Assembly: GCA_045632845.1 (NCBI GenBank) | Contig: JAZQXL010000020.1 | Coordinates: 35,386-99,385 of the forward strand | Origin: Alphaproteobacteria bacterium | Lineage (GTDB): Bacteria; Pseudomonadota; Alphaproteobacteria; CAAHEQ01; UBA3637 | Direction of reading: 5' to 3' | DNA length: 64,000 bases | Part shown: in pieces, positions 1 through 64,000 of the stretch | How the letters are laid out: each line of letters starts with the position of its first letter | How positions within the stretch are numbered: the stretch's first letter is position 1 | Translations under genes and position numbers: made by a program | The notes under the pieces: model-generated | The model's database searches: none | Told to the model about the DNA's origin: nothing | Seen by the model: only the letters and a program-made list of their open reading frames with translations

Positions 1-740
1 AAGGAACACCAACTGTATATGCAACTCTTCCTGGTGGACACCGTTTTACAGGTATTGCTGGCAGAAATGTTATGTATGACAATAACGATTTAACTGGTGG
101 TATTGCTATGGCTATTCGTGTTTATAAAGAAGATGTTTCTATTTCTATGAGTGACTTTGGTCTAAATGAAGGAGCCAGACTTCGCCCACTCAACCGTTTG
201 AAACAAGTCGAGGATCCCGATGATCCTTTCGAACGATTAATGCTTTCAATCAAAAGAGGTGACCATGTTTTAATCAGCGGGGCAACCGCAACGGGTAAAA
301 CAACATTCTTAAACAATTTAATTAAAGTCTTAGATCCTCACAAACGGATTTTAACCATCGAAGATACAAGGGAATTGATTGTCCCTCACAAAAATAGAGT
401 TCATATCGTTCTTCCTCGTACAGAATTGACCAATAATTTTGATTATAAAAAAGTGATCGACCTTGCTGTACGTTTTACACCAGATGCAATTATTGGTGGT
501 GAAATTTCAACATCCAATGCGGGTGCCCTATGGGAATTGATGGGATCTGGTCACGACAACTGTTTTGCAACAATTCACGCAGAAAGTCCTGATGCCGCCT
601 ATAAAGCTTTTATTGGTCGTATTTTACACTCTTATCCAACAACTGATCGTGAAAAAACATATCGTGAAATGAAAGAAAAACTCCGAGTTGTTCAAATTAA
701 CCGTGATGGCAATATTCGTGCAGTTACAGAAGTCACCTGA
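1..740 (+). CDS. virB11: Type IV secretion / conjugation ATPase of the VirB11/TrbB family, C-terminal ~245 aa; reading frame is open to the window start, so the 5' end lies outside
   Basis: Walker A GATATGKTTFLN; RILTIEDTRELI, DAIIGGEI and GSGHDNCFATIHA motifs typical of secretion NTPases; no stop between position 3 and the listed ATG at 72. Confidence 0.6.
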   Translation, partial: GTPTVYATLPGGHRFTGIAGRNVMYDNNDLTGGIAMAIRVYKEDVSISMSDFGLNEGARLRPLNRLKQVEDPDDPFERLMLSIKRGDHVLISGATATGKTTFLNNLIKVLDPHKRILTIEDTRELIVPHKNRVHIVLPRTELTNNFDYKKVIDLAVRFTPDAIIGGEISTSNAGALWELMGSGHDNCFATIHAESPDAAYKAFIGRILHSYPTTDREKTYREMKEKLRVVQINRDGNIRAVTEVT

Positions 741-761
741 AAAAAGCAATACTTTACTCAG

Positions 762-806
762 GTTAAAATACTTTTTTATCTACATAAAAAAGTATTTTTT
801 TTATTT
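762..806 (+). terminator. Rho-independent terminator hairpin (aaaatactttttta...taaaaaagtatttt followed by a T-run) after virB11
   Basis: inverted repeat plus T-run read directly in sequence. Confidence 0.45.
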
Positions 807-874
807 ATATACCTCTTGATTTTTGTATTATATGTATTATATGTACTATATCAACAAAAAAATAAGGAGGCAAT

Positions 875-1162
875 ATGTTATCACAAGAAGAAAAAGCAAA
901 ACGATATGAAATTATTGAACGAGGTATTCAAAAAAGAATTCAACGAATTCAAGATGATTTGATGATTGATTTAAAATGTCCACTCAACAAAATACCAACC
1001 AGAGAATTAGAACGCAGCGTTGAGGAAGAATTAAAATACTACCTTGATGAACTTTTTGCAGGACAAGCTGAACCTTTTTTTCTGTTTGACTGTATTATTA
1101 GTGAAAACGCACCCGTATCTTTAAGTTATGGAAACCCTCATAAACGAAAAATTATTAATTAA
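875..1162 (+). CDS. Hypothetical 95-aa protein downstream of virB11
   Basis: ORF preceded by a strong RBS AAGGAGG 7 nt upstream of the ATG; no recognisable domain. Confidence 0.45.
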   Translation: MLSQEEKAKRYEIIERGIQKRIQRIQDDLMIDLKCPLNKIPTRELERSVEEELKYYLDELFAGQAEPFFLFDCIISENAPVSLSYGNPHKRKIIN

Positions 1163-1889
1163 GTTTTCCCTTTTTTGAATAGAGGATTTTATGCACCTCT
1201 GATAAGGGTAATTCCTCTAAAGATAAAAACCATGCACCAGAAGCTTTTTTATTCTCATACACGCATTTTTCAAGAGAATAGATAGTATCCGGTGCTTTTT
1301 TAACAACATCATCTCCTGGTTGCCAATTTGCGGGCGTGGCAATATCTAATCGGTCAGATAATTGCAAACTTATTAAAATACGTTTCAATTCATCAAAATT
1401 ACGCCCCGTAGAAGAGGGATAAAACAAAATTGCCCGTATAATGTTTTTTGGGTCTATAAAAAAAACACCACGAACCGTTTTTGTATCATCACTATTTGGG
1501 TGAATCATCCCATACATTCTTGATATTCGACCAGATAAATCTGCAATTAAGGGAAATCTAATTTTTGTTTTTGTTATTCCATGAAAAGAGATTTGATCTT
1601 CAATAGTCTTCAACCAACCTAGATGGCTAGTTAAACTATCAACTGACAAACCAATTAACGCTGTATTTAAAGATTCAAACTCTTGCATCATTTCTGCAAA
1701 AAAAATAAACTCGGTTGTACAAACAGGTGTAAAATCTGACGGATGACTAAACAAAATGATCCATTTGTCTTGAAAATCATTTGGAAAAGAAATCCAACCA
1801 TTCGTTGTTTCAGCATCAAATGCAGGAGCTCTATCCCCTATTTTAAGGGCGCAATTATTCTCAACATCTAATTCAGTTTCTTTTGACAT
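1155..1889 (-). CDS. Peroxiredoxin, Prx6-like / 1-Cys type (AhpC/TSA family); start refined to MSKETEL
   Basis: Catalytic motif HPSDFTPVCTTE; RBS AGGAGA upstream of the ATG at 1889; the track ORF extends 12 codons further upstream without an RBS. Confidence 0.8.
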   Translation of the reverse strand: MSKETELDVENNCALKIGDRAPAFDAETTNGWISFPNDFQDKWIILFSHPSDFTPVCTTEFIFFAEMMQEFESLNTALIGLSVDSLTSHLGWLKTIEDQISFHGITKTKIRFPLIADLSGRISRMYGMIHPNSDDTKTVRGVFFIDPKNIIRAILFYPSSTGRNFDELKRILISLQLSDRLDIATPANWQPGDDVVKKAPDTIYSLEKCVYENKKASGAWFLSLEELPLSEVHKILYSKKGKLN

Positions 1890-1973
1890 AAAAAATCTCC
1901 TCTTTGATAAAAGTGGAGTTCTCATTTGTTTTTTTCAATCAATACGATGGAATAAAGATCTTTTAAGCATAAA

Positions 1974-2005
1974 AAAAAGTCGCCCATAAGCGACCTCTTT
2001 TTTTA
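1974..2005. terminator. Bidirectional intrinsic terminator (GTCGC-CCATAA-GCGAC with T-runs on both strands) between rpmG and the prx gene
   Basis: hairpin plus flanking T/A runs. Confidence 0.5.
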
Positions 2006-2017
2006 CCCAAAATTGAA

Positions 2018-2185
2018 TTATTTCAATTTCTTTTCAACAAATTCCACGTGTTTTCTGGCTTTTTTGTCATATTTGCGGATTTTTAACTTTTCAGTTTTTG
2101 TCCGTGGGTTCTTTTTTGTTACATAGAAAACACCTGTACCAGCAGTGCTTTCTAATTTAACTTCAACTGTTGTCGGTTTTGCCAT
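2018..2185 (-). CDS. rpmG: 50S ribosomal protein L33 (55 aa), missed by the ORF track because it is under 60 aa
   Basis: Translation [55 protein letters not shown] matches the L33 pattern (STAGTG.FY.T.KN.R...KL...KYD...R.HV.F.E.K). Confidence 0.75.
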
Positions 2186-2278
2186 AATATACCACCACTA
2201 AAAAATAAATTAAACCATAGGTGTTCACTATATATTAATTTTTCAATAAAGTCAAGCTAAAATGTCACATCAAACACA

Positions 2279-3070
2279 TTATTTTTCTTCAATTATGTCG
2301 ATTTGATAGCCATCTTGCTTCAACCAATCAATGATTCGAGCTAAAAAAGCCTTTTCACGTTCGTGAATTTCACCGTCTGCAGTTATTACATTTAAAATTG
2401 ATTGTATCAGTGGTTGAACAACCTCTTTACCCTTTCTTAAAACATGGTGAAATGCTGTTGAAAAACTATCACTATCTGGCGCTAAAGAAATTAAATAATC
2501 ATTCATTTGTATATCATCATATGCCAAATATGGCACACGGGAACGAACATGTTTTAAAACACATTGCCGTTCTTTTGATGCCAAAGCACCATCAACACCC
2601 ACCAAATACATCAAAACCGTAATTTCATGACTTGTTTCTTTAATGGCCTTAGCAAAATCAGACATTGGTTCTGGCAAATAGGAATCTTCAACAGCAATTC
2701 CCAACACATTTTGCAAAAAAACATATGGATCAGAATACATTTTTTCAGAATTAATATCTGTTATACATGAAATTTGACTTACACGAATAAGACGTGGCGC
2801 TTTAATGTCCAAAGCAACACCATCAATAAAATATTCTTCTTTATTTTTAATGATTCGACGGATTAAAAAATCCCTTTTTTTCAAATTTGAACTTAATGAT
2901 TCATAAGTGATTGATGCTTTAACAGATATACCTGAGTGAATTTCAATTGAAGATGTTAAAGTTTCTTGCACCATATCAGGAATCATTTTTGATTCCGTTG
3001 GTTGTTTTTCAATTTCTTCATCACGAAAATCTTTTGCCGCTTTTAAAATATCTTCTTGACTTACAGACAT
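2279..3070 (-). CDS. Hypothetical protein with a C-terminal TerB-like (tellurite-resistance/DjlA N-terminal-like) helical domain
   Basis: C-terminal segments VDGALASKERQ...ADGEIHEREKAFLARI resemble TerB-family repeats; weak. Confidence 0.35.
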   Translation of the reverse strand: MSVSQEDILKAAKDFRDEEIEKQPTESKMIPDMVQETLTSSIEIHSGISVKASITYESLSSNLKKRDFLIRRIIKNKEEYFIDGVALDIKAPRLIRVSQISCITDINSEKMYSDPYVFLQNVLGIAVEDSYLPEPMSDFAKAIKETSHEITVLMYLVGVDGALASKERQCVLKHVRSRVPYLAYDDIQMNDYLISLAPDSDSFSTAFHHVLRKGKEVVQPLIQSILNVITADGEIHEREKAFLARIIDWLKQDGYQIDIIEEK

Positions 3071-3072
3071 AT

Positions 3073-3624
3073 CTATTTTTCCCTCAAAACAAATTTAATC
3101 CATTCTTTGGTATGAGTATATAAATTCCCAATTGAAATTGCAATGTCTTTTTTTGGGGGCATCCAAGTTGATTTTGCAATAAAATCAGCCTCTTTATTTA
3201 AAAATATATTTTTCCCCTTGTTCTTTAAAAATGCAGCCCATTCAACATCCGTTAACAACGAAACGTTTTCCCTTCCAAATTTAAAAATAGCCACACGTTT
3301 TAAAAGTTTGGAAATCTCTTTTCCAACTTCAACAGGTGTTAATGGTTGCTTTTCAATCTTTTTAAGTTCTTGTAAGGCATACACATATGCTGAAGGAAAA
3401 AAACGCCTTTTAACATAAATAATCAACACAATGCTCAATAGGACAAAAACACTTAAAATAATCCACCAACCACTTGCTAATGGAAAAATTGATGGCTTTT
3501 CACCCAAAATAACATCTTTTAAACCAGAAAGATCCAAATCTTTTGGATAAGGCATCACTGCTGTTGCAAATAAAACAGAACTAATTCTTGCTTTTTGAGA
3601 GATCATACCAATCCCCCTTTGCAA
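3073..3624 (-). CDS. Small membrane protein, DUF4381-like, third gene of the MoxR-DUF58 (Bat-like) module
   Basis: single TM segment WWIILSVFVLLSIVLIIYV; position directly after the DUF58 gene as in Bat operons. Confidence 0.35.
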   Translation of the reverse strand: MQRGIGMISQKARISSVLFATAVMPYPKDLDLSGLKDVILGEKPSIFPLASGWWIILSVFVLLSIVLIIYVKRRFFPSAYVYALQELKKIEKQPLTPVEVGKEISKLLKRVAIFKFGRENVSLLTDVEWAAFLKNKGKNIFLNKEADFIAKSTWMPPKKDIAISIGNLYTHTKEWIKFVLREK

Positions 3625-4523
3625 TAAAATGCCAACATATTGATAAACTCATCTTCAGTTGTTAAAGGAAGATATCCAACCCGTTCATTTTTTGCAATTT
3701 CTAACAAGGAAGAAACAAAATCTTCAAACTCTGATCTGTATTTGTTTTGAAAAGACTTTGTTTTTGCATTCAAAAAAATTGTTTCAACGCCATTTGTTAC
3801 AGGAAAAACCCCTTTGGGGAACTCTTTTTCCAGCCCATCATAAATATGAATTAATGAACAAGTTGCTTTTTTTGAAATACGCTGAATAATTGTTTCAATT
3901 TCTTCATTATAATCAACAAAATCGCTTATAACAAAAACATTAGCGCCTCTTCGAATAAACTTTTCACTCTTTGCCATGGCTTGCAAAAGCGTATTTTCTT
4001 CAAGAGTACTTTTTTCAACATCACCCTCAACACTCAACGAATCTAAAAAAGAAGACAATGTTTCTTTTCCCATTTGAGGGATTGCACACGTTATTTTATC
4101 ATCTCCTAAAACACAAAAACCAATTTTATCATTTTTATTTTCAGCTAAAAAAGATAAAAATGCAGCACATTTTGCAGCTACAACAGATTTAAAAACACCT
4201 TTTGTTGCAAACTTCATATGCTCTCGCATATCAACAACAATAAAAACCTGTTGTTCCTTTTCATCTGTATATAACTTTGTGTAAGGTTTGTTATGTTTGG
4301 CAGTAATCTTCCAATCAATCAACCGAACATCATCCCCTGGTTGATATACACGAACTTCTTGAAAATCCAAGCCTTTCGTCTTAAAAGGCGAAATATGTTC
4401 TCCAAAACCAACATCTACTAGCAATTTTGCTTTGCCAAAAGAAAACATTTGAGCCTTTTTTTTCAGAGCTAAAAGCTGTTCTTTTGAAGCATATATTGAT
4501 TCAGAAAAATTGTTTTTTTTCAT
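3603..4523 (-). CDS. DUF58 domain protein (MoxR partner, vWA-like fold)
   Basis: DUF58 signature FQEVRVYQPGDDVRLIDWKITAK; ends 1 nt before the MoxR gene start. Confidence 0.7.
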   Translation of the reverse strand: MKKNNFSESIYASKEQLLALKKKAQMFSFGKAKLLVDVGFGEHISPFKTKGLDFQEVRVYQPGDDVRLIDWKITAKHNKPYTKLYTDEKEQQVFIVVDMREHMKFATKGVFKSVVAAKCAAFLSFLAENKNDKIGFCVLGDDKITCAIPQMGKETLSSFLDSLSVEGDVEKSTLEENTLLQAMAKSEKFIRRGANVFVISDFVDYNEEIETIIQRISKKATCSLIHIYDGLEKEFPKGVFPVTNGVETIFLNAKTKSFQNKYRSEFEDFVSSLLEIAKNERVGYLPLTTEDEFINMLAFYCKGGLV

Positions 4524-4524
4524 T

Positions 4525-5484
4525 CTACACCATTGGAACTCGTTTTAATAACGTATTCAACAACTGATCCGATGTAACACCAACAGCCTTTGCTTCAAAA
4601 GATGGCAACAAGCGATGTCTTAACACATCAAAAACAATTGATTTTAAATCTTCAGGAGCAACATAGTCACGACCATTCAACCAAGCAGAAGCTCTGGCCG
4701 CAATATCAAGAGCAATTGTCCCACGAGGAGAAACCCCAAAACCAATATACTTTGACAAATCATCCCCATAAGGTGATGGGTCACGTGTCGCCATTACCAA
4801 TTGAATGATGTATTCTTCAATTTCTGGAGACATATACACATCCAACACATCTTGTCTGGCAGCCATAACTGCTCGCTCAGAAATTTTCTTAAACACAGGT
4901 AATGGTTCTTGTTTTTCTTCTTGACGAATTAATTTTAAAATTTTTCGCTCAGCTTCCGCTGTTGGATATTTAATTTTTACATAAAACAAAAAACGATCAA
5001 GTTGCGCTTCGGGCAAAACATAAGTTCCTTCTTGCTCAATTGGATTTTGCGTTGCCATAACCATAAACAAATCTGGTAATTTGTATGTTGTATTTCCAAC
5101 TGTAATTTGACGTTCACCCATTGCCTCTAATAAGGCAGATTGCACCTTTGCTGGAGCACGATTAATTTCATCAGCAATAATCAAATTGTTAAAAATTGGA
5201 CCTTTTTGGAAATAAAATTGATGTGTTTCGTGACGATAAACATCACTTCCTGTAATATCAGATGGTAATAAATCTGGTGTAAATTGAATACGTTGTTCCT
5301 TAGCATCAATTAAACAAGAAAGCATCTTAACCGCTTTTGTTTTTGCAAGCCCAGGAGCTCCTTCAACCAGCAAATGTCCATTACACAACAATGCGATAAC
5401 CAATTTTCGAACCAAATCCTCTTGTCCAACAATAACGCTGTTCATATAATCTAACAATCTCTGAAAGTCTTGAGTAATAGCCAT
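4525..5484 (-). CDS. MoxR-family AAA+ ATPase
   Basis: Walker A GHLLVEGAPGLAKTKAV, Walker B LIIADEINRAP, ~319 aa typical of MoxR. Confidence 0.85.
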   Translation of the reverse strand: MAITQDFQRLLDYMNSVIVGQEDLVRKLVIALLCNGHLLVEGAPGLAKTKAVKMLSCLIDAKEQRIQFTPDLLPSDITGSDVYRHETHQFYFQKGPIFNNLIIADEINRAPAKVQSALLEAMGERQITVGNTTYKLPDLFMVMATQNPIEQEGTYVLPEAQLDRFLFYVKIKYPTAEAERKILKLIRQEEKQEPLPVFKKISERAVMAARQDVLDVYMSPEIEEYIIQLVMATRDPSPYGDDLSKYIGFGVSPRGTIALDIAARASAWLNGRDYVAPEDLKSIVFDVLRHRLLPSFEAKAVGVTSDQLLNTLLKRVPMV

Positions 5485-5545
5485 TTTTTTCTTTCTCCCC
5501 TTAAATTGTGAGTTGCTTTGTTGTTAAAATTAATATATACTGCTT

Positions 5546-6322
5546 TTGTTAGGATTGCAAATGACAAATTCAATTTTGTCCCTCTATTGGGTATTTTTTA
5601 TTGATGACAATAACCAGTTGTGGGTTCTTTTTCAAGATGGCAGACTTAGTTTGATGAAACAAGTTCCGCCATTTGCTTCTTTTTCCTCTGATCACACGTT
5701 GATTACAGGGGTTGAAATTGATGGCAAATCAACAGCTATCAAATGGATGTATGCTGACTTTCAAAAAAAAGAATTCCCGCCTATTATCTCCTGTAGTGGA
5801 TATTGCTATTTCCCTGCTCTATTGAATAAAGTACACAGCCGACTAGCTCTCATTCAAGCAGATTTATTAAACCCTGCTGGCACTGGGAAAATGCTTGTCT
5901 ACCAAAAAGCAAGAAAAAAATATCACCTTATTGATACTTTTCAAGCTGCAATGTATCCACCTTTTTATGGAAACTCTGGTTCACTGTATTATATATCTCC
6001 TAAAGGCGATTTGGAGAAAAAAACAATTGATGAAATCAAACTTATTCACCCTCAAGTTTCTCTTTTTGCCCTCAGTGAAACTGAAGAAGATATCGCTGTT
6101 TATTCTGGCGAAACTATTCGTTGGATTTCTCCAAAAACTGGGCAATTTAGGCAATTTATTGCCTTTGATGTGACAGCCATCGGGTTCAACCAATCAGCAG
6201 ACACACTCTTTTTTGCTACGCACAAAAATGGCAGAACTGGGTTATATCAATATAATAAACATAACCAAGAAATTACCCTTATCCTAAACCATCCTGCAAA
6301 AATAACAGCCATTTCATTTTAG
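5546..6322 (+). CDS. Hypothetical protein, possibly with beta-propeller (PD40/TolB-like) repeats; the true start may be at MTNSILS (5561)
   Basis: long ORF; no secure motif. Confidence 0.35.
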   Translation: MLGLQMTNSILSLYWVFFIDDNNQLWVLFQDGRLSLMKQVPPFASFSSDHTLITGVEIDGKSTAIKWMYADFQKKEFPPIISCSGYCYFPALLNKVHSRLALIQADLLNPAGTGKMLVYQKARKKYHLIDTFQAAMYPPFYGNSGSLYYISPKGDLEKKTIDEIKLIHPQVSLFALSETEEDIAVYSGETIRWISPKTGQFRQFIAFDVTAIGFNQSADTLFFATHKNGRTGLYQYNKHNQEITLILNHPAKITAISF

Positions 6323-6381
6323 TTTCTTGACAAAAAAACACCTCCCTTTTATACTATTTTTACAAAAATATTGGAGGAAAA

Positions 6382-7164
6382 ATGTCTATTTCAGATATCT
6401 TATTGCTTTCATTTGTTCAAAGTGCAACTGAATTTTTGCCCGTCAGTTCATCGGGCCACCTTATTTTGATGGAAAAATTTGGATTTTCTAATCAAAATTT
6501 GTTAATGGATATCTCTTTACATTTAGGAACATTGATTGCTGTTTTAGCTTTTTTTCACAAAGATATTTTAAACATTCTCAAAAATTTTTATAAAAAAAGC
6601 CAAGAACAAAAACTTCTTTTTCACTTAATCATTGCAACCATTCCAGCTTGTATTCTTGGTTATTTTTTAAATGACATCATCGAAACAACACTCAGATCAC
6701 CGCTTATTATTGCATTCACATCTATTTTTTATGGGTGTTTACTATGGATTGCAGATAAATTTTCCACGAGCAAAAAGGAAATTAAAGATATTGGAGTAAA
6801 AGAAGCTCTCATCATTGGATGCGCACAAGCACTCGCTCTTATCCCTGGCACAAGTCGTTCTGGAATCACAATGACAAGTGCTAGATTTTTAGGATTAAAC
6901 AGGGTTGACAGCGCTAAATTTTCAATGTTATTATCTATCCCTGTTATTGCTTTAGGCGCTTTTTATATGCTTTTTAAAAGCGCAAATGAAGGTATTTTAA
7001 CACCAGAAATTATATCAAATCTTTCAATAGGAATTGTTTCAGCCGGAATTTTTGGATTAGCAGCTGTTTGGTTTTTAATCCGCTGGTTAAAAACAGCCTC
7101 ATTTGCCTTATTTGCAATTTATAGAATTATCTTAGGAATTATTTTGTTCTGTATCTTTCTCTAG
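6382..7164 (+). CDS. uppP: Undecaprenyl-diphosphate phosphatase (UppP/BacA)
   Basis: RBS GGAGGAAAA upstream; motifs SSGHLIL and PGTSRSGITMTSARFLG; multi-TM. Confidence 0.8.
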   Translation: MSISDILLLSFVQSATEFLPVSSSGHLILMEKFGFSNQNLLMDISLHLGTLIAVLAFFHKDILNILKNFYKKSQEQKLLFHLIIATIPACILGYFLNDIIETTLRSPLIIAFTSIFYGCLLWIADKFSTSKKEIKDIGVKEALIIGCAQALALIPGTSRSGITMTSARFLGLNRVDSAKFSMLLSIPVIALGAFYMLFKSANEGILTPEIISNLSIGIVSAGIFGLAAVWFLIRWLKTASFALFAIYRIILGIILFCIFL

Positions 7165-7362
7165 TTTTTTCAAAAGCCAATTAAGAACAAAAACTCTTAA
7201 TGCACTTGACAAATTACCCTCACGGGACATATCAATTTTTTCAACCAACTGTTGAAGTGTTGTTTGCTCAGTTTCAGAAATCTGTTTAAGAATCTTCCAA
7301 AATTCATCTTCCATTGAAACACTGGTTGAATGTCCCATAATTACCAAAGATCTTTTTTTCAT
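7132..7362 (-). CDS. Ribbon-helix-helix protein of the RHH_4 type
   Basis: HSTSVSMEDEFWKIL...GNLSSALRVFVLNWL matches the RHH_4 pattern (HRTSVSLE.EFW..L......GNLSSAIRVFVL). Confidence 0.55.
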   Translation of the reverse strand: MKKRSLVIMGHSTSVSMEDEFWKILKQISETEQTTLQQLVEKIDMSREGNLSSALRVFVLNWLLKKLEKDTEQNNS

Positions 7363-7784
7363 TTTTTACGGTACCGATCTAAATCAATAATTTGTCCAGT
7401 TACGGCTTCATTATTTTTTTCTTTTTTAGGAAATTCGTCTTTTTGTGGCTGCAAAACAAAACCAAACTGTTGTGAAGGATCTGCAAATTGTGTAATTGCA
7501 GTATAAGGAACTTTCAATGTTGATAAAACACCCCCAAAAGCTAAATCAACACAAAAATAATCTTCATTTACAACCAAATTTTCAAATTGATATTGCAAAA
7601 CAACTGTGATTTCTTCTGGATACTTTGCTCGCACAAAATCAGGGATAACAACATCTTTTCGATCTGTTCTAAATGAAATTAAAAAATGATTCTCTGAAGA
7701 CAACCCCTCGTTTTCAACAGTCTTTAAAATATCACGAATCATATATCTTCGTGAAGCATAAAGAAATTGATTATAATCCAACAT
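7359..7784 (-). CDS. sspB: ClpXP adaptor SspB (alphaproteobacterial type)
   Basis: HHFLISFRTDRKDVVIPDFVRAKYPEEITVVLQYQFENLVVNEDYFCVDLAFGG follows the SspB-alpha pattern; RBS AGGAGAGGG upstream. Confidence 0.7.
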   Translation of the reverse strand: MLDYNQFLYASRRYMIRDILKTVENEGLSSENHFLISFRTDRKDVVIPDFVRAKYPEEITVVLQYQFENLVVNEDYFCVDLAFGGVLSTLKVPYTAITQFADPSQQFGFVLQPQKDEFPKKEKNNEAVTGQIIDLDRYRKK

Positions 7785-7795
7785 ATCCCTCTCCT

Positions 7796-8105
7796 AAAAA
7801 AAAGTGGATTTTCTGTTGCTAGGTAATCCACAAACCCCACCTAAACGCTCATATTGTCTAGGGATTGATCGTTACTTAGATACCTAAAATTAAGCAGCTA
7901 AAGCAACTGGAGCAAAATTATCATTTGCGTTTATATTATCAGCCCGATAACGGTGGTACAATACCGGATACAAGAGAAAGCCTTTATTATGCGTGTCGAT
8001 TCTATTTCACCCCCATAATAAATGGTGGAGGTGTCGGGTACTGCCCCCGAGTCCACAGACATCTATTCTGCTTTTCGTTTAGCATCATAGTCAGTTACCT
8101 GACAA
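7796..8105 (-). ncRNA. ssrA: tmRNA (ssrA), two-piece circularly permuted form. Acceptor piece ~8105..8023 ends in CCTCCACCA. An 8-nt linker follows, then the coding piece from ~8014 with tag ORF 7928..7890 and a terminator at ~7796-7831
   Basis: Minus-strand GCA AAT GAT AAT TTT GCT CCA GTT GCT TTA GCT GCT TAA encodes ANDNFAPVALAA-stop. Acceptor 3' strand CACCTCC-A-CCA pairs with GGGGGTG at the start of the coding piece. Stem TCGGG/CCCGA with a 7-nt loop sits before the 3' acceptor strand. Confidence 0.7.
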
Positions 8106-8109
8106 GTTT

Positions 8110-8138
8110 AGTATACCCTAAAATTAAACCAAGCGCAA
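8110..8138 (-). promoter_or_regulatory. Candidate sigma70 promoter for ssrA (TTGCGC, 17 nt, TATACT)
   Basis: hexamers and spacing read from the sequence; AT-rich background makes chance matches possible. Confidence 0.3.
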
Positions 8139-8141
8139 GCT

Positions 8142-9137
8142 CTATTTCTCACCTTGTTTTGACAAATCTCTTAGATTTTTTTGCATTTTAGCTTTAGATA
8201 AATACAAAACAGCAGTTGTTGCTTTTTTACCACTTTCCAAAAGTTGTTGGGCATACAACATCCTTTCTTTTACATTTGATGGCGAAATGCAAATATATTG
8301 TGGAGAGGTCAACAGATACTTCATTAAATGTCTAGCATCTGCATTTGGGTGTTGTGAAAAATAAAACACACCGTTTTCAAAGTTCTCTTGATACATTGTA
8401 ATATTTTGAATCAATGCATTTGTATCTTTACAAAAAAGTTTTGGATGTGAAAAACAAGCATCTATCCAGTCTTGTTTTTGAACACCAAATTTTTGAATAA
8501 AATCACCCATAACCGCACACTTTTGCTTTAACGTTTCAATATCTTTCACCAATATGTCTGGCATTTTTTTCAAAACAGAAACACTTTCATCAAAAGAAAC
8601 ACCATGCGATTTTGAAAAAGCAATAAAATCCATCAATTTCACATCTAGATTTTCAGGATTTATTTTTAAAACATTTGGATATTTAAAAGCCATTTTAACA
8701 AAATCAGTAATAGATACTTTATATTTTGATAAAACAATCAATCCATCATTGATGTTTTTCTTAATTTTTTTAGGCCCCCAACCCAATACCGCTCTCCCAT
8801 GAGCTGTTGAAGACATTTCGTTTAAAAAAAGCTTAGAATCAGCACCTTTTTCTTGAATAAAAGACAACAAATCATTCAATGATGCAGGTAGATACGAAAA
8901 AACAATCCCATCACTAAGCGTATTGTACATATCTTCTTTTGAAACACCACAATCAGAAAAAATCTTTTCAAACAAAGAAAAACGTTCTTGAATATTCACC
9001 CGCAAAAACGGTAAAGATTCTTCTTTTTCTTTTTGACGGACATTCAAAAGTTTCAAAATCTGTTCCTTTGAAAAACCAACAGTTTTAAAATCTTCAACAA
9101 TCTTATTCAAAATCTTTTTTTTATCTTGATTTTCCAT
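8142..9137 (-). CDS. Paralog 1 of a three-gene tandem family with ~35-aa helical repeats containing a PxLL core (mTERF-like solenoid); unknown function
   Basis: Repeated motifs such as KYPNVLKINPENL, SHPKLFCKDTNALIQ; N-terminus GFSKEQILKLL shared with paralogs 2 and 3. Confidence 0.5.
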   Translation of the reverse strand: MENQDKKKILNKIVEDFKTVGFSKEQILKLLNVRQKEKEESLPFLRVNIQERFSLFEKIFSDCGVSKEDMYNTLSDGIVFSYLPASLNDLLSFIQEKGADSKLFLNEMSSTAHGRAVLGWGPKKIKKNINDGLIVLSKYKVSITDFVKMAFKYPNVLKINPENLDVKLMDFIAFSKSHGVSFDESVSVLKKMPDILVKDIETLKQKCAVMGDFIQKFGVQKQDWIDACFSHPKLFCKDTNALIQNITMYQENFENGVFYFSQHPNADARHLMKYLLTSPQYICISPSNVKERMLYAQQLLESGKKATTAVLYLSKAKMQKNLRDLSKQGEK

Positions 9138-10098
9138 GGGTCATCCTTGATTGAAACAACATTTTTCTTTTTTCAGTCCAAAAACTTTCTGGTGCATTTT
9201 TCAAATCTTCCAAAATAGCTCTTTCTGTTTTATAAAGAGCCATTTTTTGAGCTTTACCCTTTGTTTCTTTAATATATTTGGCATAAAGTCTTTTTAATTT
9301 TAAAGCCTCAAGACTATAAACCAAAACAAATGGTTTTTTGAGCAAATATTCTTGTAAATAAGCTTCATGTTTAACCCCTGCATCATCAACACGAATCAAA
9401 TCATCTTCATACATTTTTTTTAAAAAATTGTACTTTTGCTGCATCAATTTTGGATCAGCATATAACAAAGATGGGAACCTCTCAAAAGAAGTTAGTAAAC
9501 AAGAATTATCCGTCCAAAAAATCTGAGACAATTCATTCACTTTTTTTACAATTGTGTTTGGGTTAGCTGATAAAAGCTCAGGAGCTTTTAATGCCAAACG
9601 AATCCAAATATCTTGAGGAACACCCAATTCTCTTGAACAAGCTTGAATACCACTTTCAATCAAATGTGCACTCTTTTGCAAAATGCTTGGTTTTCGAACA
9701 GCGATACCTTTCCATTCATCCATAGATAAACCTAACACATTCGCCTGTAATTCAATGTTCCTTTTAACCCGCGCAAGAGGAATTGTAAAAATATTCGGTG
9801 TGTTCCAAAAAAGCTTAAAACAGGCACTAGGGTCCATCTCAAAAAAACGACTTACAACCTTTAAATTTCGTTCAATATATTCTGGGGTATATCCAAAAAA
9901 ACGAGGTGTTTTTCTTAACTTTATAATACTTTCTTTTCTTGTTTTTTTGTATGTTGAAAACAAATTTACAAAACCATTAATCCGATCTGTAATTTGTGTT
10001 TGAGCAAAAGGATTTTCAGCGCTGCGTAAATTAATAATCCGCATCGCTTCTTCAGCTGTAAAACCATTTTTTTCAAACTCTTTAATAATTTCTTGCAT
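9121..10098 (-). CDS. Paralog 2 of the PxLL-repeat family; start placed at the ATG overlapping the upstream stop (TAATG), because the track start at 10155 is a TTG
   Basis: Repeats RKTPRFFGYTPEYIERNLKVV / WNTPNIFTIPLARVKRNIELQ / VRKPSILQKSAHLIESGIQ / LKAPELLSANPNTIVKKVNEL / ERFPSLLYADPKLMQQKYNFL. Confidence 0.5.
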   Translation of the reverse strand: MQEIIKEFEKNGFTAEEAMRIINLRSAENPFAQTQITDRINGFVNLFSTYKKTRKESIIKLRKTPRFFGYTPEYIERNLKVVSRFFEMDPSACFKLFWNTPNIFTIPLARVKRNIELQANVLGLSMDEWKGIAVRKPSILQKSAHLIESGIQACSRELGVPQDIWIRLALKAPELLSANPNTIVKKVNELSQIFWTDNSCLLTSFERFPSLLYADPKLMQQKYNFLKKMYEDDLIRVDDAGVKHEAYLQEYLLKKPFVLVYSLEALKLKRLYAKYIKETKGKAQKMALYKTERAILEDLKNAPESFWTEKRKMLFQSRMTHGKSR

Positions 10099-11300
10099 TA
10101 CTTCCCTTTTTGATTTTTTAAATACGCTTGAAAAAGAGCTGGATTTTTCTTCCAAAAATCATCTGGAACATTTTTTAAATCTTCCATAATTTTGCTTGAC
10201 CGTTTCCATATTGGTGCCTTAGATGAAACCCCTTGATTTTCTTTTATCCATAAGCCATAAGCACGCCTTACTTCCAAAGATTGCATGCTGGGAACAAGCA
10301 TTTCTTTTGCATTTTTTAAAATATGATTTTTTAATAAATTTAAATCTTTTTTTGCTTCATTTCCAAGACAAAAAGCATCATCTAAATACATCTGTTTATA
10401 AAAATCATATTTTTGTTTAATCGAGTTAGGCGCACACAAAAATAAAGTAGGCATTTTCAAAAATGAAGTGATAATTGTTTTTGAATCTGTAGAAAATATA
10501 TCTGCAACTTTTGAAACATTAGAATGGATTCTATCAGGCGCTACTTGCAACAACGAGGGAGCAAATAAATACATTTTGCAAATATCTTCTTTTGGCAAAT
10601 TAAAATATTTTGTCCCAGCATCTATTTTTTCAATCAAATTTTGATCTGAATAACTCAACAATGAAGGTGCTTTCAAAAATGATTTTTGAACATCATCTTT
10701 TGACACATCAAAATCTTCTGATATCTTTTGTATGAGATTTAAAACCGTTTCTGGATTTCTGGTTAATATATTTGGAAACTCCTTAAATAATTTTGAAAAA
10801 TCAGTTTCATCTAAATTTAAACCTTTTTTTAAAAGTGTTACGTTTTTCATCACATATTCAGGAGAAAAAGCAAGCAATGTAGGATGCTTCAAACTTTTTT
10901 CTAAAAAAACAGCGGGTTCAACACCAACAATTTCAGCATTTTTAATTAAATTTGAAAAAAGTCCCTCAGGTTTTCTGGTTAACAAATTAGGCTGTTTAAC
11001 AAGAATTGAAACAAGTTTTTCTGGTTCTATTTTCAAAAGTTTTGCATTTTGAAGTAGGTTTTTCCTCAACATTGGTAAAGAGGTTGTTAACAATAAGCGA
11101 GGCTCTTTTACAATCGCTTTTTTTGCCACATTTTTAGAAACTGAAAATTCATCAAAAAACAAAAAAAGATCATCTATCTTCTTTGATATTTCTGTTTTTG
11201 AAAAAGGATTTACCTTTGTCTTCATCCAAAAATCAATAACTTTAGATGCCTCATCCTTTGAAAAACCAGCGTTTAAAAATGTGTCAACAACTTCACTCAT
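10098..11300 (-). CDS. Paralog 3 of the PxLL-repeat family (400 aa); its start overlaps the rlmB stop (ATGA)
   Basis: Repeats VKEPRLLLTTSLPMLRKNLL / VKQPNLLTRKPEGLFSNLIKN / LKHPTLLAFSPEYVMKNVTLL / FKEFPNILTRNPETVLNLIQKI / LKAPSLLSYSDQNLIEKIDAG. Confidence 0.5.
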   Translation of the reverse strand: MSEVVDTFLNAGFSKDEASKVIDFWMKTKVNPFSKTEISKKIDDLFLFFDEFSVSKNVAKKAIVKEPRLLLTTSLPMLRKNLLQNAKLLKIEPEKLVSILVKQPNLLTRKPEGLFSNLIKNAEIVGVEPAVFLEKSLKHPTLLAFSPEYVMKNVTLLKKGLNLDETDFSKLFKEFPNILTRNPETVLNLIQKISEDFDVSKDDVQKSFLKAPSLLSYSDQNLIEKIDAGTKYFNLPKEDICKMYLFAPSLLQVAPDRIHSNVSKVADIFSTDSKTIITSFLKMPTLFLCAPNSIKQKYDFYKQMYLDDAFCLGNEAKKDLNLLKNHILKNAKEMLVPSMQSLEVRRAYGLWIKENQGVSSKAPIWKRSSKIMEDLKNVPDDFWKKNPALFQAYLKNQKGK

Positions 11301-12079
11301 TTATTCATTCCCAAATGGTGTTGTCTGTTCCATTCATACAAAGCAATCGCACAAGCGTTTGAAACATTCAAACTTTCAACCGAAGGATTCATTGGAAGCT
11401 TCACCGTATCATCACAATTTTCACTTGTCAAACGTCTCAATCCATCCCCTTCTGATCCCATAACAACAACACATTTCTTCGGCAATTTGGCTTGATATAT
11501 ACTGTGTTTTGCATACCCATCTAATCCAATACACCAAAATCCACTTTCTTTAAGCTCTTGCATTGCTCTCGTTAAATTTTTAACTTTGACCAATGGAATT
11601 AATTCCAACGCACCACTCGCTGACTTTGCAAGAACACCTGTTTCATCCGGAGCACCATTTTGCGGAACAATAACCCCACATGCATTAAATGCAGCTGCTG
11701 AACGCAAAACGGCCCCAATGTTATGCGGATCGGTCACTTGGTCCAAAATCACAACCAATGCATGTTCTTTATCTTCCACCTCATTCATCAAATCAATCAC
11801 ATCATATTGTGGCAATGGCTGACATCTAGCAACAATACCTTGGTGGACAGCTTCTTTCCCCACAAGGGAATCCAATTGTTCTTTTGAAACTATTTTGAAT
11901 GACACATTTTTAGGAATTTGAATTTTATCCAAAGAACCAGAAAGAACAAGAACTTCACGCACCACCCTTCTTTTATTTGCCAATGCTAAAGAAACTGGAT
12001 GTTTTCCATATAAATAAATATCTTTTTGAGGAGCAGAATTCCCTCTTGAAAATTCTTTTGAGTGTTGTCTTTTTTTCAT
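11297..12079 (-). CDS. rlmB: TrmH/SpoU-family 23S rRNA 2'-O-methyltransferase (RlmB-like)
   Basis: N-terminal substrate-binding region YLYGKHPVSLALANKRRVV plus a SpoU methylase core (ILDQVTDPHNIGAVLRSAAAF, VMGSEGDGL). Confidence 0.7.
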   Translation of the reverse strand: MKKRQHSKEFSRGNSAPQKDIYLYGKHPVSLALANKRRVVREVLVLSGSLDKIQIPKNVSFKIVSKEQLDSLVGKEAVHQGIVARCQPLPQYDVIDLMNEVEDKEHALVVILDQVTDPHNIGAVLRSAAAFNACGVIVPQNGAPDETGVLAKSASGALELIPLVKVKNLTRAMQELKESGFWCIGLDGYAKHSIYQAKLPKKCVVVMGSEGDGLRRLTSENCDDTVKLPMNPSVESLNVSNACAIALYEWNRQHHLGMNK

Positions 12080-12160
12080 ATCAAATCCCTTAAAAATAAA
12101 AACTGTTTCAGATTATACCATTTTTTGAGTATTTTAGCAATTAAAAAACCACGCATAAAA

Positions 12161-12196
12161 AAACACCACCTCTTTTTCAGAAAGTGGTGTTTTTTA
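12161..12196 (-). terminator. Intrinsic terminator after ileS (AACACCAC...GTGGTGTT plus T-run)
   Basis: hairpin with T-run on the minus strand. Confidence 0.45.
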
Positions 12197-12206
12197 TTGT
12201 TTTTAA

Positions 12207-15200
12207 TTAATTTTTACTAACATCAAATGAAATGGAGGAATCACCCAATTCTTCGACTTTAAACAAGTTTTCTGTTACAGGTTTAATTTCAACAGCAAGA
12301 ACTTGATCTTTGATGTAATTTTCATGTTCACCAATGGCTTCTTTAACCAAAGATGAGATTGTGTTATATGAAAGAGTAATTCTATCAGAAACATCAAAAC
12401 TCTTTTCTTTTCTCAAAGATTGAATCATACGAACAAAGTCACGAGCAATACCTTCTTTTTCAAGTTCTGGTACAATTTCAACATCTAATTGAACAACAAC
12501 TGTATTGTCTGGAAGAGCTTGTCCTTGTAATCCTTCTTTCAACACAAGACGTAACTCAAATTCTTCAGCTGTCAATGTTTGACCTGCAATTGAGAGTGTA
12601 CCATCTTCATTTTTATGCCAATTTGCGCCTTTTGATTCTGCCATAATATCTTTCATAAAACGACCCAAGCGTTTTCCAATTAATGGCGTTTTTAAATAAA
12701 GGAATGTATTTGCAACTTCTTTAATATCTGTTTTAAAGATAATTTCTTTAACATTCACTTCTTCTTTCAAAACTTCAGCAAATTCATAAAGTTTTTCAAC
12801 ACTTGCCCCTGCCAATGTCATTGAACGCAATGGCAAACGGTTACGTAATCTGTGTTCTTCACGAATAGCTTTTGCTGTTGAAGAAATGGCACGAACCATA
12901 TCCATTTTTTCCATCAACTCTGTATCAAGTGTCAAAGCACTCACATCAGGATATGTTCTCAAATGAACAGATTCTTTACCCGCCAAACTACGATAGACAT
13001 ATTCACTCATCATTGGCATCAACGGAGCCATAACTTTAGCAACAGTGATTAAAACAGTGTAAAGCACATTAAAGGCATCCAAATCTGTACCGTCCCAGAA
13101 ACGTGTACGAGAACGGCGGATGTACCAGTTGTTTAAAATATCTAAAAATTCTGAACAAAGTGCACAAGCTTGATTGATGTCGTAAGCTTGCATTGATGTT
13201 TTAACATCCTCAGTCAAAACTTTTAATTTAGATAAAATGTACTTATCCAAAACATCTGTTGATCCAACTGTTTTTGTTGCTTTAATACCTTCAGCATTTG
13301 CATAGAGGCAGAAGAAATAGAAAGCATTCCATAAAGGCATTAATGCTTTACGAGCAGCTTTTGAAACTTCTTTACCCTCTTGGTCAATCATAACGTTACC
13401 ACCCTTAATAACAGGGGATGAAATCAAGAACCAACGAAGCGCATCAGAACCCATTGAATCAAGAACAATGTATGGATCTGGGTAGTTTTTCAACTTTTTA
13501 GAAAGTTTAACACCACCTTCCGCCATAATAAGTCCTGTACATAAACAGTTTTTAAACGCTGGTTTATGATGAAGTGCTGTACCTAAAACATGCAATGTAT
13601 AGAACCATCCACGTGTCTGATCAATTGCTTCAACAATAAAATCAGCTGGGAAATGATTTTCAAACCATGTTTTGTTTTCAAATGGATAATGGATTTGACC
13701 TTCAGGCATTGAACCAGATTCAAACCAACAATCGAAAACATCTGTTACACGGCGCATCATTGTTTTGCCAGATGGATCATCTGGGTTTTTGTAAACAACA
13801 TCATCAATGATTGGACGGTGCAAATCAGAAACTTCAATACCTGTTTTTTCTTTAATTTCAGCAATTGAACCAAATACATCAATGCGTGGAAATTCTGGAT
13901 TATCAGATTTCCAAACAGGAATTGGGGTTCCCCAAAAACGATTTCGTGAGATTGACCAATCTCTTGCACCTTCAAGCCACTTACCAAAACGACCATGTTT
14001 TAAGTGATCAGGAGTCCAAGTAATTTGTTCATTCAAAGCAACCATTTCATCTCTAAAGTCAGAAACTTTCACAAACCACCCACTCATTGCTTTATAAATA
14101 AGTGGTGTATCAGTCCGCCAGCAGTAGGGATAACTGTGTGTGATTTGTTCTTTCTTAACCAAAAGACGATTTTCTTTTAACCAAGCCATAATAGCTTCAT
14201 TTGTGTCAAAAACTTGTTGTCCTTGATAATCCGGAACTTCAGCTGTAAAACAACCAGCTTCATCCACAGGACATACAACAGGGAATTCTGGGTTTAATGA
14301 ACGGCAAACATCAAAGTCATCTTGCCCAAAACCAGGAGCAATATGAACAATACCTGTACCATCTTCCACAGACACAAATTCACCAGATAAAACCTTAAAA
14401 CATCCAGCTTCTTTTAATGATTTAAAATATGGGAACATTGGTTCATAAGAAAGACCGACCAACTCTGAACCTTTGATTGTTCCAACTTGTTCTGCGTGCT
14501 GCAACTGTTGTTTATATCTTGGCAACAAAGCTGCTGCTAAAATATATTTTTCATCCCCTTCTTGCATAATTGCATAATCAATATCTGCTCCAACTGCCAG
14601 CATTAGGTTTGAAGGAAGCGTCCAAGGGGTTGTTGTCCACACAAGAACATTCATACCGTTTTCCAATTTAAACAAAACAGTAATAGCTGTATCTGTTTTA
14701 TCTTTATAACCCAAATTTACTTCAAAGTTTGAAACAGGTGTTTGGGCGCACCAAGAATAAGGTTGAACACGATAATCTTCATAAACCAACCCTTTATCAT
14801 ACAACTGTTTAAAGTTGTGGATAATTGATTCCATAAATGGCAAATCCATTGTTTTATAATCATTATCAAAATCAACCCAACGACCAATACGTTTGAACAT
14901 ATCAGTCCAAATTGTTGAATATTTCAAAACATTTGTACGGCAAAAATCATTGAATTTTTGAATACCAAACTCTTCAATTGCTTTATGCCCAGAAACATTC
15001 AATTCTTTTTCAGCCGCCATTTCAGCTGGAAGACCGTGACAGTCCCAACCTAAACGACGTTCAACACGTTTTCCATTCATTGTTTGAAAGCGTGCAATTG
15101 TATCTTTAACGTAAGAAATCATAATATGTCCATAGTGAGGCAACCCGTTTGCAAATGGAGGGCCATCATAGAATACAAATTCTTCAGCTTCTTTTCTAAT

Positions 15201-15314
15201 TTCAATCGATTTTTGAAATATCTTTTGCTCTTCCCAATAAGCAATCATTTCTTTTTCCATTTCAGGAAAACTGATTTTAGAATTTAACTGTGGATAATAT
15301 TTTTGTTGAGACAT
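12207..15314 (-). CDS. ileS: Isoleucyl-tRNA synthetase, type 2 (eukaryote-like bacterial form), 1035 aa
   Basis: PPFANGLPHYGH (HIGH-class motif of IleRS type 2), KMSKS-like KLSKKLKNY, length ~1035 aa. Confidence 0.85.
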   Translation of the reverse strand: MSQQKYYPQLNSKISFPEMEKEMIAYWEEQKIFQKSIEIRKEAEEFVFYDGPPFANGLPHYGHIMISYVKDTIARFQTMNGKRVERRLGWDCHGLPAEMAAEKELNVSGHKAIEEFGIQKFNDFCRTNVLKYSTIWTDMFKRIGRWVDFDNDYKTMDLPFMESIIHNFKQLYDKGLVYEDYRVQPYSWCAQTPVSNFEVNLGYKDKTDTAITVLFKLENGMNVLVWTTTPWTLPSNLMLAVGADIDYAIMQEGDEKYILAAALLPRYKQQLQHAEQVGTIKGSELVGLSYEPMFPYFKSLKEAGCFKVLSGEFVSVEDGTGIVHIAPGFGQDDFDVCRSLNPEFPVVCPVDEAGCFTAEVPDYQGQQVFDTNEAIMAWLKENRLLVKKEQITHSYPYCWRTDTPLIYKAMSGWFVKVSDFRDEMVALNEQITWTPDHLKHGRFGKWLEGARDWSISRNRFWGTPIPVWKSDNPEFPRIDVFGSIAEIKEKTGIEVSDLHRPIIDDVVYKNPDDPSGKTMMRRVTDVFDCWFESGSMPEGQIHYPFENKTWFENHFPADFIVEAIDQTRGWFYTLHVLGTALHHKPAFKNCLCTGLIMAEGGVKLSKKLKNYPDPYIVLDSMGSDALRWFLISSPVIKGGNVMIDQEGKEVSKAARKALMPLWNAFYFFCLYANAEGIKATKTVGSTDVLDKYILSKLKVLTEDVKTSMQAYDINQACALCSEFLDILNNWYIRRSRTRFWDGTDLDAFNVLYTVLITVAKVMAPLMPMMSEYVYRSLAGKESVHLRTYPDVSALTLDTELMEKMDMVRAISSTAKAIREEHRLRNRLPLRSMTLAGASVEKLYEFAEVLKEEVNVKEIIFKTDIKEVANTFLYLKTPLIGKRLGRFMKDIMAESKGANWHKNEDGTLSIAGQTLTAEEFELRLVLKEGLQGQALPDNTVVVQLDVEIVPELEKEGIARDFVRMIQSLRKEKSFDVSDRITLSYNTISSLVKEAIGEHENYIKDQVLAVEIKPVTENLFKVEELGDSSISFDVSKN

Positions 15315-15427
15315 ATTTTTTTCCTTACCTTACGCAAAAAATTATTTTCAAAACTTTATAGAGCCAGATTATGCCAAAAAAATGCCTAAAAATCAAGCAA
15401 AAATATCAAAATTTTCTATTTATTAGA

Positions 15428-15970
15428 TTAATTAGCAGACAAAAACCTCATTGAAAGAGCTTCTTCATTTTGAAAAATTTCAACTTTCAAATTGTTTTTT
15501 TGCATCCAATCCTTCAACCACAAAGCAACCGCATATTGTGGTTTTTCAAACCCTTCATCACCAAGCAAAATTTGCTTTTTTTTATCTTCTAAAAATAATC
15601 CTTTTCCTGTACAAACAAAACCATTTTCAGTTAACTCAATACTTCCGCCCCGAATTAAAATTTCAGAAGACATTAACACAAAAATCAAATGTTCTTTTTT
15701 CTGAACTTGTCCTACCAAGGAAATCGGCATTGGTAATGTGTCTAAATATTTTAATGCAATATCTAATGTAATTGAAGAATCAACACCCAAAAGAGCACGA
15801 TACAACCTTAATCTTGCAACCAAAACACCTGTGGACTGTTTTAATAAATCAACGCCTTCTTCAACAAAAGAGGCGTCCATTTTTAATAACTCAGTTGTGT
15901 TATCTAAAACCCCAATACTACCTGCCAAATCATGGCACATTTTTGTAACAAAAACCTCACTTAAATTCAT
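15428..15970 (-). CDS. chpT: ChpT-like histidine phosphotransferase (CtrA phosphorelay)
   Basis: MCHDLAGSIGVLDNTTELL...VLVARLRLYRALLG and IRGGSIELT follow the ChpT pattern (CHD..SP.GA..NG.ELL ... R.AFG ... RGGS). Confidence 0.55.
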   Translation of the reverse strand: MNLSEVFVTKMCHDLAGSIGVLDNTTELLKMDASFVEEGVDLLKQSTGVLVARLRLYRALLGVDSSITLDIALKYLDTLPMPISLVGQVQKKEHLIFVLMSSEILIRGGSIELTENGFVCTGKGLFLEDKKKQILLGDEGFEKPQYAVALWLKDWMQKNNLKVEIFQNEEALSMRFLSAN

Positions 15971-16853
15971 GCTTCACCTCTTTTTCATCCAAAAGCATTT
16001 TGGCAATTTGCGAACCAATTTCTGTTGCAGAAGAAATCACTTTAATCCCTGCCTTTTCCAATGCTTTTTCTTTCAATTGCAAAGCATTTTCTTCAACTCT
16101 AACACCAAGAACAGGTGTTTTTTCTTCACGCACAACATGGCGCCCAGGAATATAAATGGCGATTTTTTTGCGGCTCTTTTTTTTCTTTAAAAAATCAATT
16201 AATTCATATTCAAATTCACCACTTGCTTTCCCAATCAACAAGATAATATTTGTTTTTGCATCTTTTAAAAAAGCTTCAACAAATGGGATAAAAGAAGAGC
16301 CAATAATTGCAGCTGAACCAATCGCAGCACAAGAAGAAACACCCAAATCAAATTTAGATAATTGTTGAACAGCCTCATATGTCAAAGAACTTGATCTTGA
16401 AACAATGCCAACACTTCCTTTTGGAAACAAATGTGCTGGAACCGTGCCCGCCAAACATTCATCAGCTGTCACAACCCCAGGCGCAGATGGACCAACCAGT
16501 TGAACTTTATATTTAACAGCCAACTGCTTCATCTTTAAAACATCTTGATATGGCACATGATTAACAGGGCAAATAATAACAGGAATATGAGATTTAGCCG
16601 CCTCTTCAAAATCTTGCAACACCCGTTGTGGACTTGAAAAAATAACACTAATTTGTGGTTTTGTCTTTCGAACAGCATCTTTAACAGTTTGAAATACAGG
16701 AATATTTTGAAATGTTGTAACAGATTTATCTTTACTAACCCCCGCAACAATATTTGTGCCGTATAAAAGAGCTTTTTCAACATGCATTGCAGCTGAAGAA
16801 GAGGTAATTCCTTGATACAAAACAGGTGTATTTTTGTTTGGAAATTTAAACAT
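15957..16853 (-). CDS. sucD: Succinyl-CoA synthetase alpha subunit
   Basis: NKNTPVLYQGITSSSAA..., SRSSSLTYEAV, CAAIGSAAIIGS consistent with SucD; 1-nt overlap with sucC. Confidence 0.8.
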   Translation of the reverse strand: MFKFPNKNTPVLYQGITSSSAAMHVEKALLYGTNIVAGVSKDKSVTTFQNIPVFQTVKDAVRKTKPQISVIFSSPQRVLQDFEEAAKSHIPVIICPVNHVPYQDVLKMKQLAVKYKVQLVGPSAPGVVTADECLAGTVPAHLFPKGSVGIVSRSSSLTYEAVQQLSKFDLGVSSCAAIGSAAIIGSSFIPFVEAFLKDAKTNIILLIGKASGEFEYELIDFLKKKKSRKKIAIYIPGRHVVREEKTPVLGVRVEENALQLKEKALEKAGIKVISSATEIGSQIAKMLLDEKEVKHEFK

Positions 16854-17989
16854 TACAACAACTCCTCCACTTGACGAATAACCATATCTGCAGCTTCATC
16901 TAAATCTTTCATCACAACAAGCGGTAAATGTGAATCAAATAACAAACGAGAACCAACTTGCGCATTTGTTCCATCCATTCGAACAATTAAAGGCATTCCA
17001 ACCGATATTTCTTGCGAAGCAGAAATCAAACCATCTGCAATGACATCGCATCTTGTAATGCCGCCAAAAATGTTCACAAAAACACCTTCAACATTTGGCT
17101 CACTCAACGCCAATTTTAAAGCTTGAAAAACAGATTCTTTTGTTGGTTCTGTCCCCACATCTAATAAACAAGCAGGCTTTCCACCCTTTTGGGCCAACAA
17201 ATCAATTGTTGCCGCACCCAAGCCAGAACCATTAACCAAACAAGCAATATTCCCGTCAAAAGAAACGTATCTAAAATTATGAATTCTTGCACGTTCTTGC
17301 CGTTCCAAACCCAAAGGAATTTCACGCATTTTTGCAATTTCAGGAAAACGGAACATTGCTTCATCATCAAAAATAATCCGACAATCTAAAACAACCCATT
17401 TACCTTTTTGATTCAAAACCAAAGGATCAAACTCAATTGCCAAAACATTATATTTCACAAAAAAAGCATACATTTGTTTTAAAATCGGCAACATCAATGC
17501 TTCTTGCACATTTTTAAAATGAAACATTTTTAAAATACGGCACCAAAACAAAACGCTCGGTTTTCCAACAGGCAATTCACACTCTGACGTTTTTTTCTTT
17601 GACTTAATGCACACAAGCATTTTTTGAGTTTGTGTATCCACACGCATGGAGAGAGAAACTTTTTCTTCAATTTGACACAACTCTTCAACATAAATACGTT
17701 GTACAGGATAATACATTCCCCTACCCGTCAACACCTTGCTGTTGAACAAAGTTGTTGCCAACGTTTCAACTTCTTCAAGTGAATGCGCATCTAAAGAACC
17801 TTGAATATTTGGAATATATTCCACAATTTTTTCAGCGAGCGGCAACTGAACGTGCAAGCGCCAACTTTTACAAGACATTCCTTTTGCAATTTCAACCGCT
17901 TCTTCAACGGTATAAGCAACATTTCCTTTTAATACAGGAATTTTGTTTTCACGCAATAATCGTTTATTTTGATATTCGCAAAGTTCCAT
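16853..17989 (-). CDS. sucC: Succinyl-CoA synthetase beta subunit (divergent N-terminus)
   Basis: FDGNIACLVNGSGLGAATIDLL...LDVGTEPTKESV...VNIFGGITRCDVIADG match SucC ligase-CoA domain motifs. Confidence 0.8.
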   Translation of the reverse strand: MELCEYQNKRLLRENKIPVLKGNVAYTVEEAVEIAKGMSCKSWRLHVQLPLAEKIVEYIPNIQGSLDAHSLEEVETLATTLFNSKVLTGRGMYYPVQRIYVEELCQIEEKVSLSMRVDTQTQKMLVCIKSKKKTSECELPVGKPSVLFWCRILKMFHFKNVQEALMLPILKQMYAFFVKYNVLAIEFDPLVLNQKGKWVVLDCRIIFDDEAMFRFPEIAKMREIPLGLERQERARIHNFRYVSFDGNIACLVNGSGLGAATIDLLAQKGGKPACLLDVGTEPTKESVFQALKLALSEPNVEGVFVNIFGGITRCDVIADGLISASQEISVGMPLIVRMDGTNAQVGSRLLFDSHLPLVVMKDLDEAADMVIRQVEELL

Positions 17990-18062
17990 GTCTCATCCTT
18001 ACTTTTTGTTTTCGTATGCCCATTTTCTCACAAACCATCTTTAAAGTCCAGATATTTTTTTA

Positions 18063-18091
18063 TTGACAAATGGAAGTTTTTTATATATTAT
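18063..18091 (+). promoter_or_regulatory. Candidate sigma70 promoter for rho (TTGACA, 17 nt, TATTAT), with an ~80-nt leader
   Basis: perfect -35 and spacing read from the sequence. Confidence 0.35.
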
Positions 18092-18177
18092 AAAAGTAGT
18101 TTCATTGGCATTTACTTATCACGCCAATTCTATATTATCTTAAATTTTTATTTCCCATTTTTATATATAAGGTTCGC

Positions 18178-19443
18178 ATGCAACTCAATGATTTAAAGAA
18201 AAAGACTCCTGCCGAGCTATTGGTTTATGCAGAAGAATTAGAGGTTGATAACGCTACTTCACTTAGAACACAAGATTTAATGTACGCTATTTTAAAAAAA
18301 TTGTCTGAATCAGAGGCAACACTTTTTGGCGAAGGTGTGTTAGAGGTGATGCAAGATGGTTTTGGCTTTTTACGTTCAGCTGAAGCAAACTATTTGGCTG
18401 GCCCTGATGATATTTACGTTGCACCAAGCCACATCAAAAAATGGGGTTTAAGAACAGGCGATACCATCAAAGGTGAAATCACAGCACCTAAAAATGGGGA
18501 AAAATACTTTTCACTCACAAAAATCAACACTGTAAACTATGAAGATCCTGAAGATTTGCGTTATCGTGTTAACTTTGACGATTTAACACCTTTATATCCA
18601 AACCAACCCATTGTGATGGAATATGAAGACACAAAACCTGAAAAGAACAAAGATTTAACACCAAGAATTATTGATCTTGTTTGCCCTCAAGGGAAAGGTC
18701 AACGATGCTTAATTGTTGCCCCTCCTCGCACGGGTAAAACAGTTATGCTCAAAAACATTGCACATTCAATTGAAAAAAATCATCCAGAAGCACATCTCAT
18801 CGTCTTGTTAATTGATGAAAGACCTGAAGAAGTGACAGATATGATCAGATCCATTAAAGGCGAAGTAATTAGTTCCACATTTGATGAACCAGCTGTTCGC
18901 CACGTTCAAGTCGCAGAAATGGTGATTGAAAAAGCAAAACGCCTTGTTGAACATAAAAAAGACGTGATTATTTTATTAGATTCTATCACACGTTTATCAC
19001 GTGCATATAATACCGTTATCCCAAGCTCTGGCAAAGTTTTAACTGGTGGTGTGGATGCAAACGCACTTCAAAAACCAAAACGTTTCTTTGGTGCTGCCAG
19101 AAACGTTGAAGAAGGTGGATCATTAACCATCTTTGGCACGGCTTTGATTGAAACTGGCTCTAGAATGGATGAAGTTATTTTTGAAGAATTTAAAGGAACT
19201 GGTAACTCTGAAATTATCCTTGATAGAAAAGTTTCTGACAAACGCATTTTCCCAGCCATTGACATCATCAAATCTGGCACAAGAAATGAAGACTTATTGG
19301 TTGATAAAAATAAACTTCCAAAAGTTTGGATTTTACGTCGCATTTTAATGCCAATGGGCGTAACAGATTCTATGGAATTCTTGATGGAAAAATTACGTCA
19401 AACCAAAAACAATGCAGAGTTTTTCGAAAGCATGAATCAATAA
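18178..19443 (+). CDS. rho: Transcription termination factor Rho
   Basis: [29 protein letters not shown] (Walker A), cold-shock-like N-terminal RNA-binding domain, 421 aa. Confidence 0.9.
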
Positions 19444-19484
19444 AACTTGATTTTTATACCAAAATATCGTATAAAAACAAGCAT

Positions 19485-19561
19485 GCACTTGTAGCTCAGC
19501 TGGATAGAGTATTGCCCTCCGAAGGCAAGGGTCGTGAGTTCGAATCTCGCCAAGTGCGCCA
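19485..19561 (+). tRNA. tRNA-Arg (anticodon CCG), CCA encoded
   Basis: Acceptor GCACTTG/CAAGTGC, anticodon arm TTGCC-CTCCGAA-GGCAA, T-arm GTGAG-TTCGAAT-CTCGC, discriminator G then CCA. Confidence 0.8.
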
Positions 19562-19802
19562 AAAAACACCACCTGCAAAGGTGGTTTTTTTGTACTTGAG
19601 CGGGAACAGAACTCACGAAGTGACGTTCGGTGAGCACCGCGAACGACGCCGAAGGCGGTCCTTTAGGACGAGTGTTTTATGCACGAGCAATCTCGCCAAG
19701 TGCGCCAAAAAACACCACCTGCAATGGTGGGCTTTTTTTGTACTTGAGCGGGAGAAAAACTCACGAAGTGACGTTCGGTGAGCCTTGCAAACGACGCCAA
19801 GC
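19543..19802 (+). repeat. Tandem imperfect direct repeat (two ~115-122 bp copies, 19543-19664 and 19689-19802, ~90% identical). Each copy contains the last ~19 nt of tRNA-Arg, the terminator hairpin and ~60 bp of downstream sequence
   Basis: aatctcgccaagtgcgccaaaaaacaccacctgcaa[a/t]ggtgg...gtacttgagcggga...aactcacgaagtgacgttcggtgagc...aacgacgcc occurs twice. Confidence 0.6.
19563..19593 (+). terminator. Intrinsic terminator after tRNA-Arg (CACCACCTGCAAAGGTGG plus T7)
   Basis: hairpin plus T-run. Confidence 0.5.
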
Positions 19803-19968
19803 AAAAAACTTTTAATAAAAATATACACACAGAACGACGTAGTACAACGCGTTTTGTGCACAAAAAAAGATAAAATATTACTATTTGTGATATTTTTTTA
19901 TAAAATCACAAAAAAACACTTGCATTTTATCTCAAAATGGAATATAAATACGATTACCAATTCAATAT

Positions 19969-20043
19969 TGGGCTGTCGCCAAGTGGTAAGGCAACGGTTT
20001 TTGATACCGTCATTCGTTGGTTCGAATCCAGCCAGCCCAGCCA
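19969..20043 (+). tRNA. tRNA-Gln (anticodon TTG), CCA encoded
   Basis: Acceptor TGGGCTG/CAGCCCA, anticodon arm ACGGT-TTTTGAT-ACCGT, T-arm GTTGG-TTCGAAT-CCAGC, then G-CCA. Confidence 0.8.
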
Positions 20044-20049
20044 ATAAAA

Positions 20050-20076
20050 AAGGTCCCGTTTATCGGGACTTTTTTT
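20050..20076 (+). terminator. Intrinsic terminator after tRNA-Gln (GGTCCCG-TTTAT-CGGGACC plus T7)
   Basis: hairpin plus T-run. Confidence 0.5.
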
Positions 20077-20080
20077 ATTG

Positions 20081-20254
20081 GACTGAGGGTGTTTGGGTTC
20101 GGCCCAACGAATAGTTGGTTCGGTCATGTAGCGTCAGCGAAGTGGACGGCGAAGAATGAGCCGGTCCGAACAAAGTGAGGACGAGGGATTTATCCCGAGC
20201 AATCCAGCCAGCTTTAGGTGAAACAGATAAGTCGCTAGAAATAGCGACTTTTTC
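20081..20254 (+). ncRNA. Candidate structured small RNA: GC-rich ~150-nt segment ending in its own intrinsic terminator (GTCGCTAGAAATAGCGAC plus T-run). Identity unknown
   Basis: local GC well above the neighbourhood, no credible ORF, terminator at the 3' end. Confidence 0.25.
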
Positions 20255-20700
20255 TTTTATTTTCACCGCTTAATCTGGTCCGTGTGCTGTGTTTTTCAAA
20301 AAGCCTGTTTTTCAGCCCTACACGGACTCAAAATTCAAAAAATCCTTTGTTTTCAATGCTTCTGTCTTGGAATGTCAATTTTTCATCCCAGAGATAACTA
20401 AATGTATTCAGACTGAGTTTGGATGAGAAAAAGATATTCCTATAACACGCTTATTGCTACTGCCATCTCGGAGTACCTACCTGCCACCTAGAGGACCTTG
20501 GGAGCCCGACCGGCATATCCCAGCCATCAAAATTAAATGCAACATCGTTAATGGAGTGTTTTTTTTGCAAGAGCCTTTACATGCGAGAGCCAATGAGAGT
20601 CTATACTTGTTCAGTATAATTGTTCATTTCAACCTCTGCCTACGCATATACAGAGGTTAAACACAACAAACCTCTGCCAAAAAAGCAGAGCTCAGTACTT

Positions 20701-20771
20701 CGATTAAGTGACATTGATGTCTGTTAATAAAAAAAACAACCTCGATTTAATCAAAACCGAGGTTAAATCAT
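20701..20771. repeat. Left copy of a ~70-bp imperfect direct repeat flanking the R-M cassette; contains the inverted-repeat core TGACA-ttga-TGTCt
   Basis: cgattaagtgacattgatgtctgttaat...aacctcgatttaatcaaaaccgaggttaaat compared with the right copy. Confidence 0.5.
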
Positions 20772-20782
20772 AAAGCAAATAC

Positions 20783-21196
20783 TTACTTTTTTACTTTTTT
20801 TAATTTTCGTATTCCATAAGTTGCATTTAGAAGAACAACATCTAAATCTACTAAACATTTCCTATATTGTTTAATGCCATCATTGAATTTAGGATTTTTT
20901 ATGTAAAGTTCTTCTAAGTAAGATTGAAAAACATCGTATTTTTCTAAATCTTTTTCGTTCAATAAATACATAAATAAAGATTGATTTTTATTAAACCAAT
21001 CAACAATTTTTTGAATACTTTCTTTATCAAACTTATAAATTATACATGCCTCATCCATTTGATGGGCTAAATCAAATCTCTTTAAGCGTAAATCTTGTTT
21101 AAACTGAGCATGAGCAATCCAGCACTGTATCGCAGTAAACAAAACGATAGCAATAGCACACATCCATTCTGCATTCTGTTGTAAAATTTGCAACAC
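20783..21196 (-). CDS. Hypothetical small membrane protein (one N-terminal TM) at the edge of the R-M cassette
   Basis: ORF with TM segment WMCAIAIVLFTAIQCWIAHA. Confidence 0.4.
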   Translation of the reverse strand: MLQILQQNAEWMCAIAIVLFTAIQCWIAHAQFKQDLRLKRFDLAHQMDEACIIYKFDKESIQKIVDWFNKNQSLFMYLLNEKDLEKYDVFQSYLEELYIKNPKFNDGIKQYRKCLVDLDVVLLNATYGIRKLKKVKK

Positions 21197-21243
21197 CTTT
21201 TTCTTTCTCCTATAGGTTAATCACAACATATATAGGTATGCCA

Positions 21244-21564
21244 CTAATATAAATCAATCCCTTTTCCTAATTCTATGTCAAAAACAGTTTGATTTGTGTT
21301 GAGATCATTTTTTGAGTTAGGCTTTAGGATTTTTATTGACTTAATTTCAAATATCATTTTTTCAGGATTTTTTCTATATGCTTTTTGAAATTCAACATAA
21401 GAATATTTATTGGCTACAGACAATCGCTTAATCCAATAGTCTTTACACTCTCGATATTCATGTGTTTTTACACCGGCTTTAATCTTTTCAAACCAGATAT
21501 CTTTCAAAACTAATTTTAAAGTGTTAGACATTATTAAGAACTTTTCTTGAATAGAGTGTCCCAT
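21244..21564 (-). CDS. Small PUA-like (ASCH-type) domain protein, overlapping the 3' end of the methyltransferase gene
   Basis: LKLVLKDIWFEKIKAGVKTHEYRE resembles the ASCH N-terminal beta-barrel signature (W/F-E-x-I-x-x-G-x-K-T-x-E-x-R); weak. Confidence 0.4.
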   Translation of the reverse strand: MGHSIQEKFLIMSNTLKLVLKDIWFEKIKAGVKTHEYRECKDYWIKRLSVANKYSYVEFQKAYRKNPEKMIFEIKSIKILKPNSKNDLNTNQTVFDIELGKGIDLY

Positions 21565-22751
21565 AATTCTGAAATGTGCTTTGCTACGTTATAAGCCAAT
21601 AGAGGTGGAACCGCATTACCTATAATCTTATATGCAGCAGAAGCACTTAATACATTTGGCTTTACAAACTCATATTCATCAGGAAAAGTCTGTATTCTTG
21701 CGCATTCTCTAACAGTTAATCTTCTTTCAGATAGTCCTTTTTTTAACTCTTTTTCATGCTTTCCACCATGATCTTTTGACAATCTTCTGAATTCGATATT
21801 GCCGTGATGTTCTGCACGAATTGTAGGACCTAATCCTTTTAAATTGATTTCAGTATTTCCTTGACCTTTTTGCATATACTTTGCTTTCGAATATGCTTTT
21901 TGAGCAAAATCATCTGACGATGAAGGTTCCGGCAAATCTCTTAATATTTCTTCTACGGATACCAAAGGAAGTAAGTCTTTATTGTCAAACAAAGTGCTTT
22001 TTTGATAAATATTATGTGTAATCGGTGGATATAAATTTATTTCTTTTTTTTCAATCTTCTCAAGAACTCCTGGATTTAAAGCAGCTTTATTTAACCCTAT
22101 AAAAATAATTCTTTCTCGTTTTTGTGGCACACCATATTCGCCAGCATTTAATACTTTTGCAGGGAATACGTAGTAGCCATCCTTATCAATCGACGAAAAA
22201 TCTGATTCTATAATCTTTTTTGCCTCGCCCAAAGAAACCAATCCTTTTACATTTTCTGCAAAAAATATCTTGGGTTTTACGATTTCTATAACTTCTTTCA
22301 TCCACATATATAAACAACCACGATTTTCGTAAGTAGGTATATCGATATCTTTCTTTCCTAAGTGGTTTTTTTGAGAGTTAAATCCATTACGCTTACCTGC
22401 TAAACTAAAATCTTGACAGGGAAAACCTCCCGTGAGAATATCTATATCATTTGGAAACACTCTTTCGCCAGACTTATGTTGTTTAACCAAATCAACGATA
22501 CTTTCTGTTCTATAAGTTGTTTTTTTATCCTTAAAATATAACTTCCATGCAGTAGCAGCTTCTTTTAGTATGTCATTACTAAAAGTAGTGGTAAAACCCG
22601 TTGGAGCTAATAAAACTCTTTTGCCAGATTTCTTTTTTATCCAGTCAGGATGTATTACGGTGTTTACGCTACTTTCATGTACATAGAAATCACCCTCGAA
22701 ACCAATGTCCATACCGCCGCATCCACTGAATAATGATAATACTTTTTTCAT
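21534..22751 (-). CDS. DNA (cytosine-5)-methyltransferase, Dcm family (type II R-M methylase)
   Basis: Motif I FSGCGGMDIGF, motif IV GGFPCQDFSLAG, motif VI FFAENVKGL, motif VIII QKRERIIFIG, motif X GNAVPPLLA; RBS AAGGGAG. Confidence 0.9.
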   Translation of the reverse strand: MKKVLSLFSGCGGMDIGFEGDFYVHESSVNTVIHPDWIKKKSGKRVLLAPTGFTTTFSNDILKEAATAWKLYFKDKKTTYRTESIVDLVKQHKSGERVFPNDIDILTGGFPCQDFSLAGKRNGFNSQKNHLGKKDIDIPTYENRGCLYMWMKEVIEIVKPKIFFAENVKGLVSLGEAKKIIESDFSSIDKDGYYVFPAKVLNAGEYGVPQKRERIIFIGLNKAALNPGVLEKIEKKEINLYPPITHNIYQKSTLFDNKDLLPLVSVEEILRDLPEPSSSDDFAQKAYSKAKYMQKGQGNTEINLKGLGPTIRAEHHGNIEFRRLSKDHGGKHEKELKKGLSERRLTVRECARIQTFPDEYEFVKPNVLSASAAYKIIGNAVPPLLAYNVAKHISELWDTLFKKSS

Positions 22752-22814
22752 TTTACTCCCTTGCTTTATTTAATTCTTCATGCTATACTTAATAACAACT
22801 TTGGAGAATATAAT

Positions 22815-23918
22815 ATGGCAGATATACGCACAAACCTAAGAGAACTTTCAGTTGCGTTTCCGTTTTGTTCAGATATAACGATAGAACAGATTTCCCCTCA
22901 AGCTTTTAAATCTATATGCGAAAACAATATACAAAATTTTAATTCTAATGTAAACAAAATTTCAAAAAATCCCAAAAAATTTTCTTTAGATGAAATAAGT
23001 ATCATAAAAAAAGGCTTTGATCTAGGTCTTTCCTTAAAGAAGATACTCAAACTAGACACTATAGGAAATACAATCGTATGGCTTGGAAATTCAAAAGATG
23101 ATTTAATAGACTTAAAGATAAATGAACATGCGATTTCATTGAAAGAAAAGTCCAACATCCTACGAAACATAGGATTATATCAATTATTAAACTTTACTAC
23201 AAACACAAATAAATTTGAAAGAGGATTAAATATTTTTAAATATTTTGCTCCAGAAGAATTAAATAATTGGTATCACTATGCAATTTTATCTTTAAAAACA
23301 TTAAAAAATTTTTCATATAAAAGCGAAAAAGGATATACATCAACAGCATTCTTTAAAGAAGATTCCTTATTTTTAAGTTTCAACGAAACAGAAGAAATTG
23401 TTAAAAATTCATCTACATCATCTTATTCGGATTTTGAGAAAATAACCTCTGCGACAATAAGAGAAAAAGTTTTTTCAAAATGGTTAAAACAAATTCCAAC
23501 TAAAAGTGATTACTACAAATTTAAAACCATTTGTGCTCAAAAGGCAGGGAATAATCTTTTAAACTTCGTAAAAACAAATTTAGTGGCAACTTCCCCGTCT
23601 GTTCTGAATTTTTTTAATTTAGAAAGTTTTAGCTATATTTATGCAAAAAATGATGGAAAGCAAATAAAAATATTTAAAGTCCCCTCTCTTAATGAAATAG
23701 ATTTTAATGATTATAAAATAGTAAGAGTTGATGTTGATATCCCCAACTCTCAGCTAAATTTTAAAACAACTATACAAAACATCAAAACAGATTCATGCTG
23801 TGTATTGCGTAATGAGATTCGATATTCGCACGGACAGTTAAATGGCACTCCCGAAGCCAAGTTATACTATGACTCTGGTGATGGACTTGAAAAACTAATC
23901 TATAAAAAATTATCCTAA
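22815..23918 (+). CDS. Candidate restriction endonuclease partner (unknown family), divergently transcribed from the C5-MTase with a 63-bp intergenic gap
   Basis: position and divergent orientation only; extremely AT-rich, N/K-rich protein; RBS GGAGAA; no nuclease motif identified. Confidence 0.35.
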   Translation: MADIRTNLRELSVAFPFCSDITIEQISPQAFKSICENNIQNFNSNVNKISKNPKKFSLDEISIIKKGFDLGLSLKKILKLDTIGNTIVWLGNSKDDLIDLKINEHAISLKEKSNILRNIGLYQLLNFTTNTNKFERGLNIFKYFAPEELNNWYHYAILSLKTLKNFSYKSEKGYTSTAFFKEDSLFLSFNETEEIVKNSSTSSYSDFEKITSATIREKVFSKWLKQIPTKSDYYKFKTICAQKAGNNLLNFVKTNLVATSPSVLNFFNLESFSYIYAKNDGKQIKIFKVPSLNEIDFNDYKIVRVDVDIPNSQLNFKTTIQNIKTDSCCVLRNEIRYSHGQLNGTPEAKLYYDSGDGLEKLIYKKLS

Positions 23919-24140
23919 ATTCTTCTGAGTTAACTTTAGAAACGGTGTATTTTCATTTTTCCTGATTTCTATGTACTCAGGTAAGATTTATGTCTAGCCT
24001 TCTTTTTTTAAAAAGACTTCTTGCTCCACATATACAAAGGTTAAAGTAAGAGCCGAGCCCTAAGGGCAGGAAGTTGTGTTTGGCAAATTTTAACCTTTAC
24101 CTACACACATACAAAAGTTCAATGGATAAAACACTCTTTG

Positions 24141-24208
24141 CGATTAACTGACATTGATGTCACTTAATGAAACACAACTTCGGTTTTGATAAAATCGAGG
24201 TTAATTTT
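24141..24208. repeat. Right copy of the ~70-bp imperfect direct repeat flanking the R-M cassette; contains the perfect inverted repeat TGACA-ttga-TGTCA
   Basis: cgattaactgacattgatgtcacttaat...aacttcggttttgataaaatcgaggttaatt. Confidence 0.5.
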
Positions 24209-24279
24209 CTTAGCCTTTCAAAATAATAATAAAAAAATTTTCTAACAACAGTTCAAAAGGAATAAAAAAATTGTTATCC

Positions 24280-25392
24280 TCATTTTTTTGTTAAAAAATT
24301 AACAATCGGCTTATTAAATAGGTGTATAACAACTATTGAAAACAACAAACCAACCCCTAAAACAAAACCAAGTTCAGCAATCCAATCTAAAACAGGTATT
24401 TGAAAATTAAAATTCAGATTATCAGCATAAATATCTATCAAATAAAACTGGAACAAATAAATTCCCCAAGAATACCGTCCAACAATTTGAACAAACTTGT
24501 TGCACAAAAATTGATTTTGAACCAGCATTTGAGAAACAATCAATAATGAAAATATCAATGCCCAAACCGTATGTTTATTAATCAAAAATAAATTGTATGT
24601 ATCGTAAAAATTAAAACACATTAATTCAAAACAAACAATCAACAAAAAATATGAAATTATTTGTTTCCCTGGCACCTTTGAAAGATTTATCTTTTGAAAT
24701 ATATAATATAAAAAAATACCTAAAATCAAAGTTGGAAAATGTTCTATAAAGCAAAAATCAGAGATATAAGAATTATATACCTTCTCATCTAACGAATCAG
24801 AAAAAGGTTTTAATCGAAACAAAAACTCATTAAGATAATAAACCACAGGACTAGACAAAGCAAACAAAAAAAGCGCCTTAAAAACTGAATTAACATATTT
24901 GAATAAAAAAGGAATTAATAATGTAAATATCGCCAATACACCAACAAACCATTCTACATACAAAATACTGTTACTATAACGGGGAAAAAAACCATGAACA
25001 AAAAATAAATGCGTCAAAAAATTCGAAATCGTTATGTTTGTTTCGCTCCCCAACCATATAGATTGTTTCTCATAAAAAAAACCAACACAAACAGCCACAT
25101 AAAATAATGGAATTAAAAAACAAAATCTATTTTTTATCCATTTTAGACAAGAAACAAAAGAATATTGATTTTTTTTAAAATAAAAACTCAAACTATTATA
25201 GGACAAAAATACCGAAATCAAAAAAAACAAAACAACCCCACACCAACCTGCTCTGACAATTCCTAAAAGCAATTGGGGTAAATCTAATTCAGCACCTGTG
25301 TGTACCATAAGAACAAACAGCATTGCATAGCCTTTTAATGCATCTGCCCATATCAATCTTTTTGAATTAAAAGCCGTTATCTCTTTTTCCAT
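24280..25392 (-). CDS. Membrane acyltransferase, family 3 (OafA/O-acetylase-like)
   Basis: ~10 TM segments; N-terminal ADALKGYAMLFVLMVHTG pattern typical of the acyltransferase_3 family. Confidence 0.55.
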   Translation of the reverse strand: MEKEITAFNSKRLIWADALKGYAMLFVLMVHTGAELDLPQLLLGIVRAGWCGVVLFFLISVFLSYNSLSFYFKKNQYSFVSCLKWIKNRFCFLIPLFYVAVCVGFFYEKQSIWLGSETNITISNFLTHLFFVHGFFPRYSNSILYVEWFVGVLAIFTLLIPFLFKYVNSVFKALFLFALSSPVVYYLNEFLFRLKPFSDSLDEKVYNSYISDFCFIEHFPTLILGIFLYYIFQKINLSKVPGKQIISYFLLIVCFELMCFNFYDTYNLFLINKHTVWALIFSLLIVSQMLVQNQFLCNKFVQIVGRYSWGIYLFQFYLIDIYADNLNFNFQIPVLDWIAELGFVLGVGLLFSIVVIHLFNKPIVNFLTKK

Positions 25393-25606
25393 TTATACCC
25401 CATAAAAAACTTAACATATTGTCTTTTAAAATAAATAGTAATTTATGCATCACATTATGTCAATTAAAACAAAGAAATTTATTTTTTTGTTTTAAACAAT
25501 CTATACATCACTCGATTAACCTAACCAACAAAGAATATTCTCTTAAAGATTTTTCACCATCACTCTCATTCTATTTCCTAGATTTAAACATTTTATTGTA
25601 AAAACA

Positions 25607-25635
25607 TTGACAAAATCTCATTCTTATGATAATAT
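25607..25635 (+). promoter_or_regulatory. Near-consensus sigma70 promoter (TTGACA, 17 nt, TAATAT) 28 nt upstream of the 25663 gene, followed by RBS AAAGGAGAGA
   Basis: read directly from the sequence. Confidence 0.4.
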
Positions 25636-25662
25636 ATAAGAAATCAATTCAAAGGAGAGAAA

Positions 25663-27036
25663 ATGAAGAGTCCAGTTTTATACAATTTGTCTGAAATAAA
25701 AGAGCTTTATGATGCCTTTAAAGAATATGTTAGAACAAAAGGATTTTATGAGGAGTGTATGGACTCTTTAAAAAAATACAACACCTCCTTTTTTAAACTG
25801 ATTGTCAAAAGTAATCAGACAAAAAAACTATTCAAGGTAAGAAAAAACGACTTTTTAGGAAAAAGCACCATCGGTGCAAACAATACCCTATCTAAACCAA
25901 CAATTGAAGATGCTCATTTTTATCGTGCTTGGGTTAAAAACAATCCTACTCAAGATTTAATCCCAACAAAAATCACGTTTAAAAAAAGGTACATCAATCT
26001 ACTTGGAAACACGGATCAATCTTTTGATAATGTCCGCATTTTTATATCCCCAAATGCGCTAATTTTGCCCAAAACAGAAGATAAAAGACCACTTAAAGAA
26101 ATACCAACACAAAATCCTCATGCAATTGAAGAATTGGTCTATTTAGCTGAAGCTTATGATGAATTTATTTTTTCATACAAAGGGTCTAAAAATCAGAAAA
26201 ATTTTGATGAATTTTTTAAAAATAACTTTTTAACCAAAGTTATCCCTCCTTATTTTCGCCAATCCATGGCTGAACCAATTATTAAAATTGTTGAACAAAC
26301 AAGACGCTTGTTAACACAAACATTGTTACAAAATTTTGAACCACAAATAACGGCAAGACAAAATTTATTAAACAATACAGATACTCCTGAAGTTTTTCTA
26401 AAAAACAACAGAAATGAAGTTTTTATCCTCTCAGAACAAGTTGGCGTTATTGATAACGCTCAAAAATTAATCAAACTTCATGATTTAAGAGACGACTTGG
26501 CACATCCAGATACAGAAATGGACATTCTTGTTGATGTTCCTGAAAATGTAAATGAAATTTATGAAACTGTTTTTAACATGATTCGTCGCATCACAACAAC
26601 CAAAAATTTAACAGTTCAAAAAGTAACAAACACAAACGATTCAAATGACCTCACTCCTTTTGTTTTGTGGGCACAAGGCCATAAAGTTAAAGATCACATC
26701 CCAGTTATTGAAAAGAACAAAGACATTGAAACGCCAACATTAATTCACACAATGCAATGTTTGGATATGGCTGTCAAAAGCGCTGCGCCAATTAGTTCAA
26801 ACGGAAAACCTTTAAAAGGGAAAAAACAACGCGACTGGCTTATTAAAGAAGGAATAATGGACCAATCTGATCAACAAGATTATGAAGCAGCAAAACATTT
26901 AAGAAATGCTGTATGCCATGGAAATGCAAATACACAAACACATATGGATATCATTGCGAAAAATGAAACATCACAAAAATTAACTCAAAAAATCATCAAC
27001 AATATGACTCAAAAAGGTCTATTGCAAAAATCATAA
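25663..27036 (+). CDS. Hypothetical 457-aa protein with two HEPN-like Rx4H motifs (LRDDLAH near residue 276, HLRNAVCHGN near residue 415)
   Basis: motif-level only; no other recognisable domain. Confidence 0.35.
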   Translation: MKSPVLYNLSEIKELYDAFKEYVRTKGFYEECMDSLKKYNTSFFKLIVKSNQTKKLFKVRKNDFLGKSTIGANNTLSKPTIEDAHFYRAWVKNNPTQDLIPTKITFKKRYINLLGNTDQSFDNVRIFISPNALILPKTEDKRPLKEIPTQNPHAIEELVYLAEAYDEFIFSYKGSKNQKNFDEFFKNNFLTKVIPPYFRQSMAEPIIKIVEQTRRLLTQTLLQNFEPQITARQNLLNNTDTPEVFLKNNRNEVFILSEQVGVIDNAQKLIKLHDLRDDLAHPDTEMDILVDVPENVNEIYETVFNMIRRITTTKNLTVQKVTNTNDSNDLTPFVLWAQGHKVKDHIPVIEKNKDIETPTLIHTMQCLDMAVKSAAPISSNGKPLKGKKQRDWLIKEGIMDQSDQQDYEAAKHLRNAVCHGNANTQTHMDIIAKNETSQKLTQKIINNMTQKGLLQKS

Positions 27037-27189
27037 CACCTCTTGCACAAAAAAAAATACGCATCATCCTGCCAACAAGCGAGGTAAACTCATGCTCATA
27101 TAAACACAAAAAAAACATTGCGTTTAGTATTCAAAACACTCAATATAACATATAGATTATCATTCATATTCATAATAAATGGGGTAATT

Positions 27190-27780
27190 ATGAAAAAAAT
27201 CTTATTTTCCATTTTATTTTCTTGTGTGTTTTTATGCAACACAACTCAAGCTCAAGTCGTTTCTAACGAAGAAATAAACCCAACCAAACTTGAAAACGCA
27301 AAAAAAATTATTTTGCAATTACAAGCGGAAATGAAAGACTATATCTCAAACGGGTCAGGGCCTTTTTTAGCTGCTGTGATTGATGAAAATAGAAAAATCG
27401 TTTCCAAAACCGCCAACAGTGTTGTATCGGAAGGTTGCAGTAATAATCATGCAGAAATGAATGCCATTAAAATGGCTCAAAAAAACTTAGGAACCTATGA
27501 TTTATCAAAACATAACTTAAGCTTATATGTTACGTCTGAACCTTGCATGATGTGTATTGGGGGCATTATGTGGTCAGGCATCAAATCCGTGTATTATGGT
27601 GTTCCTTCAAAACGAGTTGAAGAAATCACAGGTTTTGATGAAGGATTTAAACCAAATTGGTTTGAAGAATTTAAAAACAGAGGAATTGTCGTTTATGGTA
27701 ACATTGAAATAGAAGAAGGTGAAAAAGTACTGCATAATTATGTAGACACGGGCAAAACAGTGTACCAACCAGAACGATAA
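27190..27780 (+). CDS. CDA-fold zinc deaminase resembling guanine deaminase GuaD / TadA, with an N-terminal Sec-type signal peptide (predicted to be exported)
   Basis: MKKILFSILFSCVFLCNTTQA-QV signal peptide; GPFLAAVID, HAEMNAI and EPCMMCIGG zinc-binding motifs parallel to GuaD (GPFGAVIV / HAEVTAI / EPCPMCLGA). The track start at 27118 is a TTG, so it is rejected. Confidence 0.65.
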   Translation: MKKILFSILFSCVFLCNTTQAQVVSNEEINPTKLENAKKIILQLQAEMKDYISNGSGPFLAAVIDENRKIVSKTANSVVSEGCSNNHAEMNAIKMAQKNLGTYDLSKHNLSLYVTSEPCMMCIGGIMWSGIKSVYYGVPSKRVEEITGFDEGFKPNWFEEFKNRGIVVYGNIEIEEGEKVLHNYVDTGKTVYQPER

Positions 27781-27802
27781 TCAAAAAATTATTCATCAAA
27801 AC

Positions 27803-27832
27803 AAAACGCTCCTTAAAAGGAGCGTTTTTTGA
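27803..27832. terminator. Intrinsic terminator (AAAACGCTCCTT-AAAA-GGAGCGTTTT) between the deaminase and the GNAT gene, bidirectional
   Basis: hairpin plus flanking A/T runs. Confidence 0.5.
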
Positions 27833-27864
27833 TTGATAAAAAATAACAGTAAACAGATTAAATT

Positions 27865-37890: not shown

Positions 37891-39069
37891 TTAATTTTCA
37901 GGAACCCCTTTTGTGTAATCATCAAAATAACCTTTGATTAAAACAACAGGTGTCCCTTTATCACCAGAACCTGTTGTTAAATCACATAAAGATCCAACCA
38001 AATCGGTAATTTGTCTTGGTGTTGTTCCAAGAGCATATGAATCATCACCTTTTTGTTTTTCTTCAATAGCTGATTTAATTGCATCTTCCAAATTACCATT
38101 TGCATTATCAGCAACAGCTTTGATTTTCACCTCATTTGGCATTCCTTTTAACCCAGATGTGTGCCCAGGGGAAACCACTGGATCTGCAAATTCCCAAATT
38201 TTTGTTTTTGGACACTTAAATCCACCATCACCATAGATCATCACTTCAATATTTTTGCCTGTTTTTGCATAGATCAATTTTTGCAACTCCGTACAAAAAG
38301 ACATTGAATCCCTTGGAAATAATTTTAAACGATTAGAATCAGCATAATTTGATCCTAGCAAACCATATTCACTCCATCCATGGGCTGTTGTAGGCGTTGA
38401 ACAAATATCTTCCAATGTGACAACTTGAGCACCTAAATCAGCCAACATTTTTTTGTGACGATAACGGGTGTGAATACTTGCGACAACAACTTGATTTGTA
38501 AGTTTTAAAATATCTTTTGGGTTGTTCAAAAGAACAATTTTAATTTTTGGAGAAATACTTTCATAAAGTTCAAGATAATCCGTTTTTGTAATTGGATGCA
38601 AATATGAACCAACTTTTTCCCTAAACGTTTCTTTTGTCATCACGTCAGAATATGGATTGATGTTTAATGTATATAAATCATCTTCATCCATTAAGGCATT
38701 TCCAACTTCATCTGCAGGGTATGAAAGGCAAACATAAACGGAGCCATCAACACCTTTTGCAATCCCTTCCAAAACTTTGGCAAAACGATTGCGTGAAAGA
38801 ATTGGAAATGCAACCGCAACATCCCCTGTTGGAAACTTTTGATGCACATCATTTGCAATGTCATCTGTTGTGATATAATTGCCCTGAGCTCTTGCCAAAA
38901 AAGATTCTGTAATCCCTAAAATATCTCTATTATTCAAAGAAATGGGCTGATATTCAGAACAACTAGCCTCTATCAATGTGTCTGAAATCATTTCTTGAAT
39001 ATCATCCCCTTGTTTAATAATGGGCATTCTCAAGCCATAAACAGAAGCTCCAACATATCTTTTATCCAT
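37891..39069 (-). CDS. CofE-like protein (F420-0:gamma-glutamyl ligase fold family), 392 aa
   Basis: MPIIKQGDDIQEMISDTL, LGSNYADSN and DKGTPVVLIKGYF parallel the CofE motifs LPLIKEGDDLAELI / NAGIDASN / GDGIPAVVVRG. Confidence 0.45.
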   Translation of the reverse strand: MDKRYVGASVYGLRMPIIKQGDDIQEMISDTLIEASCSEYQPISLNNRDILGITESFLARAQGNYITTDDIANDVHQKFPTGDVAVAFPILSRNRFAKVLEGIAKGVDGSVYVCLSYPADEVGNALMDEDDLYTLNINPYSDVMTKETFREKVGSYLHPITKTDYLELYESISPKIKIVLLNNPKDILKLTNQVVVASIHTRYRHKKMLADLGAQVVTLEDICSTPTTAHGWSEYGLLGSNYADSNRLKLFPRDSMSFCTELQKLIYAKTGKNIEVMIYGDGGFKCPKTKIWEFADPVVSPGHTSGLKGMPNEVKIKAVADNANGNLEDAIKSAIEEKQKGDDSYALGTTPRQITDLVGSLCDLTTGSGDKGTPVVLIKGYFDDYTKGVPEN

Positions 39070-39240
39070 TTAAATCCCTCCTTTAAAATATAAAAAGCCC
39101 CCCTTGTGGAGAGCTTCAAAACAATTAAATCAAAAAATAAAAAGCCATTTTGCAATATCTTTTAAAACAGTGTTATTTCTTACACTTAAATATAACAAAT
39201 TTTGCACCCTCTTTCAAGAGGAAAATATTTTCACATATAA

Positions 39241-39266
39241 AAAAACCGTCATTACTGACGGCTTTT
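39241..39266 (-). terminator. Intrinsic terminator directly after tRNA-Ser (AAAAGCCGTCA-GTAA-TGACGG plus T-run, minus strand)
   Basis: hairpin plus T-run. Confidence 0.4.
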
Positions 39267-39268
39267 AA

Positions 39269-39355
39269 TGGCGGAGAGTACAGGACTCGAACCTGTGCAT
39301 CATTTTCATGATGACGGATTAGCAATCCGCTGCATTACCACTCTGCCAACTCTCC
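39269..39355 (-). tRNA. tRNA-Ser (anticodon GCT) with long variable arm, CCA encoded
   Basis: Minus strand GGAGAGTTGGCAGAGTGGTAATGCAGCGGATTGCTAATCCGTCATCATGAAAATGATGCACAGGTTCGAGTCCTGTACTCTCCGCCA; anticodon loop TTGCTAA. Confidence 0.8.
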
Positions 39356-39426
39356 AAAGTGATGAGTCATAGTAGCAACCTTTTAATAAATTGTCAACAA
39401 AATTTTATCAAAAGGCTTAATTTCTT

Positions 39427-39888
39427 TTAATCTTTGTGATATGGGTGCCCATCCAAAATTGTTTTTGCACGATAAATTTGTTCTGCAAGAACAACTCTTG
39501 CCAACATGTGAGGCAATGTCATACGTCCAAAAGAAAGTTTATAATCTGCCTTTTCTCTTAATTTTTCAGCATGTCCATTGGCGCCACCGATTAAGAATGA
39601 AATACTTTGAACGCCTTCATCCAACCACTTACCAATTAACTCAGCAAACTCTCTGGAAGATGGAGTCTTTCCCCTTTCATCAAGGGCAATAATTTTTCCC
39701 CCTTGAGGAATGGATGAAAGTAACAAAGTAGATTCCGCTTCTTTTAACTGTTCAACAGTCAAAGTTTTCTTTTCTTCAAACTCTTTGATTGCAACAGGCC
39801 ATTTTGTTTTTTTCAAATAATCTTGAATGAGCGTATCTTCTGGTGTGTTTTTTTTCAACCGACCAATGGCAGCAATTGTTATTTGCAT
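39427..39888 (-). CDS. rlmH: 23S rRNA (pseudouridine1915-N3)-methyltransferase RlmH (SPOUT)
   Basis: ITIAAIGRLK...SFLIGGANGH...LSFGRMTLPHMLARVVLAEQIYRA...GHPYHK matches the RlmH/YbeA pattern. Confidence 0.8.
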   Translation of the reverse strand: MQITIAAIGRLKKNTPEDTLIQDYLKKTKWPVAIKEFEEKKTLTVEQLKEAESTLLLSSIPQGGKIIALDERGKTPSSREFAELIGKWLDEGVQSISFLIGGANGHAEKLREKADYKLSFGRMTLPHMLARVVLAEQIYRAKTILDGHPYHKD

Positions 39889-40328
39889 GGTTCTGTCCGC
39901 TTTTTATATTTGTTAGGAATCAAATCGGCAATTGGGACAACTTCGTATCCTTTTTTATTATCTGCTGGCATAATAACCTCAGCATCTGGACCATAGTCAG
40001 CAATATATTCACGGCATTTACCACAAGGAGAAATCACATACCCATCTTGATCACGTACCGCAACAATCATTTTAATCTTCATATCTTTTTCAGCCGTTGC
40101 TGCATGACCAATGGTGATAATTTCAGCACAGGTTGCGAGTGATGGTTGATTTGTCCCCAAATGAAGAGCGGCATAAACATTGCCTGATTCCGTCAAAAGA
40201 GCAGCTGACACAACAAAATGATGCCCCTCTTTCATATATCTTTCTTTTAACAACTTTTGTGCAGCTTTGATGAGTGCGTCTGGTGTTACATTTTTTTTAA
40301 CCATTTTATTCTCCTGCAATTGCTTCAA
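39879..40328 (-). CDS. cdd: Cytidine deaminase (homotetrameric CDA type)
   Basis: zinc ligand motifs CAEIITIGHA and SPCGKCREYI; 149 aa. Confidence 0.7.
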   Translation of the reverse strand: MKQLQENKMVKKNVTPDALIKAAQKLLKERYMKEGHHFVVSAALLTESGNVYAALHLGTNQPSLATCAEIITIGHAATAEKDMKIKMIVAVRDQDGYVISPCGKCREYIADYGPDAEVIMPADNKKGYEVVPIADLIPNKYKKRTEPCK

Positions 40329-41073
40329 TCATGTTATCCAAAGATTCACGCTCAGCTGGTTTATAATTCACTGGTTCTTGCGGAACCTCTTTTTTGGGTT
40401 CGATTGGCTTTAATTTAGAAGATTTTTTCACTTCATTTACCAAATTTTCTAATGCTTTTTTATTTGTATTTTTAGGCGGCATTTGACGTTTTAAATCTGT
40501 TCCAATTTTGGGTTGAACTTCTTCAACTTTACCATCTTTATTGACATTTAAATCTGAGAGCACATTTTCTGGAACAAAATATTTGAGTAAATCAACCGTT
40601 TTTTGAATATATGGCATTGAAAAATTTTCTTTTTCCATATCTGCTAATTGCTTTTCAGACAAAACCATTGTCCCTCCGATAAAAAGCAATGACAACAACA
40701 AAGCAGCTCTTAAAACACCAAAGAAAAGACCTAAAATACGATCTAACCCACTTAAAGAACTGCTTCTTAACCGTTTTGTAATTTGCGCATTGATAATGGT
40801 CATAACAACCAAAATAACCAATACAATTACACCAGATCCAACAACACCGGCTAACATTTTGTTATCAAAAACACCTGATAATAAATTTGTCATCGGTCCA
40901 AAACTATACAAAGCACCAAACCCTGCCAAAATCCATGAAGAAATACATAATAATTCACAGACCAAGCCACGATAAAGTGCAAATAAGATGGACAATGTCA
41001 AAGTAATCAAAACGATAATATCAATGAGCCCTATAACCATAAAATCTCCTTTTTTATCCCTGAAATGAATCAA
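40306..41073 (-). CDS. cvpA: CvpA-family membrane protein
   Basis: N-terminal four-TM region typical of CvpA; position next to radA. Confidence 0.5.
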   Translation of the reverse strand: MIHFRDKKGDFMVIGLIDIIVLITLTLSILFALYRGLVCELLCISSWILAGFGALYSFGPMTNLLSGVFDNKMLAGVVGSGVIVLVILVVMTIINAQITKRLRSSSLSGLDRILGLFFGVLRAALLLSLLFIGGTMVLSEKQLADMEKENFSMPYIQKTVDLLKYFVPENVLSDLNVNKDGKVEEVQPKIGTDLKRQMPPKNTNKKALENLVNEVKKSSKLKPIEPKKEVPQEPVNYKPAERESLDNMIEAIAGE

Positions 41074-42436
41074 TCAATGTTTTTAAATGACCAATCTCGG
41101 TTACTTTCAAATCTTTTACTTTTGGCTTTTGTTTGCGTTCTGGTGGAACAAGTGCTTTTTCAAAACCCAACTTAGAAGCTTCTTTTAATCTCAAATCTGG
41201 TTGTGGGACATTTCTAATTTCACCAGACAAACCAATCTCACCAAAAATAACCATATCAGAAGGCATTGGCTTTTGAACAAGCGCTGAAACAATTGCACTT
41301 GCAACAGCCAGATCGCAAGCAGGTTCTGTGATTTTTAATCCTCCTGCAACGTTTAAAAACACATCCTTGTTGGCAAGAGAAACACCACATCTTGCTTCTA
41401 AAACTGCCAAAATCATCAACATGCGATTATTATCCCACCCAACAACCGCACGCCTTGGAGCAGAACCGCCTTGTGGCGCAACAAGCGCTTGTATTTCAAC
41501 CAACAGTGGCCTAGATCCTTCAATCCCTGCAAAAACACAACTTCCTGCGATATTCCCGCGTCGCTCTGCTAAAAACAAAGCTGATGGATTTGGAACTTCA
41601 GAAAGCCCTGTTTCACGCATTTCAAAAACACCAATTTCATCCGTTGCTCCGAAACGGTTTTTAACAGAACGTAAAATTCTAAAATGATGGCCCCTATCCC
41701 CTTCAAAATAAAGAACTGTATCCACCATATGTTCAAGCACACGAGGACCTGCCAATGTACCCTCTTTTGTTACGTGCCCAACAAGAAATAAAACAAAATT
41801 TCTGCGTTTTGCAAGACGGATTAACTCATGCCCAGCCGCACGGACTTGACCAACTGTCCCTGGAGCTGAATCCAATGTATCTGTGTACATGGTTTGAATA
41901 GAGTCAATAACCACAACATCAGGTGCGTCATCTGTATCAAGTGAAGCAACAATATCTCTAACATTAATGCTACTTGCTAACTCAACAGGGGCCTTTGACA
42001 AACCCAAACGCATAGCTCTTAGACGAACTTGATCTGTCGATTCTTCCCCTGAAATATAAACACATCGTGTTGGAGCACCTTCTTTATTAACCCCTTGAGA
42101 TAAATTTGAAACTGTTTGTAATAGAAGGGTTGATTTTCCAATCCCTGGATCTCCCCCAACCAAAATAACAGAACCAGGAACCAACCCCGACCCACAAACA
42201 CGGTCTAATTCTTGAATGTTTGATTTCAAACGAAAAACTATTTCAGGGGCACCACTTAAGTCTGAAAAAGAAAGTTTTCTGCCCCCTAATCCACCCGTTG
42301 ATGTTTTAATTTCTTTTTCTGGCAAAGCTTCTTCTGTAATGGTATTCCACTCTCCACAAGCATCACACTTTCCCGACCACCTTGGGTGAACAGACCCACA
42401 ATTTTGACAGACAAACTGCGTTGTTTTTTTTGCCAT
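41054..42436 (-). CDS. radA: DNA repair protein RadA/Sms
   Basis: N-terminal zinc finger CQNCGSVHPRWSGKCDACGEWNT, RecA-like Walker A GDPGIGKSTLLLQ, KNRFG motif, Lon-like C-terminal domain. Confidence 0.85.
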   Translation of the reverse strand: MAKKTTQFVCQNCGSVHPRWSGKCDACGEWNTITEEALPEKEIKTSTGGLGGRKLSFSDLSGAPEIVFRLKSNIQELDRVCGSGLVPGSVILVGGDPGIGKSTLLLQTVSNLSQGVNKEGAPTRCVYISGEESTDQVRLRAMRLGLSKAPVELASSINVRDIVASLDTDDAPDVVVIDSIQTMYTDTLDSAPGTVGQVRAAGHELIRLAKRRNFVLFLVGHVTKEGTLAGPRVLEHMVDTVLYFEGDRGHHFRILRSVKNRFGATDEIGVFEMRETGLSEVPNPSALFLAERRGNIAGSCVFAGIEGSRPLLVEIQALVAPQGGSAPRRAVVGWDNNRMLMILAVLEARCGVSLANKDVFLNVAGGLKITEPACDLAVASAIVSALVQKPMPSDMVIFGEIGLSGEIRNVPQPDLRLKEASKLGFEKALVPPERKQKPKVKDLKVTEIGHLKTLIDSFQG

Positions 42437-43233
42437 TATTTTTTCTCTTTCCCCTCAATACGAATAGGCCCTTGAGAACTACCCGCAACAAATTGACGCA
42501 CATAGGGGTTATCCGTTTTATCCAACTCTTTAACGGTCCCCGACCAAATGATTTTTCCTTCATATAGCATTGCAATTCTATCTGCAATTTGACGGGCAGA
42601 ATTCATATCATGTGTAATTGTTAACGCGGTTGCACCCAATGTTTTCACACAAGACACTATCAATTCATTAATTACATCTGACATAATTGGATCAAGACCA
42701 GTTGTTGGTTCATCAAAAAAGATAATGCTTGGATCATTAGCAATTGCCCTTGCAAGACCCACCCGTTTTTTCATACCACCAGATAAATCTGCAGGATACA
42801 CATCTGCAACCATTTTTGGCAAACCAACTTGTGCCAATTTTTTAATCGCTAATTTTTTAGCTTGCTCCAAATCAACTTTTTTGTTTTGTGTTAAAGAAAA
42901 AGACACATTTTCCCACACATTCAAACTATCAAAAAGGGCTCCGCTTTGAAAAAGCATACCAATTTGGCTACGCACTTCTTCTTGTTCTTGTCGAGATAAA
43001 GTATCCAATCTTTTACCATCAATTTCAATGTGACCTTTGTCTGGTGTTAACAATCCCAGAATACATTTTAACGTTACTGATTTACCCGTTCCAGATCCCC
43101 CGATAATTACAAGAGATTCACCTTGTTTAATTTCCAAATCAACACCAGACAAAACCTTTTTATCTCCAAAAGTTTTGTGCACATTAACCAATTTGATTTT
43201 TGGTGTTTCACCATGTTTAGTCATCATATCCAT
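42436..43233 (-). CDS. ABC transporter ATP-binding protein, MlaF-like
   Basis: Walker A GGSGTGKSV, ABC signature LSGGMKKRV, Walker B IIFFDEPT. Confidence 0.7.
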   Translation of the reverse strand: MDMMTKHGETPKIKLVNVHKTFGDKKVLSGVDLEIKQGESLVIIGGSGTGKSVTLKCILGLLTPDKGHIEIDGKRLDTLSRQEQEEVRSQIGMLFQSGALFDSLNVWENVSFSLTQNKKVDLEQAKKLAIKKLAQVGLPKMVADVYPADLSGGMKKRVGLARAIANDPSIIFFDEPTTGLDPIMSDVINELIVSCVKTLGATALTITHDMNSARQIADRIAMLYEGKIIWSGTVKELDKTDNPYVRQFVAGSSQGPIRIEGKEKK

Positions 43234-43235
43234 CC

Positions 43236-44054
43236 TTAAACAGCAAAGAAAACTTCTGTTAAAATGTAGTTAAATATCAAAATCAAAATACTTGAAGAAA
43301 CAACCGCATTTGTTGTTGCTTGACCAACTCCTTGAGCACCCCCTTTGGAATTAAACCCATTATAACAACCCAACAAAGTAATAATAAAACCAAACACAGC
43401 TGCTTTTGTCATACCAGAAATCACATCCATTGGTTTTAAATATTCCCAAGTACTAATCAAATATGTCGTTGCATTAAAATCTAATTTTGATACGCCAATC
43501 ATATAACCACCACAAATACCGATAATATCCCCCAACAAAACTAAAACAGGTAACATAACAAGACCAGCAATTACTCTAGGGACAATCAAATATTTGATTG
43601 GATTTGTTGATAAAGTAGAAAGTGCATCAATTTGTTCAGTAACACGCATTGTACCAATTTCTGCAGCCATTGCAGCACCAATTCGCCCCGCAACCATAAG
43701 ACCCGCCATCACTGGCGCAAGCTCTCTTGTAACTGCTACAAGAACAACCAAAGAAACAGCACCCTCTGCTGAAAATTGTGAAAAACCACTATATGTTTGA
43801 AGAGCAATTACCATACCAGAAAAAAGCGTTGTTAATGCAACAACTGGCAATGAATAAAAACCAATTTCAACCAATTGGCGAACAAGTGCTTTCCAATAAA
43901 TAGGTGGCGTGCAACAATGATAAATCGTTTCAGCTGCAAAAATACCCAAAGATCCTGCACTTTTAAAAAATGCCAAAACAACTCTGCCGAGTTTGTTTAC
44001 AAACTGCAAAAATGAATCTAAAAATGTAAGTGTTTTTGAAGAATTATTTTTCAT
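43236..44054 (-). CDS. ABC transporter permease, MlaE-like
   Basis: MlaE-type permease topology and conserved region (GAAMAAEIGTMRVTEQIDAL). Confidence 0.7.
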   Translation of the reverse strand: MKNNSSKTLTFLDSFLQFVNKLGRVVLAFFKSAGSLGIFAAETIYHCCTPPIYWKALVRQLVEIGFYSLPVVALTTLFSGMVIALQTYSGFSQFSAEGAVSLVVLVAVTRELAPVMAGLMVAGRIGAAMAAEIGTMRVTEQIDALSTLSTNPIKYLIVPRVIAGLVMLPVLVLLGDIIGICGGYMIGVSKLDFNATTYLISTWEYLKPMDVISGMTKAAVFGFIITLLGCYNGFNSKGGAQGVGQATTNAVVSSSILILIFNYILTEVFFAV

Positions 44055-44184
44055 AAAATCAAAGCCTTTTTTATTAAATTTTTTATACTTTCACTATATC
44101 TATAGATATATAAAAAATCAAGCACTATCTTTTTTAAGGTTCAACTGAACAGAGGGATTAAAAAAAGAGGCTCCCGCCTCTTTT

Positions 44185-44907
44185 TTATGCTACGTTTGAA
44201 CGCCCTTGCATCATCCCTTTATATTGCGCTGAAGTCAACTTCATCGGAATATCAAACAAGGTAACTGGTGATCCGTTCGGTTTAGTATATGACTTTAAAA
44301 ACACATCTGGTTTTACAACTTGAATTTTATCATCCCCGTTTTTAACAACCACACAACCATTTTCATATGTTTGTTTTGAAAATGCAGGATCATCAAATGA
44401 AACAATACCTGAAAAACGGACAGCTAAAACTTCTTTTTTATCTTGATATTTGTGAAACCCTAAATTTTCAACACCAGAGTCCCAAACTTCAATCATATTC
44501 ATATTTGATTCAACAAAGTTTTTATCTGCTTGAAAAACATCTTTCAAACCAAGCGCATGTGTATACTTTAAAAACAACTTAATTTTATCTTTATCTAAAT
44601 TTTCTGGCTGATTATTAGATAACTGCATAACCTTTTTCAAAAGAGCTTTGCTTTGTGTTGGTGAAACATCATTAATCACAACAACACCTTCTCCATCTGA
44701 ACGCACTTGTTGCCAAGATTTGTCCTTTGAATTTAAAAACACAACACCTTTATTTTCAGATGATTTTACCCCTCCATTTTGAGACATTTGCCCATTTGAA
44801 TCATCTTCTTTTTCAAAAGCTGGTATCGGCAAAAGAAAACTCTGTGTTGCTGGAATAACAGCAAGAGCATTTTGAAAATTTAAATCTGCTTTACTTAGTA
44901 TAGCCAT
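44185..44907 (-). CDS. Hypothetical 240-aa protein
   Basis: ORF; bidirectional terminator (AAGAGGC-TCCC-GCCTCTT) at 44165-44183 between it and the mlaE-like gene. Confidence 0.4.
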   Translation of the reverse strand: MAILSKADLNFQNALAVIPATQSFLLPIPAFEKEDDSNGQMSQNGGVKSSENKGVVFLNSKDKSWQQVRSDGEGVVVINDVSPTQSKALLKKVMQLSNNQPENLDKDKIKLFLKYTHALGLKDVFQADKNFVESNMNMIEVWDSGVENLGFHKYQDKKEVLAVRFSGIVSFDDPAFSKQTYENGCVVVKNGDDKIQVVKPDVFLKSYTKPNGSPVTLFDIPMKLTSAQYKGMMQGRSNVA

Positions 44908-45018
44908 TCAACCTCCATCATTTTTTGGACTAGTTAAACATCTTTTTCAAAAAAAAGCAAGACAAAAAAACGGCTCTTTTTAAGAACCGTTCAATTAATT
45001 TTTAGAGTATTGTTTTTA

Positions 45019-48000
45019 TTATCTTTTACGTTTTAAATATCGTTTTTGGAACCATTCAAAAAATGTTTGAACCAACACATACAAAAGTGGAATTATGAAT
45101 AATCCAAGAACCGTCGCAAACAACATTCCCCAAAAAACAGGTACCCCAATTGCACGTCTACTTGCTGATGCTGCACCCGTTGCAACAACCATTGGCCATA
45201 CCCCTAAAATAAAGGAAAAAGCAGTCATTAAAACAGCTCTAAATCTTTCACGTAAGCCTTTGAGTGCTGCATTTACAATTGTGGCACCTTTTAATCGTTC
45301 TTCTTTTGCAAATTCAACAATTAAAATCGCATTTTTACTTGCCAAACCAATGAGCAAAATTAACCCAAGTTGGGCATAAATACTTAAAGACATGCCAGAA
45401 AAAAACAACCCAATCATGGCTCCATTAATTGCAACAACAAGTGAAAGCAAAACAGAAATTGGAACAATAAAACTTTCATATTGAGCAACCAAAAACAAGT
45501 ATGCAAAAATAATCGCTAATGCTAACAAATAACCAATCTGACCGCTTGAGTTCTTTTCCTGATAACTCATTCCAGACCACTCTATTCCAAATCCTGCTGG
45601 CAACTCTTTAATCAATGATTCAACATTCATCATAGATTCCCCTGTACTGCTTCCCTCTTTTTGAACAGCCATAATGGATGCTGATGGATACTGATTATAA
45701 CGACCAACAACACGTGGGGCGAGAACTTTTTTCAAACGAACCAACCCTTTCATTGGAACAGGATCCCCATTCACATTCATAACATATAAATTATTGATGC
45801 TTTCAATGTTTTGTCGATACATCCAATCAGATTGAAGCATAACCTTATTCACCTGTGTACCAAGATTTATATCATTCACATAAGCAGAACCCAAATAACT
45901 TTCTAATGTTGAAAAAATATTGCCAACTGGGACTTTCATACTTTCAGCCTTCACCCTGTCAATATCTAAGAAAATATTTGGTGTTTTTGCATTAAATGTT
46001 GAATATGCATACGCAATGGTTGGAGATTGATTAATCTTTGCCAAAAAGCTTTGCAAAGCTGCATCTAACTTTTGATAATCCATTGTTTGTTTAGATTGCA
46101 AACGAACATCCATCCCCCCAGCTGTTCCCAACCCAGGAATAGCAGGCATTTCAAAAAATTGAAAATCTGCTTCAGGAAAAACAGCTGTTTTTGCTCTTAA
46201 TCTATTCAAAATGGCAGTTGAATATTCTGAAGCTTCAGGTCTTTCAGCCCAAGGCTTTAACACAATAAAGGCCATAGCCGTATTTTCACCACGTCCTGCT
46301 AGCAAACTAAACCCAACAATACTTGAGATACCCTCAACACTTTTTTCTGATTTAATAATTTCATTAACTTTATCAACCAATTCATGCGTTCTTTTTTTTG
46401 AAGCCCCTTCTGGCAACTGCAAACTCATCGCAATCACTCCTTGGTCTTCATTTGGAATAAATGACGTTTTTGATATTGAAAATAACACCCAACTAAGTCC
46501 AACCAACAAAACAAAAATTGTTATAACAACAGGTATTTTTTTTGCTATAACAGAAACGCAAAGCGCATAAAAACGAATAATTTTTGCAATCTTTTGATTC
46601 ACACTTGCAAAAAATCCTTTTTTTCTTGGTTTAATCTTTTTCAACAACAACGAACACAATGCAGGAGACAACGTCAACGCGTTTAAAAGTGAAAACAAGA
46701 TTGCAACTGTAATTGTTACTGAAAACTGTTTATAAATTTCACCAACAATACCATCTAAAAATCCAACTGGCACAAAAATTGCTAACAACACAAAACTCAT
46801 AGCAACCAAAGCGCCTGAAATTTCGCTCATTGCTTGCCATGTGGCCTCTTTTGCAGTCATATGACTTTGTTGCATCAAATGAACTACGCGTTCAACAACC
46901 ACAATGGCATCATCAACCACCAGACCAATAGCCAATAACAGTGCAAAAAGAGTGAACATATTGATACTATAGCCCAATGCTAAAATAACCGCAAACGTTC
47001 CCAAAATTGAAACAGGAATTGTCAAAGACGGAATCAATGTGGAATAAAAATCTTGTAAAAAGAAATAACAAACTGCAATTACCAAAACAAGTGTGAAAAG
47101 CAGTGTAAAAACAACTTCTTCAACAGAGGCATCAATATACTTTGTTGAATCATACCCCAATTTATATTCTAACCCATCTGGGAATGATTTTGAAAGTTCT
47201 TTTAACGTTGATTTTAAGTTTTCCATCGTTTCAAGAGCATTTGCACCTGACGAAAGAGCAGCAGCAATCGTAATAGATGGTTGCCCATTATAAAGCCCAG
47301 ATATTGCGTAATTTTCTTGACCAATTTCAACTCTGGCAATATCCTTCAAACGAACAAGTCCCCCTTGCTCTGCCGTTCTCACAATAATTTGATTAAACTC
47401 ATCTGGTGTTTGCATACGACCATATGTTTGAAGTGTATAAATCATTGGGTTTGAGGCCTTGGTTGGCGCTGCACCTACTTTTCCCAAAGAAGGCTGATAA
47501 TTTTGAGTTGAAATAGCATTGTAAACATCTTGTGCAGTCAACCGTAATGCCGCCATTTTATCAGAATTCAACCAAACACGCATGCTTAACTTTGAACCAT
47601 AAACTGTTAAATTTCCAACACCTGGAACTTTTGACAATGGTCGCTCAATGTGATTATACAAATAATCACTCACCTCTTGCTCAGACATTTTGCCATCTTT
47701 TGCCATAAAGACAATAAAACCCAAAATATTAGAAGATTCCCTTTTAACAGAAATGCCTTGTCTGGTAACTTCTTGTGGTAACTTTGAAGCAGCTTGTTGA
47801 ATTCTGTTTTGAACTTTTACTTGCGCAAGGTCAGGATTAATCCCTGTTTTAAATGTAACTTTTAAATTATATGTACCATCCTCAGATGTTGAACTCATAT
47901 AAAGCATATCTTCAACACCGTTGATTTCATCTTCCAACGGAACCCCAACCATTTTTGCAATTACATCAGCACTTGCACCTGGGTAATTTGCCCGCACAGA

Positions 48001-48165
48001 AATTTCTGGTGGTGTTACCTCAGGATACAAAGCAATTGGTAATTTAAATAAGGCAATCAACCCAACTAAAACAATTACAATTGAAATAACAAAGGAAAAC
48101 CGAGGTCTTTGAATAAAAAATCCAGCAAACATATCAAATTTCCCCTTATCTATCTTTCTCAACAA
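45019..48165 (-). CDS. RND multidrug efflux transporter (AcrB/HAE1 family), 1048 aa
   Basis: 12-TM RND architecture; conserved [30 protein letters not shown] region (TM4). Confidence 0.85.
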
Positions 48166-49267
48166 GTGTGGGCTGTACTTTCATACCATTTCTAACCTTT
48201 TGAAGACCTTGAATAATTACCCTATCAGCGGCTTCTAACCCGGACAAAACAACTTGTTTATCTTCAAAAACATCACCCAGTTTAATATATTTTTGATGAA
48301 CTATATTATCGTCATCAACAGTCATCACATATGTCCCATGAACATCAGCTGATAAAGCTACTTGCGGAACAAGTAATGACGTTTTCCCCATATCAAATCG
48401 AATAAAAATATCCACATAATTACCTGGAACCATCAAATGGTCATTATTTTCAACATCAACATACACTGGAATAGTAGCTGTTTGCGCATTAATCTCATTC
48501 CCAGTAAACAATTCTTTTGCATTAACTGTTTTAACTTCACCACTTGGCAAAACAATATCAACAAAAGCACCCTTACTTTGTTTTGTTTTTTCTAAAAAAC
48601 GGTATCTCTCTTTATCTGTCACAGAAAAAGCAACCCGAACAGGGTTCATCTGTACAATACGAGCCAATTTTTGTGTATTAGGGCTCACTAAGTTCCCTTT
48701 TGTAACCAATGCTTTACCCACATATCCAGAAATTGGAGATTTAATTTCAGAATGCTCTAAATTCAACTCTGCCAAATCAAGAACTGCTTCAGCTTGTTGC
48801 AAAGCACTTTTTGCTGCATCAAATTGCTTATCGGTTACATCACCTGTTTTATGTAACTTAGCTATTCGATCATATTCCCTCTGAAGTTGCCAAAATTTTG
48901 CTTGAGCAGACATTAAATCTGCTTTATATTTTCTTTGTTCAATCACAAAAATTTTGTCACCTTCATTAATAAAAGATCCGTCTTTAAAAAGAATTTCTTC
49001 CAAATAACCTGACACTTGAGGGATAATGTCCACACTGTTAACTGCTTCAATTTGAGCAATATATTTTTTTTGATTTGAAATATTTTTTTCTTGCAAATTC
49101 TGTACAAGAACATAAGGATCACCCATTCCATAAGAAGCTGGTCGTGATGGCATCATTTTCCCATGTAAATACCAACCAAATGCACAACAAATACAACCAT
49201 ATAAAACTTTAGATAAAATTTTTGAGCTTTTAATTTTTTTTACTTTCATAAAAATACCTTCACACAC
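48146..49267 (-). CDS. RND efflux membrane fusion protein (AcrA-like periplasmic adaptor)
   Basis: N-terminal signal/anchor, coiled-coil region, 20-nt overlap with the RND pump gene. Confidence 0.75.
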
Positions 49268-49337
49268 TAAAAAAGAACAAAATATAGCAAAAAAATATTC
49301 GAAAAATAAAAAAATTTCAAGCGCAAAAAAAAGATTG

Positions 49338-49835
49338 TCACTCTTCTAATGATAAATTTTGATTAGATGGAATTTGAATAATCGAGTGACAAATCGCTCC
49401 TGAGGGCAGTTTTGTAGTCATTATCATCAATTTATCTGTATTGGATAAATTGAGATGGGTATTTAAATCTTCAACTGTTGTTCTATAAATTTTACTTTTA
49501 TTTCCAACATCATTCATATAAGCTAAGTGCCACTTTCTGATCCACCTCGATACTGTTTGAACAGTCACCCCAACAATGGGAGCAACCTCTCTCATTGACA
49601 AACCAGAAAGATAAAGCGTATGAGTTATTATCTTAATAAATATAGATTTTCCTGCGGGCGCTGTTTTTGTAAACTGATATCCACACCCACAACATCTATA
49701 TCTTTGCACACCAAAAACCCAGCCATTTTTAACCAAGTTTAAAGATCCGCATTTAAGACATTTCAGATTTGTTTTTTCCATACTCAATAAAATATCATTA
49801 AAAAAGTTACATTTCAATCTTTTTTTATTTATCAC
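49338..49835 (-). CDS. IS1 InsA-like protein (Zn-ribbon plus HTH) with no adjacent InsB/DDE transposase; a solo remnant or domesticated regulator heading the RND operon. An internal start at MEKTNLK (49781) is possible
   Basis: CLKCGSLNLVKNGWVFGVQRYRCCGCGYQF (CxxC...CxxC ribbon) then GLSMREVAPIVGVTVQTVSRWIRKW HTH, parallel to IS1 InsA. Confidence 0.5.
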   Translation of the reverse strand: MINKKRLKCNFFNDILLSMEKTNLKCLKCGSLNLVKNGWVFGVQRYRCCGCGYQFTKTAPAGKSIFIKIITHTLYLSGLSMREVAPIVGVTVQTVSRWIRKWHLAYMNDVGNKSKIYRTTVEDLNTHLNLSNTDKLMIMTTKLPSGAICHSIIQIPSNQNLSLEE

Positions 49836-49925
49836 TTTTAAGCATTAAAAAAGGATTGCACTTGACACTTTTAAGTTTTGTATATAAAAAATATTACAAA
49901 TCCTAATTATAACAAGAGGTTAAAC

Positions 49926-52328
49926 ATGTTTAAATTTATTCGTTTTTTTATAATGCTCATTTGTTTTTCAGCTTTTCTTGCTTCTCCTATTCAAGCTCAA
50001 GAAAACAACGTCGGTTCTGTTGAAAAAAAGGAAATTAACATTTCTTTAATTGCACAAGATATTCAAAAAATTGAAAACAGTATTTCAAAAACCGTTCCCT
50101 CCAAAACTCAATCTGTTGAAATTGTCAAGCAATTAAATGAGTATTATTCCTTAGCACAAACAAAACGAAACATTGAACAATCAAAATTAGATGAACTGCA
50201 AAAAAAAGTTTCTGCTCTTGGCTCATTAGATGAAGGAGCAAAAGAATCTAAAGAAATTGCTAATCAACGCTCCCAATTTTTAAAAGAAATTGAATCTGTT
50301 AAAACACAAATTTCAAAAACAGATTTAGCAATAGCACAAATTGACACTCTTAATCAAAAAGTTGCAAATCAAAGGACACAAGGCCTTCTAGATACCCTAC
50401 TCGTAAAAAGAAACTCCATTTTAGACATTAAAGAATTTGCAGCAACATTGTTAAATTTTTCAACATTTATATACCATTTATTGCAATATCCTTTATCCTG
50501 GTATCAAGAACAAACAGCAACAGTTCAACATACAACTATTGATAAACTCTTTTCTTTATTATTCTGGGCATTTTCTGCTTTAGGGTTTTCAATTCTTATC
50601 AATATGTTCATTCGAAAAAAATTAGGATACGACCAAGCAATTGAAAAACCAAACTACTCCCAAAAAGTGCAAGCTGGATTTTTTATGATTCTTGCTAGAG
50701 CCATCATTCCAGCAGCAATCCCAGTTGCATTTTTGGCTTGGCGCAATCAAAATCCAGACTTTTTAACAGGTCAATTTGGTACACTTATTGATATTTTTGC
50801 CCACTATTTAATTTATTTGTTTTTATTCACAGGTATTTCGAGCGTTTTATTCACCCCTAAAAAAGAACAATGGCGCTTGATTGAAGTGAACAATGATCGT
50901 GCTTGCAAAATATCAAAAACACTCATTTATTCTATTGTTATCTTATGCTTCTTTTCATTCTTGCATGTTGCAGCAATTAGATTAGGTATTGGGGAAGAAA
51001 CTGTATACGCCATCAAAATGGTCAACAACTGTATTAAAGGCATTTGCATTATGTTTTTAGCCCATGGCCTTTTATATAACAGTACCTCACTAACAGATGA
51101 AGAACTCAACAGTACAGAAGAAGTTCAAGGCCTTTCTCTTTCTTCAAGATTAAGTATTTTAATCATAATTGCATCTGCAATTGTGCTTGGATTTTCATTG
51201 GTTGGCTACGTCAAACTTGCAGAATATGTATACAACCGATTTTTTGTAAGCGTTGCTTTTGTTGGAATCGGATACATTTTTCAAAAATTTATTTTTGTTC
51301 TTTTCCACCAATTAATGAACAAAAAATTTTGGGGCAAAAACTTACGCCTAACAAAACAAAAAGCAAAACGTATTGAGTTTTTATTTAACCTTTTCACAGT
51401 CCCCGTTGTTGGTGCATTTATTATCCTTTGTATATTGGGTGTGTGGGGTGTTTCTGTTGATATTATGATCCAAAATCTTAAAAAAATTCTTATTGGTTTT
51501 GATATTGGTGGTATGCATGTTTCCATCACATCTATCTTTATGGGAATTGTTGCCTTTTTTGTAACAAACACTATTTTCAAAACCATTAAAAACAGTCTTA
51601 CAGAAGGAAAATTATCTGAGGCTTTTGATTTGGATGTCGGTGTTAAAACATCCATTGCGGCATTAATTGGATTTTTTGGCACTATTCTTGCTTTTATTGT
51701 CGCATTAAGCGTTATGGGGGGCAGTTTAAAAGGCCTAGCAATTGCAGCAGGGGCTCTTTCTCTGGGTGCTGGTCTTGGCTTACAAAATGTTGTAAATAAC
51801 TTTGTTTCAGGCATCATTTTATTATTTGAACGTCCTTTTAAAATTGGTGACTGGATTTTAATTGACCAATATGAAGGAATTGTCAAACAAATTAACATGC
51901 GTTCAACACAAATTGAAACCTTCAATAAATCAAATGTTATCATTCCAAATGCAACACTTCTTTCAACCAGCTTAATTAACATGACGTACAAGAACAAGCA
52001 GTCCCGTGTTGATTTGCATGTTGGCGTTGATTATACAAGCGACATTAAATTAGTAACAGATACATTGCTTGAATGCGCCAAAGAAACAAAGGGCATTCTC
52101 CAAGTCCCTGCGCCTTATGTTGCCGTTATGGAATTAGCTGATAACAGCTTAAACTTTAGATTGAGTTTTTATATCTCAGATGTGGGAAATAGACTTTCTA
52201 TGCAAACAACTGTTTATTCTCTTATTGTTGAAAAGTTTAGAGAAAGAAATATCAACATTCCATTCCCTCAACGTGTATTGCATATTCAAAAATCAGAAGA
52301 TCAAAAAGACCTAAATTTTGTTGATTAA
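49926..52328 (+). CDS. Large mechanosensitive channel of the MscK/KefA type (MscS family) with N-terminal signal peptide and periplasmic coiled-coil domain
   Basis: C-terminal MscS core LGAGLGLQNVVNNFVSGIILLFERPFKIGDWI; start refined to MFKFIRFF with RBS AAGAGG. Confidence 0.75.
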   Translation: MFKFIRFFIMLICFSAFLASPIQAQENNVGSVEKKEINISLIAQDIQKIENSISKTVPSKTQSVEIVKQLNEYYSLAQTKRNIEQSKLDELQKKVSALGSLDEGAKESKEIANQRSQFLKEIESVKTQISKTDLAIAQIDTLNQKVANQRTQGLLDTLLVKRNSILDIKEFAATLLNFSTFIYHLLQYPLSWYQEQTATVQHTTIDKLFSLLFWAFSALGFSILINMFIRKKLGYDQAIEKPNYSQKVQAGFFMILARAIIPAAIPVAFLAWRNQNPDFLTGQFGTLIDIFAHYLIYLFLFTGISSVLFTPKKEQWRLIEVNNDRACKISKTLIYSIVILCFFSFLHVAAIRLGIGEETVYAIKMVNNCIKGICIMFLAHGLLYNSTSLTDEELNSTEEVQGLSLSSRLSILIIIASAIVLGFSLVGYVKLAEYVYNRFFVSVAFVGIGYIFQKFIFVLFHQLMNKKFWGKNLRLTKQKAKRIEFLFNLFTVPVVGAFIILCILGVWGVSVDIMIQNLKKILIGFDIGGMHVSITSIFMGIVAFFVTNTIFKTIKNSLTEGKLSEAFDLDVGVKTSIAALIGFFGTILAFIVALSVMGGSLKGLAIAAGALSLGAGLGLQNVVNNFVSGIILLFERPFKIGDWILIDQYEGIVKQINMRSTQIETFNKSNVIIPNATLLSTSLINMTYKNKQSRVDLHVGVDYTSDIKLVTDTLLECAKETKGILQVPAPYVAVMELADNSLNFRLSFYISDVGNRLSMQTTVYSLIVEKFRERNINIPFPQRVLHIQKSEDQKDLNFVD

Positions 52329-52331
52329 ACA

Positions 52332-52364
52332 TAAAAAGCCCTCTTAAACAGAGGGCTTTTTTAT
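52332..52364. terminator. Bidirectional intrinsic terminator (AAAAAGCCCTCT-TAAACA-GAGGGCTTTTTT)
   Basis: hairpin plus flanking A/T runs. Confidence 0.55.
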
Positions 52365-52378
52365 TCGTCATTTTACGG

Positions 52379-52912
52379 CTACATATACTTTTTACACACC
52401 TTATCAAAAAGGATTTTTCCTTCTTTTGTTTTAATTTTGTCTTTTGAATGCTGATAAAACTCAGACCAAACCATTTTTGAAATTTTTGAGTTTTCAATAA
52501 AATATCTTAATTGCATCATCATATCAATTTTATCTAAATCTTTAACAAAAAGAGCTTCTTTTGTCTCTTGTTTTTCAAACTCTTCAAACAATGTTTTCAG
52601 CTCAGGACGATTAAGTTCGTTTGAAATTTGAGAAATTGCATCCATTTCTTTTTGTTTTTTTTCATCTAATGAACAATCATCATTTGGAGTAATATCTCCC
52701 GCCCTAATTTCTGCCAAATCATGAATTAATGCTAATTCTAAACATTTTTTCATATCCAAATGAGGAGGTGTATATATCATCGCCAAAAAAGCAACACCCC
52801 AAGAATGATCCGCATCTGATTCTGTTTCAACACAAGAACGAAGAATCCATCCCCTCCGTTTAAGTGATTTTAAATCACCCATCACTTTTAAAATTTTATC
52901 AGGATTGGACAT
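52379..52912 (-). CDS. HD-domain phosphohydrolase (YfbR-like 5'-deoxynucleotidase family)
   Basis: HSWGVAFLAM...ALIHDLAEIRAGDITP (H..HD..E..GD metal-binding motifs). Confidence 0.6.
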   Translation of the reverse strand: MSNPDKILKVMGDLKSLKRRGWILRSCVETESDADHSWGVAFLAMIYTPPHLDMKKCLELALIHDLAEIRAGDITPNDDCSLDEKKQKEMDAISQISNELNRPELKTLFEEFEKQETKEALFVKDLDKIDMMMQLRYFIENSKISKMVWSEFYQHSKDKIKTKEGKILFDKVCKKYM

Positions 52913-53485
52913 TTATTTAACCTTCAACGCAATTGTTTTAGCAAGATCTGCAAGCATTCTGCTTTGAACAACAATGTAATCTTGATATGAACCATCCATT
53001 TTAGTTTCAAATTTTGATTTTTCACGCACAATGGTTTTGCCATTTTTATCTTTCAATGTCCACCAAACATCTAAAACCGCCACACCATCAAAAGCACCAA
53101 TAAAGTGATTAACCTCAACACTCAAACGATATTTATAACCCGATGTATTTGTAGAATAAAGTTCGGGTTTAATATAAGCATTTGGCAAATAGGATTGTAA
53201 ATCATCAACCAATGTTTGCCTTAATACATCGGGTAAGGGTTCTCCCCAACGATCAAATTCTGAAATCACAATTTCTGGCGTGTCTTTTTCTTTCAAAACA
53301 ATTTGAGGTTTGTAAATCAAGTCAGGAATAACAATAGGCTCCACCAACAAAGATGTTTTATTTAATGAAACAGCATTTTCATTTGAAACACTTTCCAACA
53401 TAAAAAACTTAGAATCTGGACTTCTGCCTGAAAAACACCCAGTCAACAAAATTGAACCAACGCAAAGTAAAACAAATTTTTTCAT
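52913..53485 (-). CDS. ABC-transport auxiliary lipoprotein (PqiC/YmbA-like)
   Basis: lipobox LLTGC after the signal peptide; position after an MCE gene. Confidence 0.5.
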   Translation of the reverse strand: MKKFVLLCVGSILLTGCFSGRSPDSKFFMLESVSNENAVSLNKTSLLVEPIVIPDLIYKPQIVLKEKDTPEIVISEFDRWGEPLPDVLRQTLVDDLQSYLPNAYIKPELYSTNTSGYKYRLSVEVNHFIGAFDGVAVLDVWWTLKDKNGKTIVREKSKFETKMDGSYQDYIVVQSRMLADLAKTIALKVK

Positions 53486-54300
53486 TATTTTTCCTTTCCT
53501 TTTAAAATGGCTTCTGGGTGGCGTTCCAAATAATCTGTTAAATTTTTAATTGAACGTGAAGCGGCCGAAATATCAGACAAAGTTGTATTTGCATTATTAA
53601 GCGTTTTGTTTGTTTTAACCAAAACTTCTTTTGCTGGTTTAGTCAACTGATCGATTTGATTTGTTAATTTGTTCATTGAACTAAGTAATTCAGCAAATTG
53701 AGGCAAAATAACTGGTAAATTTTCTTCCAACGTACCTAAAACCCGATCAGCACGATCCACCATATCTTTCAACGGTAACCGCTGAATTCCTTGAGAAAGT
53801 TCTTTAATCGTTGAAAGTGTTGTTGGAATTTCAAGAACGCTTGTTTGTCCTTTTCTTTTTAAGACAATGGGGGTATCTGGTTGAAAAACAAGTTCAATCA
53901 TTAACTGCCCAGTCAAATAACTTTGTGTTGCAAGACGGGCTCTTAATCCATGTTGTATCAACTCATTTAACTTAGAGCGTTTATCTGCAATGTTTAAAAA
54001 AGAGGAATCATTCACATCTCTTATTTTTTGGAATTTCACATATACAGGTATACTAAAATCCATTGATTTACCCGTTGTTACCAATTCAATTTGAACAACC
54101 TTACCAACTTCCACCCCCTCTAAAACAACAGGAGATCCAACGGATAAGCCTTTAACAGATTCTTGAAAATACATCACAACAATATTTTGGTGCGATGATG
54201 TCATGCGTTCTAACATAAATTTAGCAACAATGCCAAACAAACAGGCAAACCCGATGAGAACAAACAATCCAACCATCTTGACATTTGCTTTTTTAGACAT
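53485..54300 (-). CDS. MCE-family (MlaD/PqiB-like) substrate-binding protein
   Basis: N-terminal TM then MCE domain (VKGLSVGSPVVLEGVEVGKV). Confidence 0.7.
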   Translation of the reverse strand: MSKKANVKMVGLFVLIGFACLFGIVAKFMLERMTSSHQNIVVMYFQESVKGLSVGSPVVLEGVEVGKVVQIELVTTGKSMDFSIPVYVKFQKIRDVNDSSFLNIADKRSKLNELIQHGLRARLATQSYLTGQLMIELVFQPDTPIVLKRKGQTSVLEIPTTLSTIKELSQGIQRLPLKDMVDRADRVLGTLEENLPVILPQFAELLSSMNKLTNQIDQLTKPAKEVLVKTNKTLNNANTTLSDISAASRSIKNLTDYLERHPEAILKGKEK

Positions 54301-55075
54301 ATTCCGTTTTTCCTCTCGTTAAAAAATTATAAACAGCCTCATTTGGAGGATTCTTCAAAAGATCTTTTGGATTTCCGTGAGCAATGATTTTTTTTGTTTC
54401 AGCATCCAAGAAAATTGAATTATTCCCAATTGCAAAAATTGAACTTAACTCATGCGTTACAATAACCATTGTTGTTCCCAAACTTTTGTTAATATTCAAG
54501 ATTAAATCATCCAATAATTTTGAACTGATTGGATCCAACCCAGCTGAAGGTTCATCAAAATATAAAATATCAGGATCAAGGGCTAAAGCTCTAGCTAAAC
54601 CTGCCCGTTTTTTCATCCCACCACTAATTTGTGAGGGATAAAAATCTTCAAACCCCGCCAAACCAACCAACGCCAATTTTAAAGAAGCAATATCTTTTAT
54701 TGTTTTGGACGAATACGATGTATATTGCTCAAGCGGAAGAGCAATATTCTCTGCCAAGGTCATTGAACTGAATAATCCCCCACTTTGGTATAAAATACCA
54801 CATTTTTTCATCACTTCTTTTTGAACATCTGCCCCAGCTGATGTGAAGTTTTTTCCATCAATATAAACAGATCCCTTTATGGGTGGCAACAACCCTGTCA
54901 ACACACGCAAAAGGGAACTTTTGCCACATCCACTTCCCCCCATAATGATAAAAATGTCTTTTTTATTCACTTCAAAAGACATATCTTTTTGCAAAACAAA
55001 ATCACCATATCCCATTGTTAAATTTTTAACTTGGATTTTAGGATCTAAAACCAATTCTTTTGAAGGTATTTTCAT
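54293..55075 (-). CDS. ABC transporter ATP-binding protein of the Mce-type system
   Basis: Walker A GGSGCGKSS, signature ISGGMKKRAGLA, Walker B ILYFDEPSAG. Confidence 0.8.
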   Translation of the reverse strand: MKIPSKELVLDPKIQVKNLTMGYGDFVLQKDMSFEVNKKDIFIIMGGSGCGKSSLLRVLTGLLPPIKGSVYIDGKNFTSAGADVQKEVMKKCGILYQSGGLFSSMTLAENIALPLEQYTSYSSKTIKDIASLKLALVGLAGFEDFYPSQISGGMKKRAGLARALALDPDILYFDEPSAGLDPISSKLLDDLILNINKSLGTTMVIVTHELSSIFAIGNNSIFLDAETKKIIAHGNPKDLLKNPPNEAVYNFLTRGKTEYV

Positions 55076-56202
55076 ATATTTAACACCTCACAAATCCATG
55101 TAATAATCCCTGTCAACACAATCATCCAGACAATAGATGAAACAACAGCCTTTGTTGTTGCCTTACCAACACTGTCCGCATTTCTACCACAATAAATACC
55201 GTAATAGCAACCACACAAAGAGATAATCACACCAAATACTATTCCATGAAAAATCCCCACAAGGAAATTCACAAGACCAAAAGAATTCAGTGCATACTTC
55301 CAATATTCTTCTGGTGAAATTTCCAATAAAAATGTTCCAACAAAAGCACCCCCTGCCATACCCATAAAATCAGAAAGCATCACCAAAATAGGCATAGAGA
55401 TAAGCAATGACAAAATCCTTGGGAGGACTAAAAAATCAACTGAAGGTATCCCCATTGTTTTAAGCGCATCCAATTCTTCATTAACTTGCATTGTTCCAAT
55501 GGTTGCAGCATAAGAAGCACCCGTTCTACCCGCCATAATAATGCCAACCATAATCGCACCCATAATGCGAATCATTCCAATGGTAACAAGACTGGCCACA
55601 TAAATTTGAGCCCCAAAGGTTTTTAATTGAATGGAACCAACAAAAGCCAAAATCAATCCAACCATAAAACTGATTAATGAAACAATCAAAAGTGCTTTGG
55701 GTCCACATTCATCTAAAGCTGATACAAAATCAACACCCCGAATAACTGCCCGCCCTTTAAAAAAACGACCAATAGAGCGACAAACAGAACCACAAAACAA
55801 AAAACCTTTGGATAGAATGTGATAAAATGAAATTGTTTTTTCACCAATATCTTCTAAAAGACCTTGTTTAACAAGGCTAGGAACTGATGGGTTTCGATCA
55901 ACTGCCAAAGCCAAAGCCAATAAACTTTTTAAAGCATCTGGCATTTTGTCATATGAAACTAAAATATCCTTTTCTTTCGCAAACTTAATCAATTTATATA
56001 AATAAGAAGAAAGCGAACTATCCCAAGAAAGTAATTCTTCCCCTTTAAAAACAAGTTTAGTAATTTTTGATTGGTTAAGAGTAAGAAAACAACTCTCTTT
56101 TTCCTTTAGATTATCAAAAAAATCCAAAGAACCAACCAGATGGAGCGTTAACACGCCATCTTTTTCTTGAAAAGAAAATGAACTTAAAACATCTTTATTC
56201 AT
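55072..56202 (-). CDS. ABC permease of the Mce-type system (MlaE-like core with N-terminal STAS-like extension)
   Basis: MlaE-like region GAIMVGIIMAGRTGASYAATIGTMQVNEELDAL. Confidence 0.7.
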   Translation of the reverse strand: MNKDVLSSFSFQEKDGVLTLHLVGSLDFFDNLKEKESCFLTLNQSKITKLVFKGEELLSWDSSLSSYLYKLIKFAKEKDILVSYDKMPDALKSLLALALAVDRNPSVPSLVKQGLLEDIGEKTISFYHILSKGFLFCGSVCRSIGRFFKGRAVIRGVDFVSALDECGPKALLIVSLISFMVGLILAFVGSIQLKTFGAQIYVASLVTIGMIRIMGAIMVGIIMAGRTGASYAATIGTMQVNEELDALKTMGIPSVDFLVLPRILSLLISMPILVMLSDFMGMAGGAFVGTFLLEISPEEYWKYALNSFGLVNFLVGIFHGIVFGVIISLCGCYYGIYCGRNADSVGKATTKAVVSSIVWMIVLTGIITWICEVLNI

Positions 56203-56257
56203 AGGTACAAATTAATACAAAATCTTTATTATCTCAAGAGATTTTAACTAAAAAGGC

Positions 56258-57436
56258 CTATTTTGTTTTAGATTTATCTTCTGCTTCATAAAACAACAGC
56301 GTCTTTAAAGCTTTTAATTTTTCCAATTCAATAGCTGGCAGATTTGTTTTATGCCCACTCTTATATAAAAAGCCTTGAATGGGTTCTCCATTTTCAAAAA
56401 CAACCTCTAAAGTTTGTTCACCGCTTCTCGAATAATTTTTTGTTAACCCATGAAATTGATTGTTTGCAAATGAAACTGTCTTTGCTATTTTTCCATCTTC
56501 ATAGTAAACTTTAGCTTCTCCATTTTTTTGATTGTTTGTATAAAAAATCTCACTATGAATCTGTCCTGACTTATAATATTCTTTAGAAACGCCTTCTAAT
56601 CTCCCATTTTTATACATCATTTCAAAAAGAAGAATCCCATCTTTATCATAGATTTTTGAGATACCTTCTCGTTCATTATTTTTAAACAAATACGAAGCTA
56701 TTTTATTTCCTTCTGTATCAAACTCAAATCCTTCCCCTTCTAATATACCATTTTTATAAGGGAATTCTGCTTGTTTTTGTTTGTTGTCATAGAACATATA
56801 AACAACACCATCAACAACATCATTTTTAAAAGGAACTTGCATTTTCAAAATACCAGTTTTGGAATACACATCTTTGACACCTTCTAATCTATCATTTTGA
56901 TAAAAAGAAGATTCCTTTAACTGTCCATTTTCATAATAAATCTTGTCACTACCATTTTGCAGACCTTTGTTATAAGTTGTTTCTTGCTTAATAATACCTG
57001 AAGGATAAAATTCTTTAACAACACCAGTAAGCAAATCATTTTCATAATGCTCTTCATATTTAACTTGACCAGTTTCATAATACTCTTGTAGCAACCCCTC
57101 TGTCTTATCATTCACACGAGAATAAATCATCATCAAATTCCCATTTGAATAATATTGCTTAAACTGCCCGTGAATCTGATCATCAAGATATGAGATTTCC
57201 ATACGAAGTTGCCCATTGTCATAATAATACTTAGCAAGACCATTTCTTTTATCATTCAAATACGTAATTTCAGATTGCACCTTACCATTTGAAAAATACG
57301 TACGTTTTGTATATTCCCTTTCAACCAAAAAATAAGATGCACAACCAAAAACAATCGCACAAAAAATCAAAAAAAGAACTATTTTTTTTATCATTGAAAC
57401 CTCATAAAAATTTCTTTTAGTATAGAAAAGTCCCAC
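56258..57436 (-). CDS. MORN-variant repeat protein (YwqK-like), N-terminal membrane anchor
   Basis: ~13 tandem 23-aa repeats of the form G.....Y..NG.L. (for example YYDNGQLRMEISYLDDQIHGQFKQYYSNGNL). Confidence 0.6.
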   Translation of the reverse strand: MGLFYTKRNFYEVSMIKKIVLFLIFCAIVFGCASYFLVEREYTKRTYFSNGKVQSEITYLNDKRNGLAKYYYDNGQLRMEISYLDDQIHGQFKQYYSNGNLMMIYSRVNDKTEGLLQEYYETGQVKYEEHYENDLLTGVVKEFYPSGIIKQETTYNKGLQNGSDKIYYENGQLKESSFYQNDRLEGVKDVYSKTGILKMQVPFKNDVVDGVVYMFYDNKQKQAEFPYKNGILEGEGFEFDTEGNKIASYLFKNNEREGISKIYDKDGILLFEMMYKNGRLEGVSKEYYKSGQIHSEIFYTNNQKNGEAKVYYEDGKIAKTVSFANNQFHGLTKNYSRSGEQTLEVVFENGEPIQGFLYKSGHKTNLPAIELEKLKALKTLLFYEAEDKSKTK

Positions 57437-57550
57437 GAATTGTCAACAAAATATCAAATTTTGTAACTTTTTGTTCTTTTAACTTGCTTTTAAATAAATA
57501 CGTATGATATGGTTCAAAAGGGTTATATACAAAAATAGGTATCAATAAGA

Positions 57551-58132
57551 ATGAATAAAAAACTAAAAATCAGCATCATCTCTATCATAATTATCGCAGC
57601 ACTTGGTTTTGCAGGTTTCTGGCTTGAAAAACAAAAGACTGAAACAAATACGCTAACAAAAACTGTAAACACACAAAGTGCAAAAAATTTACAATTGCGT
57701 ATTTTGTCAGGTATGGTCTATCGACATTTAGCTGGGTATGATCTGGTTTGTAAAGAAGCGGGCTATCCTTTAAAAAAATACCCAGAATATTTTTCCCAAA
57801 AATATAAAACATCCATCCAAAAAATAAATGATGCATGGGAAGCTGATGGCAAAAATTTAGAAGACGTTTTGATTCATTTTGATAAAAAAATATATCCAAC
57901 AATCGCACACGACATCAAAAAAGAACTCATAGATATTGAAAGATTAACTGCTAAATACATTTTAGCTCATCAACAAAAAGTTTCTGTTGATAAAATTGAA
58001 TGGACAGATGAACTTGAAAATAAATTAAATCTAAAAGATGCCTGTTTATTATTAGACGATGAAGCTGCATTTTTCTTAGATCAATCTGCTTTTGATAAAG
58101 AGTTTAACGACAGAGTTAAAGAGCTCGATTAA
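57551..58132 (+). CDS. Hypothetical membrane-anchored protein (193 aa)
   Basis: ORF with N-terminal TM IISIIIIAALGFAGFWL. Confidence 0.4.
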   Translation: MNKKLKISIISIIIIAALGFAGFWLEKQKTETNTLTKTVNTQSAKNLQLRILSGMVYRHLAGYDLVCKEAGYPLKKYPEYFSQKYKTSIQKINDAWEADGKNLEDVLIHFDKKIYPTIAHDIKKELIDIERLTAKYILAHQQKVSVDKIEWTDELENKLNLKDACLLLDDEAAFFLDQSAFDKEFNDRVKELD

Positions 58133-58401
58133 TATTTTTTAAGAATCGGTATTGACTCGAGTCGAATAAAAATATATACATATGCAACGAATCTATTTTG
58201 ACTCATTGTACAAAAAAGCTCAAATATCAAAAAAGTGTACAAATTCAAAAACAATGGACACAATATATTGAAAACAAGAATCAAGATATTGCGTCAAGAA
58301 ATTTATTTGCAAAAATTAACAAAAAGTTAATTGCTATTTGCAAATATTTTTTTAAGATATGAATCAAGATAGGACACAAAGACTCAAGGAAGACAAAAAA
58401 G

Positions 58402-64000: not shown

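Follow-up and report, generated by a model that had tools for sequence, protein, structure and literature searches.

Two-piece tmRNAs encoded by circularly permuted genes have been described in several bacterial groups, and the prototype is the ssrA gene of Caulobacter crescentus (Keiler, Shapiro & Williams 2000, as cited in PMC3985003). In these systems the permuted precursor is cut and its pieces stay paired; the RNA is alanylated and acts in SmpB-dependent rescue, and degradation proceeds through ClpXP with SspB (PMC3985003). Other permuted tmRNAs occur in a group of beta-proteobacteria and in some cyanobacteria (Sharkady & Williams 2004, as cited in PMC3985003). All three elements, a two-piece tmRNA, its permuted gene and an SspB adaptor of the alpha type, belong to textbook knowledge (PMC3985003; PMC8138137).

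The E. coli-type one-piece tmRNA (Rfam RF00023) resembles the locus described here in function: its tRNA-like domain is charged with alanine for trans-translation, and its tag ends in LAA and is recognised by ClpXP with the aid of SspB. In contrast, the E. coli ssrA gene is unpermuted and yields a single RNA with four pseudoknots. The gamma-type sspB gene sits in an sspA-sspB operon and is unlinked to ssrA. SspB-alpha is reportedly the Caulobacter ClpXP adaptor for tmRNA-tagged proteins, in work attributed to Lessner et al. and to Chien et al., both of 2007; the former are also said to have located sspB-alpha beside ssrA.

Here we describe a tmRNA locus on the minus strand of a 64-kb stretch of DNA (referred to as the window; positions are counted from its first letter). 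The locus is almost certainly the ssrA gene of an uncultured, low-GC alphaproteobacterium, with a permuted precursor that gives rise to a two-piece tmRNA and is followed by an alpha-type sspB gene. The host is probably a gut-associated, low-GC alphaproteobacterium. All parts of this arrangement are already known, and the locus is an ordinary member of its family.

Identification of the permuted tmRNA gene

The first-pass annotation, which was made from the sequence alone, had read this region as a two-piece, circularly permuted tmRNA. Both detection methods were strongly positive. ARAGORN reported a permuted tmRNA (flagged 'tmRNA*') at 7799-8116 on the minus strand, with the tag ANDNFAPVALAA. 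The Rfam model alpha_tmRNA (RF01849) matched 7801-8142 of the same strand with 243.6 bits (E 1.7e-69) against a gathering score of 50, and this match covered model positions 1-355 of 355 without truncation. A second model, tmRNA_permuted (RF04321), scored 146.7 bits at the same locus. The permutation, the alanine identity elements, the inter-piece helices and the tag frame that define RF01849 are all present, and the agreement of the locus with the tmRNA models is far above chance. A canonical one-piece tmRNA was also looked for, and RF00023 gave no match at its gathering score anywhere in the 64-kb window; a second tmRNA was not returned there by any other tmRNA model.

Integration into tmRNA genes is common, and partial copies of these genes occur. 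This general knowledge, together with the fact that the visible portion of the genome amounts to 64 kb, gives some room to the reading that the locus is a decayed or duplicated remnant, left for example by an island integrated in ssrA, with the functional tmRNA elsewhere. Such a remnant is very improbable, given the untruncated coverage of the model, the intact tag frame, G3·U70 pair, CCA and helices, and the recurrence of the same arrangement with near-identical sequence in 7 related metagenomic contigs. No flanking integrase or repeat was seen.

The ORF list places a different feature at this position, namely an 88-aa ORF with a TTG start on the plus strand (7925..8191), antisense to the tmRNA. 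A real gene here, with the tmRNA features as incidental, would be consistent with the presence of 88 codons behind that start, but its probability is negligible. The predicted protein has no Pfam match, and in the related contigs its stop-free stretch shortens from 95 to 67 and then to 45 aa with the DNA nearly unchanged. Insertions and deletions in the part of this ORF that overlaps the tmRNA linker are not multiples of three, substitutions are compensatory in the RNA stems, and the opposite strand carries the covariance-model match with E 1.7e-69. The ORF was therefore rejected as an artefact antisense to a constrained RNA gene, in line with its first description as spurious.

The tmRNA had further been called unannotated. 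This is accurate for the ORF track, from which the gene is missing; more generally the term is too strong, since any RNA-aware pipeline detects the gene at once. The value of the locus lies in this correction of the annotation, with little importance beyond it: an ORF-only track mislabels an RNA gene of a universal, essential pathway as an 88-aa hypothetical protein, and a permuted tmRNA can be recognised from raw sequence alone.

Organization of the precursor and its predicted pieces

The predicted primary transcript (pre-tmRNA) occupies 7796..8104 on the minus strand, as supported by Rfam, ARAGORN and the predicted fold. It would extend from a start near 8104-8102, placed from the position of the -10 element, to the end of a U-run. 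Along the minus strand, the T arm, the acceptor 3' strand and the CCA precede the acceptor 5' strand and the tag. The coordinates and the ARAGORN flag agree in this permuted order of acceptor piece and coding piece, which is the order originally proposed.

The acceptor piece (8023..8104, minus strand, approximately 80-82 nt) was delimited by the Rfam structure line, the coordinates and covariation. It opens with a leader (5') hairpin of 5 bp at 8103-8090, followed by the 5' strands of the P2 helices at 8086-8082, 8076-8070, 8061-8059 and 8056-8054. The T arm (UCGGG-GGCAGUA-CCCGA) lies at 8050-8034 and the acceptor 3' strand, CACCUCC, at 8033-8027. These are followed by the discriminator A8026 (A73) and an encoded CCA at 8025-8023. 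The tRNA-like 3' end that had been noticed about 95 nt before the tag, with its T arm and CACCUCC-A-CCA, is thus found at 8050-8023, and the distance from CCA to the resume codon GCA is 95 nt.

Behind the CCA lies the linker UUUAUUAU (8015..8022, minus strand), an 8-nt segment that is variable between invariant flanks and is predicted to be excised. The coding piece (7796..8014, minus strand, approximately 212-219 nt) runs from the acceptor 5' strand to the U-run. Its acceptor 5' strand, GGGGGUG, is located at 8014-8008. The claim that this motif stands 8 nt past the CCA and pairs with CACCUCC was checked directly: the strands form a 7-bp stem whose third position is a wobble between G8012 and U8029 (G3·U70). 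The G3·U70 pair, A73 and the 7-bp acceptor stem together provide the alanine identity elements. The lengths of the two predicted pieces correspond to the RNA species of about 80 and about 210 nt that had been anticipated.

Downstream in the coding piece are the P2 3' strands (7995-7990, 7981-7974 and 7971-7967) and the first stem of pseudoknot 1 (7966-7963 with 7954-7951), which is marked by a compensatory change in relatives. The tag frame spans 7890..7928 on the minus strand and consists of the codons GCA AAT GAT AAT TTT GCT CCA GTT GCT TTA GCT GCT TAA. Translation and ARAGORN both give ANDNFAPVALAA followed by a stop, as first read. The remainder of the coding piece carries the 3' domain, the terminal hairpin and the U-run. 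A possible 3' pseudoknot, seen by eye only, would pair UAGGU at 7843-7839 with the loop sequence ACCUA at 7824-7820.

The locus has the gene order of the alphaproteobacterial tmRNAs of RF01849: an acceptor piece that encodes its CCA comes first, a linker second, and a coding piece opening with GGGG third. The G3·U70 stem and the inter-piece P2 helices are likewise in common, the tag follows the ANDN...ALAA pattern, the 3' loop is the conserved ACCuaGCAACAGAA, and the predicted pieces, of about 80 nt and about 215 nt, have the usual size. There is no difference in kind. The differences in degree are a higher AT content (the RNA has 40% GC, in a genome of 33% GC), a U8 run after the 3' hairpin that many GC-rich relatives lack, and a short linker, which at 8 nt stands at the low end of a range that reaches about 45 nt, with a hairpin, in other lineages. 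The permuted tmRNAs of beta-proteobacteria and cyanobacteria resemble it in their circular permutation and two-piece mature form, but they represent independent permutations with separate Rfam models, and the window best fits the alpha model. The related loci all come from Alphaproteobacteria.

Covariation and conservation of the RNA

The Rfam structure line was mapped to the window, and an alignment was built from the window and 42 other alphaproteobacterial tmRNAs (n=43). Across the 35 base pairs of this structure, 94.3% of the cells were standard-paired, compared with 41-48% when the 3' partners were slid by 1-3 columns. Both-sided changes were observed in 22 of the 35 pairs among the 43 tmRNAs, including pairs in the inter-piece P2 helices, and the observed covariation score was reached by none of 500 shuffles. 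The helices were 95-100% paired, except for the middle P2 helix at 77.9%. The inter-piece P2 helices 2-5 comprise 18 pairs, 14 of which showed both-sided changes, and they were 78-99.5% paired. The U·G at acceptor position 3 was retained in 42 of the 43 tmRNAs. A free-energy fold of 7796-8104, computed with no prior, recovered the leader hairpin, P2, the T arm, the acceptor stem and the 3' hairpin.

Linker length in the 43-sequence alignment ranges from 4 to about 45 nt. As a side observation, two of the distant loci (L003 and L018) have a linker of only 4 nt, next to the 8 nt found here, and elsewhere the linker is often 30-45 nt long and contains an inverted repeat.

Close relatives were represented by 7 metagenomic contigs whose SspB proteins are 65-97% identical to that of the window. 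In these contigs the parts of the mature RNA are nearly invariant, even where SspB identity is 65-81%, and the tag frame is identical throughout. The few substitutions that occur are compensatory changes in stems: a C-to-U with a G-to-A in the leader hairpin, T7963C with A7954G in the first stem of pseudoknot 1, and an A-to-G with a U-to-C in the 3' hairpin of one relative (L087). Within the RNA-coding span, length (6-10 nt) and sequence both vary in the linker and in no other segment; it lies between invariant flanks, which is the signature of a spacer removed at maturation. More widely, the tags of 59 alphaproteobacterial loci begin with ANDN in 56 cases and end with AA in all 59.

Promoter and 3' end of ssrA

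Candidate promoter elements were identified upstream of the acceptor piece on the minus strand. The putative -35 element, TTGCGC, is located at 8133..8138 and the putative -10 element, TATACT, at 8110..8115. In the 7 relatives CTTGC is kept at the former position and TATACT or TATAAT at the latter, and the 17-nt spacer between them varies in sequence and is constant in length. The sequence further upstream is variable, with the hexamers conserved, and this pattern forms a phylogenetic footprint. The -35 region aligns with the conserved 'CUU' that opens the RF01849 model; the TATA is nearly invariant in 43 diverse alphaproteobacteria and aligns with UAUAUU in the RF01849 consensus.

At the other end, the coding piece terminates in the hairpin GUGGAUU-ACCUAGCAACAGAA-AAUCCAC at 7831-7804 on the minus strand, which folds with 7 bp and a 14-nt loop and is directly followed by a U8 run at 7803-7796. 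In the tmRNA this hairpin forms the conserved 3' helix, and its loop is conserved in RF01849. The energy of the stem is weak, at -5.6 to -7.2 kcal/mol, and the fold of the 3' end alone does not exceed shuffled sequence in stability (z = 0.32), so that a terminator claim cannot rest on stability. A role of the hairpin and the U8 run as a weak intrinsic terminator is plausible from the sequence.

A generic scan for sigma-70 promoters and intrinsic terminators across 7200-8700 returned neither a promoter nor a terminator for ssrA. The promoter was missed because the candidate -35 is weak, matching the consensus at 3 of 6 positions, and the terminator because a 14-nt loop falls outside the rules of the scan. 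The proposal that the gene has its own promoter and terminator can accordingly be followed in part. The footprint supports the promoter; the terminator is a weak hairpin that doubles as the conserved tmRNA 3' helix, and the generic scan is negative for both.

The sspB gene and its downstream neighbour

The next gene on the minus strand is sspB, as had been stated. It extends over 7784-7359 with an ATG at 7784 and encodes a protein of 141 aa. The U-run is followed without a gap by the sspB Shine-Dalgarno sequence, AGGAG (7795-7791), and the ATG lies 11 nt past that run. Residues 13-126 match Pfam PF04386 with 107 bits (E 1.2e-30, cut-off 27). The nearest solved structures in the PDB are 2QAS and 2QAZ ('SspB protein'), which we take to be structures of Caulobacter SspB-alpha, with 71.6 bits and E 6e-19 (approximately 1e-18) over about 104 residues. 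The gamma-type NCBIfam equivalogs (PRK11798) were missed by a wide margin, the scores being 22.5 bits (cut-off 198) and 16.1 bits (cut-off 135), and the protein was assigned to the alpha type and not to the E. coli type.

Similar to Caulobacter SspB-alpha, the protein consists of a folded domain and a conserved, basic C-terminal tail joined by a variable linker. Among 20 homologues the tail follows the pattern (I/V)IxLxxxR(K/R)K after the variable linker; I133, L135 and R139 are invariant or nearly so, and the sequence ends in RKK. This tail presumably binds the ClpX N-domain, as we assume from work on Caulobacter SspB-alpha. The match to the Caulobacter protein is moderate only (71.6 bits over about 104 residues), and binding of tag and ClpX is predicted for the protein of the window. 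Its action on the tag would fit, indirectly, with the conserved linkage to ssrA and the conserved ANDN start of the tag. An exact-match look-up of the protein gave no record. Its closest relatives are metagenomic proteins with 97% identity; the best species-representative genome reaches 50%.

A ribbon-helix-helix gene of the RHH_4 family (PF13467, 85.8 bits) follows at 7132..7362 on the minus strand, and its start overlaps the sspB stop by 4 nt. Every close relative has this gene directly 3' of sspB, and so do 19 of the 80 distant alphaproteobacterial loci; 13 more of the 80 carry it within 3 kb on the same strand. It probably shares an operon with sspB and may belong to the ssrA-sspB unit as its third member.

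Linkage of ssrA and sspB across Alphaproteobacteria

The synteny scan used one genome per species and yielded 80 alphaproteobacterial sspB loci (L001-L080). A same-strand permuted tmRNA was observed upstream of sspB in 68 of them, 59 detected by ARAGORN and 9 added by Rfam, several of the latter being cut by contig ends. In 11 of the 80 loci no upstream tmRNA was found; the Rfam search covered all but one of the loci without an ARAGORN hit. The gap between tmRNA and sspB has a median of 59 nt and is at most 42 nt in about half of the loci. Within the set of 59, the tmRNA lies no more than 600 nt from sspB in 53 loci and 1.5-2.5 kb away in the other 6. Lineages with this linkage include Acetobacteraceae, Azospirillaceae, Parvibaculaceae, Rhodospirillales, MAGs labelled 'Rickettsiales' and gut lineages.

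The linkage of ssrA and sspB is an ancestral and widespread alphaproteobacterial synteny and not peculiar to this genome. With sspB immediately 3' of ssrA, the window resembles other SspB-alpha loci, and its adjacency is not special, given its occurrence in 68 of 80 loci. The first-pass annotation had pointed to a tight physical linkage of tag and adaptor genes; with the sspB ATG 11 nt past the U-run this holds true, and it is the standard arrangement. A full-text literature search returned no relevant statement on ssrA-sspB adjacency.

A run of at least four T after the tmRNA 3' hairpin was present in only 23 of the 59 loci. In GC-rich lineages sspB begins 20-60 nt after the tmRNA, with neither a T-run nor a recognisable intrinsic terminator in between. 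The missing T-runs suggest a tmRNA-sspB co-transcript in which the tmRNA 3' end is made by processing.

Four contigs with an alpha-type sspB (L023, L041, L064 and L069) come from MAGs labelled Thermoanaerobaculia, Bacteroidaceae, Patescibacteria and Polarisedimenticolia, and L041 additionally has an alphaproteobacterial permuted tmRNA. These contigs are most likely binning contaminants.

mTERF genes and other features of the window

Directly upstream of ssrA are three tandem, overlapping paralogues on the minus strand (8142-11300), at 8142..9137, 9121..10155 and 10098..11300. All three are mTERF-fold ORFs scoring above the gathering score of Pfam mTERF (PF02536). The paralogues are 21-31% identical to each other and hence anciently diverged. 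An AlphaFold model of the largest ORF had a mean pLDDT of 87.5, and its top structure matches in the PDB were exclusively mTERF proteins, with human MTERF1 first (probability 1.0, TM-scores 0.45-0.62). A profile search returned 1239 clusters at E<=1e-3 and 413 at E<=1e-10, including one Candidatus Moranbacteria protein. mTERFs have been stated to be absent from prokaryotes (2026 paper, PMC12977773). A bacterial, alphaproteobacterial family with the mTERF fold may be relevant to how the eukaryotic organellar mTERFs arose, and this trio is probably more interesting than the tmRNA locus itself. The mTERF genes adjoin ssrA in close relatives. We considered them as a possible part of the tmRNA system and rejected this, as none of the 80 distant ssrA-sspB loci has them in its flanks.

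At the far end of the window, a dnaA gene with Bac_DnaA domains is encoded at 58402-59889 on the plus strand. An exoribonuclease of the RNase R/II type, with RNB, S1 and cold-shock domains, is encoded at 61042-63168 on the same strand. Trans-translation is known to involve RNase R, although this gene and ssrA are about 53 kb apart. The GC skew weakens or flips its sign around 58-62 kb, and for this reason a replication origin may lie near that region. The stretch from about 22000 to 34000 has the lowest GC content, 28-31% compared with 33% for the window overall. It contains a C-5 cytosine DNA methylase (21534-22751) and several large ORFs without a Pfam match, among them those at 28515-32189 (1224 aa), 22761-23918 and 25663-27036. 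This stretch may be a horizontally acquired island.

Proposed processing and function

The steps of processing, charging, tagging and degradation were taken from established knowledge of the family and fitted to features seen directly in the sequence. Transcription would start about 7 nt after TATACT. RNase P would cleave 5' of G8014, and the 8-nt linker would be lost by 3' trimming as far as the encoded CCA. This would leave an acceptor piece of about 81 nt and a coding piece of about 215 nt, held together by the acceptor stem and the P2 helices. AlaRS is expected to charge the RNA through G3·U70 and A73, and together with SmpB the tmRNA would then enter stalled ribosomes, where translation would resume at GCA and add ANDNFAPVALAA. 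SspB would bind the N-terminal ANDN of the tag and tether the substrate to ClpX, which would recognise the C-terminal LAA for degradation by ClpXP. Neither smpB nor clpP was found in the 64-kb window.

Expression of sspB

The close spacing at the 3' end of ssrA bears on how sspB is expressed. The sequence suggests, with a probability that we would place at about even or slightly lower, that sspB is expressed from the ssrA promoter by read-through of the weak 3' hairpin. This reading is based on three features. The 11-nt gap leaves no room for a promoter; a generic scan of the minus strand across 7800-8140 returned no sigma-70-like site within ssrA; and in many GC-rich relatives sspB is located 20-60 nt downstream with no T-run.

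Alternatively, the tmRNA may be genuine and sspB an independent unit, with inherited synteny, efficient termination at the hairpin and U8 run, and an sspB promoter lying within the 3' part of ssrA. The U8 run after the hairpin does look like an intrinsic terminator. Moreover, the tmRNA lies 1.5-2.5 kb away in 6 of 59 loci and is absent upstream in 11 of 80, which indicates that the two genes can work apart. Against this stand the 11 nt between U-run and ATG, with the Shine-Dalgarno sequence abutting the U-run, the negative sigma-70 scan of 7800-8140 on the minus strand, and a weak hairpin with a 14-nt loop. The GC-rich alphaproteobacteria without a T-run, with sspB 20-60 nt on, and the occurrence of T>=4 in only 23 of 59 loci point in the same direction. 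We regard an independent sspB as possible, at somewhat less than an even chance.

Read-through from ssrA, if it occurs, would couple the supply of the adaptor to the transcription of ssrA. The survey supports, without proving, co-transcription of a stable RNA with the mRNA of the adaptor that reads its tag, as the linkage is seen in 68 of 80 loci. Extending this, we tentatively propose, as an idea we hold to be somewhat less probable than its opposite, that here and in many Alphaproteobacteria sspB lacks a dedicated promoter and is produced solely as a 3' extension of the tmRNA precursor. The idea draws on the layout of the genes, namely the Shine-Dalgarno sequence next to the U-run, the gap of at most 42 nt in about half of the loci and the lack of a T-run ahead of sspB in most GC-rich relatives. 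The 3' helix would then have two roles, being the mature end of the tmRNA and also a site of leaky termination or of processing by which the level of adaptor mRNA is set. If sspB is indeed only such an extension, one promoter would couple tag and adaptor at a fixed ratio.

What the first reader, a model, noticed from the sequence alone, without database searches (positions are those of the whole stretch)
20701..24208. Compact R-M cassette (Dcm MTase plus divergent candidate REase plus ASCH-like protein) bracketed by imperfect ~70-bp direct repeats carrying a TGACA-ttga-TGTCA inverted repeat
A C5-cytosine methyltransferase with all canonical motifs is divergently paired, 63 bp away, with a 367-aa extremely AT-rich ORF that is the obvious REase candidate. 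A small ASCH/PUA-like ORF overlaps the MTase 3' end. The block is flanked by ~70-bp direct repeats (20701-20771 and 24141-24208, ~70-75% identical). Each contains a short perfect or near-perfect inverted repeat that could be a recombinase or regulator binding site. The block lies next to two tRNA genes. This looks like a horizontally acquired, possibly once-mobile R-M unit.
Basis: partly seen in the sequence, partly recalled or inferred. Interest (0 to 1): 0.6.

Follow-up and report, generated by a model that had tools for sequence, protein, structure and literature searches.

The report
Restriction-modification cargo between conserved palindrome modules
A genuine cytosine-methylase/restriction-enzyme gene pair sits in a cargo slot of a decayed mobile element beside tRNA-Gln, and the flanking "repeats" are boundary modules (a 26-bp palindrome plus a terminator hairpin) that bracket quite different restriction systems in related gut bacteria.

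Summary
A Dcm-type MTase (21534-22751, -) and a 367-aa partner (22815-23918, +) diverge from a 63-bp spacer. The partner matches a Type II REase model over its full length. In five lineages it always lies beside an orthologous MTase.

The flanking repeats are real but misdescribed. Each is a 26-bp palindrome, "C" (ATTAAsTGACAT-TG-ATGTCAsTTAAT; 20703-20728 and 24143-24168), followed by a hairpin. The two hairpins are inverted relative to each other and act as outward-facing terminators.

C is not specific to this cassette. Its 19-nt core occurs in about 80 loci of uncultured gut Alphaproteobacteria. It is almost always intergenic and sits at fixed distances upstream of several operons of an integrative-element family.

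In relatives, the same left and right modules (92-96% identical) bracket a DpnII-like system (L081) or an MspI-like system (L022). The window holds a degraded copy of such an element: its backbone and serine-integrase end are missing.

What C does is inferred, not shown. An operator or boundary site is most likely. A recombination site is not excluded. The R-M system itself is ordinary; the conserved slot is moderately interesting.

The parts
19969..20043 (+). tRNA-Gln (UUG), the anchor of the island. A degenerate second copy of its 3' end lies at 20197-20219, after a 185-nt remnant.
   Evidence: ARAGORN. The sequence GAGCAATCCAGCCAGC is visible. In L055 a serine-integrase element sits between tRNA-Gln and a displaced copy of the tRNA 3' end.
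20221..20660 (.). Conserved segment shared with other species. It contains the inverted repeat GTCCGTGTG...CACACGGAC (20278-20328) and ends in hairpin A.
   Evidence: 79-86% identical to L029, L041, L023 and L081. L007 and L008, contigs with an identical Rho, diverge from the window at about 20265.
20631..20692 (+). Left module, hairpins A (20631-20658) and A2 (20672-20690).
   Evidence: The RNA fold gives -17.6 kcal/mol, z -4.2. 93-96% identical to L042, L050 and L081.
20703..20728 (+). Palindrome C, left copy: ATTAAGTGACATTGATGTCTGTTAAT.
   Evidence: Conservation among six loci ends about 9 nt to its right (alignment A6).
20737..20765 (-). Hairpin D. It is a rho-independent terminator of the M-ASCH-137aa operon, with a 12-bp stem followed by T8 on the minus strand.
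   Evidence: Terminator scan. Fold gives -14.5 kcal/mol, z -3.2.
20783..21196 (-). 137-aa ORF of unknown function with a hydrophobic N-terminus. It travels with the ASCH-like gene.
   Evidence: No family hit. 97-98% identical copies occur in L012-L015 with a different left module.
21244..21531 (-). 95-aa ASCH/PUA-like protein. Its start codon lies 2 nt after the MTase stop.
   Evidence: 1049 homologues. AF2 pLDDT 92.7. Foldseek best hits are ASCH 3iuw, 2z0t and 5gus, followed by YTH and EVE domains. Matches phrog_625.
21534..22751 (-). C5-cytosine DNA methyltransferase (405 aa).
   Evidence: PF00145 1.1e-58, TIGR00675, PADLOC MTase_II 4.9e-77. 54% identical over its full length to the MTases that partner the REase homologues in Microcystis and Arcobacter.
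22752..22814 (.). 63-bp divergent control region between M and R. No C-protein gene is present.
   Evidence: Sequence. The Arcobacter homologue has an HTH_3 C-protein gene at this position.
22815..23918 (+). 367-aa Type II restriction endonuclease candidate.
   Evidence: PADLOC REase_II PDLC03456 at 8.4e-51, covering residues 1-357. 111 homologues. Always adjacent to a Dcm gene. D99 and S108-L-K110-E111 are invariant and lie on adjacent beta strands.
24016..24119 (+). Right module, upstream part: hairpin A' (24016-24045), hairpin B GCCCTAAGGGC (24058-24074), hairpin A'' (24092-24119).
   Evidence: Window 24057-24245, which includes B and A'', is 89-95% identical to L045, L081, L025, L020 and L018.
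24143..24168 (+). Palindrome C, right copy: ATTAACTGACATTGATGTCACTTAAT.
   Evidence: Identical in nine loci. Conservation common to all nine begins about 8 nt to its left (alignment A7).
24176..24241 (+). Hairpin D' (24176-24202), terminator-like on the + strand with its loop inverted relative to D, followed by the conserved tail TTCTTAGCC... Homology to intact elements stops at about 24241.
   Evidence: In intact elements the tail continues into a promoter-like motif, a 55-aa ORF and a large serine recombinase gene.

Best explanation
The block is a Type II, 5-methylcytosine R-M system. It comprises a Dcm-family MTase and a probable PD-(D/E)XK-type REase, transcribed divergently from a 63-bp control region. 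A separable two-gene module (ASCH/PUA-like protein plus a 137-aa ORF) lies downstream of the MTase.

The system is cargo in a defined slot of a family of integrative elements found next to tRNA-Gln in uncultured gut Alphaproteobacteria. The two 'repeats' are paralogous boundary modules of the element backbone. Each has a 26-bp palindrome C, most likely a binding site for a dimeric protein (an operator or boundary site), and a hairpin terminator (D or D'). The terminators face outwards and insulate the cargo.

Different R-M systems occupy the same slot in relatives. Exchange is most simply explained by homologous recombination in the conserved flanking modules, as in the pneumococcal DpnI/DpnII cassette locus.

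In this window the element is a relic. The Rep/DUF3768 backbone between two A hairpins is deleted. The 55-aa-ORF/serine-integrase end is cut off at about 24241.

Shown: gene identities, conservation and placement of the modules, alternative cargo, and terminator structure. Inferred: protein binding at C, the exchange mechanism, the REase fold and activity, and the recognition sequence.
For: R-M identity:
- (PF00145 1e-58; REase_II HMM 8e-51 over the full length).
- the REase family lies next to a Dcm gene in three alphaproteobacterial lineages, in Microcystis, and in Arcobacter. In Arcobacter it has a canonical C-protein gene.
- the partner MTases are 54-78% identical over their full length, against 25-31% for unrelated Dcm MTases.
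- invariant D99/SLKE on adjacent strands in a pLDDT-92 model.

Slot:
- L081 has tRNA-Gln, then a segment homologous to window 20201-20660 (85.7%), then A-A2-C (92.6% to window 20628-20735).
- Next comes its cargo: a D12 MTase, an N6_N4 MTase, a 176-aa ORF and a DpnII REase.
- The slot closes with B-A''-C-D'-tail (95.3% to window 24057-24245), followed by the integrase.
- L022 has an MspI-like REase and an HTH-Dcm between the same modules.
- Conservation stops about 9 nt inside C-left and starts about 8 nt before C-right. The halves of C do not co-vary with the cargo.

C as a backbone site:
- 37 + 52 loci carry the 19-nt core.
- Of 103 sites, only 1 lies inside an ORF of at least 100 aa.
- C sits at fixed distances upstream of four gene families: 67 nt for the 397-aa family (13 of 15; all within 50-237 nt), 131-135 nt for a Type III mod-like MTase, 306-480 nt for the 83-aa/DUF3768 operon, and 130-990 nt for the serine integrase.
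- The exact core occurs only 1-3 times per MAG.

Terminators.

C is not needed for cargo shuffling: L046 and L012-14 carry the same cargo with an A-B-D module that lacks C.

The integrase's attachment site is the tRNA-Gln 3' end, not C.
Against: - No protein that binds C was identified, and no regulator gene lies in the window.
- Among all sites, C is not enriched at 5' ends of genes (52 and 56 of 103, about the random expectation).
- The C loci were ascertained with a pattern containing the palindrome core, so its apparent invariance is biased.
- No empty slot was found for this genome. The neighbouring acyltransferase has no homologue above 50% identity.
- Foldseek found no solved structure resembling the REase model, so the nuclease fold rests on motifs only.
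- In arrays most C sites are in direct orientation, which a pure operator model does not require.
Confidence: 0.6

Rival explanations
1. Insertion with long target duplication (Kobayashi type). The R-M unit itself inserted into a single pre-existing A-C-D boundary sequence and duplicated about 70-130 bp of it. Other R-M systems later replaced it in relatives.
For: - The same R-M family is flanked by direct repeats of unrelated sequence elsewhere.
- In Arcobacter, 37 nt at 92% identity lies directly outside the M-C-R unit, between the MscS and EamA genes.
- In L001, 56 nt at 80% identity contains a variant palindrome plus a hairpin.
- The phenomenon is documented for all R-M types (PMC2853133).
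Against: - C modules occur in two to three copies per element regardless of R-M cargo. Examples are L069, L098 and the third copy in L081.
- The left and right copies are only about 75-88% alike, whereas each is 92-96% identical to its orthologue in other species. Any duplication therefore predates the present cargo.
- The hairpin half is inverted, not direct.
- No empty site is available.
Confidence: 0.2
2. C is a crossover site for a site-specific recombinase: the small resolvase found near it, another serine or tyrosine enzyme, or an HUH protein acting on the hairpin. C-bracketed segments would then be excisable and insertable cassettes, comparable to integron cassettes, pdif modules or SCC elements.
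For: - C has a 12-2-12 (or 11-6-11) architecture with an asymmetric centre.
- In five arrays all sites are in direct orientation.
- Variable DNA begins within about 9 nt of C on the cargo side at both ends.
- A 205-aa resolvase gene ends about 115 nt from C in L025, L045 and L020 (136 nt in L051). A resolvase gene lies within 3.5 kb in four more loci.
- HUH Rep-like genes end about 80 nt from C in several loci.
- The outer halves are 'G-type' and the inner halves 'C-type', as in attL/attR hybrids. This rests on a single nucleotide position only.
Against: - Breakpoints lie outside complete palindromes, not at their centre, and the halves of C do not co-vary with cargo.
- The same cargo occurs with a left module that lacks C.
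- Mixed orientations occur in L038 and L049.
- C lies at the 3' end of the resolvase genes, not the 5' end, and no resolvase gene has C upstream.
- The large serine integrase uses the tRNA-Gln 3' end.
- No recombinase is encoded in the 64-kb window.
- Fixed distances to start codons and promoter-like motifs suggest a regulatory role.
Confidence: 0.15
3. The flanking similarity is incidental: a dispersed REP/MITE-like repeat, or chance similarity in AT-rich intergenic DNA.
For: The region is AT-rich and rich in short hairpins. The modules A, B, C and D occur in shuffled orders.
Against: - There are no further copies in the 64-kb window and only 1-3 per MAG, so this is not a high-copy repeat.
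- The 26-bp palindrome is conserved across about 80 loci and many species, while the flanks diverge.
Confidence: 0.03

Closest known systems
Type II m5C restriction-modification systems with divergent M and R genes (REBASE-type; PADLOC models MTase_II PDLC03378 and REase_II PDLC03456)
   Same: A Dcm MTase with all motifs. An adjacent REase-family gene co-inherited with an orthologous MTase across phyla. One relative (Arcobacter) carries a C-protein gene.
   Different: No C protein here. Recognition sequence unknown. The REase model has no detectable structural relative in the PDB by Foldseek. An ASCH/PUA-like gene follows the MTase stop codon after a 2-nt gap.
Streptococcus pneumoniae DpnI/DpnII cassette locus (alternative R-M cassettes between conserved flanks, exchanged by homologous recombination; own knowledge, Lacks et al. 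1986)
   Same: One locus with conserved flanks 92-96% identical. It holds mutually unrelated R-M systems in different genomes, including a DpnII-type one in L081.
   Different: The flanks here are short non-coding modules (palindrome plus hairpins) inside a mobile-element backbone, not chromosomal genes. Exchange by homologous recombination is inferred, not shown.
R-M 'insertion with long target duplication' (Furuta, Abe & Kobayashi 2010, PMC2853133)
   Same: The R and M genes are flanked by direct repeats longer than 30 bp with no transposase. The Arcobacter and L001 copies of the same R-M family fit the pattern.
   Different: In the window the repeat is a multi-copy backbone module shared with other cargo. 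The hairpin half is inverted. No empty target site was found.
Defence hotspots in mobile elements (P2/P4 prophage hotspots, SXT ICE hotspot 5, integron defence cassettes; own knowledge)
   Same: A fixed position in a conserved element backbone carries interchangeable defence cargo. The location is adjacent to a tRNA gene.
   Different: The element family is uncharacterised: serine integrase, HUH Rep-like protein, DUF3768, in uncultured gut Alphaproteobacteria. The slot is delimited by a conserved 26-bp palindrome rather than by backbone genes.
Serine-recombinase crossover sites (hix/gix, res site I), integron attC, and Acinetobacter pdif modules
   Same: A palindrome of 12-bp arms around a 2-bp asymmetric centre. 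Directly repeated copies bracket gene modules.
   Different: No sequence similarity. Breakpoints are not at the centre. There is no adjacent cognate recombinase in the canonical position. No GTTRRRY or XerC/D arm motifs are present.

Membership tests
Type II R-M system (m5C) | C5-MTase with conserved motifs I, IV (PCQ), VI (ENV), VIII and X | tested here: met
   PF00145 1.1e-58 and TIGR00675 1.9e-53. The motifs are visible in the translation.
Type II R-M system (m5C) | Adjacent gene belonging to a restriction endonuclease family | tested here: met
   PADLOC REase_II PDLC03456 at 8.4e-51 over the full length. Adjacency to orthologous Dcm genes is conserved in five lineages.
Type II R-M system (m5C) | Nuclease catalytic fold or motif (e.g. 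PD-(D/E)XK) | tested here: inconclusive
Type II R-M system (m5C) | Sequence-specific cleavage blocked by the cognate methylation; a defined recognition site | not testable with these tools
   Requires REBASE comparison, a methylome or biochemistry.
R-M insertion with long target duplication | R and M genes flanked by direct repeats >30 bp with no other mobility gene in the insert | tested here: met
   32 nt at 88% identity plus further similarity. No recombinase lies between the repeats. However, the hairpin half is inverted.
R-M insertion with long target duplication | A related genome has a single copy of the repeat at an empty site | tested here: inconclusive
   No empty site was found. Relatives with the same flanks carry other cargo. 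Contigs with an identical Rho diverge earlier or are too short.
Alternative-cassette R-M locus (DpnI/DpnII type) | The same conserved flanks enclose unrelated R-M systems in different genomes | tested here: met
   The window holds Dcm plus the 367-aa REase. L081 holds a DpnII-like system. L022 holds an MspI-like system. Flanks are 92-96% identical.
Serine-recombinase or integron-like cassette site | Crossover within the site (hybrid halves, breakpoints at the centre) | tested here: not met
   Complete palindromes are conserved with the flanks. Divergence starts about 8-9 nt outside C. The halves do not co-vary with cargo.
Serine-recombinase or integron-like cassette site | A cognate recombinase gene linked to the site | tested here: inconclusive
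   A resolvase gene ends about 115 nt from C in L025, L045 and L020 (136 nt in L051), and a resolvase gene lies nearby in four more loci. It is never upstream-linked and is absent from the window. The integrase uses the tRNA 3' end. A tyrosine recombinase was not searched for exhaustively.
C-protein/C-box controlled R-M | An HTH controller gene upstream of R, with its operator in the R-M control region | tested here: not met
   No HTH ORF lies in 22752-22814. Palindrome C lies outside the unit. The Arcobacter relative does have a C gene.
ASCH / PUA-like domain | Match to the family profile, or the beta-barrel PUA-like fold | tested here: met
   Pfam is below threshold (E 0.046; 4 of 47 homologues at <=1e-3). 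The AF2 model (pLDDT 92.7) matches ASCH structures 3iuw, 2z0t and 5gus at probability 0.99-1.0 and TM-scores up to 0.62.

The most novel reading that the evidence does not exclude
The 26-bp palindrome C is the recombination site of a cassette system in gut Alphaproteobacteria. Segments bracketed by directly repeated C sites, including whole R-M systems, would be excised as circles and inserted at other C sites. The enzyme would act in trans and could be the linked small resolvase or an HUH protein. This would be functionally analogous to integrons, pdif modules or SCC arrays, but with a different site and enzyme.
Probability: 0.15. Interest if true: 0.7.

Novelty: new variant of a known kind. 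Interest (0 to 1): 0.4.

Why it matters
The R-M system itself adds one more member to a known class.

The useful result is the context. A previously undescribed family of tRNA-Gln-associated integrative elements in uncultured gut Alphaproteobacteria carries a fixed cargo slot. The slot is marked by a highly conserved 26-bp palindrome and terminator hairpins. At least three unrelated Type II R-M systems, and other genes, are found in it.

The 19-nt core is therefore a practical sequence handle for finding defence cargo in these poorly known genomes. If C proves to be a recombination site, it would define a new cassette-exchange system. If it is an operator, it defines the regulon of these elements.

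Tried and rejected
- Pfam and NCBIfam gave nothing for the 367-aa ORF. PDB sequence search gave only noise. tblastn against plasmids found no match.
- Rfam found no RNA family in 18-26 kb apart from the tRNAs. C folds weakly as RNA, so an RNA element was rejected.
- An integron attC was considered and rejected, because there is no R''/R' core.
- A dif/Xer site was considered and rejected, because the arms do not resemble XerC/D arms.
- A hix/gix-like half-site in the D loop was rejected, because it lacks two-fold symmetry.
- C as the attachment site of the large serine integrase was rejected. L055 shows integration at the tRNA-Gln 3' end.
- The search for an empty site failed. The REase and GNAT exact look-ups were not on record. 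The acyltransferase has no close homologue. L060 and L065 proved to be occupied.
- Apparent extra motif copies at 41.5 kb and 45.1 kb are chance matches inside genes.
- A literature search for the palindrome sequence found nothing relevant.
- No C core was found in IMG/VR viral contigs.
- The attL/attR 'hybrid halves' idea rests on one nucleotide and on biased ascertainment, so it was not adopted.

Full report
**1. What is in the window**

Four ORFs lie between 20.7 and 24.2 kb:
- a 137-aa ORF (20783-21196, -)
- a small ORF (21244-21564/21531, -)
- a 405-aa ORF (21534-22751, -)
- a divergent ORF (+ strand) ending at 23918

The 405-aa protein is a C5-cytosine MTase: PF00145 1.1e-58, TIGR00675 1.9e-53, PADLOC MTase_II 4.9e-77.

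The divergent ORF should start at the ATG at 22815, giving 367 aa. All 111 homologues are about 365-375 aa and begin MADI..NLRELS.

GC content falls to 0.25-0.30 across 20.6-27 kb, against 0.35-0.39 in the Rho/SucCD genes.

tRNA-Arg and tRNA-Gln lie at 19485-19561 and 19969-20043.

The source is an uncultured alphaproteobacterial MAG. Evidence: a permuted tmRNA, and Rho cluster members that are named 'MAG: Alphaproteobacteria bacterium'.

**2. The partner ORF is a restriction endonuclease candidate**

Pfam and NCBIfam are silent on it. PADLOC's REase_II model PDLC03456 matches residues 1-357 at E=8.4e-51.

Its homologues lie beside a Dcm gene in every context examined:
- L001/L002: divergent, 64-bp spacer
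- L003-L006: divergent
- Microcystis aeruginosa: convergent
- Arcobacter: M, then an HTH_3 controller gene overlapping R, which is the classical C-protein arrangement

The partner MTases are orthologous over their whole length. They are 78%, 74%, 55% and 54% identical to the window MTase. Unrelated Dcm genes from the same loci are 25-31% identical. R and M therefore travel as a pair.

**3. The small ORF**

Pfam ASCH is below threshold (E=0.046). Of 47 homologues, only 4 reach 1e-3.

A model with pLDDT 92.7 matches ASCH structures 3iuw, 2z0t and 5gus at probability 0.99-1.0 (TM-scores up to 0.62). YTH and EVE domains follow. The PUA-like/ASCH fold is therefore supported.

Homologues and the called genes in L012/L013 are 95 aa. 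This places the start at 21531, 2 nt after the MTase stop (TAA at 21536-21534), so there is no real overlap.

This gene and the 137-aa ORF form a separable pair:
- They recur at 97-98% identity in L012-L015.
- L013 diverges from the window exactly at the MTase stop, so a different upstream neighbour replaces the MTase there.
- They are absent from the R-M pairs of L001, L003, Microcystis and Arcobacter.

**4. The repeats**

They are real: 20701-20732 against 24141-24172 is 88% identical.

The core is a 26-bp palindrome, C: ATTAAsTGACAT-TG-ATGTCAsTTAAT, at 20703-20728 and 24143-24168. The 13-mer TGACATTGATGTC occurs exactly only at these two places in the 64-kb window. Other weak matches fall inside genes and are chance.

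The second half of each 'repeat' is a hairpin: D at 20737-20765 and D' at 24176-24202. The two match better as inverted copies (86% over 37 nt; 22/23 by blastn) than as direct copies (77%).

- D followed by T8 on the minus strand is a good terminator for the M-ASCH-137aa operon.
- D' followed by AATTTTCTT on the plus strand is terminator-like for rightward transcription.
- The folds give -14.5 and -12.3 kcal/mol, with z of -3.2 and -3.4.

C folds only weakly as RNA (-5 to -6 kcal/mol), so it is more likely a duplex DNA site.

Upstream of each C there is also a shared hairpin A (AACCTCTG-N12-CAGAGGTT; 20631, 24016, 24092). The right side additionally has hairpin B.

**5. C is a lineage-wide element, not a feature of this cassette**

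The 19-nt core ATTAASTGACATTGATGTC has:
- 37 hits in GTDB species representatives, about 30 of them in gut Alphaproteobacteria MAGs from deer, sheep, rabbit and human
- 52 more hits in metagenome contigs
- no hits in IMG/VR

Hits outside this lineage lack the rest of the palindrome and look like chance.

Of 103 sites with at most 3 mismatches, only one lies inside an ORF of at least 100 aa.

C sits at conserved distances upstream of several gene families:

| Gene family | Distance of C upstream |
|---|---|
| 397-aa family preceding a fused C5-MTase | 67 nt in 13 of 15 (all within 50-237 nt) |
| N6/N4 MTase resembling a Type III mod gene | 131-135 nt |
| 83-aa/DUF3768 operon | 306-480 nt |
| Large serine recombinase gene | 130-990 nt (14 of 24) |

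A promoter-like motif, TTTACA-N17-CATAT, follows many C sites. The exact core occurs only 1-3 times per MAG, so C is not a REP-like high-copy repeat.

Gene families recurring around C:
- large serine recombinases (28 loci)
- C5-MTases (27 loci)
- the 83-aa family (27 loci)
- DUF3768
- HUH Rep-like proteins (PF23343)
- a 205-aa resolvase

Together these describe an uncharacterised family of integrative elements. Many lie next to tRNA-Gln.

**6. The same slot holds other R-M systems**

The best comparator is L081. Read in window orientation, it runs:
1. tRNA-Gln
2. the GTCCGTGTG inverted repeat
3. a segment 85.7% identical to window 20201-20660
4. A-B-D-C1
5. a Rep-like gene, a 319-aa ORF, DUF3768, a 69-aa ORF and the 83-aa gene
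6. A-A2-C2, 92.6% identical to window 20628-20735
7. cargo
8. B-A''-C3-D'-tail, 95.3% identical to window 24057-24245
9. a 55-aa ORF
10. the large serine recombinase

The L081 cargo is a DpnII-type system: a D12 N6A-MTase, an N6_N4 MTase, a 176-aa ORF and a DpnII REase at 2.9e-88.

L022 has the same backbone (DUF3768, the 69-aa and 83-aa ORFs on the left; C-D'-tail and the 55-aa ORF on the right). Its cargo is an MspI-like REase (2e-50) and an HTH-fused Dcm between the two C sites.

Other loci carry non-R-M cargo between C sites, for example an Aas-like 1120-aa protein in L017 and L029.

Multiple alignments show where conservation ends:
- Among six loci, conservation runs through C-left and ends about 9 nt to its right.
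- Among nine loci, conservation begins about 8 nt to the left of C-right.
- The C-right sequence is identical in all nine. The C-left sequence does not vary with the cargo.

The complete palindromes therefore belong to the backbone, and the variable DNA lies strictly between them.

**7. What the window represents**

Hairpin A at 20631-20658 matches both the A next to the chromosomal segment and the A before C2 in L081. The Rep/DUF3768 backbone between them is missing from the window. This is consistent with a deletion between the two A copies.

On the right, homology to intact elements stops at about 24241. Others continue into the promoter-like motif, the 55-aa ORF and the integrase. The window continues into a rare acyltransferase_3 gene whose closest homologue is 50% identical.

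No recombinase gene is detectable in the 64 kb by tblastn with the resolvase.

The window therefore keeps only the cargo slot and its two boundary modules from a decayed element.

Contigs that encode an identical Rho protein (L007, L008) diverge from the window at about 20265 and carry an HNH_2 gene instead. The whole region downstream of tRNA-Gln is thus strain-variable.

**8. How the slot is likely to work, and the rivals**

*Favoured reading (confidence about 0.6).* C is a protein-binding operator or boundary site of the element, paired with terminators. Cargo is exchanged by homologous recombination in the conserved modules, as in the pneumococcal DpnI/DpnII cassette locus (own knowledge). 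Supporting points:
- breakpoints lie outside intact palindromes
- C sits at fixed promoter-proximal distances
- the same cargo occurs with a left module that lacks C: A-40nt-B-D in L046 and L012-14, against A-A2-C-D in L042 and the window
- the serine integrase demonstrably uses the tRNA-Gln 3' end, not C. L055 has an element between tRNA-Gln and a displaced copy of the tRNA 3' end, and the window has a similar displaced copy at 20197-20219.

[quoted passage not shown] The same R-M family is flanked by a 37-nt, 92%-identical direct repeat of unrelated sequence in Arcobacter, directly outside the M-C-R unit and between housekeeping genes. In L001 it is flanked by a 56-nt repeat containing a variant palindrome (TTACATCRATGTMA) and a hairpin. 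Against it for the window:
- the two copies are much less alike (75-88%) than each is to its orthologue in other species (92-96%)
- C modules are multi-copy irrespective of R-M cargo.

*Rival 2 (about 0.15): C is a site-specific recombination site.* It fits the 12-2-12 architecture, the mostly direct orientation in arrays, and the nearby resolvase and HUH genes. It is weakened by the breakpoint positions, by the lack of co-variation of the halves, by mixed orientations in L038 and L049, and by the absence of C on one side of some cargo.

*Chance or a REP-like repeat* is essentially excluded.

**9. Comparison with known systems and verdict**

The R-M pair is a new member of a known kind. The repeats, however, are not the ends of this unit. 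They are backbone modules of a wider element family that delimit a cargo slot shared by unrelated R-M systems. That slot is a new variant of the known theme of defence hotspots in mobile elements.

Not settled: the role of C, the recognition sequence and activity of the enzymes, and the existence of an empty site.

Noticed in passing
window 19543-19798; also L007, L008, L010: A ~146-nt unit carries a copy of the tRNA-Arg 3' end (AATCTCGCCAAGTGCGCCA), a terminator hairpin and about 90 nt more. It is tandemly repeated after tRNA-Arg. Copy number differs among contigs that encode an identical Rho: the tRNA-Arg to tRNA-Gln spacing is 18 nt in L010, 221 in L008, 407 in the window and 609 in L007. 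A homologous ~185-nt unit ending in a partial tRNA-Gln 3' end follows tRNA-Gln (20044-20228). These may be integration scars or a small tRNA-targeting element.
   Followed up: partly
window 25663-27036 (+): A 457-aa ORF with no Pfam hit carries two Rx4H motifs (RDDLAH and RNAVCH). It has a weak PADLOC CARF_HEPN match (E 1.7e-4). It may be a double-HEPN toxin or defence protein in the same low-GC island.
   Followed up: no
window 20278-20328; L007 ~12290-12350; L003 ~700-760: An inverted repeat GTCCGTGTG-N-CACACGGAC lies downstream of tRNA-Gln. At the same position L007, L008 and the left junction of L003 have a different inverted repeat (GTTCRAAGAT...ATCTTCGAAC). A single GTCCGTGTG arm sits about 40 nt upstream of the serine integrase gene in L045, L018 and L081. 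Its role (attachment site or terminator) is unresolved.
   Followed up: partly
L016, L024, L067, L079, L084, L094, L099 and others: In another genus, tRNA-Gln is followed after about 130 nt by a C site whose right arm is degenerate. In most of these loci a 397-411-aa protein with no Pfam hit starts exactly 67 nt later, followed by a 645-aa fused C5-MTase. L079 and L094 (and relatives L032, L039, L089) also have a 200-aa resolvase next to the MTase; L099 also carries a Type III-like mod/res pair. This is probably another R-M island at the same hotspot.
   Followed up: partly
L107 2339-2375 and 5142-5178 (Arcobacter sp., AP038804.1): The homologous M-C-R unit is bracketed by a 37-nt, 92%-identical direct repeat between the MscS and EamA genes. 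This looks like a textbook R-M insertion with long target duplication. An empty site was not checked.
   Followed up: partly
window 24280-25392 (-): The acyltransferase_3 gene abutting the right module is very rare. Its closest homologue among 5.8 billion clusters is 50% identical. It is probably further island cargo.
   Followed up: partly
window ~8178-11300 (by correspondence with L007 1-3123): Three tandem ORFs are annotated with the mTERF domain (PF02536), a family mostly known from organelles. They lie next to a SpoU methylase and just downstream of the permuted tmRNA gene (7799-8116).
   Followed up: no
L003/L004 8135-8740: In the sheep-colon MAG, the same R-M pair has a 192-201-aa Dam-like ORF overlapping the MTase 3' end, at the position occupied by the ASCH-like gene in the window. 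There the pair lies inside a 16.6-kb island with a large serine recombinase and an AAA_13 protein, and it has no C palindromes.
   Followed up: partly

Follow-up and report, generated by a model that had tools for sequence, protein, structure and literature searches.

A previously undescribed family of tandem-HEPN-like proteins from uncultured Alphaproteobacteria, candidate single-chain ribonucleases

The window analyzed here, a stretch of 64,000 nucleotides from a contig of an Alphaproteobacteria bacterium, carries a gene for a 457-residue protein preceded by a near-consensus promoter. A preliminary description of this DNA had reported such a protein behind the arrangement TTGACA-17-TAATAT, and both are present in the sequence; the start at 25607 given there is correct for the -35 hexamer, whereas the coding sequence itself begins at 25663. 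The features of the gene and its product are as follows.

25607..25635, + strand: sigma-70-type promoter, TTGACA (25607-25612), 17 nt, TAATAT (25630-25635), with a TG upstream of the -10 hexamer
25652..25657, + strand: ribosome-binding site AAGGAG, 5 nt before the ATG, read from the sequence and identical in loci L007 and L010
25663..27036, + strand: coding sequence, ATG start, 457 aa, here the founding member of an undescribed tandem-HEPN-like family
25663..26178, + strand: N-terminal α/β domain (aa 1-172), from AlphaFold2 secondary structure, with the N-terminus M-x-S-P-[IV]-x-[FY] conserved in the alignment
26185..26598, + strand: HEPN-like helical domain 1 (aa ~175-312), AlphaFold2 helices spanning 178-310, with invariant R214 and near-invariant E211
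26488..26505, + strand: Rx4H motif 1, R276-D-D-L-A-H281 (RDDLAH, aa 276-281), followed by invariant P282, at the end of helix 266-280
26599..26727, + strand: variable segment (aa 313-355), a linker or insert with little conservation and differing lengths in the alignment, pLDDT 54-78 over aa 321-360
26728..27012, + strand: HEPN-like helical domain 2 (aa ~356-450), AlphaFold2 helices 356-374, 386-395, 401-418 and 424-450
26902..26919, + strand: Rx4H motif 2, R414-N-A-V-C-H419 (RNAVCH, aa 414-419), at the end of helix 401-418

A promoter of the form TTGACA/TTGACT-17-TAnnnT lies 48-56 nt before the ATG in all ten family loci examined, which represent seven unrelated genomic contexts. Promoter-like sites are not enriched in the window as a whole, with 15 observed against 24.5 expected. 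Homology to the related strains L007 and L008 starts at 25586, just upstream of the promoter, and beyond position -77 the sequences upstream of the gene are unrelated between strains. Comparison with close strains gave a dN/dS of 0.10-0.16 for the coding sequence, which indicates purifying selection. There is no paralog in the window or in the family loci, and a paralogous expansion was rejected on this single-copy pattern.

Further analysis of the protein revealed exactly two occurrences of the Rx4-6H pattern, both of the Rx4H form (R276-x4-H281 and R414-x4-H419), whose arginines lie 138 residues apart. The preliminary description had placed two such motifs ~140 residues apart, which holds; its second stretch, given as residues 411-420, is a genuine motif that lies at 412-421, a trivial offset. 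The chain has 16 Arg and 10 His, so that ~0.35 Rx4H motifs are expected by chance; two have a P of ~0.05, which is marginal, but the pair becomes credible beyond chance because it is conserved across diverged homologs. In an alignment of 20 members, with ~20% identity between subgroups, only 10 of the 457 positions are invariant (M1, R214, L217, L246, R276, H281, P282, R414, N415 and H419), six of which fall within the two motifs. Thus homologs keep the Arg and His of both motifs down to ~20% identity, a point on which the preliminary description had made its HEPN reading depend.

Catalytic HEPN motifs are expected to carry a polar residue (N, D or H) right after the Arg (PMC3710099), and both motifs do so: position 277 is D or N in every aligned member and N415 is invariant. 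The superfamily also has a conserved acidic residue in an upstream helix, typically in an Ex3[KR] arrangement (Anantharaman et al. 2013, PMC3710099). Domain 1 has E211 and R214 in an upstream helix, with the spacing Ex2R instead of the typical Ex3[KR], and in domain 2 D368 is conserved in ~70% of members. In the two distant members P0033 and P0034 the Arg of motif 2 is replaced by C or Y, with the N and H retained, which we count against the explanation preferred below.

The AlphaFold2 model, computed from a deep alignment, has a pLDDT of 87.7 and a pTM of 0.82. In this model motif 1 closes helix 266-280, with H281 opening the loop that leads to helix 296-310, and motif 2 closes helix 401-418 just ahead of the loop to helix 424-450. 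Both motifs therefore sit at the C-terminal end of the penultimate predicted helix with the His opening the loop to the last one, the same placement as described for HEPN domains (PMC3710099). Alignment of the two domains against each other using hhalign brought a helix, the sequence G-[YL]-[IL], a second helix and R-x4-H into register (P=0.0038), which suggests at the sequence level that the two HEPN-like domains may have arisen by internal duplication. The N-terminal domain, composed of β-hairpins and helices, is not Rossmann-like and has no Pfam, PHROG or PADLOC match in any of the 20 members; we infer for it a role in regulation or substrate recognition.

Searching Pfam, NCBIfam and the PDB with the sequence of this one protein yielded nothing relevant, in line with the earlier statement that it has no recognizable enzymatic domain, which is correct at curated thresholds. 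Structural similarity search using Foldseek against the PDB gave matches with a probability above 0.6 to HEPN proteins only. They are HepT (7bxo_F, probability 0.97, RMSD of 3.6 Å over 98 columns), 6m6u_G (0.96), 1wwp_A (0.89, target TM 0.62) and HI0074 (1jog_A, 0.82), at E-values of 0.1-3, and an earlier, poorer model led to the same outcome. The structure prediction that the preliminary description had called for thus places both motifs in helical domains whose best structural matches are HEPN toxins.

The same superfamily recurs in sub-threshold profile scans of the family members. Six Pfam families are matched by at least two members, all of them HEPN: RiboL-PSP-HEPN (5 members), DUF4145 (4), HepT-like (3), NTase_sub_bind (2), Cthe_2314 (2) and DUF4209 (2); a seventh HEPN family, MAE_28990, is matched by one. 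These matches score 14-21 bits against cut-offs of 23-32. Those to NTase_sub_bind and HEPN_Cthe2314 map to domain 1, and those to HepT-like, DUF4145 and RiboL-PSP-HEPN to domain 2. HEPN membership is confirmed for six of the seven families in PMC3710099; RiboL-PSP-HEPN is absent from that paper, and its HEPN status is taken from its Pfam name. PADLOC searches with the protein and the members recognized no known defence system, finding only weak HEPN-domain similarity to CARF_HEPN and RTasHEPN; CARF_HEPN matches residues 400-444 of the protein (E=1.7e-4, model positions 334-376 of 382) and the motif-2 region in five members (best E 2.4e-5).

Searches at greater depth added no bridge to annotated proteins. 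Profiles of the entire family and of the individual domains matched PDB entries at chance level only (ferritin, NEDD8 E1 subunit, PBP2 and Cas13b, E=6.8), a PDB search with the P0029 fragment gave nothing, and a large-database search with the domain-2 profile at E<=10 retrieved two family fragments and no annotated HEPN protein. The assignment of the HEPN fold accordingly rests on the agreement of several lines, each of which scores below its curated or significance threshold.

Such scores would also suit a non-catalytic helical protein, in which the HEPN-like domains bind a nucleotide, ligand or protein, as in HEPN domains attached to nucleotidyltransferases, or in which a generic helical bundle uses the Arg and His structurally. 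Four-helix bundles are common, the Foldseek E-values lie above 0.1, and some HEPN families are indeed non-catalytic (PMC3710099). However, loss of the Rx4-6H motif is characteristic of HEPN families without catalysis (PMC3710099), whereas here both motifs and their polar residues are nearly the sole invariants; moreover, the recurrent Pfam and PADLOC matches, none significant singly, belong exclusively to HEPN families in both domains instead of a random mix of helical families. We consider a non-catalytic protein improbable.

Profile searches delimited a small family, which comprises ~25 clusters at 50% identity and comes entirely from metagenomes or Alphaproteobacteria metagenome-assembled genomes (MAGs). 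A related-loci search with a shallow alignment found four close loci only. So far the members are restricted to metagenome contigs and to MAGs of low-GC Alphaproteobacteria, of which the named ones come from ruminant and deer caeca. It is a previously undescribed family, and no curated family claims the protein. A search for viral folds in BFVD together with PHROGs gave no relation to phage proteins, and no phage or plasmid relatives of the family were found. Its members diverge fast: the homolog in locus L014 is 24.5% identical to the protein, against 82% between its adjoining rho and the rho of the window, and another comparison gave 25% against 53% for DnaA. The genomic location of the gene also differs between lineages; in the window and in locus L016 a tRNA gene adjoins it. 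Fast divergence and a shifting location are typical of conflict genes.

In the window the gene is flanked by genes for an acyltransferase and a deaminase. The preliminary description had placed it next to a restriction-modification (R-M) cassette and a secreted deaminase, which is literally true, although the acyltransferase gene intervenes before the cassette. The cassette is genuine (REase_II, E=1e-50), but the R-M/acyltransferase segment is absent in close relatives: it represents a strain-specific insertion into a tRNA-Gln hot spot without linkage to the gene, which in this lineage belongs to the backbone common to strains, outside the inserted island. In other genomes the neighbors of the family are housekeeping genes (recR/ybaB, rpsT, cspA, rho and dnaA). 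Apart from the R-M cassette, the neighbors have no PADLOC system matches. A defence island was therefore rejected, and the argument drawn earlier from one does not hold. The stand-alone character of the gene, also claimed there, is supported, as the seven genomic contexts have no partner gene in common.

These surroundings bring forward the main rival to a defence role, namely a lineage-specific housekeeping or regulatory tandem-HEPN RNase that processes or degrades a particular cellular RNA, in rRNA, tRNA or mRNA turnover or in a stress response. Las1 and Ire1 are eukaryotic RNA-processing parallels for such an enzyme. A single copy under purifying selection, a conserved strong promoter with no antitoxin and a position in the strain-shared backbone all fit it, as do the neighbors at other loci, several of which are RNA-related (rpsT; rho with PNPase; cspA with PNPase). 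The housekeeping neighbors may, however, simply reflect small genomes with few accessory regions. The divergence is extreme compared to that of rho and DnaA, the position shifts between lineages, and the small family is limited to a single clade, all of which argue against a routine cellular function. We regard this reading as unlikely, yet serious; if it were true, the protein would be a rare bacterial HEPN enzyme in routine RNA processing.

Other features near the gene are few. Both the window and locus L016 have a GNAT acetyltransferase close to the gene, and small unannotated ORFs adjoin two homologs, one of 94 aa downstream in L001 and one of 107 aa antisense in L004. As the two GNATs have no mutual BLASTP match at E<=1e-3, a conserved GNAT partner was rejected. 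No CRISPR array or tandem repeats were found within 19-29 kb of the gene, and Rfam gave no match near it, including the abiF motif at E<=1, on which grounds an association with CRISPR or with an RNA antitoxin was likewise dismissed.

HEPN RNases are common as toxins, among them HepT/MntA, RnlA/RnlB and AbiF with its RNA, so the protein could in principle act as a toxin, either within a toxin-antitoxin module or as a delivered effector, with a partner that escaped notice, be it an antitoxin, an immunity protein or an RNA; the small ORFs and the GNAT genes would be candidates for such a partner. Against this, the seven contexts share no conserved neighbor, the two GNATs do not match each other at the cut-off given above, none of the contexts has an MNT gene adjoining the family member, and the Rfam and repeat searches gave no abiF motif, other RNA match or tandem repeat near the gene. 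Furthermore, the upstream sequences are unrelated between strains beyond -77, and the protein has neither a signal peptide nor a polymorphic-toxin architecture. A missed partner is thus highly improbable, even more so than a protein devoid of catalysis.

Altogether, we favor, as the probable though by no means assured explanation, that the gene encodes a new single-chain tandem-HEPN RNase that acts solo and limits itself, most likely a stand-alone RNase of the conflict or abortive-infection type. We propose that the protein would act as a metal-independent endoribonuclease, in which the two motifs of one chain may meet as a pseudo-dimer to build one composite active site, and that cleavage would leave 2',3'-cyclic phosphate ends. 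The enzyme would have to be self-limiting because the gene forms a transcription unit of its own and neither a partner gene nor a partner RNA is conserved. It may be kept off by autoinhibition, probably via the N-terminal domain, until a trigger arrives; alternatively, a narrow substrate specificity might serve the same end. A defence or toxin role of the predicted RNase is plausible. The housekeeping neighbors, the unrelated strain-specific R-M cassette and the lack of phage or plasmid relatives count against it, and a constitutively expressed toxin without an antitoxin would be unusual.

Cas13, Csm6, RNase L, many toxins and several recently described single-gene phage-defence systems all rely on HEPN RNases, most of which form the active site by homodimerizing. 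If the proposal is true, a partnerless protein of this small size, with two distinct HEPN domains in its one chain, would represent a new architecture in the superfamily and offer a simple model of the silencing and triggering of an intramolecular HEPN site. A more specific version of the proposal is a compact (~450 aa) RNase of immunity or stress, encoded by a single gene, in which two non-identical HEPN domains would make up one site without guide RNA, antitoxin or partner and which would be switched on via a novel N-terminal α/β sensor; this we put forward tentatively, as a possibility that is rather doubtful in its full detail. It would be an independent minimal route to intramolecular HEPN pairing, otherwise seen mainly in Cas13, within an uncultured gut Alphaproteobacteria clade. 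The family would also be an addition to Pfam and to the catalogues of defence systems, and a function would be given to a conserved "hypothetical protein" of this lineage.

Compared to known systems, the best structural matches are to HepT (DUF86) of the type VII MntA-HepT toxin-antitoxin system (PDB 5yep, 6m6u and 7bxo), with a probability of up to 0.97, an RMSD of 3.4-4.1 Å over ~100 columns and a target TM of 0.5-0.56. Both proteins have the Rx4H motif at the end of the penultimate helix, here in the predicted structure, and several members match Pfam HepT-like on domain 2, though none at the Pfam threshold. However, HepT is a single-domain protein of ~130 aa that homodimerizes and is neutralized by an adjacent MNT nucleotidyltransferase, whereas the 457-aa protein has two HEPN-like domains in addition to an N-terminal domain, and no adjacent MNT gene.

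Cas13 assembles a single RNase site by intramolecular pairing of two different HEPN domains (PMC12373285). The present protein similarly has two different HEPN-like domains in one polypeptide and shares the RNxxxH form in motif 2; its domain-2 profile aligns to both catalytic motifs of Cas13b (PDB 6dtd), at the non-significant E-value of 6.8. It differs in being about half the size of Cas13 or less, in lacking a crRNA-recognition lobe as well as any CRISPR array, repeat or RNA element nearby, and in having no significant sequence or fold match to Cas13.

The best PADLOC match is to CARF-HEPN proteins (Csm6/Csx1), in the C-terminal HEPN motif region only (E=1.7e-4 for the protein and 2.4e-5 for a relative). 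By contrast, there is no CARF domain here and no type III CRISPR or cyclic-oligonucleotide synthase gene nearby. AbiD/AbiF (Abi_2) are likewise HEPN RNases, with an RNxxAH-type motif, that act in abortive infection and are thought to be related to the ancestors of Cas13. AbiF has one motif per chain, forms a homodimer and is under the control of a structured RNA adjacent to it (Rfam RF03085), whereas no member has an Abi_2 match and no abiF motif occurs at this locus.

The closest parallels in gene organization are DARNA/PD-T7-3, ApeA, PD-T4-2 and HepS, stand-alone genes in which a HEPN RNase is joined to a non-catalytic sensor domain, stays inactive until infection and cleaves tRNA. Presumably PADLOC 2.0 has models for all of these, and beyond the CARF_HEPN and RTasHEPN similarity no defence-system model matched. 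In DARNA a single N-terminal HEPN domain precedes a C-terminal helical one, and the active sites arise through dimerization within a dodecamer, whereas the domain order here is an N-terminal α/β domain followed by two HEPN-like domains. The two histidines of an active site stand ~8 Å apart in DARNA and in Csm6. With ~456 aa, DARNA is nevertheless similar in size to the present protein.

The HEPN gene carries the features that the preliminary description had named, namely a 457-aa reading frame, a near-consensus promoter and two Rx4H motifs, all of which are read directly from the sequence:

25607-25612 and 25630-25635, + strand: promoter, TTGACA and TAATAT with a 17-nt spacer, TG immediately upstream of the -10 hexamer
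5 nt upstream of the ATG, + strand: ribosome-binding site AAGGAG
25663-27036, + strand: HEPN-like family ORF, ATG start, 457 aa
motif 1: L-H-D-L-R276-D-D-L-A-H281
motif 2: H-L-R414-N-A-V-C-H419-G-N

The protein has exactly two Rx4H motifs, with a spacing of 138 residues from R276 to R414. By chance alone, a protein with 16 Arg and 10 His would have about 0.35 such motifs, so the two in this one sequence are no more than suggestive. Searches of Pfam, NCBIfam and the PDB with the single protein sequence gave no match, in keeping with the earlier statement that it has no recognisable enzymatic domain. PADLOC revealed weak matches of residues 400-444 to the HEPN end of the CARF_HEPN model (E=1.7e-4) and of the protein to an RT-associated HEPN model (E=0.026).

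Eleven close relatives (59-100% identity) came from a word-indexed search; those bearing a name are "hypothetical protein" from Alphaproteobacteria MAGs. An exhaustive profile search against 1.84 billion cluster representatives yielded 25 proteins at E<=1e-3, none of them named and all from metagenomes or MAGs; the genomes matched in GTDB are MAGs that carry the label Alphaproteobacteria, among them caecum samples of water buffalo and roe deer. In an alignment of 20 sequences, where the subgroups share 17-26% identity with the query, just ten columns are invariant: M1, R214, L217, L246, R276, H281, P282, R414, N415 and H419; excluding the initiator M1, six of nine lie within the two motifs. 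Thus the Arg and His of both motifs, the conservation of which had been proposed as a check, are kept in all 20 sequences. The residue after the motif Arg is D or N in motif 1 and N in motif 2, and a polar residue at this position is a feature of catalytic HEPN motifs (Anantharaman et al., PMC3710099). Both motifs are kept in still more distant members, such as P0032 (RRNAVAH and RLDVAH). In the members P0033 and P0034, motif 1 is intact and the motif-2 Arg is replaced by C or Y (C-N-T-V-A-H, Y-N-T-V-A-H) with the N and H kept, so that the second HEPN site of this subgroup may be degenerate or asymmetric. The dN/dS of 0.10-0.16 among close strains indicates purifying selection on the family gene.

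The AlphaFold2 model built from the close-homolog alignment only is mediocre (pLDDT 71, pTM 0.42), and that built from the 20-sequence alignment reached a pLDDT of 87.7 and a pTM of 0.82; the latter pTM indicates that the predicted domains sit in a defined arrangement. The predicted structure consists of four parts:

residues 1-172: N-terminal alpha/beta domain, built from one long helix, three beta-hairpin-like pairs and additional helices
residues 178-310: helical domain 1; helix 266-280 ends with motif 1, and H281 stands at the start of the loop that leads to helix 296-310
residues 313-355: variable insert of low model confidence
residues 356-450: helical domain 2; motif 2 ends helix 401-418, directly before the loop to helix 424-450

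Each motif closes a helix ahead of a loop, which agrees with the HEPN-like helices anticipated around the motifs. Structural similarity search using Foldseek against the PDB revealed that all matches with a probability >0.6 are HEPN proteins, namely the HepT toxins 7bxo_F (probability 0.97, RMSD 3.6 Å over 98 columns), 6m6u_G (0.96) and 5yep_B (>0.6), in addition to 1wwp_A (0.89, target TM 0.62) and HI0074 1jog_A (0.82). The E-values of these matches are 0.7-3, and matches with better E-values are long, low-probability helical alignments. The first, poorer model retrieved the same HEPN set.

The first seven residues, M-x-S-P-[IV]-x-[FY] (25663-25683), are conserved across subgroups otherwise ~20% identical, which suggests a functional role for this peptide, for example as a plug or interaction strand. 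The 288-residue relative P0027 lacks the N-terminal alpha/beta domain and has both HEPN-like domains with intact motifs; its N-terminus is a hydrophobic, probably membrane-spanning segment, and this variant would be membrane-anchored.

When 20 family members were scanned individually, all six Pfam families matched by at least two members were HEPN families: RiboL-PSP-HEPN (5 members), DUF4145 (4), HepT-like (3), NTase_sub_bind (2), Cthe_2314 (2) and DUF4209 (2); one member matched MAE_28990, also a HEPN family. The scores were 14-21 bits, all under the curated cut-offs of 23-32 bits. RiboL-PSP-HEPN, which is absent from the HEPN paper covering the others, is presumably a HEPN family from its Pfam name. 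HEPN membership is confirmed for the other six of the seven matched families (PMC3710099). These sub-threshold matches are located on both helical domains: NTase_sub_bind (P0018, residues 242-289) and Cthe_2314 (P0017, residues 203-273; P0032, residues 216-332) on domain 1, and HepT-like, DUF4145 and RiboL-PSP, the last spanning 120 residues of P0023, on domain 2. In addition, the PADLOC CARF_HEPN model matched five members (best E 2.4e-5). Alignment of the domain 1 and domain 2 sub-alignments by hhalign placed "helix, G-[YL]-[IL], helix, R-[DN]-x3-H" in register (P=0.0038, one single comparison), consistent with an internal duplication. Several weak lines, each insignificant alone, agree with one another and support the initial HEPN reading; together with the invariant motifs they make the tandem-HEPN assignment quite likely.

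The motif, the polar residue after Arg and the helix placement in the predicted structure are those of the HEPN superfamily, and the similarity is sub-threshold throughout, in Pfam as in Foldseek. Compared to Cas13, which requires an array, the protein is too small and no array is present. The MNT gene that defines HepT-MntA, the Abi_2 domain and abiF RNA that define AbiD/F, and the CARF domain that defines CARF-HEPN are all absent here. DARNA has another order of domains and another number of HEPN domains. We regard the protein as a new family with a new architecture (N-terminal alpha/beta, HEPN, insert, HEPN) in a known superfamily. Since the great diversity of that superfamily is well established, a new tandem-HEPN family is interesting but not startling to a specialist.

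Distant family members occupy genomic sites unrelated to each other:

L001: among hypothetical genes
L004, L006, L013: flanked by ybaB-recR and a cation-efflux gene
L009: adjoining rpsT
L014: adjoining rho
L016: GNAT (acetyltransferase) gene on one side, tRNA-Ala gene and beyond it a giant ORF on the other
L018: after cspA, near dnaA

The family gene is single copy. No conserved neighbour (MNT gene or small partner ORF) was found across the loci compared, which bears out its description as stand-alone, and neither tandem repeats nor Rfam motifs, including abiF, were found near it. A promoter of the form TTGACA (once TTGACT)-17-TAnnnT lies 48-56 nt upstream of the ATG at all ten loci (the window, L001, L004, L006, L007, L009, L010, L014, L016 and L018), which represent seven independent contexts, with a perfect 12/12 consensus at L016. 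The genes upstream of it are unrelated between loci, and the promoter appears to travel with the family gene or to be reselected for it. Judged by sequence identity, the family protein is diverging much faster than neighbouring proteins: 24.5% versus 82% for rho at L014, and 25% versus 53% for DnaA at L018.

Upstream of the HEPN gene, the window contains a tRNA hot spot and a restriction-modification (R-M) segment:

19485-19561: tRNA-Arg(CCG)
19969-20043: tRNA-Gln(TTG)
20701-20732 and 24141-24172: 32-nt direct repeats with adjacent hairpins, flanking the R-M pair
21534-22751, - strand: C5 methyltransferase (type II R-M)
22761-23918, + strand: restriction enzyme (type II R-M; PADLOC REase_II, E=1e-50)
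24280-25392: Acyl_transf_3 gene
within 20076-25585: two small ORFs of unknown kind

Nucleotide homology with L007 and L008, comparison strains whose protein is 96% identical, begins at 25586, 21 nt upstream of the -35 hexamer, and continues downstream at 93%. Both strains carry what is left of the tRNA-Gln 3' end, plus a terminator, ~35 nt ahead of the homology start, preceded at the same hot spot by a different C5 methylase (27.5% identical). Since 20076-25585 has no counterpart in either strain and direct repeats bracket the R-M pair, the cassette is a strain-specific insertion at the tRNA hot spot. The HEPN gene belongs to the shared flanking sequence and not to this insertion; the R-M neighbourhood is coincidental, and the defence-island argument drawn from it does not hold.

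The tRNA-Arg 3' end and ~110 nt downstream are tandemly duplicated (19543-19650 and 19689-19798, 89-94% identity), and the tRNA-Gln 3' end occurs again, as a degenerate copy (ATCCAGCCAGC), near 20205. These duplicates within the 19485-20215 hot spot resemble the remains of att sites from earlier integrations.

Endoribonuclease cleavage by catalytic HEPN domains requires no metal and leaves 2',3'-cyclic phosphate ends; their bipartite active site needs two Rx4H motifs, usually in a homodimer, and in Cas13 two domains of one chain supply them (PMC3710099; PMC12373285; DARNA preprint). We propose that the two non-identical HEPN-like domains would pack as a pseudo-dimer with one active site. Given a strong promoter and no neutralising partner, the protein must be held inactive or be narrowly specific. 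The predicted RNase would be kept inactive, with the N-terminal domain as the most plausible sensor or lid; alternatively, it would be narrowly specific. Housekeeping neighbourhoods in other genomes, the single copy and the position of the HEPN gene in the backbone would suit a lineage-specific RNA-processing RNase. The fast divergence, shifting location and tRNA-adjacent sites, and the precedent of the single-protein HEPN defence RNases DARNA, ApeA, HepS and PD-T4-2 (DARNA preprint), would suit a conflict or abortive-infection role. We rate this role somewhat higher, although the data are compatible with both readings.

Three further features of the window are the following:

27190-27780: CDA-fold deaminase (Pfam dCMP_cyt_deam_1, E=1e-16; MafB19-like deaminase, E=2e-15)
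28515-32189: 1224-aa ORF
7799-8116: permuted tmRNA gene, two-piece type

The deaminase, which probably starts at ATG 27190 and not at TTG 27118, has an apparent signal peptide (MKKILFSILFSCVFLCNTTQA); export is uncommon for a deaminase of nucleotides or nucleic acids. Its place beside the HEPN gene is conserved in the closest strains only (L007, L008 and L010). The 1224-aa ORF, without a match in Pfam or PADLOC, is present in L007 and L008 and missing in the 89%-identical L010, where the deletion corresponds to 28557-32702 of the window and also removes part of the next 262-aa ORF. This region is a second variable segment, on the other flank of the HEPN-deaminase-GNAT block. The tmRNA gene, found by ARAGORN, encodes the tag peptide ANDNFAPVALAA, and its permuted form fits an alphaproteobacterial origin of the window.

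What the first reader, a model, noticed from the sequence alone, without database searches (positions are those of the whole stretch)
27190..27780. Exported guanine-deaminase-like CDA-fold enzyme with a Sec signal peptide
The zinc-binding core (GPFLAAVID, HAEMNAI, EPCMMCIGG, GFDEGF) is collinear with small bacterial guanine deaminases (GuaD) and TadA-like enzymes. Those are cytoplasmic, whereas this one starts with a textbook signal peptide (MKK, hydrophobic core, TQA-QV). A periplasmic or secreted nucleobase or nucleic-acid deaminase is atypical. Possible roles include a deaminase toxin or effector, modification of an exogenous nucleoside or antibiotic, or purine scavenging outside the cytoplasm. 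A canonical cytoplasmic cdd is present elsewhere in the window (39879-40328), so the exported enzyme is not simply the housekeeping deaminase.
Basis: partly seen in the sequence, partly recalled or inferred. Interest (0 to 1): 0.65.

Follow-up and report, generated by a model that had tools for sequence, protein, structure and literature searches.

The report
Exported guanine-deaminase-like enzyme in gut bacteria
A small zinc enzyme that closely resembles a known cytoplasmic guanine deaminase carries a genuine, evolutionarily maintained export signal here and in about a quarter of its gut-bacterial relatives. It therefore probably works in the periplasm, a location not described for this kind of enzyme.

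Summary
The ORF at 27190-27780 (+) is real, 196 aa, and strongly conserved, with more than 1,600 homologues (the best 120 are 66-100% identical) in gut and rumen MAGs. Its closest solved relative by sequence and by fold is NE0047, the CDA-fold guanine deaminase of Nitrosomonas europaea. All five NE0047 catalytic and substrate residues are conserved.

The N-terminus is a canonical Sec/SPase I signal peptide (MKK, a 13-residue hydrophobic core, TQA|QV). It is preceded by a Shine-Dalgarno-like GGGGT, and there is no alternative in-frame ATG.

Comparative DNA shows the signal is not a start-site artefact:
- 22 of 79 classified loci carry it, mostly Gastranaerophilales plus the window's closest relative.
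- Its length is almost constant (21-25 residues, 22 in most), and -1 is always Ala.
- Its sequence identity is only 23-45% where the mature domain is 80-87% identical.

The signal is also labile. 48 loci never show it, and several close alphaproteobacterial relatives have lost it and start at an internal ATG.

No immunity gene, delivery domain or conserved operon partner was found, so a toxin role is unlikely.

Best reading: a periplasmic guanine-to-xanthine deaminase used for purine or nitrogen scavenging. This is a new variant of a known kind and of moderate interest. Substrate and localisation remain untested biochemically.

The parts
27181..27185 (+). Shine-Dalgarno-like GGGGT, 5 nt upstream of the ATG
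   Evidence: The sister locus L001 has GGGGG at the same spacing. SP-bearing homologues have AGGAG-like sites 5-9 nt before the signal-peptide ATG.
27190..27252 (+). Predicted Sec/SPase I signal peptide, residues 1-21 (MKKILFSILFSCVFLCNTTQA), with predicted cleavage at TQA|QV
   Evidence: Rule-based test. Homologous signal peptides occur in 22 loci; most are 22 residues long, with -1 = Ala in all and -3 = A/V/S/T in 21 of 22. AF2 gives low confidence with an isolated helix at residues 3-14. There is no lipobox and no twin-arginine motif.
27253..27777 (+). Mature CDA-fold deaminase domain, residues 22-196, NE0047-type guanine-deaminase-like
   Evidence: phmmer against PDB: 2g84/4hrq NE0047, E 1.2e-21. 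Foldseek against PDB: top 12 hits are all NE0047, E 4e-14, TM 0.68-0.77. The AF2 model has pLDDT 86.7.
27448..27456 (+). H87-A88-E89: zinc ligand His and the proton-shuttle Glu (equivalent to NE0047 E79)
   Evidence: Alignment to NE0047. Invariant in 29 homologues. Roles taken from PMC9081823.
27541..27555 (+). P118-C119-M-M-C122: the PCxxC zinc-ligand motif
   Evidence: P118, C119 and C122 are invariant.
27631..27645 (+). G-F149-D-E151-G: second catalytic Glu (NE0047 E143) and the stacking Phe (NE0047 F141). The remaining substrate residues are N76 (NE0047 N66, nt 27415-27417) and F59 (NE0047 F48, nt 27364-27366).
27803..27828 (.). GC-rich hairpin flanked by A- and T-runs, lying between the deaminase and the convergent GNAT gene; a likely bidirectional intrinsic terminator. 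The gene therefore looks monocistronic.
   Evidence: and the sequence.

Best explanation
The gene encodes a Sec-exported, NE0047-type, zinc-dependent guanine deaminase.

Proposed mechanism. Translation starts at ATG 27190. The 21-residue signal peptide targets the unfolded chain through SecYEG, and signal peptidase I cuts after T-Q-A. The 175-residue mature domain then folds and binds zinc in the periplasm. The host is a diderm alphaproteobacterium: the window encodes Mla, an RND pump and a permuted tmRNA. In the periplasm the enzyme hydrolytically deaminates guanine to xanthine plus ammonia, using His87/Cys119/Cys122-bound zinc, Glu89 and Glu151 as proton shuttles, and Asn76/Phe59/Phe149 to hold the base. 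The likely purpose is scavenging in the gut: turning guanine released from nucleic acids into xanthine and/or ammonia that the cell can take up.

Shown here: the ORF, the fold, the residue conservation, the anatomy of the signal peptide, and its conservation and lability across homologues.

Inferred, not shown: actual export and cleavage, guanine as the substrate, and the physiological role.
For: Enzyme identity:
- The best solved relative is NE0047 by sequence (E 1.2e-21) and by fold (Foldseek E 4e-14, TM 0.68-0.77).
- The five residues shown experimentally to matter in NE0047 (F48, N66, E79, F141, E143; PMC9081823) align to F59, N76, E89, F149 and E151. Four are invariant and F149 is nearly invariant (at least 90%) in 29 homologues.
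- The TadA model scores 43.6 bits against a cut-off of 150.

Export signal:
- The n/h/c regions and the -3/-1 rule are satisfied. Only 0.5% of ATG-started frames in the window pass the same test.
- An SD-like site directly precedes this ATG, and there is no other in-frame ATG.
- 22 of 79 classified loci carry a homologous signal. Most are 22 residues long, -1 is always Ala, and an AGGAG-like SD lies 5-9 nt upstream.
- Signal sequences are 23-45% identical where mature domains are 80-87% identical. The frame stays open and the length is kept, which is typical of a functional signal peptide.
- Further exported versions exist in other branches: P0128, P0131, P0135 and P0137.
- More distant NE0047-like proteins (35-45% identity) have no signal.

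Diderm host: MlaE, AcrB-type RND pump and HlyD; permuted tmRNA.

Not a toxin: no conserved neighbour in 80 loci. There is only a local PADLOC hit to the zinc motif. The family is tightly conserved, with the best 120 hits 66-100% identical.
Against: - No signal-peptide predictor such as SignalP could be run, and export was not tested.
- 48 of 79 loci lack the signal. Several close relatives have lost it and evidently still keep the enzyme under strong constraint, so the enzyme works in the cytoplasm too and periplasmic location is not essential to the family.
- Identity to NE0047 is only about 30-33%, so the substrate could differ.
- No purine transporter or salvage gene is linked in the window or in the 80 loci, so the scavenging role is conjecture.
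- The SD here (GGGGT) is weaker than in most homologues.
- Cys-ligated zinc sites in an oxidising periplasm are uncommon. From my own knowledge, B1 metallo-beta-lactamases are a precedent.
Confidence: 0.55

Rival explanations
1. The protein is exported but has a different substrate. It would deaminate another amino-heterocycle met outside the cell, for example a toxic guanine analogue such as 8-azaguanine, ammeline or other s-triazines, isoguanine, or a pterin. Its role would then be detoxification or xenobiotic processing before entry into the cytoplasm.
For: Identity to NE0047 is only about 30-33%. From my own knowledge, CDA-fold relatives with similar cores act on isoguanine/5-azacytosine (Msd) or guanosine (plant GSDA); both appear among the PDB hits and in PMC9081823. 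Extracytoplasmic placement would make sense for a protective enzyme. The gene lies in a lower-GC, island-like stretch next to a restriction-modification system.
Against: All five NE0047 guanine-site residues are conserved, and NE0047 is reported to be very strict for the guanine scaffold. The island context is shared only with L001.
Confidence: 0.18
2. The signal is a start-site artefact. The true start would lie downstream, the hydrophobic stretch would be translated 5' leader, and the enzyme would be an ordinary cytoplasmic guanine deaminase.
For: Most homologues (48 of 79 loci) have no signal. In close relatives (L002-L006, L008, L010) an internal ATG with its own AGGAGG or GGGAG SD is the probable start, and the upstream 'signal' is interrupted by a stop, a frameshift or a missing ATG. 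An in-frame GTG exists at codon 13 of the window gene.
Against: The window gene has no internal in-frame ATG and no SD before the GTG, whereas GGGGT sits 5 nt before ATG 27190. L001 keeps the same arrangement. Twenty other loci keep an open frame of nearly constant length with signal-peptide character despite 55-77% amino-acid replacement. Untranslated sequence would not be expected to preserve this.
Confidence: 0.08
3. The protein is a secreted toxin or effector: a deaminase released to mutate or deplete nucleic acids or nucleotides in competitor or host cells.
For: The Pfam MafB19-deam model scores above threshold (58 bits) and there are weak SNAD4/APOBEC hits. Sec-delivered toxin deaminases, sometimes without an adjacent immunity gene, are described in PMC3239186. 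The neighbourhood contains a possible HEPN protein and a restriction-modification system.
Against: A cytoplasmic NE0047-like control (P0150) also passes the MafB19-deam threshold, so that hit does not discriminate. There is no N-terminal delivery or filamentous domain and no conserved neighbouring gene in 80 loci. Conservation across phyla is extreme rather than polymorphic. Signal-less forms are tolerated in the producer's cytoplasm, which argues against toxicity. The guanine-base pocket residues are retained.
Confidence: 0.06
4. The N-terminal segment is an uncleaved signal anchor. It would tether the deaminase to the outer face of the inner membrane rather than release it into the periplasm.
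For: The hydrophobic core is 13 residues, with positive charges only on the N-terminal side. Many homologues have Lys at +1 (AxA|KV), which from my own knowledge can slow cleavage in E. coli.
Against: A 13-residue core is short for a membrane span. The -3/-1 small-residue pattern is conserved in 22 of 22 signals, which implies selection for cleavage.
Confidence: 0.1

Closest known systems
NE0047 of Nitrosomonas europaea (CDA-fold 'group 4' guanine deaminase; PDB 2g84, 4hrq)
   Same: Both have the same fold and about the same mature length. Both carry HAE and PCxxC zinc motifs, a second catalytic Glu in GFDEG, the Asn and two Phe of the guanine pocket, and a conserved C-terminal Tyr...Arg tail.
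   Different: Identity is about 30-33%. NE0047 and its 35-45% relatives have no signal peptide, whereas this protein and about a quarter of its subfamily have one. The N-terminal segment that augments the NE0047 dimer is replaced here by a conserved V-I-S-N-E-x-I motif followed by a long helix. Activity has not been tested.
Bacillus subtilis GuaD/YknA (domain-swapped CDA-fold guanine deaminase; PDB 1wkq, 1tiy)
   Same: Both have the CDA fold and a presumed guanine substrate (E 9e-14).
   Different: The match is weaker and shorter (Foldseek TM 0.50-0.51 for the query, 118-123 aligned columns). The domain-swapped C-terminus of GuaD is not evident here. GuaD is cytoplasmic.
Sec-delivered deaminase toxins of polymorphic toxin systems (MafB19-like, Bd3614-like and others; Iyer et al. 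2011, PMC3239186)
   Same: Both combine a deaminase-superfamily domain with an N-terminal signal peptide, and Pfam MafB19-deam is hit above threshold.
   Different: This protein has no pre-toxin or filamentous region and no immunity gene. It is not polymorphic, it retains a nucleobase pocket, and signal-less forms exist in the same family.
TadA (tRNA adenosine-34 deaminase), the name some pipelines give these proteins
   Same: Both have the helix-4 CDA fold with HAE/PCxxC motifs. JGI labels several homologues TadA.
   Different: The NCBIfam TadA model scores 43.6 bits against a cut-off of 150. The GFDEG motif and the C-terminal extension are guanine-deaminase features. An exported enzyme could not reach tRNA.

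Membership tests
Cytidine/deoxycytidylate deaminase superfamily (Pfam PF00383) | H-A-E and P-C-x-x-C zinc-binding motifs on the CDA fold | tested here: met
   PF00383 scores 61.1 bits against a cut-off of 25. H87/E89/C119/C122 are invariant. The AF2 model matches CDA-fold structures.
NE0047-type CDA-fold guanine deaminase | NE0047 is the closest solved relative by sequence and by structure | tested here: met
   phmmer E 1.2e-21. The top 12 Foldseek hits are all NE0047 chains, E 4e-14 to 1e-12.
NE0047-type CDA-fold guanine deaminase | Two proton-shuttle glutamates (E79 in HAE, E143 in GFDEG) | tested here: met
   E89 and E151 align to them and are invariant. Their roles are from PMC9081823.
NE0047-type CDA-fold guanine deaminase | Asn66 stabilising O6, and Phe48/Phe141 padding the pocket | tested here: met
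   N76 and F59 are invariant, and F149 is present in at least 90% of sequences.
NE0047-type CDA-fold guanine deaminase | C-terminal loop that closes over the base and excludes nucleosides | tested here: inconclusive
   The C-terminal Y192, P194 and R196 are invariant, and a similar Y-N-x-R tail is seen in NE0047-like proteins. However, the last 10 residues of the model have pLDDT of only about 58.
NE0047-type CDA-fold guanine deaminase | Catalyses guanine to xanthine plus NH3 | not testable with these tools
   This needs an enzyme assay.
Sec-type (SPase I) signal peptide | Positive n-region, 7-15 residue uncharged hydrophobic h-region, and a c-region with small residues at -3 and -1 | tested here: met
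   The sequence is MKK / ILFSILFSCVFLC / NTTQA|Q. The same layout is found in 22 loci.
Sec-type (SPase I) signal peptide | Physico-chemical character is conserved while the sequence diverges faster than the mature protein | tested here: met
   Signals are 23-45% identical against 80-87% for the mature domain, with length kept at 22 residues in most loci.
Sec-type (SPase I) signal peptide | Accepted by a trained predictor (SignalP/Phobius) and cleaved in vivo | not testable with these tools
   No predictor is available here. Experiment is needed.
Lipoprotein (SPase II) or Tat signal | Lipobox L-[AS]-[GA]-C, or a twin-arginine S/T-R-R-x-F-L-K motif | tested here: not met
   The sequence before C16 is V-F-L, which is not a lipobox. 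Most homologous signals have no Cys at that place, and no RR is present.
Polymorphic-toxin / effector deaminases | N-terminal trafficking or pre-toxin domains and an adjacent immunity gene | tested here: not met
   The protein is a single domain after the signal. No gene family recurs next to it in the 22 SP-bearing loci. The best recurrent neighbour overall is a PQ-loop protein in 13 of 80 loci.
Polymorphic-toxin / effector deaminases | Specific match to a toxin deaminase clade model | tested here: inconclusive
   MafB19-deam scores 58 bits against a cut-off of 27, but the cytoplasmic NE0047-like control P0150 also passes at 30.9 bits. Bd3614-deam scores below its cut-off (24.6 against 38.5).
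TadA | Score above the NCBIfam equivalog cut-off | tested here: not met
   43.6 bits against a cut-off of 150.

The most novel reading that the evidence does not exclude
The family may be a localisation-switching enzyme, in which the same deaminase is placed in the periplasm or the cytoplasm according to which start codon is used.

- In the window's clade many genes keep both an upstream SD-ATG-AAAAAAA start that makes the signal peptide and an internal SD+ATG embedded in the hydrophobic core (L-G-[CG]-L-F-M, DNA ...AGGAGGTTTGTTTATG).
- One locus (L002) differs from its signal-bearing relatives by a single base in the poly-A tract right after the first ATG.
- Alternative initiation, or slippage in that homopolymer, could therefore give dual or phase-variable localisation.
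- Together with horizontal spread between Gastranaerophilales and gut Alphaproteobacteria, this would define an extracytoplasmic step of purine catabolism that is tuned by niche.
Probability: 0.12. Interest if true: 0.65.

Novelty: new variant of a known kind. Interest (0 to 1): 0.45.

Why it matters
As far as I know, nucleobase deaminases of purine salvage and catabolism are described as cytoplasmic. Full-text searches found no report of a periplasmic, extracellular or secreted guanine deaminase.

A conserved exported form shared by Gastranaerophilales and gut Alphaproteobacteria would mean that some gut diderms convert guanine to xanthine and ammonia before uptake. That bears on purine cross-feeding and on the intestinal purine and urate pool.

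The repeated loss of the signal offers a natural experiment on what periplasmic placement buys the cell.

There is also an annotation point. These proteins are variously auto-labelled 'TadA' or 'nucleoside deaminase', and neither label captures the likely function or location.

Tried and rejected
- **Immunity or operon partner.** I clustered all ORFs of at least 70 aa from 80 homologous loci plus the window. Nothing recurs beside the SP-bearing genes. The only repeated neighbour is a PQ-loop/SemiSWEET gene in 13 of 80 loci. Those are mainly signal-less or remnant alphaproteobacterial forms, and the gene is absent from the window.
- **Defence system.** PADLOC gives only a local hit to the zinc motif of a dCTP deaminase model.
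- **Plasmid-borne or mobile origin.** No plasmid hit exceeds 38% identity.
- **Linked purine genes.** About 40 window ORFs were scanned and none is a purine transporter or salvage gene.
- **Exact-sequence look-up of the window protein's contig.** Nothing was on record.
- **TadA and B. subtilis GuaD-type membership.** Both were rejected on score and coverage.
- **Composition artefact.** I considered whether the hydrophobic N-terminus is what AT-rich DNA gives by chance. This was rejected by the control over all ATG-started frames in the window (11 of 2,313 pass).
- **C-terminal extensions of P0128 and P0131.** No Pfam domain was found.
- **Literature.** Searches on Gastranaerophilales purine metabolism and on exported guanine deaminases gave nothing relevant.

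Full report
**Observation.**
The ORF on the + strand runs from ATG 27190 to TAA 27778-27780 and encodes 196 residues. Pfam places residues 39-137 in the cytidine/deoxycytidylate deaminase zinc-binding family (61 bits, E 1e-16). Comparison with the sister locus L001 shows 35 synonymous against 11 non-synonymous codon differences in the mature part. More than 1,600 database proteins match at E <= 1e-3, and the best 120 are 66-100% identical. The gene is real and constrained.

**Enzyme identity.**
- Against all PDB sequences the best hits are the eight entries of NE0047 from Nitrosomonas europaea (E 1.2e-21). B. subtilis guanine deaminase follows at 9e-14, then plant guanosine deaminase, and TadA proteins only at 1e-9 or weaker.
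- An AlphaFold2 model built from 29 homologues has mean pLDDT 86.7. The low-confidence parts are the first 20 residues, residues 80-83 and the last 10.
- Foldseek against the PDB returns NE0047 chains as the top 12 hits (E 4e-14 to 1e-12, TM 0.68-0.77).
- NE0047 is an experimentally characterised CDA-fold guanine deaminase. Its mechanism needs E79 and E143 as proton shuttles, N66 to stabilise O6, and F48/F141 to pad the pocket (PMC9081823).
- Using the residue-by-residue alignment (the chain index is offset by 2 from the published numbering), these map to E89, E151, N76, F59 and F149. Four are invariant and F149 is nearly invariant in 29 homologues spanning 64-86% identity.
- The NCBIfam TadA model scores far below its cut-off (43.6 against 150).
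- The MafB19-deam Pfam hit does not indicate a toxin, because a cytoplasmic NE0047-like control protein also passes that threshold.
- I therefore file the core as NE0047-type and guanine-deaminase-like. Activity is untested.

**The signal peptide in the window.**
- Residues 1-21 are MKK / ILFSILFSCVFLC / NTTQA, followed by QVVSNEE. This gives a positive n-region, a 13-residue uncharged core, small residues at -3 and -1, and an acidic early mature region.
- There is no lipobox and no twin arginine.
- No trained predictor was available, so I wrote a simple rule test. It passes 6 of 57 long ORFs in the window. The others include an obvious lipoprotein and membrane or exported proteins. It passes only 11 of 2,313 ATG-started frames on both strands. 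AT-rich composition does not explain the pattern.
- GGGGT lies 5 nt upstream of the ATG (GGGGG in L001). There is no other in-frame ATG before the conserved domain, and only a GTG at codon 13 with no ribosome-binding site.

**The signal peptide across homologues.**
A scan of one genome per species returned 318 loci. I took the best 80 with 6 kb flanks and examined the DNA upstream of the conserved V-I-[SA]-N-E motif. Of 79 classified loci (the window plus 78 of the 80; two gave no anchor motif), the counts are:
- **22 with a canonical signal.** The ATG sits 5-9 nt after an AGGAG-like site. Alanine is at -1 in all, and A/V/S/T is at -3 in 21.
- **48 with none.** These have a stop codon, or an SD+ATG only 1-10 codons before the motif.
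- **9 with degenerate extensions.**

On a neighbour-joining tree of the mature domain the states are phylogenetically coherent:
- A large clade from rumen and gut Alphaproteobacteria has no signal.
- A clade dominated by Gastranaerophilales (Melainabacteria) almost always has one.
- The window's own alphaproteobacterial clade is mixed.

Within the signal-bearing set, most signals are 22 residues long and are 23-45% identical where mature domains are 80-87% identical. That is the expected behaviour of a functional signal peptide and not of untranslated leader.

Exported versions also occur in more distant branches:
- P0128 and P0131: signal, deaminase and a C-terminal extension.
- P0137.
- P0135: signal plus a catalytically dead domain.

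NE0047-like proteins at 35-45% identity have no signal. By the same rule, 28 of the 117 top database proteins of at least 170 aa carry a signal.

**Lability of the signal.**
In the window's clade the c-region remnant (...F-M-[ST]-N-N-L-N-A-Q-V) persists in genes whose signal is broken:
- L004 has a stop codon inside it.
- L005 and L010 lack the upstream ATG.
- L002 is out of frame by one base in the poly-A run that follows the ATG.

In these genes an SD (AGGAGG, GGGAG or GGGAT) lies 7-9 nt before the internal ATG, that is, inside the former hydrophobic core. L081, an intact member, has both starts. It also follows that the enzyme functions in either compartment, and that periplasmic placement is an adaptive option rather than a necessity.

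**Context.**
- The gene looks monocistronic, with a strong hairpin terminator at 27803-27828 shared with the convergent GNAT acetyltransferase gene.
- It lies in a slightly lower-GC stretch (22-34 kb; 0.28-0.32 against 0.32-0.38 elsewhere, with slight overlap) downstream of two tRNA genes. This stretch also holds a C5-methylase and type II restriction enzyme pair, a 457-aa protein with two Rx4H motifs, and proteins of 1,224 and 262 aa with no family match.
- This neighbourhood is shared only with L001.
- Across 80 loci no gene family accompanies the deaminase consistently. There is no immunity-like partner, no transporter and no purine gene.
- The host is a diderm alphaproteobacterium from an animal gut. 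Evidence: a permuted tmRNA; MlaE, an AcrB-type pump and HlyD; and the closest loci being alphaproteobacterial gut MAGs. A cleaved Sec substrate would therefore reside in the periplasm unless secreted further.

**Mechanism and rivals.**
The best-supported reading is a periplasmic guanine deaminase producing xanthine and ammonia outside the cytoplasm, plausibly for purine or nitrogen scavenging in a nucleic-acid-rich gut.
- I put about 0.8 on 'exported CDA-fold enzyme'.
- I put about 0.55 on guanine as the substrate.
- I put less on the physiological purpose, which has no direct evidence.

The main rival keeps export but changes the substrate to a guanine analogue or xenobiotic. The start-site artefact, toxin and uncleaved-anchor readings are each at or below about 0.1, for the reasons given in their entries.

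**Novelty.**
Sec-delivered deaminase toxins are known (PMC3239186). However, I found no description of an exported metabolic guanine deaminase in four full-text searches. The enzyme core is a known kind, and the new elements are the export signal, its phylogenetic pattern and its repeated loss. I rate this a new variant of a known kind with moderate interest (0.45). It would be surprising to a purine-metabolism specialist and is easily testable, but it does not open a long-standing question.

Noticed in passing
window 21534-22751 (-) and 22761-23918 (+): A divergent pair of a C5 cytosine DNA methylase (Pfam E 1e-58) and a type II restriction endonuclease (PADLOC REase_II E 1e-50). This looks like a restriction-modification system at the edge of the lower-GC stretch.
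   Followed up: partly
window 25663-27036 (+): A 457-aa protein directly upstream of the deaminase has no Pfam family. It carries two Rx4H motifs (LRDDLAHPD, LRNAVCHGN) and a weak PADLOC CARF_HEPN hit (E 1.7e-4), so it may be a HEPN-type nuclease. It is syntenic only in L001.
   Followed up: partly
window 28515-32189 (-) and 32186-32974 (-): Overlapping genes for a 1,224-aa and a 262-aa protein have no hit in Pfam or PADLOC. The 1,224-aa protein is absent from the sister locus L001. Their function is unknown.
   Followed up: no
window 22000-34000: GC content is 0.28-0.32 against 0.32-0.38 in the rest of the window, just downstream of tRNA-Arg (19485-19561) and tRNA-Gln (19969-20043). The stretch looks like a variable island, and it contains the deaminase.
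   Followed up: partly
window 8142-9137 (-) and 10098-11300 (-): Two proteins match the Pfam mTERF family (E 1.5e-9 and 7.9e-17). This family is best known from mitochondrial and plastid transcription termination factors and is unusual in a bacterium.
   Followed up: no
window 7799-8116 (-): A permuted (two-piece) tmRNA with tag peptide ANDNFAPVALAA, consistent with an alphaproteobacterial host.
   Followed up: no
window 33582-37094: An NAD salvage cluster: an NtrR-like ADP-ribose-responsive repressor, a nicotinamidase-like protein, a nicotinamide-nucleotide adenylyltransferase and a nicotinate phosphoribosyltransferase.
   Followed up: no
window 39879-40328 (-): The second CDA-fold gene is cytidine-deaminase-like (NCBIfam PRK06848, E 7.7e-30) but scores below every curated cut-off. 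It starts at TTG and overlaps the RlmH-like SPOUT methyltransferase gene by 10 nt.
   Followed up: partly
L002 5500-5799, L003 6629-6889, L008 4315-4575, L015 6530-6847, L041 5664-5924, L065 6530-6799 and others: An 86-105 aa PQ-loop/SemiSWEET-like membrane protein (Pfam PQ-loop E 1e-10) lies next to the deaminase in 13 of 80 loci. It is found on either side, usually on the opposite strand, and mostly in alphaproteobacterial loci without an intact signal. None is present in the window. It may be a transporter link or just retained synteny.
   Followed up: partly
L002 around 5975-6030 (upstream of the deaminase); compare L081 5001-5050: L002 has ATG followed by A6 where signal-bearing relatives have A7 or A8. 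This puts the signal peptide out of frame while an internal SD+ATG remains. It could be an assembly error or a slippage-prone switch.
   Followed up: partly
proteins P0135, P0195, P0223 (from the representative search): P0135 has an intact signal peptide but a catalytically dead domain (YAE for HAE, PNTTG for PCxxC, IDNG for FDEG). P0195 and P0223 are lipoprotein-signal plus alpha/beta-hydrolase proteins with a C-terminal deaminase-like domain that reads HAA instead of HAE. All three look like exported pseudo-deaminases.
   Followed up: partly
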